From positions 1-29,295 of IMG/VR virus record IMGVR_UViG_3300033562_000279: a stretch of DNA of 29,295 bases, one strand, 5' to 3'. Position 1 is the stretch's first letter. Each line of letters begins with the position of its first letter. The position numbers were made by a program, and so were the translations under genes. Under the pieces are notes generated by a model. That model was not told the DNA's origin and did not search any database. It saw nothing but the letters and a program-made list of their open reading frames with translations. Source of the DNA: a virus (taxonomy: Duplodnaviria; Caudoviricetes). Below are positions 1-29,295 of the stretch, piece after piece.

Positions 1-141
1 ATCTTTATTTCAACGGTGATGCAACAGCAACAGAAACATATTTATTTAACACAGGAGAATCAGGATCATTAGATACATATCTAAGATTTAATTCTGAATA
101 TGAACTTGACCAATTTGATTTCACTGTAAATGTTCCTGCAT
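1..141. repeat. Terminal direct repeat, left copy (circular-assembly overlap)
   Basis: Identical to 29155-29295; 141 nt equals a common maximum assembler k-mer. Confidence 0.95.
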
Positions 142-236
142 ATCATAGTGGTAGTGTCGATTTTAACAATAAAATGAATGGATTAATTAAACTATATCTA
201 TTAGCAGGAAGAACTTATATTATAAACTATTATTAA
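1..236 (+). CDS. 3' part of putative baseplate wedge/tail protein (P2 gpI / Mu gp48-like) that starts at 28896 and spans the junction
   Basis: Frame continues from 28896 and ends ...FDFTVNVPAY...LIKLYLLAGRTYIINYY, TAA at 234-236; lies directly after the baseplate J-like gene; missing from the ORF track. Confidence 0.75.
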   Translation, partial: LYFNGDATATETYLFNTGESGSLDTYLRFNSEYELDQFDFTVNVPAYHSGSVDFNNKMNGLIKLYLLAGRTYIINYY

Positions 237-245
237 TAAACATAT

Positions 246-1016
246 ATGAAAAGAATTATAACGAATAACGGTGGTCAACCAATTCGACTTAATGATTTAG
301 ATTATTTACAAGATAATGTAACTGATTTAACTATATCATTGGCTAAATCATTTGGTGCGGGACCATTTAGATTATATGGTGCAGATATTTCTGTTACTGA
401 TTCAGGTGGTGTATCACCATTATTAAACATATCATTTGGTGCAATATATTATAACTTTAATATATATCTTGTAGATGCAGTTGTTAATCAAGCATTAGCT
501 TCAGGGACTACATTAAATGATATTTTAACCACAAGATATTGGGATTTATCGCAAGTAGATTCAGATTCAAGAGTGTTCTTAGATAGTACATCTAATAATA
601 TATTAAGAACAGAAAAAGCTGTATTTGTTGCAACACCAACAACTTGGTCAACGAATGTTCCTGCAAATATATTGTTAGCAATTGATTATCAGATTAATCA
701 CATTGAAAGTTGGAATAATGTAACATTTGAACCTAATTGGACAAATTATCCTGCTAATGCATTAACTCAATACAAGAAAGATTTTTTAGGTAATGTATAT
801 ATAAAGGGTGCATTATATTCGACTGTTGCTGGAAGCGATATTGCAATACCATTTATTTTACCAAGTGGATATATACCATTAGAACGAATATTTTCTTCTG
901 TTGCATACAATGATACAATCGTACCAGTTGTAATTGAACCTACAGGAGAATTTGGTTTAATTTTAGCTGATCATACAATTCCTATCTATTTTAACTTTTC
1001 ATTTAGAATAGATTAA
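246..1016 (+). CDS. Tail fibre / receptor-binding protein
   Basis: N-terminal GGQPIRLNDLDYLQ anchor-like segment; C-terminal W..V.F..NW...QYKKD..G.VYIKG...FILPSGYIP head typical of phage fibre tips; follows baseplate J/I-like genes. Confidence 0.65.
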   Translation: MKRIITNNGGQPIRLNDLDYLQDNVTDLTISLAKSFGAGPFRLYGADISVTDSGGVSPLLNISFGAIYYNFNIYLVDAVVNQALASGTTLNDILTTRYWDLSQVDSDSRVFLDSTSNNILRTEKAVFVATPTTWSTNVPANILLAIDYQINHIESWNNVTFEPNWTNYPANALTQYKKDFLGNVYIKGALYSTVAGSDIAIPFILPSGYIPLERIFSSVAYNDTIVPVVIEPTGEFGLILADHTIPIYFNFSFRID

Positions 1017-1027
1017 AAATAAAAAAC

Positions 1028-1044
1028 ATTGTAAACTAAAAATA
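1028..1044 (+). promoter_or_regulatory. Putative phage late promoter, copy 1 (ATTGTAAACTAAAAATA)
   Basis: Exact 17-mer ending 1 nt before the protease ATG at 1046. Confidence 0.8.
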
Positions 1045-1045
1045 T

Positions 1046-2050
1046 ATGGATAAAATAATTTTAACAAGCAATAATATATTCACAAAGGATGGTATTCAAC
1101 TAAAAATTGATACCAAAGGAATAGATTTATCTGAATTTAATGATAACCCAATTATGTTATTCAATCACGAATATGATAAACCTATTGGTAATTGGGAAAG
1201 TATAGAAACAACAGATAATGATGTTACAGCAATTCCTAACTTTGATGAAGATAGTTTAAGCAAAACAATAGGTGAAAAATATAGTAAAGGAAGTCTTAAA
1301 TCTGCAAGTATCGGAATAGAAGTTTTAGATGCTTATTTAGATGTAGATGATACAGTTGTAGTTTCTAAATCAAGATTGTTAGAAGCAAGCATTGTTTCAA
1401 TTCCTGCTAATCCGAAAGCTAAAAAAGTTAAAGCAGGTAGAACAGAAGTTTTAACATTTAGTCAAAATGAACTATTAAATATTTCAGATTTAAAAAATAA
1501 ATTAAAAATGTCAAAAGAAACAGAACCTGTAATTGAACAAGGTTGTGATGAAGATAAAATAGAAACAGTCGAATTAGCAGAAATGCCAATTGAAGAACAA
1601 CCTATTGAAGAAGTCGTTGCACCCGAAGAAGTAATAATGGAATCTATCGATGAACTAAAAGATGTTATTGAAAAATTGAATTCTTTAATTAAAGTAAAAG
1701 AACAAACTATTTCAGAACAGGCTAATGAAATTGAAACATTGAAATTGTCAGTTTCTAATTATGTTAAAAAAGAAAAACAATCTTTAATTACCGATGCAAT
1801 TAATTTGAATAAAATTAATGCTGAATCAACTGATACATTTATTAATTTATCAATTGAAGAATTACAAAATATATTTAATAGTATTCCGTCAAAGACTGCT
1901 TCATTATCAGTTGAATTATCAAGACAAGTTGTAGGTGATGTTAAAACCTATGATTGGTATTTAAAAAATGATAAAGAGGGATTAAAGAAATTGGCTAAGA
2001 CTAATCCTACACTATATAAACAATTAGAATCACAATCAATTAAAAAATAA
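1046..2050 (+). CDS. HK97-type prohead protease with C-terminal scaffold region
   Basis: NPIMLFNH, ASIG and LLEASIVSIPANP motifs; acidic then coiled-coil C-terminal half; precedes the capsid gene. Confidence 0.9.
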   Translation: MDKIILTSNNIFTKDGIQLKIDTKGIDLSEFNDNPIMLFNHEYDKPIGNWESIETTDNDVTAIPNFDEDSLSKTIGEKYSKGSLKSASIGIEVLDAYLDVDDTVVVSKSRLLEASIVSIPANPKAKKVKAGRTEVLTFSQNELLNISDLKNKLKMSKETEPVIEQGCDEDKIETVELAEMPIEEQPIEEVVAPEEVIMESIDELKDVIEKLNSLIKVKEQTISEQANEIETLKLSVSNYVKKEKQSLITDAINLNKINAESTDTFINLSIEELQNIFNSIPSKTASLSVELSRQVVGDVKTYDWYLKNDKEGLKKLAKTNPTLYKQLESQSIKK

Positions 2051-2073
2051 TAAATTAAATAAACTACAAAATT

Positions 2074-3012
2074 ATGATTAATAAAGAAATTTGGGTAAAA
2101 GATTTTGCAGCTAACTTGTACGATTCAAAAGAATGGTATAATATTGGTAAAAATCACAGTGAATATGTATTGAACTCTATCGTTCATATTCCACAATTTG
2201 TTGCATCAGTTGTTCCTACCAAAGTTACAAATAGTACAACCCTCCCGGTTGCTGCTACTCGTCAAACATTTGATGATTTGACTTATTCAGTTGAAATGCT
2301 TGCTATGGCACCTCAATATGTAACTAACATCGATGCTGCTGAAGCAAGTTTTGATACACGTACTGCTTTAATGCAAGATGGTATTTCTTATTTGCAACAA
2401 GCAATGAGTATTGAAATTGCTGATAAATGGGCACCTATTGTATCAGGATCGGTTGCTTTGACTACCGGTACATCAACACGTTCTAACATTTACGGTAACA
2501 CATCTATTAAAAAACTTACATTCAATGATGTATTGCTTGCTAAATCTTCGTTGATTCGTAATACTAAAAATGTAGATCTTGATAAATTGTATATCATTGT
2601 TGATTCTGTTATGTATAATGACATTGTTACAATGAGTGAATTCAATGATAAATCTACATTGGTTGGTGATACAGCAGTTGTTAAAGGTTTGGTTGGTGAA
2701 ATCGGTGGTTTGAAAGTTATTCAGAGAGCTATTGGTCTTCCTTATGTATCTCAATATGTTAAAGCTGCCGTTGATTATACAGATGGACACGCTGCAACTA
2801 TGTTTAGTGCTGCCTTACTTGTAGCAGGAGACTATGTTTCTTATGCTTATGGTACTATGGAAAACGGTCAGATTATGATGGGTGTTACTCCTTATGCACA
2901 AGGTTATTATTCGGATGTATTGCAAGGACACACCAGAGTTGGTGCATCTCCGAAATATAAAGCTGTTTCGAACGTTGTTAAAGGTGTATTTGCTATCGTT
3001 GAAGCTAAGTAA
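2074..3012 (+). CDS. Major capsid protein
   Basis: 312 aa after the protease; MINKEIW start, VHIPQ and GLVGEIGGLKV segments typical of HK97-fold capsids; followed by a terminator. Confidence 0.85.
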   Translation: MINKEIWVKDFAANLYDSKEWYNIGKNHSEYVLNSIVHIPQFVASVVPTKVTNSTTLPVAATRQTFDDLTYSVEMLAMAPQYVTNIDAAEASFDTRTALMQDGISYLQQAMSIEIADKWAPIVSGSVALTTGTSTRSNIYGNTSIKKLTFNDVLLAKSSLIRNTKNVDLDKLYIIVDSVMYNDIVTMSEFNDKSTLVGDTAVVKGLVGEIGGLKVIQRAIGLPYVSQYVKAAVDYTDGHAATMFSAALLVAGDYVSYAYGTMENGQIMMGVTPYAQGYYSDVLQGHTRVGASPKYKAVSNVVKGVFAIVEAK

Positions 3013-3027
3013 TCAACAAAATAATAG

Positions 3028-3060
3028 AATAGAACATCTGAAATATGGTGTTCTATTTTT
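3028..3060 (+). terminator. Intrinsic terminator after the capsid gene
   Basis: AATAGAACA/TGTTCTATT stem followed by a T run. Confidence 0.75.
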
Positions 3061-3095
3061 AAAATATTAAATTAATTAAATAAAAACATAATCAA

Positions 3096-3728
3096 ATGAG
3101 TCTTTCTAATAACATTATTTATAAAGTAGTAAATAAAGTAAATGGTAAGATTTATATTGGCAAAACTACTAAATTCAAGAGGAGAAAACAGCAACATATA
3201 ACAGATGCTTTTAACGGATGTAATTATGTATTTCATAAAGCAATTAGAAAATATGGTGTTGAACAATTTGAATGGAATATTATATGGGAAGGTGATAATG
3301 AATTATTAAACGAAATGGAAATATATTTTATTAAGTTATATAATAGTTATTATTCTTATGAAAAAGGATATAATATGACTTTTGGGGGAGATGGTAACAC
3401 TGGTCTTAGAACTGATGAAACAAAGAGAAAAATATCTGAATGTAAACGTGGAATTAAACATTCTGCTGATACTAAAGATAAAATATCTAAAAGTTGTAAG
3501 GGAATAAAAAGAAGTGATGAAACTATTGAGAAATATAGAATTGCTAATATTGCTGAAAAGAATCCAAACTTCAATCATAAAACATATAACTTTATACATA
3601 AAGATGGTACAGAAGAGTTTTGTGAAACTGTAAACTATATGAATAAAACATATAATTGTAATGGGTTTAGTAAAATCACTACAAATGCAAGACAATCATA
3701 TAGAAAATGGAAAATTAATAATAATTAA
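3096..3728 (+). CDS. Free-standing GIY-YIG homing endonuclease with NUMOD3-like repeats
   Basis: IIYKVVNKVNGKIYIG motif, conserved E and GYN; repeats RTDETKRKISE, HSADTKDKISK, RSDETIEKYR. Confidence 0.9.
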   Translation: MSLSNNIIYKVVNKVNGKIYIGKTTKFKRRKQQHITDAFNGCNYVFHKAIRKYGVEQFEWNIIWEGDNELLNEMEIYFIKLYNSYYSYEKGYNMTFGGDGNTGLRTDETKRKISECKRGIKHSADTKDKISKSCKGIKRSDETIEKYRIANIAEKNPNFNHKTYNFIHKDGTEEFCETVNYMNKTYNCNGFSKITTNARQSYRKWKINNN

Positions 3729-3742
3729 ATAAAATAAATAAT

Positions 3743-4936
3743 ATGCTTCCACGCGTAACAATTAACGTCACAGGTACAATCAATAGACCATCTCTTAATA
3801 CAGACGGTATATCTGGATTCTGTTTTTACAATAACAATATTGCAGATTTAACTACATTTTCTACATCAAATAGAGTAGTTAAATTTACTAATTTAGCAGC
3901 TATTGAAGCAGTAGGAATTACAGCAGCATCAACTAATTTCAAAATGGAACATTATCAACTTTCTGAATTTTTCAGAGCAGGTGGTGTAAATGTTTGGATT
4001 GGTGTATTTGCAGTTCCTGTTTCAACATATGACTTTACTGAATTAGATTCAATGCGTTTGAAATCATTAGGTGAAATTAAAATATATGCAACATTCTTGA
4101 ATAAAGAACTTGATGATGCAGATTTAGCTACTTTCAATTCTAAGATTGCTTCATTTGATGCATTGAAAAAACCTGCTATTGGTATTGTAAGTGCAGACAT
4201 TCATAATTTAGCATTAGCTGATTTACCTGATTTAAGAAACCTTACTGCCGACTTAGAAAATACTTCGGTTGTTATAGGACAAGATACAGAGAATGTTGGA
4301 CAAACATTAACAGTTGCAAGTTCTAAATCAACTCCTGATTTGGGATTGTTTGTAGGTACATTAGCACAAGCAAAAGTATCTGAAAATGTTCTTTATATCG
4401 GAAAATACAATTACACAAACGGTTCTATTTTAGCTAATCCCGGTTTATACTGGAAAGCAGGTGCTGTATCAGGATCATTACAAAACATTTCAGATATTAA
4501 TGAAGCTGATTTGGATTCTTTAAATGATAAAGGATATGTATTCTGGAGATATATGCCTAACTTGGCAGGAACATATTTGAGTAATGATAATAACTGTGTT
4601 GCTATTACAAAAACATTTAATAGTGTTCACATTGTTCGAGTTAAAAATAAAGCTGTTAGAGAATTAGATAAAGCATTAACACCATTAGTTGGTACTTCTG
4701 TATTGTTTAATTCAGATGGAACTATGCGTCCTTCAAGTATTAATGTATTTGAATCAGCAGCCAATGCAGCATTATCAACAATGAAAGATAATTTAGAAAT
4801 TAGTGCTTATTCAGTATATGTTGATCCAAGTATCGATGTATTATCAACTAAAACAGTTGTGTTGAATGTTAGCATTGTTCCTGTTGAAAGTGCTGATAAT
4901 ATTACAGTAAATATCAATTTCACACAAAGTCTTTAA
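3743..4936 (+). CDS. Contractile tail sheath protein (DUF2586-like)
   Basis: 397 aa; MLPRVTI start, HYQLSEFFR, LNDKGYVF, RVKNKAVR and C-terminal VYVDPSIDVLST..V...IVPV...I.VNI.F sheath pattern. Confidence 0.85.
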   Translation: MLPRVTINVTGTINRPSLNTDGISGFCFYNNNIADLTTFSTSNRVVKFTNLAAIEAVGITAASTNFKMEHYQLSEFFRAGGVNVWIGVFAVPVSTYDFTELDSMRLKSLGEIKIYATFLNKELDDADLATFNSKIASFDALKKPAIGIVSADIHNLALADLPDLRNLTADLENTSVVIGQDTENVGQTLTVASSKSTPDLGLFVGTLAQAKVSENVLYIGKYNYTNGSILANPGLYWKAGAVSGSLQNISDINEADLDSLNDKGYVFWRYMPNLAGTYLSNDNNCVAITKTFNSVHIVRVKNKAVRELDKALTPLVGTSVLFNSDGTMRPSSINVFESAANAALSTMKDNLEISAYSVYVDPSIDVLSTKTVVLNVSIVPVESADNITVNINFTQSL

Positions 4937-4963
4937 TATTGGCTAACTATAAAAATTAAAACA

Positions 4964-5353
4964 ATGAAATTAAAACAAGGCGAAGATTACATAGCTGAAA
5001 TTATTGTTATTGATGAAGATAATAAAAAGGTTGATTTATTACCTGCTACTAATTTAGCAGTAGGTTTATTTATCAGAAACCAACATATCAAATCATATAT
5101 CGATGAAACAGTTAATACACCTGTTAGTGGTTATGGTCATTGTGAAATATATTCAGGTAGTTTTTCAGGTAGTGCATCACAGATTAATTTGTTTCTTGAA
5201 AGAGATGATACAGCATTATTTCCTGTAGGTGATGTGTATGCAAATGTACTGATTGAATTTGATGATAGTGAACTTGCTAAAAAAAGATATGAATATAGTT
5301 ATGTCATAGGAACTATCGAAAAAGGTTATATGAAATCAGAACCTTTAATTTAA
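4964..5353 (+). CDS. Hypothetical beta-rich virion accessory protein
   Basis: 129 aa between sheath and tube; KQGED...I.VIDED...VDL start recalls BppU-N/Ig-like domains; two SGS motifs. Confidence 0.55.
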   Translation: MKLKQGEDYIAEIIVIDEDNKKVDLLPATNLAVGLFIRNQHIKSYIDETVNTPVSGYGHCEIYSGSFSGSASQINLFLERDDTALFPVGDVYANVLIEFDDSELAKKRYEYSYVIGTIEKGYMKSEPLI

Positions 5354-5376
5354 ACAACAATTTAAAAATATATAAT

Positions 5377-5868
5377 ATGCCAACATTTAATGATCAATTA
5401 AACATAAACGGTAATAATTACAGCCGTATCAATACAATTATAGAATTATCATCTGTTTCTTTTGGAACTTATGATATTACACAATATGTTAAAGGTATTT
5501 CTTATTCACAAACGCAAGTTAAAGAATTTGATTATACATTAGGAAGTCACAACAGACCTTCTCATTTTGGAGTAGGTAATATTACTTGTGAAGGAACTTT
5601 AACATTGACCGATGCAGGTCTTGATTTCTTAAATAGCGTTGCTGTAAGTGGTGCAGTTCCTGTACCTTCGATGCTTTATTTGGGTCAAGATGGTGTTGGT
5701 ATGTCAATTACAGTAAGTTATACAACTTATAACGACAAAACTAAAACTGATTTACTTGAATATGTTCATTTCTTAGGTTATGCCAATGGTGTAAATAAAG
5801 ATGATGTATTGTATTCAAGAGAAGTTGCACTGATGATTGGTAAAGTAAATATCGGTGGAATAGTTTAA
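5377..5868 (+). CDS. Tail tube protein
   Basis: 163 aa; INGNNYS, GISYSQTQVKE and P.HFGVGNITCEGTLTL pattern; lies between sheath and chaperone. Confidence 0.8.
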   Translation: MPTFNDQLNINGNNYSRINTIIELSSVSFGTYDITQYVKGISYSQTQVKEFDYTLGSHNRPSHFGVGNITCEGTLTLTDAGLDFLNSVAVSGAVPVPSMLYLGQDGVGMSITVSYTTYNDKTKTDLLEYVHFLGYANGVNKDDVLYSREVALMIGKVNIGGIV

Positions 5869-5898
5869 TAATCTACTTTTCATTTTCATTTTGTTTAG

Positions 5899-5937
5899 GA
5901 ATAACTGTTTAAGTAATTGAACAGTTATTCTGTTTTT
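5899..5937 (+). terminator. Intrinsic terminator after the tube gene
   Basis: GAATAACTGTTTAA-GTAA-TTGAACAGTTATTC hairpin plus TGTTTTT. Confidence 0.85.
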
Positions 5938-5943
5938 ATATAT

Positions 5944-5960
5944 ATTGTAAACTAAAAATA
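5944..5960 (+). promoter_or_regulatory. Putative phage late promoter, copy 2
   Basis: Exact ATTGTAAACTAAAAATA right after the terminator, upstream of the chaperone/tape measure block. Confidence 0.8.
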
Positions 5961-5978
5961 TAAACAAAATATATTAAA

Positions 5979-6530
5979 ATGAAAGATAAAAAGATTATTA
6001 AAGTAGAAAATTCAGAAGAAATAAAGGTAAAGCGCAATGTTATTACTATTGAATCAAATGGTAAGTTGTTAGAATTTAAGTATCCTAATAAATTAACTTA
6101 TAAGAATGTATTGGATAAATTAAAAAATGATGATACTGCATCTTCGTTTGAAATCTTATTTGATGATTGTTTAAATCAGTTAGATAATAACTTTGAGTTT
6201 GAAGATAAGATTGGTTATTTTGAAGAATTAGCAAGTAAGTTTTTATCATTTAAAGAATTTTCATTTGATGAAAGAGATGGTTTATTCATTGTAGTTATAA
6301 ACAATAAAGAATTAAAATTTAAAAAACCTGATAGAGAACAGATTAAACAGTTGTTCAATGTCAATCTTAAATCATCAACTGAATCATTAAATTATATTTA
6401 TAGTAATTTAAAAGTATCTGGATATGAATTTAATTTTTATGAGATAGAAGATATTGTTGATTTTTATTCTTTGCATCAGTTACCATCAATGTTTATTTAT
6501 CACAAACAATTAGATTTAAAAAAAAAATAG
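5979..6530 (+). CDS. Tail assembly chaperone (lambda gpG-like role)
   Basis: Between tube and tape measure; ends in slippery T TTA AAA AAA AAA TAG. Confidence 0.75.
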   Translation: MKDKKIIKVENSEEIKVKRNVITIESNGKLLEFKYPNKLTYKNVLDKLKNDDTASSFEILFDDCLNQLDNNFEFEDKIGYFEELASKFLSFKEFSFDERDGLFIVVINNKELKFKKPDREQIKQLFNVNLKSSTESLNYIYSNLKVSGYEFNFYEIEDIVDFYSLHQLPSMFIYHKQLDLKKK

Positions 6531-6697
6531 ATGAATTGACAGAATCTATTCAAGAAAATGAATATCTGAAAATAGATTCTTTATTGGCATATCATTATAA
6601 CATATTACCTTATACACTTACTGATGATCAATATGCTGAATTATACGTCGGACTGGATTTCATTTTCAAGTCAAAATTAAATAAAACAGAATTATAG
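6527..6697 (+). CDS. -1 frameshift extension of the chaperone (gpGT-like C-terminus)
   Basis: Open -1 frame with no ATG: IDELTESIQENEYLKIDSLLAYHYNILPYTLTDDQYAELYVGLDFIFKSKLNKTEL, stopping 3 nt before the tape measure ATG. Confidence 0.8.
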   Translation: MDELTESIQENEYLKIDSLLAYHYNILPYTLTDDQYAELYVGLDFIFKSKLNKTEL

Positions 6698-6700
6698 AAT

Positions 6701-8227
6701 ATGGCAAATATATTAGAGATAATCGGCACGTATAAAGATAATTTTACTAAATCTTTTAATAGTTCATTATCAGGAGCAGAAAAGAAAACTAAATTACTTT
6801 CAGATAAATTAACTGGTTTATCTTCTTTATTACCACAACAATTTCACGGAGTTGCTAATGGGTTTGATGATATTAGTTCGGGCATTGGTGGTGCAACAAA
6901 AGTATTAGGACCGTATGGTATAGCTGTTGCAGGTGCAATTACACTTGGAACCGGATTAGTTGCAAATGGTGTAGCAATTGAAAAAGAATTTTCTACTTTA
7001 AAAAAAACATTGGGTACTGTAGATGAACAAATGAGAATTACAGCTAAAACAACATCTTCAACATTTGATGTTTCATTACAAGATGTAGGTATGACTACTG
7101 ATAAAATATCTAAATTATTTAATTTAACCGATAAAAATGGTTTAGAAGTTTTAAGACAAGGTATGTCTAAAACAACTGTTAGCGGTGATGATTTTATAAA
7201 AACATTTAATGAGTTTAGTCCTATATTTAAAGATATGGGATTAAATGCGAAACAATCTACTGCATTGGTTACAGAATTATCAAATAGAGGATTAGGTGAT
7301 AAAGGTTCAAATGCAATAAAAGAATTCGCAGGTAATTTTACTGATGCGGGTAAAGCTCAAGTAGAATCCTTAAAAGGAATCGGTATAAATTATGATGATT
7401 TATCTAAGAAAGTACAATCAGGTTCAATGACACAATTTGATGCAATGAAAGTTGTTTCAGATAAAATTACTAAATTAGGACCAGATTCTAATGAAGCCAA
7501 GATTGCAATGAAAGCAATGTTTGGTGGACCAGGAGAAGATTTGGGTACAGAATTTCAAAAAACTTTATCTTTAGTTAATACTAATCTGGATGAATTACCA
7601 TCAAAAGTTGGTGATGTAAAGGGTGCAACTGATAAATTGATTACTTCTTGGGAAACATTCAAAGGTGTATTTGTTGGTGGTCCGGACGGTAATTGGTTTT
7701 CACAAACAATTGCATCAATGATTGATGGCTTAACATCATTTCTTGATATGTTTAATGATATATTTAATGCTGCTAATTGGACAGAAAGATTTAAAGCTAT
7801 TGCAAATGCAATAACATCATCTCTTTTAAGACCACTTCAAGTTTTATTAGGTGGATTAGGTCAATTAGGAGAAGCATTGGGAATAGATGCTTTAACAAAA
7901 TTAAATAATTGGATAACTGAAAATACTCAATTTGATATTAATACAAATAAATTATCAGGTATAGGGAAAAACTTTTCCGGACAAAGTTTATTATCGATGA
8001 CAGGTACAGGTAAACCAGTTAAACCTAATAACAATAATATAATTCCACCAACCAAAGATAAAACTAAACAATTAGCTGAAACACGAGATGTTAAATCATT
8101 AGTAATCAATATAGATAATGTTGTAGGAAATCAATATATTACACAGAATGATGATCCTAATAAAGTAGGAAAATTAGTTACAAAGGCATTAATGACAGCA
8201 ATTACAGACGCAAAAATAGCATATTAA
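6701..8227 (+). CDS. Tape measure protein
   Basis: 508 aa, Ala/Gly-rich helical; EFSPIFKDMGL, DKGSNAIKEF and MFGGPGEDLG minor-tail motifs; C-terminal KSLVINIDN. Confidence 0.9.
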   Translation: MANILEIIGTYKDNFTKSFNSSLSGAEKKTKLLSDKLTGLSSLLPQQFHGVANGFDDISSGIGGATKVLGPYGIAVAGAITLGTGLVANGVAIEKEFSTLKKTLGTVDEQMRITAKTTSSTFDVSLQDVGMTTDKISKLFNLTDKNGLEVLRQGMSKTTVSGDDFIKTFNEFSPIFKDMGLNAKQSTALVTELSNRGLGDKGSNAIKEFAGNFTDAGKAQVESLKGIGINYDDLSKKVQSGSMTQFDAMKVVSDKITKLGPDSNEAKIAMKAMFGGPGEDLGTEFQKTLSLVNTNLDELPSKVGDVKGATDKLITSWETFKGVFVGGPDGNWFSQTIASMIDGLTSFLDMFNDIFNAANWTERFKAIANAITSSLLRPLQVLLGGLGQLGEALGIDALTKLNNWITENTQFDINTNKLSGIGKNFSGQSLLSMTGTGKPVKPNNNNIIPPTKDKTKQLAETRDVKSLVINIDNVVGNQYITQNDDPNKVGKLVTKALMTAITDAKIAY

Positions 8228-8229
8228 TT

Positions 8230-8922
8230 ATGAGTATATTAGGAACAATACCAGGAAAACAAGATACAACATCAGCATTTTTTAAAAAGTATTATGATAT
8301 TACTGATCAGATTGCTGATATTGGTATGGGTAGTTATAGATATGCTACAATATCAAATGATTTAGACTATAAATGGTTAGCACCTAAGTATTGGAAACTT
8401 GATAAATTTGGTAATGTAATAAATAATTGGTGTACTCTTTATATTGGAAATATCAATCAATCAGCATTTAATCCATCAGAAGGAAGTAGAACAATACCAT
8501 TTAATTTATTTTCTCGTGAAGGTTCAAAATCAACAGATTTAGCAGCTATAACATTATATGGTGTAAGTATAGATTTAACTGCTGCACCAACAGTAATTGA
8601 AACAAGAGTTAAAGGATTAACCGGACCAATATATCAAACATTCGGTTCTAATAATTATGATTTAACTATTTCATTCTTAGAATCAGGTCCAACATTTTGG
8701 CAACAAAATAGTAAAGATATTAGTCTATTAACATATATATTAAATAGTGGTGTATCAATAAATATTCTGAATCCGCAATTGAATCTAATCTATAATATTA
8801 ATGCAGTGATATGTACAGGTTATAATATTGGTCAAGATCAAAGATTCTATTCACATAATAATATTTCTATTAGTTTTAAATCTGATACAATTACACAGGA
8901 CATTCTAACTAAAACAGTATAA
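8230..8922 (+). CDS. Tail tube initiator / hub-associated protein (P2 gpU / DUF6046-like)
   Basis: Directly after tape measure; VIETRVKGLTGPIYQ...NYDLTI segment; L..IYNINAVI. Confidence 0.6.
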   Translation: MSILGTIPGKQDTTSAFFKKYYDITDQIADIGMGSYRYATISNDLDYKWLAPKYWKLDKFGNVINNWCTLYIGNINQSAFNPSEGSRTIPFNLFSREGSKSTDLAAITLYGVSIDLTAAPTVIETRVKGLTGPIYQTFGSNNYDLTISFLESGPTFWQQNSKDISLLTYILNSGVSINILNPQLNLIYNINAVICTGYNIGQDQRFYSHNNISISFKSDTITQDILTKTV

Positions 8923-8926
8923 CACT

Positions 8927-10189
8927 ATGCTTTATAATATATATGATAGAATCATTATAAATAATCAAGTTGATATTACAATTACTAATTATAGCAATGT
9001 AAACATTGAATCAGATATTGAAAAATTAACTGATAGATGTACTATTACTGTTCCCATTAAGAATTTAGTATTAGGTAAAGATCCGAATACTAAGAATTTA
9101 AGATTATTACAAAATAATAGTGAAGAACAATTTAATATAACAATTGGTAACAAAGTAACAGTTTATTTTAATTATTATAAAGATACTCAGCAACTTCAAA
9201 CTATAATTGATGATAAAGAATATCTTAAAAGTATTTTTATTGGTTATGTATCTACATTCAATTACAATGAAGATAGCATTGATATTGTATGCGAAGATTC
9301 TAACTGGTTATTCAAACAAAAACGACTGAAAAATAGTTGGACAATTACTAATAAAGATGGTAAGCAAACAACACCTAAACTATTAGATGTTATAAAATAT
9401 ATTAAAGATAATACACCAAATACATCAGATGTCAATTTAAATAGAGTACAAGATATTGAAATAGGTAAATTCAGAGTAAATGATCCAAGTACAGGTGCTG
9501 AAATATTTAATAAATTAAAAGATGAATACAGTATTCATATTTATTTTACTAATGAATGGGATGAAGCAACTAATAAAATGATTGTTTATCTGAATGCAGG
9601 GTTAAAATATAGATTAGAAAATACTGATTTCCAAACAAAAGCAATATATCAATATCCATATAATGACTTATACTATCCAATTATCAGTAAAAGTTTAGTA
9701 TTCAACACATTTAATAAAGAACGTGATTTAGCTGTAATAGGAACAAGTTATATTCAGAATAAAGATGAATCATACAAATATGCAACAAAAGATGGTATTA
9801 AAGGTACAATTGAAACACTTGATAAAAAGGATAAAACAGTAGGTGAAAATCAATTATTAAAAGAAATAGAAGACAGACCAACAAGAATAGAACTGAATAT
9901 ACCAAATTTAACTATATCACCATTCAGTGCAACAAATGAATATAGTGGTAGTTTAGCAGAAATGGTTAATCGAACGTGGTTAAATTTCCCAACAGAAGGA
10001 TATGAAGGATCATTTGAAACATTTGTTAAACCAATTATAAGAATAGGTGATATTATTGATATAAGAATAGCAGACGGACTAACTGAAAATCCAGCTTCTG
10101 AATTGCATTATGTTGATGAAGTATCTATTAGTCTATCAGCAAATACAGGATTAATACAAACAATTACATTAGGAACTAAAATATCATAA
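8927..10189 (+). CDS. Baseplate hub protein (P2 gpD / Mu gp44-like)
   Basis: V.IESDIEKLTDRCTITVP, IFIGYV, I.CED..W.FKQ, GYEGSFETF..P.I..GD and Y.VDEV...G..QTITLG.KI. Confidence 0.8.
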   Translation: MLYNIYDRIIINNQVDITITNYSNVNIESDIEKLTDRCTITVPIKNLVLGKDPNTKNLRLLQNNSEEQFNITIGNKVTVYFNYYKDTQQLQTIIDDKEYLKSIFIGYVSTFNYNEDSIDIVCEDSNWLFKQKRLKNSWTITNKDGKQTTPKLLDVIKYIKDNTPNTSDVNLNRVQDIEIGKFRVNDPSTGAEIFNKLKDEYSIHIYFTNEWDEATNKMIVYLNAGLKYRLENTDFQTKAIYQYPYNDLYYPIISKSLVFNTFNKERDLAVIGTSYIQNKDESYKYATKDGIKGTIETLDKKDKTVGENQLLKEIEDRPTRIELNIPNLTISPFSATNEYSGSLAEMVNRTWLNFPTEGYEGSFETFVKPIIRIGDIIDIRIADGLTENPASELHYVDEVSISLSANTGLIQTITLGTKIS

Positions 10190-10193
10190 TATT

Positions 10194-11720
10194 ATGAGTT
10201 TAAGAAGTGCATTATTAGATTTAACAAGAACATTCAGTGTTTTAGAATTATGTTATATACGTGAAACTGTTGATACATTGCAGAATACTGTTACTGTTGA
10301 ACCTGTTAATAGACCTGATTTTGATCCACAGAAACCTAATGTAAACAACTTCATTTATAACATTAAATATAGTTCAAGTATGTTAGGTTCAATTACTCAG
10401 CCACTTGAATCTACTTATGCTGTTGTTGGTTTTATCAATCCTAATGATGGATTTGTATTATTAACTGATAGTACTAAATCATTGACAGTACAATCACCAA
10501 CAGGAACATCAGCAACAATATCAATTGATGATGTTACTAAACAATTAAAAGTACTTATAAAAGAATTAGTTCCAATAAAAGATATTACAACCAAAACAGG
10601 TGATTATACAGTTGATGTTGAAAAAGATAATATATATAACAGAACAAAAGATGGTGCAATATTAAATATAAAGAAAGATATTGATATTTTAGCAGCAAAA
10701 GATGGTAAAGTAAGAGTTGCAGTACAAACGAATAAAGTATTCAATAGCAAAGTAGGAAGAAAATCATTTTATAGACCTGATAATGTAAACAATATTTATA
10801 AATCTAAACAGAATTATAATAAATGTATTGCTGATAAAGGTCTATTGACATTCTGTTCTGCTTTGTTAAATGATAGATCTATCTCATTATATAAGCAATA
10901 TAACATTGTTCCGGGTACAAATTCAAATATTCAGAATATATTAGAGTTAATATCAATTAAAAAAACACAGTTAAGTAGTGATGAATTTACTGCTGATTTT
11001 GATAATATCATTAAATTACTTGATGATGCAAGTGAACAAATAATAAAAGAACCTGATTTTTTAAGTGTATCATTAAATACACAGTCTAAGGATAAAATAA
11101 GATTAATCATAGATGAAATTGTTTCACAGTTTGTTACAGAAACAATCACAACATCAGGTGAAACATTAAGTGGTACAGTGATTGTTATTAAACCTGATAA
11201 AGAGATATTTGAGAATTTTAACAAGTTTAAAGATTTATACAATTCATTCACTAATTTTGATAATAAAGATGTAAACAGTCTATTATTATTTATGATTACT
11301 AATTCTGAATTTATCGGTTATTACTATTCATTAGTAGAATTAGCATATAGATCATTAACAAGTACTTTTGTTGAACCACAGACAGTTATAACACTTTTAC
11401 AGAACTATTATGATAAATATAAAGATGTTGGTATTGCTAAAATAGAAACCGACATACTTGAAGAAGAAATAACATCTACTGTTAATAAAGTAAATGACAT
11501 TGAAACAACTGTATCTTTATTTGAAGTTATCAAGGAACAAAATACATTGATTCTTAATCTAACTGAAACAATTAAGAACTTAATTAATAGTGGTGCGGTT
11601 GCAGATCCATCAACTCACGTTGTTACATTTACAGGATTAGCTTCATTTACAACAAACATCGAAAAAGAAATACAAGACTTAGATATTAATTCACAGAAAA
11701 CAGAAGAATTATTAAAATAA
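10194..11720 (+). CDS. Baseplate spike protein (P2 gpV / Mu gp45-like) with a large central insertion
   Basis: After the hub; OB-fold-like N-terminus (TVTVEP...P..STYAVVGFI), beta-repeat stretch, helical C-terminus; unusually long at 508 aa. Confidence 0.6.
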   Translation: MSLRSALLDLTRTFSVLELCYIRETVDTLQNTVTVEPVNRPDFDPQKPNVNNFIYNIKYSSSMLGSITQPLESTYAVVGFINPNDGFVLLTDSTKSLTVQSPTGTSATISIDDVTKQLKVLIKELVPIKDITTKTGDYTVDVEKDNIYNRTKDGAILNIKKDIDILAAKDGKVRVAVQTNKVFNSKVGRKSFYRPDNVNNIYKSKQNYNKCIADKGLLTFCSALLNDRSISLYKQYNIVPGTNSNIQNILELISIKKTQLSSDEFTADFDNIIKLLDDASEQIIKEPDFLSVSLNTQSKDKIRLIIDEIVSQFVTETITTSGETLSGTVIVIKPDKEIFENFNKFKDLYNSFTNFDNKDVNSLLLFMITNSEFIGYYYSLVELAYRSLTSTFVEPQTVITLLQNYYDKYKDVGIAKIETDILEEEITSTVNKVNDIETTVSLFEVIKEQNTLILNLTETIKNLINSGAVADPSTHVVTFTGLASFTTNIEKEIQDLDINSQKTEELLK

Positions 11721-11750
11721 AAAAAGTGAATGTTACTTCACTTTCTTTTT
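11719..11750. terminator. Probable bidirectional terminator at convergent gene ends
   Basis: AAAGTGAA-TGTTAC-TTCACTTT hairpin flanked by an A run and a T-rich run. Confidence 0.55.
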
Positions 11751-12008
11751 ATTCATTTTATCTCTTTTTATGTTGAAAACGTGTGGATAAAGTTCATTTG
11801 CATTCAATTTATCACTATTAATCATTGATATTTCATTCTTTCTGAGATAAATTATATTGTTATGTATCTCGTCTATTCGCATATCAATAAGAACTTCATT
11901 CAACATTTTCTCACCATCATTACCTTCTGCTGAATTAATTATCTTTTTTAATTCAAGTAACTGATCTAATTCAGTTATAATATCTTTGTATTTATTATAT
12001 ATTTCCAT
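11733..12008 (-). CDS. Hypothetical protein
   Basis: 91 aa, tightly packed behind 12011-12409. Confidence 0.7.
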   Translation of the reverse strand: MEIYNKYKDIITELDQLLELKKIINSAEGNDGEKMLNEVLIDMRIDEIHNNIIYLRKNEISMINSDKLNANELYPHVFNIKRDKMNKKKVK

Positions 12009-12010
12009 TT

Positions 12011-12409
12011 TTATTTTCTTTTTAAGTGTATTAATAATAGTTTGTTATTTGAATCAACAGTTTTTACAACAGATATAGTAGGATAGAAATAATCATAAAA
12101 CGGATATGTATTAATATTTCTACCATTTATATGAATGATTGCAACATCACCTGTAAATTCAAATGGTGCTTTCTTTACAATAGGTTTAATACTATTCAAA
12201 CTGTCAAATTTAGTTTGATACTTCACTTCATTTACACTGATTGTTCTATTTAAACTATCATTCATATTATGCAGAATGTTAGTTCTAATTATTTCTGTTC
12301 TCAATTTATCATTCAGTGATTCTTTTTCATTTACAGTAATATAACTATAAACTGATATTCCTATTGTTAAACAGGAAGTCATAATCCAAGGCATTAATGT
12401 TTTTTTCAT
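12011..12409 (-). CDS. Hypothetical membrane-anchored coiled-coil protein
   Basis: N-terminal hydrophobic segment (LMPWIMTSCLTIGISVYSYITV) then heptad-like region; has its own host-type promoter. Confidence 0.7.
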   Translation of the reverse strand: MKKTLMPWIMTSCLTIGISVYSYITVNEKESLNDKLRTEIIRTNILHNMNDSLNRTISVNEVKYQTKFDSLNSIKPIVKKAPFEFTGDVAIIHINGRNINTYPFYDYFYPTISVVKTVDSNNKLLLIHLKRK

Positions 12410-12443
12410 TTTGTTTAAGTATTTAATTGTTAATAATTCGATA

Positions 12444-12474
12444 CAAAAGTATATATTAAATAATTCAATTCAAA
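12444..12474 (-). promoter_or_regulatory. Bacteroidota housekeeping promoter TTTG-N19-TACTTTTG
   Basis: On the minus strand, TTTG (12474-12471), 19-nt spacer, TAnnTTTG (12451-12444), 34 nt upstream of the ATG at 12409. Confidence 0.75.
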
Positions 12475-12893
12475 ACAATATTGTAAGTTTTTTTATAAAA
12501 AACATCATTATTATCTTTTTTATAACCAATTAACCTATTATTTTCTGTTATAAAGGTTCTTCTTTTACCATTTGAACTCTTAGATGATTGTGTTAAATGT
12601 AAATTATAACTGAATGTGATGATACTATCTGTTGTTCTAAACATAATAGGTAAATACAATTCATTTAATTTATATTCTAAAACATCAAATTCATATTTAA
12701 AATAAATATCTTCTGTTTGAAATATATTATATTGCTTATATGTAAACGGTATTAACATAGTATTACAGTTTTTAACTACTTCAAGTTGATCAGGTCTAAA
12801 ACCTATTGTTTCATCCATATAGTTATATCTATATTTGTCAGAATCTATATTGAATAAAACTACTCTACCATATTTATTTAAAATCATTTTCAT
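12465..12893 (-). CDS. Hypothetical protein
   Basis: 142 aa ORF in the minus-strand cluster; no recognised motif. Confidence 0.7.
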   Translation of the reverse strand: MKMILNKYGRVVLFNIDSDKYRYNYMDETIGFRPDQLEVVKNCNTMLIPFTYKQYNIFQTEDIYFKYEFDVLEYKLNELYLPIMFRTTDSIITFSYNLHLTQSSKSSNGKRRTFITENNRLIGYKKDNNDVFYKKTYNIVLN

Positions 12894-12897
12894 ATAA

Positions 12898-13119
12898 CTA
12901 AGAATTTAAAGTGAAATAAAATTCATCATTGTCTAATTTCCAACCTAACTCAAATAACAATTGTTTGTGTTCATCATTTTTGATCCATTCATCAAAACCA
13001 AAGTAAACTCGATTATCTAAATCAGGATATAAACCATAAGAATCATTTTCAGGAATATATTTAGTCAATAAATCAATTCCCAAATAAAAGTTGTGTAGTT
13101 TCAAAGTGTTTGTTTTCAT
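12898..13119 (-). CDS. Hypothetical protein (73 aa; start revised to MKTNTLKL)
   Basis: The track's extension to 13176 runs through a poly-T promoter-like tract; the ATG at 13119 is more plausible. Confidence 0.65.
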   Translation of the reverse strand: MKTNTLKLHNFYLGIDLLTKYIPENDSYGLYPDLDNRVYFGFDEWIKNDEHKQLLFELGWKLDNDEFYFTLNS

Positions 13120-13143
13120 AAAAATAAAATGTTTAATTGTTTC

Positions 13144-13161
13144 TATATATAAGTATAAAAA
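13144..13161 (-). promoter_or_regulatory. Putative early/middle promoter TTTTTATACTTATATATA
   Basis: 17/18 identical to 15798-15815 (+); 24 nt upstream of the ATG at 13119. Confidence 0.55.
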
Positions 13162-13184
13162 AAAATAAATAAACACATATAGAT

Positions 13185-13235
13185 TTTGGATGTGATGATG
13201 TCACTACATTTGGATTCCGTTCCATCACATCCAAA
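13185..13235. repeat. 13-bp perfect inverted repeat (hairpin)
   Basis: TTTGGATGTGATG ... CATCACATCCAAA with a 25-nt loop. Confidence 0.85.
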
Positions 13236-13278
13236 GATATGTTGAATGATATAACAAATCAATAGTGATTTAACAAAC

Positions 13279-13570
13279 AATCCATAAAGGATAATTAATA
13301 AATAATATAGATTTATATATAGAAATAATGATAAATAAAGACTTGTTACTTATGATGCACACTTTTACATCGAACTTGACATAAAGTGTATTAATCTTTA
13401 CTATGATAAAATATTATAACTTTTAAAATCTTGAAACATTGATTAAATGGTATTTTCTTATAAAAAAATATAAAAGCGTGAATCATAAGTAACAAGATTA
13501 AATTATAATATAAATTATATAATCTATAATATATTCTATAAATTATCTTATAAATTATCCTTTATGGATT
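13279..13570. repeat. Long nested imperfect inverted repeat; candidate replication origin or structured RNA
   Basis: 18-bp perfect arms 13279-13296/13553-13570; 8-bp arms 13306-13313/13521-13528; 26-bp arms with 2 mismatches 13342-13367/13471-13496. Confidence 0.85.
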
Positions 13571-13678
13571 ATCATTTAGATTAACCTTTATTTCAATTCA
13601 TTTCAATTGTATTTGATTTATTATTTTATCCTTGAAGAGGATTACTTGTTAATAACATTTTATTTAAGCAATCAAACC

Positions 13679-13739
13679 ATTATTCATTGAATCCGATATA
13701 GCGTAAGCGTATATAATCGGATTCAATACAATGAATAAT
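13679..13739. repeat. Hairpin with apical GCGTAAGC
   Basis: ATTGAATCCGAT (13686-13697)/ATCGGATTCAAT (13716-13727); alternative outer pair ATTATTCATTG/CAATGAATAAT. Confidence 0.8.
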
Positions 13740-13747
13740 CAATATAT

Positions 13748-13781
13748 GAAAATACCTTGACTATTATCATAATCAAGGTAT
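13748..13781 (-). terminator. Probable terminator of the polymerase gene
   Basis: ATACCTTGA/TCAAGGTAT stem ~30 nt past the stop, followed by a short T run on the minus strand. Confidence 0.6.
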
Positions 13782-13810
13782 ATAATTAATAAAAACAGAT
13801 ATGCTTTAAT

Positions 13811-15058
13811 CTACATTAGTTTATAGTCTTTGAAACCTTGTTTATCAAATTCATTTTTTAATGTTTTTAACATAACATCATAATCTGATTTTTTTACATA
13901 AATTGAATCGTGAACAGGAAGACAATCAATTCCATTTTTAGATAAATGTTTATATGTTGAAATGAACACATCAGATTCAGTTGATTGTAATTGAATTGCT
14001 AATTCATTTTTATTTTCTTTTTTCAATTCTTTAATTGCATTGTATATAAACGGAAAATCATTTTTGAAAACAATTTCAAATGCAGCAGAACCTTTATTGC
14101 CTTTAAACAATAATTTAACAAATTGCACCTTACTATCATTTCTGTTAGTTATTGCCTTTGTAATCATTTTAAGTTCTTTACTACAATATTCATTGTATAG
14201 ATTATCACCTTTTAATTCAGTATAACGAGTTAAACAATAATTATAAATATCATCATTTTTAATAACATCAAATAATCTAATAACTTCTGAATTTACCGGA
14301 TATAATTTCAATAGATAAGAAGCTAAGAAATAAGGTTGTGATGATTTTAAATCCGAACATACTAATTGTTCACCATTGATATAACAAAACTCTCTCAATT
14401 CTCTTTTTACTAAATTGAATGTATTGAATATCCTGCCTGTTTTTTCATCTTCAACAATGATCCATTTCTTTTCATTAATATCATTAATCATACGATAGTA
14501 ACAATTGAATTTATTAGTATTGAATGAACCGTCAGATTTAATAAAATAAGTATTAGTATCTAAGTTAGCAAACCAATTTAAAGCAGCAGAATAATCAAAT
14601 TCAATACTGTCTAATGTATCAAGTAATTCAGGAAACTTTTCTTTATTTAATTTATATTCTTTTTCTAATTTAACATAAGTGTTAAAATCATTGATGATTA
14701 TTTCTTCCATTGTGTAAATATCTTCTAATTCAATTTTAGTCATAAACGAATCAGCAATCCAGTAATCTTTTGATTTTTCACCAACAATGTATTGATTATC
14801 TGTTTCAATGATATTATGATCTAATAATGCAGATACAATATCAACATAGTTTCTACCTAATAAATGTTTAATATATTCTGCTTTTAATCTTGCTCTTTCG
14901 TATCTAATATCTTTATTGGTATAAGAACAACTTTGTCGTTCAATCAATTCTAAGAATAAAAAGAATTTCTCTCTTTGAAGTTTTCGAGAATAAACATCTT
15001 TTAATAAAGAATCTACTTGCGAAGTAAATGCTAATGAAAATTTAATTGTGTGTGTCAT
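13811..15058 (-). CDS. Minimal family-A-like polymerase (TV-Pol-like), 415 aa; start revised to MTHTIKF
   Basis: GRIFN, motif A (LVCSDLKSSQP), DIY, motif B (RNDSK), LQSTES, motif C (VHDS); no exonuclease domain; possible winged-helix N-terminus; A-rich leader before the ATG at 15058. Confidence 0.8.
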   Translation of the reverse strand: MTHTIKFSLAFTSQVDSLLKDVYSRKLQREKFFLFLELIERQSCSYTNKDIRYERARLKAEYIKHLLGRNYVDIVSALLDHNIIETDNQYIVGEKSKDYWIADSFMTKIELEDIYTMEEIIINDFNTYVKLEKEYKLNKEKFPELLDTLDSIEFDYSAALNWFANLDTNTYFIKSDGSFNTNKFNCYYRMINDINEKKWIIVEDEKTGRIFNTFNLVKRELREFCYINGEQLVCSDLKSSQPYFLASYLLKLYPVNSEVIRLFDVIKNDDIYNYCLTRYTELKGDNLYNEYCSKELKMITKAITNRNDSKVQFVKLLFKGNKGSAAFEIVFKNDFPFIYNAIKELKKENKNELAIQLQSTESDVFISTYKHLSKNGIDCLPVHDSIYVKKSDYDVMLKTLKNEFDKQGFKDYKLM

Positions 15059-15123
15059 TGTTTTGTTAGTTTGATTGTTAATAAATATTCTGTAGTATTT
15101 TTTAAAATGATGTGTTAATTTAA

Positions 15124-15163
15124 GTAGTATAAATAGAAGTAGGATACTACGCCTACTTCTATT
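15124..15163 (-). promoter_or_regulatory. Hairpin/H-type pseudoknot in the polymerase leader
   Basis: Minus strand AATAGAAGTAGG-CGTAGTAT-CCTACTTCTATT-T-ATACTAC: 12-bp stem whose loop GTAGTAT is complementary to the following ATACTAC. Confidence 0.6.
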
Positions 15164-15256
15164 CTTCAAACTAACACTAAACAAAAAACTTTATAAAAAT
15201 GAAAGACTGTCAAGATGCTTTCATTTAATATAAATATAAATAAAAAAAAATAAAAT

Positions 15257-15307
15257 ATCTTAAAAAATATTTTTAACTCATTGATAATCAATGATACTTT
15301 TTAAGAT
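15257..15307. promoter_or_regulatory. Nested palindrome overlapping an IHF-consensus site
   Basis: TCATTGAT-A-ATCAATGA (15278-15294) inside ATCTTAAAAA/TTTTTAAGAT; TAACTCATTGATA (15274-15286) fits YAANNNNTTGATW. Confidence 0.45.
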
Positions 15308-15394
15308 TTTCAATCAAACCTTAAATTGAACGCATTTTAACAAAGAACACACACTTTAATTATAATAAACTTTGACATTCAAAACAAATAATAT

Positions 15395-15706
15395 TTAATG
15401 AAAATCAGAAATATTAGGAACATTCTGAATAAACTCTTTTTTATCAAAGAAATCATTCAATATTAATCTACACTCATATCTTTTACATTCTACTCTATTT
15501 CTGCTATTATAAATAGGTATTAACACTATATCATCATTGGTGTAATTATGTTCTCTAATCCACTTGTATAGCTTCTTATTGTATTGCTTAGATTTTTCAT
15601 TAAAGCAATCTGTTTTATGTTGATATTCTCTTCTTGATAAATTATTGGTCATTCCAACATATCTGATAATACCTTCAATTTCTATTTTATAGCACACATA
15701 CATCAT
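15395..15706 (-). CDS. Small GIY-YIG nuclease
   Basis: VCYKIEIEGIIRYVGMTNNLSRREYQH, later conserved E and QN; catalytic domain only (103 aa). Confidence 0.8.
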   Translation of the reverse strand: MMYVCYKIEIEGIIRYVGMTNNLSRREYQHKTDCFNEKSKQYNKKLYKWIREHNYTNDDIVLIPIYNSRNRVECKRYECRLILNDFFDKKEFIQNVPNISDFH

Positions 15707-15797
15707 AAAAAATGCGTTTTAAGACTATTTTATTTCAGTCGATTATTTGTAATTAATTAATATTCAAATTCTTAACAGCAAAATGTTTTTATTTTTC

Positions 15798-15815
15798 TTT
15801 TTATACTTATTTATA
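15798..15815 (+). promoter_or_regulatory. Putative early/middle promoter TTTTTATACTTATTTATA
   Basis: Near-identical to 13144-13161 (-); upstream of the rightward 15868-17012 genes. Confidence 0.55.
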
Positions 15816-15867
15816 AGAAAGAGAGAATAATAAAAAACAATCTAATAACAATTTAAAACTAAACAAA

Positions 15868-15993
15868 ATGAAAATCAGAATCAGAATGAAGTCCTTATTT
15901 AAGTATTACACTTTTTCAGAATTATATTCAACTGAAAGAATTGCAATCATAATATCATTGATTGTAGCATTAATAATAACATTAACCATTTAA
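15868..15993 (+). CDS. Small membrane protein (41 aa), not in the ORF track
   Basis: MKIRIRMKSLFKYYTFSELYSTERIAIIISLIVALIITLTI; same ATTTAAAACTAAACA leader as the next gene. Confidence 0.6.
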   Translation: MKIRIRMKSLFKYYTFSELYSTERIAIIISLIVALIITLTI

Positions 15994-16004
15994 AACTAAA
16001 CACT

Positions 16005-16484
16005 ATGTTAAGCGAAAAACTTTTAAACAAAATTAAACAGAATACTACAACTGTTGAAGAAAATGAAATTAAAGGAAGAAATCTATTTATAGATAACTTT
16101 GTAAAAAAACAATTACCTGATTACAAAATTATAGATACTGAAATCAATGACAGAAATGATTTGTTTTTAGTCAATGATGATAATATATTAATAGTAGAAG
16201 TGAAATACAGAAATGAAAATTATATTAACGGTACTATGTTATTAGAAGAAAAGAAATATAATGGATTATTAAACATTAAGAATCAAATATCAGAAGTTTG
16301 TAATAAAACTGTTAAAATATTATATTCATTCGTATTTGATAATAACATAGTTAAAATAAGTAATCTGAATGATAATATAAATAATTATAAATGGACTGAT
16401 CAACAACATCAAAAAACACAATGTTTCAGTCAAGAAAAAATAAATAAAAAAGTAACATTTTTAACTGACTTTAAATACTTCTAA
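16005..16484 (+). CDS. PD-(D/E)XK family nuclease
   Basis: E...DRNDL...IVEVKYR catalytic pattern followed by LLEEKKY. Confidence 0.75.
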   Translation: MLSEKLLNKIKQNTTTVEENEIKGRNLFIDNFVKKQLPDYKIIDTEINDRNDLFLVNDDNILIVEVKYRNENYINGTMLLEEKKYNGLLNIKNQISEVCNKTVKILYSFVFDNNIVKISNLNDNINNYKWTDQQHQKTQCFSQEKINKKVTFLTDFKYF

Positions 16485-16556
16485 TAATATGAAACAATCT
16501 TGTGACCTAAGAATACTTATTTTATTCATCATACTAATACTATTATACAATTACTT

Positions 16557-17012
16557 ATGAAAAAGAAAAGAGAAATAGATAATGATCCAAAGATATATGA
16601 TTTATTTAAAAATAATCCATATCAATTTAATAAAGAAATGCAATTAATAATACACAGTACTGTACCTGAATTAAGATATGATTTCGATGATGTATGGTTT
16701 GATGTATTTATTAAACTGTATAAGAAGAAAGAAACAATAAAAGAAAAAGGTATTATTAACTATGCAATAACAGCATATTCAAGAACATACTATAACTATC
16801 AGCAAAAGAAGTTAAAACCTAAACACAATCATATATCAGTTAGTTTAGATGAAATTCAATTTCATTGTATTATTGATGCTGGTTATGATGAACGTGGAAT
16901 AGGTAATACCTACCATACTTTTGATGATATATCATTTAAACGCAAAGTACATAATTTAGCAGAACCACCATTCAACATAGATTTAATAGAATACAATCCA
17001 CTTAAAAGATAG
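16557..17012 (+). CDS. Divergent sigma-factor-like protein (ECF-type region 2, no evident region 4)
   Basis: FDDVWFDVFIKLY...IINYAITAYSRTYYNYQQK resembles ECF sigma2 (EDLVQEVFIKLW...WL..IA.N...D..RK), followed by VSLDE; last gene before the late block. Confidence 0.6.
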   Translation: MKKKREIDNDPKIYDLFKNNPYQFNKEMQLIIHSTVPELRYDFDDVWFDVFIKLYKKKETIKEKGIINYAITAYSRTYYNYQQKKLKPKHNHISVSLDEIQFHCIIDAGYDERGIGNTYHTFDDISFKRKVHNLAEPPFNIDLIEYNPLKR

Positions 17013-17023
17013 GTGGATTTTTT
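16995..17023 (+). terminator. Intrinsic terminator between the regulatory and packaging blocks
   Basis: AATCCACTTA/TAGGTGGATT stem plus T run, overlapping the sigma-like stop codon. Confidence 0.75.
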
Positions 17024-17027
17024 ATTA

Positions 17028-17043
17028 ATTGTAAACTAAAATA
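17028..17043 (+). promoter_or_regulatory. Putative phage late promoter, copy 3 (ATTGTAAACTAAAATA)
   Basis: One A shorter than consensus; right after the terminator, upstream of the terminase genes. Confidence 0.8.
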
Positions 17044-17075
17044 AAATGAAGAATAATTAAATTTTTTCAATAAAA

Positions 17076-17423
17076 ATGGCTTATAGATTCAAAAATAACA
17101 AGAAAAAACAGAAATCGTGGATTCTATCATATTATGAATGTAATTTTCATATTAGTAATGCTTGTTTAAAAGAAGGAATAAGTAGAGCAACATATTATAG
17201 TTGGTATCTGAATGATGAAGAATTTAGAAATGAATTACAAGAATTAGAAAAATTAGATTATACCATTTTAAAGAATAATTTTTATGAAGGCATTTATTCA
17301 GATGACTTATCAGTAAGAGTAAAGTACTATGCAACATTACCTGAAAGAATTAAATTAAAAATGTTTAATGAAAATGATTCTGAAAATAAAGATATTAATC
17401 TTAATGATATTCAAATAGGATGA
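17076..17423 (+). CDS. terS: Terminase small subunit (HTH type)
   Basis: ISNACLKEGISRATYYSW..NDEEF helix-turn-helix; overlaps the terL start (ATGA). Confidence 0.8.
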   Translation: MAYRFKNNKKKQKSWILSYYECNFHISNACLKEGISRATYYSWYLNDEEFRNELQELEKLDYTILKNNFYEGIYSDDLSVRVKYYATLPERIKLKMFNENDSENKDINLNDIQIG

Positions 17424-18658
17424 TAACCATAAAAGGATTGACAGATGCACAGACTAAGATAGCTTATGAAATATTGCACAGCAATGATAAATTTCATACT
17501 ATTAAAGCATCTCGTCAATCAGGAAAAACCTATCTGTTATCTCATTTAGCTTTTATGTTCGGATTGTATATCAAAGATAATATATTGGTTGTTTCTCCCA
17601 CATATAGTCAAGTAAGACTGATATATGATAATATGTTGAAGATTAAAAATTCAAAATATTTCATATCAGAAAAAAGAGAATCAGCACCATTTCATATTAA
17701 ATTAAAAACCGGTAGTACTATAACATTCAAATCTGCGGATAGACCTGATATGTTACGTGGTGGAAGTAATCAAATAGTTTTAATAGATGAGTTTGCTTTT
17801 ACAAAAGATAACCTATTAGAAGAAGTAATAAGACCTACAACAGCAGCAAAGAAAGGAAGTAAGATAATATTATCAAGTACACCGAAAGGAACTGAAAATG
17901 CTTTCTATGACTATTATAAGAATGGTGAACAAGGAATGCATAATTATAAATCATATTCATTCAGTTATAAAGATAATCCATATTATGATTTGAATGAAAT
18001 TGAAAATGCTAAATTAAGTCTTCCTAATAATATATATTTACAAGAATACGAAGCAGAGTTTATAGAAACAAATGGTGATGTATTCGGTGATTTCAGTAAG
18101 GTAATGACAATAGCACAATTCAGCAATATCATACCTATTAAATGTTATGCCGGTATAGACTTTGGAAGAGCAAATGATGATACTGTATTAACTATACTGA
18201 ATGAAAAGAGAGAAGTAATATTTATGTCTGAATTTAAAGGTGACTGGCCGGTCATTATAGATGAATTATCAATCATTCTTAATAAATATAGACCTATTAC
18301 TTATGCTGAATCTAATGGTGTTGGCGATCCTGTTATATCATTGTTATTGACTAAATATAAAAACATTATACCATTCTTTCAAACAAATGAAACAAATAAT
18401 CAATTAGTAGAAAAACTATTATTAGATATAAATAAAGAAGCAATAAGTTTACCTGATATTAATCTGTTACCTAAGCTGACAAATCAAATGAATACATTTA
18501 GTTATACATTGACTAAGACAGGTAAAATAAGCTATCATCATAAACCAAGTTACCACGACGATTATTTATTTAGTTTAATGCTTGCAAATAAATGTTTAGA
18601 TGATAATAGTAAAGGATTCAGAATAATACCAGGACAAATAAATTCATTTAGAAATTAA
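17420..18658 (+). CDS. terL: Terminase large subunit
   Basis: Walker A SRQSGKT, Walker B VLIDEFAF, SSTPKG, nuclease GIDFG..ND and HDDY motifs. Confidence 0.95.
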   Translation: MITIKGLTDAQTKIAYEILHSNDKFHTIKASRQSGKTYLLSHLAFMFGLYIKDNILVVSPTYSQVRLIYDNMLKIKNSKYFISEKRESAPFHIKLKTGSTITFKSADRPDMLRGGSNQIVLIDEFAFTKDNLLEEVIRPTTAAKKGSKIILSSTPKGTENAFYDYYKNGEQGMHNYKSYSFSYKDNPYYDLNEIENAKLSLPNNIYLQEYEAEFIETNGDVFGDFSKVMTIAQFSNIIPIKCYAGIDFGRANDDTVLTILNEKREVIFMSEFKGDWPVIIDELSIILNKYRPITYAESNGVGDPVISLLLTKYKNIIPFFQTNETNNQLVEKLLLDINKEAISLPDINLLPKLTNQMNTFSYTLTKTGKISYHHKPSYHDDYLFSLMLANKCLDDNSKGFRIIPGQINSFRN

Positions 18659-18661
18659 AAT

Positions 18662-19084
18662 ATGAAATACATAGAATTAGAAGAAATAGAATTAGGTAAA
18701 TTTAATAGTGTTATTAAAGACCTTAGTGGTGATAGTGTAAAAATACTTGATGAATATGAATTATATGCTATTGATTTAATAACATCTTATTTATATGGTA
18801 AGTATGACACTGACTATATATTTAGTTTGACAGGTACTAAACGTTCACCTATCTTAAAAAGAATTATAATTGATTTAATGATATGTCAATTGTTTGGTAG
18901 AATAAACACTACTGAAATACCTGAAAATATTTTATTAAGATGTAGTGAAGCAAAGAAATGGTTAGTTGATGTTTCAAAAGGTATTGCATCTGTTAATCTA
19001 CCTAAGTTAGATCCAATATATCAAGCAAATACTAACTTCAAATATGGTAGTGAACCAAGATTTAATAATATAGATTCAATTTAA
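18662..19084 (+). CDS. Head-tail adaptor (Mu gp36 / DUF1320-like)
   Basis: A...I.SYL.GKYD...IF, R..EA..WL.DVSKG....LP. Confidence 0.85.
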   Translation: MKYIELEEIELGKFNSVIKDLSGDSVKILDEYELYAIDLITSYLYGKYDTDYIFSLTGTKRSPILKRIIIDLMICQLFGRINTTEIPENILLRCSEAKKWLVDVSKGIASVNLPKLDPIYQANTNFKYGSEPRFNNIDSI

Positions 19085-19097
19085 TAACAATATAACA

Positions 19098-20240
19098 ATG
19101 GCAAAAAAGAAAGATACTATTGCATCAAAGGTAAAACAATTACCATTATATACATCTAAAATAACTTTACAGAAGTATAAACACGCTGTTGATGCAGCAG
19201 AAGATATAGACTATCCTAATAGATATGATTTACTTCAAATATATAATGATGTTGTTAAAGATCCACATTTAGCAAGTGTTTTAAAACATAGAAAAACAAG
19301 AATAAAAGGATTGCAATTTAACTTATATAAGGAATCAGGAAAGACTGCTAAGAATACACTTAAATTATTTTCGACAGAAGAATTTAAAAAGTTTTTAGAC
19401 TATGCTATTGATTCAATATTCTATGGTAATAGTTTAATTGAAATATTTCCAAATTCAGACGGAACATTTGACTATGTATTAATACCACGTAATAATGTTG
19501 TACCTGAAAAAGAAGGAATAAAAATATATCCTATTAATCCATCACCAAATATTTATTATTCAGATACTAAGTATTCTAATACATTGGTTGATATAAATAA
19601 TAATAATAATAATAGAGATTTAGGTGAGTTACTTGATATATCTAAGTTAGTATTATTTAAAAATGAATTACTTCTTAACTGGTCACAATACATTGAATTA
19701 TTTGGTCAACCTTGGAGAGTTGCTACAACTAATACAACTGATCCACTTGAAGTAAATGCTATATTAGATAGTTTAAAGAATGTTGGTAGAAGCGGTTACT
19801 TTATTAAAGATAGTCAGACACAATTAGAATTAATTGGTAATTCATCTAACCCGCAATCATTATTCAATAGCTTTGCTGATTATATAGACAGTCAAGTATC
19901 TAAAAGAATATTAGGTGCAAGTATGATTACTGATGATGGTAGTTCTATGTCACAATCAAAAGTACATTTATCAAGTTCTTACATATATACAAAGGCAGAT
20001 ATATTGTTTTTAGAAGATGTTATTAACTATCAATTAATCCCACAATTAACTGAATTAGGTTATATAAATGAATCAGTAACATTTGCATTCACTGAACCTG
20101 AAATATTATCAATTGATGAAAAATTGAAAGTTGATCAATTCTTATTAGATAACTTTAATCTATCTGATGTTTCCTATTTCGAAGATCGATATGGTACAAG
20201 TCTTAGTTATAAAACTGAACCAACTAATAATATACAATAA
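19098..20240 (+). CDS. Portal protein (Mu gp29 / DUF935-like)
   Basis: DPHLASV...RK, FYGNSLIE, W..YIELFGQPWR, SKRILG..M..DDGSS.SQ..VH, IN.QLIP.L. Confidence 0.9.
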   Translation: MAKKKDTIASKVKQLPLYTSKITLQKYKHAVDAAEDIDYPNRYDLLQIYNDVVKDPHLASVLKHRKTRIKGLQFNLYKESGKTAKNTLKLFSTEEFKKFLDYAIDSIFYGNSLIEIFPNSDGTFDYVLIPRNNVVPEKEGIKIYPINPSPNIYYSDTKYSNTLVDINNNNNNRDLGELLDISKLVLFKNELLLNWSQYIELFGQPWRVATTNTTDPLEVNAILDSLKNVGRSGYFIKDSQTQLELIGNSSNPQSLFNSFADYIDSQVSKRILGASMITDDGSSMSQSKVHLSSSYIYTKADILFLEDVINYQLIPQLTELGYINESVTFAFTEPEILSIDEKLKVDQFLLDNFNLSDVSYFEDRYGTSLSYKTEPTNNIQ

Positions 20241-20656
20241 TGATTATATTACAAACCAAAGGATTTGAAGAAATTCAGAATAAATATAAAGACTTGTTTA
20301 TTAAGATAATAAATAAAGCTGCTGAATTAACTAAGGAAGAAATAAAGAATAATATAAAACCATTTTCAGAATCAGGTGATTTATTACAATCTATAAAAGT
20401 AGATACATTTCAAAAGAAAATAAATGTTTATTCGGATATGCCTTATGCACGTATTCAAAACTTAGGTGGTAAGATGAAAGTAACTGAAAAACAAAGAAAG
20501 AAATTCTGGGCATTATTCTATGCTACATCAAATAGAAAATATAAAGCAATGGCATTATCAAAAACAATTGAGATACCAGCAAAACATTATACTGATGTAG
20601 ATTATCAAAGAATGGAAGCAAAATTAAATTTATTCATTAAAAGACTATTGAAATAA
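20240..20656 (+). CDS. Virion morphogenesis protein (Mu gpG / P2 gpS-like)
   Basis: SGDLLQSI, PYARIQNLGG, KKFWA.FY, IEIPAKHY. Confidence 0.8.
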   Translation: MIILQTKGFEEIQNKYKDLFIKIINKAAELTKEEIKNNIKPFSESGDLLQSIKVDTFQKKINVYSDMPYARIQNLGGKMKVTEKQRKKFWALFYATSNRKYKAMALSKTIEIPAKHYTDVDYQRMEAKLNLFIKRLLK

Positions 20657-21231
20657 TGATAAAACAAAATAATTTATTATCTTATATATATAAGACATTT
20701 GAAACTACTATATTAAATAAAATACCTGACATTAAAAGTGTTGATTTATATTTTAATCAATTTAATCAGGGTAATATAGATGGTAAAGCTACTCCAAGAG
20801 TTTTAATAGAGATACAGAATATAAATATGGAACAAAGATTTTCATATTTACAAGAAGCAGAAATGACTATTGTTCTACACGTTGGTATAGATATATTTAA
20901 TACATTTTATTCAGGTGGTGAATTGCAACAAACTAATTTAGATTATCTGGATTTATTAGATAGTATTAATACTCAATTGACAGGATTATCAAGTTTTGAT
21001 TTAGATACTGAAATTCAGAATAACAATTTTCTGATACATAATGTAGAATTAACAAACATTGAATTAGCAACTAATGCTGATGCTATCAAAGTATCTAAGT
21101 TTTATTTCAAATTCATTTTAGAAAATAGACAGAATGTTAAAACTATAAAGAGAAATGAAATACTTTCAATTAATAATTTTATGACAATTGGTAATGAAAG
21201 CGGATCATATTATGTTAGTGGGTCAATTTAA
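20656..21231 (+). CDS. Tail terminator / neck protein (Mu gp37-like)
   Basis: IPDIKSVDLYFNQF, PRVLIE, I.LHVG, LDLLDSI..QL.G. Confidence 0.65.
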   Translation: MIKQNNLLSYIYKTFETTILNKIPDIKSVDLYFNQFNQGNIDGKATPRVLIEIQNINMEQRFSYLQEAEMTIVLHVGIDIFNTFYSGGELQQTNLDYLDLLDSINTQLTGLSSFDLDTEIQNNNFLIHNVELTNIELATNADAIKVSKFYFKFILENRQNVKTIKRNEILSINNFMTIGNESGSYYVSGSI

Positions 21232-21233
21232 AA

Positions 21234-21250
21234 ATTGTAAACTAAAAATA
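21234..21250 (+). promoter_or_regulatory. Putative phage late promoter, copy 4
   Basis: Exact ATTGTAAACTAAAAATA upstream of the holin-like/fibre block. Confidence 0.8.
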
Positions 21251-21272
21251 TAACACAAAATAATTTATACCT

Positions 21273-21638
21273 ATGCTGATACTTGGACAAACTGTTACAC
21301 CGGAAGTTTCTATGCCTTTTTTAGACGTTCTTACCAATTACGGTATATTAGGAATGTTCGCAGGATTAATGATATTTATTATAAGATATTTAAGTAAAAA
21401 ATATGAATCACAGAATGATAAATTGATTGATACATATACTAAGCAACACGATGCAATTAAAAATGAAAAAGATAATTTGAATATGAAATTTATTGCACAC
21501 TTAGAAAGTACTGAAAAACAATTACTTGAAATCATATCAGATAATACAATAGCATTTAAGTTATTAGTTGAATCTAATAATACTATTAGCACATCTATAA
21601 ATAATTTAACTAACGCAATACATACTAAACATAATTAA
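21273..21638 (+). CDS. Holin-like membrane protein (BhlA/UviB-like architecture)
   Basis: One TM helix (YGILGMFAGLMIFIIRYL) followed by a charged coiled coil. Confidence 0.55.
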   Translation: MLILGQTVTPEVSMPFLDVLTNYGILGMFAGLMIFIIRYLSKKYESQNDKLIDTYTKQHDAIKNEKDNLNMKFIAHLESTEKQLLEIISDNTIAFKLLVESNNTISTSINNLTNAIHTKHN

Positions 21639-21639
21639 T

Positions 21640-21942
21640 ATGTCAAGAAAAGATTATTTAAGTGATAGTTTAACTGATGATATTACTATTGTTAGTGGTG
21701 ATTTTCAACAAGGAGATGCAACTGATTTTCATAGTAAGATAATTGCATATTCAGATAAAGGAGAAATTAGACAATATCCATTATTAGGTGCCGCATTAAA
21801 TAAATATATTGGTAGTTCAATTGATGAAAATTTAATTCATAATATATTACTTAATGAATTATCTGATGACGGTTTTTATTTAGATTATTCGGAAATAAGT
21901 ATATCCGGTAAATCTATAACATTAAATATGAATGTCATATAA
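21640..21942 (+). CDS. Baseplate wedge / sheath initiator (gp25 / P2 gpW-like)
   Basis: GDFQQGD, KGEIRQYPLLGAAL..YI, ELSDDG; 100 aa. Confidence 0.7.
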   Translation: MSRKDYLSDSLTDDITIVSGDFQQGDATDFHSKIIAYSDKGEIRQYPLLGAALNKYIGSSIDENLIHNILLNELSDDGFYLDYSEISISGKSITLNMNVI

Positions 21943-21956
21943 TTAAAAAACAAAAT

Positions 21957-23936
21957 ATGTCTGTATTAACAATAGCGGAATTAAAATCACAAATAAATTC
22001 AGTAATTAAATCTAACCATAATAAGGAAATAACCGGTCCTATTATGAATACTCAACTGAATGATGTAATTGATAATATTGACCGACTTAAAAATAGAATT
22101 TATAAACAAGCTACTTATCCATCAAGTTCAGATTTAAGAACTAATGATATATTATTCAAAACTGATACAGAAACACTTGAAGTATATAATGGTTTAACTT
22201 GGGATATTATTCCACTTGGTGGAGATACAACTAATTTAGTTCCTTATACTGGTGCTAATCAGAATGTAGATTTAGGTAATAATGATTTAACAGTATCAGG
22301 CAGTATTATATTACCTAATCTTTTAGGTGCTAACATACTTGGAACTGATTCACTTGGTAATGTTATATCTAATGGATTAATAAGTTATTTTGATGCTACG
22401 GTCGGTGATGTTACAACTTATGCTTCTTATGTTGCAGGAACTACTTATGCAATAGGAGATAATGTAAAGGATGGAAGTATTGGGTATGTAAGTTTACAGA
22501 GTGGAAATTTAGGAAATACACCTGCGAGTAGTCCATTGTTTTGGAAAGTAGTTAATCCGCAGTTTGATAAAATTCAGAAGGCATTAGCAGCAGGAAAGTA
22601 TAATTTAAAAATAGTTGCAGATACAATTGAAACAGTTAATTGGGGAGTACATTCAACACCAATAGTTATATTTGGAGATAAGTTAAGAACTATTAATTTA
22701 TCAGTTGCTTCAACGTCAGTATTAACAATATCAGCGACAAATATCAATTTTTCATTAACCGGAACAAATACTATATTTGCAGGTGGTACATTCTATTTAT
22801 CAAATTGCACCATTACGGGTGATAATAACCACAACGTATTTAGCAGTTTTGCAAATTTATTTGCAGATTATTTAATTATTAATGCGGGGAATAACGGTAT
22901 TCAAATTCATATTAGATATGCAAATAGACTGGATATAAGTACTTCTAATAACGGATTAAACTCGCAATCCAATATTATAATTATAGGAAATATTGGTTAT
23001 TTGAGTGTTGGTGGAATAGTCACAAATTCAACAACCAATTATCTAATATTAATAGGCAGCGGCGGCAATATTAATTACGTATCAGGTGGAAATGTTGCTA
23101 CGATACGAATTGACGGTTATTCCCAAATTAACTCAGGCATAGCAATACCGAGATTATTGTTCCAAAATAATGTAACTAATCAAATAGTTAGAAATTGTAC
23201 GATAGCAACAGTTATACAATATGCTATCAATGGGAGTCCTATCGTTTTAGATGAAATGTCAAACTGTATTATAACATCTCTAATTAATTTAGCAGGTACA
23301 GCTGAAATGTCTAATTTTAAAGTATTTAAAAACAATACTTTAACTAATGCAATCACGGTTGTAGGTAATGCAAATATAGACGAATCTACATTTAATGGAG
23401 TGTTTACAGTTACAGGTAATGCGACCATTATAAAATCTAAGATGTTATCTACAACAACTTTAAATGCAGACAATATAACATTTGAAAATAATACTTGCAC
23501 AGGTTTAGTTACATTACAAGCAGGCTCAGATAATTGTATTATTAACGATAACACATTTAATGGTGGTTATTCTTATACACTTGGAGTTGTAACTAATGAA
23601 TATAACAATAATAAAGGTACTGTAATTGCAAATCAAACTAATCAACCACAGATATTTAATGATACAGTTACAATAGCTGATTTCAATCCCGCAACACCTG
23701 CAATGGTTGAAAGTTCTTCAACAGGATTATTATCTGCGACAAAAGAATTAGTCTCCCAATTTATATCTAATGCTACTATAATTGCATTACTTGTAGACCC
23801 TACACATTGGACAGGTGTTAATTACACATTCGCTACACCAATTACATTAACATTTCAAGGTCAAATGCACAGCGATGCATCATACTTATTTTTGGCAGTT
23901 GCAGACAATAGTTGGATAAGAATAGCAAGAGCATAG
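21957..23936 (+). CDS. Tail fibre/spike with carbohydrate-binding-like module and beta-helix
   Basis: IKSN.NKEITG anchor, VPYTGA..NVDLG, CBM5/12-like Y.AGTTY.IGD.V....Y.SL...N.G..P..SP..W, Asn/Ile/Cys-rich beta-helix repeats. Confidence 0.7.
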   Translation: MSVLTIAELKSQINSVIKSNHNKEITGPIMNTQLNDVIDNIDRLKNRIYKQATYPSSSDLRTNDILFKTDTETLEVYNGLTWDIIPLGGDTTNLVPYTGANQNVDLGNNDLTVSGSIILPNLLGANILGTDSLGNVISNGLISYFDATVGDVTTYASYVAGTTYAIGDNVKDGSIGYVSLQSGNLGNTPASSPLFWKVVNPQFDKIQKALAAGKYNLKIVADTIETVNWGVHSTPIVIFGDKLRTINLSVASTSVLTISATNINFSLTGTNTIFAGGTFYLSNCTITGDNNHNVFSSFANLFADYLIINAGNNGIQIHIRYANRLDISTSNNGLNSQSNIIIIGNIGYLSVGGIVTNSTTNYLILIGSGGNINYVSGGNVATIRIDGYSQINSGIAIPRLLFQNNVTNQIVRNCTIATVIQYAINGSPIVLDEMSNCIITSLINLAGTAEMSNFKVFKNNTLTNAITVVGNANIDESTFNGVFTVTGNATIIKSKMLSTTTLNADNITFENNTCTGLVTLQAGSDNCIINDNTFNGGYSYTLGVVTNEYNNNKGTVIANQTNQPQIFNDTVTIADFNPATPAMVESSSTGLLSATKELVSQFISNATIIALLVDPTHWTGVNYTFATPITLTFQGQMHSDASYLFLAVADNSWIRIARA

Positions 23937-23937
23937 T

Positions 23938-25032
23938 ATGAAAGATTATATTTTAAATAGTAACGGGAAGATACTTGTTAATTCTGATAGAATTTTGAAA
24001 CAAGATGGTGAAACATTAGCATTTCAAATTAATGGAAGTACTTCATTTGACCCATCTATTACTTCAAGTGAAGTAGGTATTTGGGATTTTGGAGATGGGA
24101 CTACTTATAATGGAAATACTCCTCCTGCAAAGGTATATCCTAATACAAATGTCTATAATGTTAGTTTTAGATTTAGGAATTTAAGTAAGGTTATTGCAAT
24201 TAAATGTGATACAGATGACATTGTAGGTATTTTAGATGTTTCTAAATTAACAAAATGTACATCATTTGAGTTTCCTGTAAATGCTAATTTAACGAAGATA
24301 GTATTTCCATATTCAACAGCAGTTGTTTCAAATATTAGAGTATATAGTTGTAAAATAACAGGAATACTTGATTTAAGTAAATTAGTAAATTTATCTGGAC
24401 AGGTTCATTTTTATTCAAACAGTCTTTTAACCTCTGTAATAAATCCTATTAGTTCACAAATAATTAGTCAATATTATGCCTTCTCTTGTAATTTAACAGG
24501 AATATTAGATTTAAGTGGATTAACAGGTTTAAGTGGTAATTTTCAAGCATACTCAAATCCAAATTTAACTCAGATTATAAATCCTATAAATAACAATACG
24601 TTTACACTCTATCAAGTAAATACGTGTGGTCTTATTGGTACTCTTGATATTTCAGGATTAAGTGGATTAGGTGGAAGTTTTTATGCACAAAGTAATACAA
24701 ATTTAACTTTAATTTTAAATCCAAGTACAAATAATACATTTATTACCTATTACGCATATCTGTGTAATCTTGATTATGTTGATTTTATCGTTATGCCAAA
24801 TATGACAAATGTTAATAATTCTCATATAAGATTAGAAAATAATAATATGTCAGCAGCAGATGTTAATCACATACTTGTAGATTTAAATAATATTTCTATT
24901 GCTGGTTATACAGGAAGAATTATAAACATAGGCGGAACAAATGCAGACCCAGATTCAACAAGTGGTGGATATGATGGAGTAGTAGCAAGAAATAGTCTAA
25001 TCTCAAAAGGATTTACAGTAACAATAACTTAA
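23938..25032 (+). CDS. PKD-like plus leucine-rich-repeat protein (putative adhesin)
   Basis: WDFGDG motif; four G.LD.S.L repeats starting 24226, 24361, 24499, 24637 (45-46 aa period). Confidence 0.75.
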   Translation: MKDYILNSNGKILVNSDRILKQDGETLAFQINGSTSFDPSITSSEVGIWDFGDGTTYNGNTPPAKVYPNTNVYNVSFRFRNLSKVIAIKCDTDDIVGILDVSKLTKCTSFEFPVNANLTKIVFPYSTAVVSNIRVYSCKITGILDLSKLVNLSGQVHFYSNSLLTSVINPISSQIISQYYAFSCNLTGILDLSGLTGLSGNFQAYSNPNLTQIINPINNNTFTLYQVNTCGLIGTLDISGLSGLGGSFYAQSNTNLTLILNPSTNNTFITYYAYLCNLDYVDFIVMPNMTNVNNSHIRLENNNMSAADVNHILVDLNNISIAGYTGRIINIGGTNADPDSTSGGYDGVVARNSLISKGFTVTIT

Positions 25033-25049
25033 AAATAAAATTATAAATT

Positions 25050-25559
25050 ATGATACAATTAAACAATTATTCAAACGGTTCAATTATCTTAGTAGATAAG
25101 ATGAAGGAATCAGGAGTTTATTACAGACTCTACGATAATCCTTATTTTAAAGACTTAGGATTAAACGCACAAAATAAAAGAGTTGATTATGTTTCAAATA
25201 CATATCAATCTTCATTAGTTAATCCAACATTAGAAGAGTTCATTAATGATGGATGTATTGCTAATATTCTTTCAGTTGAAACAGGATTTGAAGTAAGTAC
25301 AGATAGTCAATGTTGGTTGATGGATATTAAACCTATCCGAATTGTTGCTAATGAAAAAATATTAGAACATATTTTAATAGCAGATGATTTAGGACAATTA
25401 TTCTTAGGTTTAAGAGTGGATTTTGTCGAACAAACTTATGTCATTGACGGAATCACATTTATTTATGTTAGCAGTATCGATCCACAATATTTACCGATAT
25501 TAGAAGCATATCCTGATACAATCACAATAGAAAATAAGATTGTCGAAGAAGTAATTTAA
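25050..25559 (+). CDS. Hypothetical protein (fibre-associated?)
   Basis: 169 aa, co-oriented within the fibre cluster. Confidence 0.7.
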   Translation: MIQLNNYSNGSIILVDKMKESGVYYRLYDNPYFKDLGLNAQNKRVDYVSNTYQSSLVNPTLEEFINDGCIANILSVETGFEVSTDSQCWLMDIKPIRIVANEKILEHILIADDLGQLFLGLRVDFVEQTYVIDGITFIYVSSIDPQYLPILEAYPDTITIENKIVEEVI

Positions 25560-25561
25560 TA

Positions 25562-25684
25562 ATGAATATATTCACTGTTATAATTATAATTTGTTCAGTT
25601 ATCATAATTGATTACTTAATAAAAACTATATTCTATGCTGATGATATAGATTCAGATTCAATTAATTTTAAAAACGAAGAATAA
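25562..25684 (+). CDS. Small membrane protein (40 aa), not in the ORF track
   Basis: MNIFTVIIIICSVIIIDYLIKTIFYADDIDSDSINFKNEE fills the gap with 2-nt spacers on both sides. Confidence 0.65.
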   Translation: MNIFTVIIIICSVIIIDYLIKTIFYADDIDSDSINFKNEE

Positions 25685-25686
25685 AA

Positions 25687-27573
25687 ATGGATAATAAATA
25701 CTATACTACAACCGAGATACTAAATGATGTGTATTCAGGTTCAATAACTAATGTATATTTAACTGACACAGAAGTTTATAACGCTGTTTATAATCCATCT
25801 GAAAAAGCTTTGAATGTTAATATTAAGAATCTTGCAGATATTCCTTTAAATATTACCGTTGTTACGAATTATTCAGCATTACCCAATCCTACAACCGTTA
25901 CAGGAAAATATTATTGGGTATCAAATAGTCAAGGAACTAAATGGTTGCCTGGTTCACTTGGTGGAACATATTATAATTCAGGTTTATATTTCTCAAACGG
26001 AACAACTTGGGAATATATGGAAGTTCCTTATCAAGCAACACAAGGAGAAGTAAATTCAGGATTAATTTACGATAAATTTGTTACTCCTTTAACCTTTGAA
26101 AATGCTCGCAAATGGAATGATATTCCTGATTGGACAAAAGAACCTACTGGATTTAGATTTCCTGATACAGTAACTGTAACTTATGATTATGCCAACAGAA
26201 CAGTTATATTAACCGGAGATGTTGAAGCATATTGGAGAGGTAAATTAGTATCAGTTTTAGTTGATGGTTGGACATCAGAACCGCATCCCATTACCATTGA
26301 TAATTATTTTCTATATTATGATGGAACTAACTTTGTTTGGGATACAAATCCTTGGTCATTTGATTTAGTTCAGATTGCTTATATTTCAAAAGATACTTAT
26401 GCAATCAGAGAATGTCACGGATTAATGCCTTGGCAGGTTCACGAAGAATTTCACAGAACAACTGGTACATATCGTAAAAGTGGTGGTGATATTTTAAACT
26501 TTACATTAAATTCTACAACAGTTGCAAATAGAAGACCTGATATTTCATCTACTACATTAGCTGATGAAGATTTACACACAACCACACCACAATTAATTTC
26601 TAAATTATATTCTCATAGATATTTAACATTAGTCGATACAGTTAATTTTACATTAAACTCAGCAGATATAATTCAATTAAATACTAATCAACCATATTAT
26701 AATAAATGGAATGGTAGTGCTTGGGTTCAAACTTTATTTCCTGTAAATGCTTATGGTGCAATATTCGTATTAGCCGCACCAGTTACAGCAGATGATAGGT
26801 CACAAGGATATAGATACCAATTTATTCAGCCTCAAACTGTAAATACCAATTTGGCAACTATTCAATCATTAACATCTCAATCAGTTAATATTGGAAATCC
26901 TAACACTATTTCACCTGAATATAATTTTGTTGGTAAAATAATTATTAGATATACTGCAGGAAACTGGACACTTATTTCAGTTGAAAAATTGGCAGGAACA
27001 TCAAATAATTCAATTTCTGTTAATGGTGGAACTATTAGCCAAGTAACTACCACAGGCAAATTATTATCTGGTGTAGGAACTCCGTCTAATCCTTTATATG
27101 CAATCAATTTGAATGGTTTTATTGATTATAATCACTCTGGAACAACTCAATCTTATACCACAGGAAATTTAAAAGTATTGAATGATGGAGCAGGAATTTA
27201 TACTTTAAAGACTTATAAACCATTTGGTGTAACTGAACTTTGGAACACTGTAACAAATCAATTTAACTTTGCTGATTTAAGCCTCGGAGATGAAGTAACT
27301 ATCAGAACTGATGGAAATGTAACCACCACGACAAATAATCAAATATTCGGGACTAAATTGAATATGTCAATAGGAGTAAATCCATACGAAATCCAAGTTG
27401 GTCAGAGTTATTATAAAACAATTGGAACATATCCAACAACAAGATTTGTTAAATTCTATATTGGTAATGAAGATACAAGAATTAATCCTGCTGAAGTATT
27501 ATTTTATTCAGATGCAGCAGCAACATTAGCAGTTACAGGATTTTATATTTCAGTAACAAGAAGAAATGTATAA
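25687..27573 (+). CDS. Large multidomain virion/fibre protein
   Basis: 628 aa, Thr/Asn/Tyr/Trp-rich beta composition; YSNGTTW- and KWNGSAW-type fibre segments. Confidence 0.6.
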   Translation: MDNKYYTTTEILNDVYSGSITNVYLTDTEVYNAVYNPSEKALNVNIKNLADIPLNITVVTNYSALPNPTTVTGKYYWVSNSQGTKWLPGSLGGTYYNSGLYFSNGTTWEYMEVPYQATQGEVNSGLIYDKFVTPLTFENARKWNDIPDWTKEPTGFRFPDTVTVTYDYANRTVILTGDVEAYWRGKLVSVLVDGWTSEPHPITIDNYFLYYDGTNFVWDTNPWSFDLVQIAYISKDTYAIRECHGLMPWQVHEEFHRTTGTYRKSGGDILNFTLNSTTVANRRPDISSTTLADEDLHTTTPQLISKLYSHRYLTLVDTVNFTLNSADIIQLNTNQPYYNKWNGSAWVQTLFPVNAYGAIFVLAAPVTADDRSQGYRYQFIQPQTVNTNLATIQSLTSQSVNIGNPNTISPEYNFVGKIIIRYTAGNWTLISVEKLAGTSNNSISVNGGTISQVTTTGKLLSGVGTPSNPLYAINLNGFIDYNHSGTTQSYTTGNLKVLNDGAGIYTLKTYKPFGVTELWNTVTNQFNFADLSLGDEVTIRTDGNVTTTTNNQIFGTKLNMSIGVNPYEIQVGQSYYKTIGTYPTTRFVKFYIGNEDTRINPAEVLFYSDAAATLAVTGFYISVTRRNV

Positions 27574-27757
27574 ATATATAATAACTATGGAAAGAATTAT
27601 ATTTTATTATCAATGTGATATGTGTTATACTGAATTCACTGCTCCATTCAGTTTTGATAATACATATTGTCCGAAATGTAAATCACCAAATGTAAAATAT
27701 GTTAAATTAGTTTCAAAAGAAGTTATCAATGATAATAATTGTAAACTAAAAATATGA
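27566..27757 (+). CDS. Small zinc-ribbon protein (FmdB-like pattern)
   Basis: Y.CDMC...F...CPKCKS; start could be the second Met at 27587. Confidence 0.6.
   Translation: MYKYIITMERIIFYYQCDMCYTEFTAPFSFDNTYCPKCKSPNVKYVKLVSKEVINDNNCKLKI
27738..27754 (+). promoter_or_regulatory. Putative phage late promoter, copy 5
   Basis: Exact 17-mer whose last A is the A of the ATG at 27754. Confidence 0.8.
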
Positions 27758-28041
27758 GCGATAGAAGTAAAGCTAATATAAAGAAACTAAATCAGAATTT
27801 TTTTGATTTTATTTTGACTAATTATGGTAGTTTAAATTATCTATCAACATATTTCAGTCAGAATACTATTCAAATGAATGATTTTGATAGTTATACTAAC
27901 AATAAATTCAATATAATTGCAGAAAATAATTATATTTTGTCACAATATAATAAATTAAATCAGATTGTAATGACCGATGATAAGTTAAACAGAACAATTG
28001 GTGACTTTAATGACGACTGGCAGGACGATTATTTCATATAA
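27754..28041 (+). CDS. LysM-like baseplate protein (P2 gpX-like)
   Basis: NQNFFDFILTNYGSL resembles the Q...D.A...YG LysM-like motif; precedes baseplate J; acidic GDFNDDWQDDYF tail. Confidence 0.55.
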   Translation: MSDRSKANIKKLNQNFFDFILTNYGSLNYLSTYFSQNTIQMNDFDSYTNNKFNIIAENNYILSQYNKLNQIVMTDDKLNRTIGDFNDDWQDDYFI

Positions 28042-28050
28042 ATAAAAACT

Positions 28051-28896
28051 ATGGCATTCACAGTAAGAACAATAGATCAAATATTTCAAGAATTATTACT
28101 TGAAAAACAAACATTATCATCATTAAATAGTTTAGTTTCAGGTGGAATAACTGATGAAAATAGTTTAATAACTGCATTAGAAACAGGTAAAGTTCCTGAT
28201 TGGATATTGTGGTTATATAATTATGCAGTTGCAACAAATCTAACTGATATTGCATCATTAAGTGCTATAACAGAAATAGAAACAATACTATCAAATGAAA
28301 AGATACCTACTGCAAATTGGTACATAATGAAAGCAAAAGAATTTCAATATGGTGATTTTGTAATGGTAGATCCTACAACTTATAATGTTGGTTATGAAAC
28401 AATAGATACAGCAAAACAAATTATATCAAGTTGCACTATTCAGGATGCAAATAAATTGATAATGAAAGTAAGAAGAAAAGATACTGATATATTATCAAGT
28501 GATGAAAAGACTGCATTTGAATCTTATCTATTTAATATCAAATGTGCCGGTACACAAATATTAGTACAGAATTTTAATGCTGATTTATTAACTTTGAATA
28601 TGACTATTGTTTATAATGGAACATATTCATTAGTAACAATAAAATCAGCAGTTGAAAATGCCATCAATTCATATTTATCTAATATAGAATTTGACAGTAA
28701 ATTTAATACAACTAAGTTAGTAGATAATTTACAAGCATTATCAGGTGTTATTGATCCACGTTTTGATTCAGCAACAGCAATAGATGAATTGGGCAATACT
28801 GTTTCATTTGTTCACGAATATTTAAGTTATGCTGGATATATGAAAATTAATCCTTTATTTCCATTGAGTTCTACAATCACTTATATTGCAAGATAA
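28051..28896 (+). CDS. Baseplate wedge protein (P2 gpJ / Mu gp47-like)
   Basis: RTIDQI, WY..KAKEFQYGD, F.SYL..IK.AGT, AI.SYL..I.F...F....LVD.LQ...GV, AGYM. Confidence 0.8.
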   Translation: MAFTVRTIDQIFQELLLEKQTLSSLNSLVSGGITDENSLITALETGKVPDWILWLYNYAVATNLTDIASLSAITEIETILSNEKIPTANWYIMKAKEFQYGDFVMVDPTTYNVGYETIDTAKQIISSCTIQDANKLIMKVRRKDTDILSSDEKTAFESYLFNIKCAGTQILVQNFNADLLTLNMTIVYNGTYSLVTIKSAVENAINSYLSNIEFDSKFNTTKLVDNLQALSGVIDPRFDSATAIDELGNTVSFVHEYLSYAGYMKINPLFPLSSTITYIAR

Positions 28897-29295
28897 TGAT
28901 AGACATAGATTATAGACAAATAGCAGATACTATACCTGATACATTACGTAGAACACCAATAAGAAAAGATTGGTTATATCTTGATATTAGTGCAGTTGAT
29001 AGTAAATTTAATGAATTTCAAACTGAATTTGATTATTATAAATTCTTAGCATCACATAATTATCAAGTTATGAGTATAGAACATTTGTTGAATAATATAT
29101 TACAACCATCAGGAAGTATATATTTAACAGATGGTCTATGGTATGATGAAACATATCTTTATTTCAACGGTGATGCAACAGCAACAGAAACATATTTATT
29201 TAACACAGGAGAATCAGGATCATTAGATACATATCTAAGATTTAATTCTGAATATGAACTTGACCAATTTGATTTCACTGTAAATGTTCCTGCAT
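28896..29295 (+). CDS. 5' part of putative baseplate wedge/tail protein (164 aa once circularised, ends at 236)
   Basis: TAATG overlap with the J-like stop; MIDIDY...IPDTLR...WL...HNYQV.SIE.LLN; open to the window end. Confidence 0.75.
   Translation, partial: MIDIDYRQIADTIPDTLRRTPIRKDWLYLDISAVDSKFNEFQTEFDYYKFLASHNYQVMSIEHLLNNILQPSGSIYLTDGLWYDETYLYFNGDATATETYLFNTGESGSLDTYLRFNSEYELDQFDFTVNVPA
29155..29295. repeat. Terminal direct repeat, right copy
   Basis: Identical to 1-141. Confidence 0.95.

Follow-up and report, generated by a model that had tools for sequence, protein, structure and literature searches.

A predicted winged-helix family-A polymerase as the sole recognisable replication gene of a small tailed phage

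At the sensitivity of family scans, the stretch of phage DNA analysed here (the window, 29,295 nt) contains only one recognisable replication gene, a 415-aa open reading frame at positions 13811-15058 of the minus strand. Its product, P0001, is predicted to join a winged-helix domain to a minimal family-A polymerase and represents a real, well-conserved, and apparently undescribed subfamily of a known kind of enzyme, a subfamily that is very large and without a name. We consider it somewhat probable, at slightly better than even chances, that P0001 is a one-protein origin-binding initiator-primase that hands over to the host replisome.

The phage genome and its gene content

Positions 1-141 of the window return as a direct repeat at its end (29155-29295, plus strand). 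Because of this terminal repeat the window is a complete circular phage genome of 29,154 bp. Family scans identify a myovirus with a Mu-type portal, terminase, prohead protease, capsid, DUF2586 sheath, tape measure and baseplate genes, as well as two GIY-YIG nucleases, whose free-standing genes are located at 3096-3728 and 15395-15706. The host is probably a Bacteroidota bacterium, as judged by the taxonomy of the homologues. No replicative helicase, primase, SSB, second polymerase, or integrase was detected when 35 ORFs of the window, part of an ORF spanning the circular junction, and a 53-aa ORF were compared with Pfam and PHROGs. The sequence-only reading of this DNA had seen neither helicase nor primase, and the scans did not reveal a hidden conventional replisome either. 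About half of the scanned ORFs are without any family match, and because many of these are small, a highly divergent small initiator may remain hidden. A 159-aa ORF without family match (16005-16484, plus strand) has, by eye, a PD-(D/E)xK-like pattern and could be a resolvase. The ORF across the circular junction (28896-29295 and 142-238) follows baseplate J, and its first 133 residues have no PHROG match. An Rfam scan of the window gave one match that was judged to be due to chance.

Fold of P0001

All 415 codons of the gene are translated without internal stops, and the AlphaFold model of the protein has a pLDDT of 91.9. Residues 136-415 (13814-14653, minus strand) model as a thumb-palm-fingers core, for which a wide structural search gives Klenow with Z 12.0 (rmsd 4.0, 243 aligned residues), the apicoplast polymerase with 11.8, Pol theta with 11.5, and T7 DNA polymerase with 11.4. 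RNA polymerases are also found (mitochondrial RNAP, Z 10.0; T7 RNAP, 9.7; N4 RNAP II, 9.3). In a Foldseek search of the PDB with the P0001 model, the top rows are all family-A DNA polymerases (best E 9e-5). The thumb consists of two short helices, and there is no space for an exonuclease domain. Residues 1-113 (14720-15058, minus strand) are predicted to bind DNA or the origin. Their model matches the winged helices of DnaD-NTD (Z 6.7), Fur (6.5), and the 'MDR initiator' 4pta (6.0), and there is a weak match to ScpB (E 0.042). At the generic wHTH level of Z 6-7 such model-based matches identify a fold, not a function. Intact family-A motifs, a missing proofreading domain, and a possible winged-helix N-terminus had all been read from the sequence before: the motifs are where they had been placed (D236 at 14351-14353, VHDS at 13904-13915, RxxxK present), the palm fold is borne out by the Klenow match, the 415-aa model leaves no room for proofreading, and the winged helix is supported at the model level. 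Pfam gave nothing above the cut-off for P0001, and a sequence search of the PDB gave no match for P0001 or A1. PHROG 4756, of unknown function, matches P0001 with E 1e-6.

A hybrid active site

Conservation was determined in 151 non-redundant homologues (from 160 distinct among 183 collected), and the active site was aligned motif by motif with the fetched sequences of E. coli Pol I, T7 DNA polymerase, and T7 RNAP; the coordinates below are on the minus strand. The β-hairpin arginine R209 (14432-14434; TGR; Pol I R668, T7 RNAP R425), D236 of motif A, and H383 of motif C are present in 151/151 homologues, and D384 in 150/151. Motif A, D236-LKSS-Q241 (14336-14353), was the pattern by which most loci were fetched, so its invariance in this set is partly built in; it is also invariant in all 27 proteins found by a word search. 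Motif B, R306xxxK310 (14129-14143), is aligned with RRSAKAINF of Pol I in an HMM alignment and has R306 in 135 and K310 in 149 of the 151 homologues. Motif C is V382-H-D-S385 (13904-13915), as compared to IHDS in T7 RNAP and VHDE in Pol I, and ends on S in 122, A in 17, C in 7, G in 4, and F in one homologue, but never on Glu.

Y272 of DIY (14243-14245) is found in all 151 homologues and corresponds to Y571 of T7 RNAP, while Pol I has H734 and T7 DNA polymerase H506. E361 is also kept in 151/151, and its counterparts are D787 of T7 RNAP and Ala852 of Pol I, in a register based on the equivalence of H784 and Q849 that we presume. The acidic residue after H784/Q849 is, on the same assumption, common to P0001 and the N4, T7, and mitochondrial RNAPs. 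At the ribose gate (Pol I E710, T7 RNAP G542) 150 of the 151 homologues have Gln. Position 318 (Pol I Y766, T7 RNAP Y639) is F in 92 and Y in 59, and at the position of Pol I F762, 79/151 have F or Y while P0001 has Val (V314). As far as the alignments tell, the active site is thus a hybrid: Y272, E361, and HDS follow T7 RNAP, whereas the Gln gate and the Phe of 92/151 homologues do not, so that of the T7-like features DIY and HDS are present and the Gly gate and Tyr639 are not. The E710Q variant of Klenow is a slow mutator, and the exchange does not favour the binding of rUTP (PMC3715850). Given the hybrid signatures, this behaviour, and the precedent of CCPol, which makes DNA primers with E710 and F762, the choice of sugar cannot be read from the sequence. 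RNA priming in particular is uncertain because Gln241 occupies the E710 gate, which is Gly in RNA polymerases, and because E710Q does not favour rUTP.

Relation to described polymerases

The sequence-only reading had labelled P0001 as TV-Pol-like, and the anatomy fits. Like TV-Pols (PMC2579912), it has a minimal family-A core of two-helix thumb, Arg hairpin, palm, and fingers without a nuclease domain, and an extra N-terminal domain; the Bacteroidetes members of both are located near integrase/resolvase and restriction-modification loci. The model of P0001 also matches a Zamilon replication protein (E 1.7e-4). However, the N-terminal domain of TV-Pols was predicted to be all-helical in 2008 (PMC2579912), whereas that of P0001 models as an α/β winged helix. 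The link of one TV-Pol subset to D5 helicases is not seen with P0001, as there is no D5 helicase neighbour or fusion in the window or in the 101 of 126 multi-locus neighbour clusters scanned, and P0001 differs in being the sole replication gene of tailed phages. The genome of Ma-LMM01, in which a TV-Pol has been listed, gave no match to the family profile at E<=1 with a loose first look.

The closest confirmed described relative had been missed before and is divPolA2. The family profile aligns remotely with the representative AUR84708 (hhalign E 2.5e-5, 170 columns, 16% identity), and proteins of Barba and Aeromonas phages match the P0001 model in Foldseek with E 1e-8 to 1e-5. As described by Yutin et al. 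2024 (PMC11348598), divPolA2 has a similar size (430 aa), an N-terminal globular domain, and a palm, and lacks an exonuclease, but it is found alongside a regular PolB in phages of 80-130 kb, whereas no second polymerase was detected in the window; its role is left there between repair polymerase and RNA polymerase. In addition, the gate residue of divPolA2 is still Glu (DFKAFE) and its motif C reads FDE, where P0001 has Q241 and HDS. We file P0001 as TV-Pol-like in anatomy and as sister of divPolA2, with the TV-Pol label resting on anatomy and the structural match.

An A-family palm is also used as primase on mobile elements by the CCPol-MP/PolA-SSB enzymes, which need an OB-fold partner and a helicase (PMC7581432, PMC10061031). 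P0001, in contrast, has a fused winged helix and no helicase, and an SSB-like partner was not recognised by the family scans of the window. CCPol-MP further differs in keeping E710 and F762 (Q241 and V314 in P0001), and the 2020 paper gives CCPol as the only TV-Pol-like enzyme assayed by then (PMC7581432). N4 RNAP II, T7 RNAP, and mitochondrial RNAP share DIY and HD[S/C] with P0001 but differ from it in their gate residue, which is Gly, and in their much larger size.

Family size and distribution

The family profile was built from 137 sequences and searched against 1.84 billion representatives. At E<=1e-30 it matches 5,287 of them, which stand for clusters of 50% identity, and at E<=1e-3 the number is 13,417. 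A literature search found no description of this polymerase subfamily, and there is no Pfam model for it; against the PDB the best match of the profile is N4 RNAP2, which is weak (E 0.011). Homologues are found in ~30-kb myo- and siphoviruses with different virion modules, in chromosomes of Bacteroidota (integrative islands) and Ignavibacteria, and in jumbo phages of 595-735 kb. A plasmid search gave no match for P0001 and one for a distant homologue. Because a Hymenobacter plasmid encodes a homologue plus a separately annotated Rep, and because the 595-735-kb phages carry homologues, the family does not always provide the sole initiator.

Within four ORFs of the gene at 164 loci (redundant loci kept), the neighbours include an integrase cluster at 64, HTH_17 at 42, and a resolvase at 15; restriction-modification genes are also present. 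The scan covered 101 of the 126 multi-locus clusters, the 478 single-locus clusters being outside it. Integrase/resolvase and restriction-modification contexts have been read as replicative mobile elements for one TV-Pol subset (Iyer 2008, PMC2579912). Among 106 of the 195 ORFs of the gene-carrying records G002-G005 and G007, the virion ORFs being left out, the scan found neither a primase nor a replicative helicase, an SSB, or a further polymerase.

Some loci have features of their own. The homologue at L171:7917-9110 (LR756501.1, a 735-kb phage) shares its neighbours with contig L074 and is therefore likely to belong to the conserved genes of this jumbo clade. A conserved 140-154-aa thymidylate-synthase-like fragment (E 1e-8 to 1e-12) is situated near the polymerase gene in siphoviruses (L004:6924-7385, L007:12409-12867, L179:4270-4692). 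L177:1-2356 (G003) is a serine-integrase prophage beside a host gene that resembles comM/YifB by eye.

Replacement of the gene in relatives

Relatives were collected by sheath and terminase, and 40 whole records were searched, four of which are positive controls. The gene is present in four of the 36 other records, and most of the negatives are fragments. Where terminal repeats are present, the gene occurs in G010 and G016 (which score identically and probably encode one and the same protein) and is absent from G011, G015, G018, G024, and G026; the replication slot was examined in two of these five, G011 and G015. In the window and G010 the gene is next to the small-gene/terminase block, with a GIY-YIG gene in between.

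G011 (31,087 bp, sheath 53% identical) lacks the polymerase gene, and its virion genes are laid out as in the window. The slot is taken by a 609-aa protein, located between non-coding gaps of 868 and 733 nt just before a block of a 144-aa ORF, sigma, a 100-aa ORF, and TerL. Invariant SF2 motifs (DE-H, TAT, Q--GR-R) are seen in an alignment of 107 sequences, the Pfam helicase matches are all sub-threshold, and the model resembles viral helicases as well as 'replication origin-binding proteins' (E 1e-37 to 1e-8). This SF2 helicase is apparently the only replication gene of the complete 31-kb phage. Its gene (L358:4202-6031) has 561 homologues and is without a Pfam family. G015 (29,762 bp, sheath 33%), a distant relative, encodes an HTH_36/Phg_2220_C initiator (PHROG E 5e-44) followed by a Toprim-DnaB primase-helicase (E 3.5e-76). 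On the basis of these two genomes, three unrelated solutions in one phage group suggest that replication initiation is the shared job.

The leader and the downstream non-coding region

The leader of the gene (15092-15180, minus strand) forms a putative switch. The arms of its hairpin are at 15152-15180 and 15115-15143, and the loop (15144-15151) is complementary to two downstream copies of ATACTAC (15124-15130 and 15092-15098). It folds better than shuffles (z -4.6), and leaders are structured (z <= -2) in eight of 14 loci. By a rule that was set after looking (hairpin <= -10 kcal/mol, loop complement of >= 6 nt downstream, p <= 0.02), the feature is found in three of nine strong-hairpin leaders (L001, L004, L008), in none of 66 other genes of the same phages, and in none of 61 other homologues, and the window with p 0.032 misses the cut. 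The pairing partner ends 2 nt before the start codon in L004 and L008; in G010, which was examined afterwards, one segment is complementary to two downstream copies, the second of which abuts the AUG. Because the sequences differ among the relatives, the shared feature would be alternative pairing at the translation start. Plasmid rep genes and gene 32 of T4 are controlled in a similar way. A classical H-type pseudoknot with the proximal copy is unlikely in the window, as just 1 nt would span a stem of 12-13 bp; the distal copy could form one, or the leader could adopt an alternative fold. The leader pseudoknot that had been proposed before is therefore better described as an alternative-pairing switch.

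Downstream of the gene, a 634-nt AT-rich non-coding region (13177-13810) with nested inverted repeats (13342-13370/13468-13496 and 13256-13301/13548-13593) and hairpins is a candidate origin. It folds far better than shuffles, with z -7.0 as RNA and -10.3 as DNA. However, only the window and L001 are structured here among 14 loci folded, the region of the window cannot be aligned to G001 or G016, and iterons were not found in it. A conserved downstream RNA or origin is not supported; it is plausible that the region is an origin for this phage only. Of the compact replicon module suggested earlier, the palindromes are real, but the module is overstated, as they are not common to most relatives. 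Elsewhere, candidate origins are seen in L014 downstream of position 1401 (a direct repeat of ~100 nt, ~600 nt apart) and in L001 at 2700-3100 (AAT-rich tandem repeats).

An initiator-primase or another enzyme

As an initiator-primase, P0001 would bind the phage origin with its winged helix, most plausibly at the AT-rich inverted-repeat region beside the gene. The palm would synthesise a short de novo primer, for which RNA or a mixed strand is likelier than pure DNA, and host Pol I/Pol III and a host helicase would extend it, while the leader switch would limit the amount of protein made. Such a hand-over of the primer to host enzymes has a precedent in ColE2-type Rep, a leader-controlled protein that binds the origin and makes the primer for host Pol I, although with an AEP primase fold and not with a family-A palm.

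Several observations argue for this reading, first of all the replacement by an origin-binding-like SF2 helicase in G011 and by initiator plus primase-helicase in G015. P0001 is the sole replication candidate in the window, as are its homologues among the scanned ORFs of G002-G005 and G007, and the island context (integrase 64/164, HTH_17 42, resolvase 15) is as in Iyer 2008. The best PDB rows for the winged helix include DnaD-NTD and a plasmid initiator, and CCPol-MP provides an A-family primase as precedent (PMC7581432, PMC10061031). An RNA or mixed primer is suggested by Y272, E361, and HDS, which follow T7 RNAP, and by the weak N4 RNAP2 profile match. Counting against the initiator-primase are that the replacement is based on two genomes, of which G015 is distant, that the candidate origin is structured in 2/14 loci, that the winged-helix matches are generic, that there is no recognised SSB-like partner, and that Gln241 is at the ribose gate. 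The sequence-only reading had left the choice between an initiator-primase and a minimal RNA polymerase. The former has gained comparative support from G011 and G015, its activity being proposed from sequence and model; the latter retains its RNAP-type signatures but is weakened for this phage by the sigma-like ORF described below.

That P0001 is a minimal single-subunit RNA polymerase for phage transcription whose winged helix reads the promoter is improbable in our view. Late genes of the window are preceded by the motif TTGTAAACTAAAA (1029-1041, plus strand; also at 5945, 17029, 21235, and 27739; five matches versus 0.54 expected). Each copy is just 2-35 nt before the start codon of a late gene; some late mRNAs would be nearly leaderless. 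G001 carries TTGTAAACT and G002 another motif. It is likelier that this motif is read not by P0001 but by a 151-aa sigma-70 region-2-like ORF (16557-17012, plus strand), a likely late sigma factor that precedes the terminase genes; its feature score of 0.95 to a Sigma70_r2 cluster is a lead only. The same slot holds a sigma factor in G002 (E 3e-4) and in G011 (E 8e-9; weak pairwise BLAST of E 0.031 with the ORF of the window), and G011, which lacks the polymerase gene, shares the virion layout of the window. Homologues of the sigma-like ORF were not found in eight relatives, in a search without positive control. With this ORF, and with sigma factors in the same slot of relatives, late transcription in the window would not require P0001.

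The motif RATATATA speaks for transcription. It is located ~26-28 nt before the start codons of 8/42, 10/38, 5/37, 9/39, 7/30, and 8/40 genes in G002-G007, respectively, with shuffled means of 1.0-2.2, and no sigma factor was seen in the ORF scan of the siphoviruses G003-G005, in which the virion ORFs were left out. This enrichment in gene-carrying phages, with G003-G005 being without sigma, remains the main unexplained observation. However, RATATATA is not enriched in the window (2/35), G001 (1/23), and the chromosomal loci (10/956 versus 17.3 shuffled), where a host-wide promoter of this kind was not seen, and in several relatives a copy is visible, by eye, ahead of the polymerase gene as well. 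The motif is common to the unrelated small phages G002-G007 and to jumbo-phage contigs among L171, L024, L025, and L074. Concerning the enzyme, Y272 and E361 in 151/151 homologues, the motif C without Glu, the N4 RNAP2 profile match, and the Z scores of mitochondrial (10.0) and T7 RNAP (9.7) would fit an RNA polymerase, which has also been raised for divPolA2 (Yutin 2024, PMC11348598). Against it, the gate is Gln and not Gly, the Y639-equivalent is F and not Y in 92/151, and DNA polymerases score higher structurally (Z 12.0-10.7). P0001 also has no insertion at the site that we take to be that of the T7 RNAP specificity loop.

It is similarly doubtful that P0001 is a self-sufficient primase-polymerase copying the whole genome by strand displacement without hand-over. 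The polymerase motifs are all intact, the bulky gate residue and the F or Y at position 318 (151/151) fit dNTP use, and TV-Pols have been predicted to be dual primase-polymerases (Iyer, Abhiman, Aravind 2008, PMC2579912). However, a proofreading domain, helicase, SSB, and processivity factor are missing, the thumb is two short helices, and the relatives' substitutes are initiator or helicase genes without polymerase. An accessory role in repair, gap filling, defence/counter-defence, or as selfish cargo, with the phage replicating by host factors or an unrecognised small initiator, also seems unlikely: homologues do occur beside a normal Rep, in jumbo phages, and near restriction-modification genes, the gene has a GIY-YIG neighbour in the window, G001, and G010, and divPolA2 is accessory to PolB (PMC11348598), but the gene is kept across ~30-kb myo- and siphovirus modules in which, integrase and cargo aside, there is no other large non-virion gene, and its slot is taken over by replication genes in relatives.

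Significance

In a complete phage, no replication gene other than this relative of the TV-Pol-like enzymes is detectable, and recognised initiator modules take its place in relatives. One protein and about 2 kb of DNA are therefore enough to test what it does, and a sequence-specific primase of 415 aa would be useful as a tool. The mixed Pol I/T7 RNAP active site bears on the divergence of RNA and DNA synthesis in family A. A bolder idea, which we regard as fairly unlikely, is that P0001 is the smallest single-subunit RNA-synthesising family-A enzyme, with 415 aa and with sequence specificity provided by the winged helix. It would serve small phages and islands as origin primase and might also transcribe from RATATATA promoters in sigma-less siphoviruses and jumbo phages. 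If this were true, Pol I and T7 RNAP would be linked by a living intermediate, a family of more than 5,000 clusters without a name.
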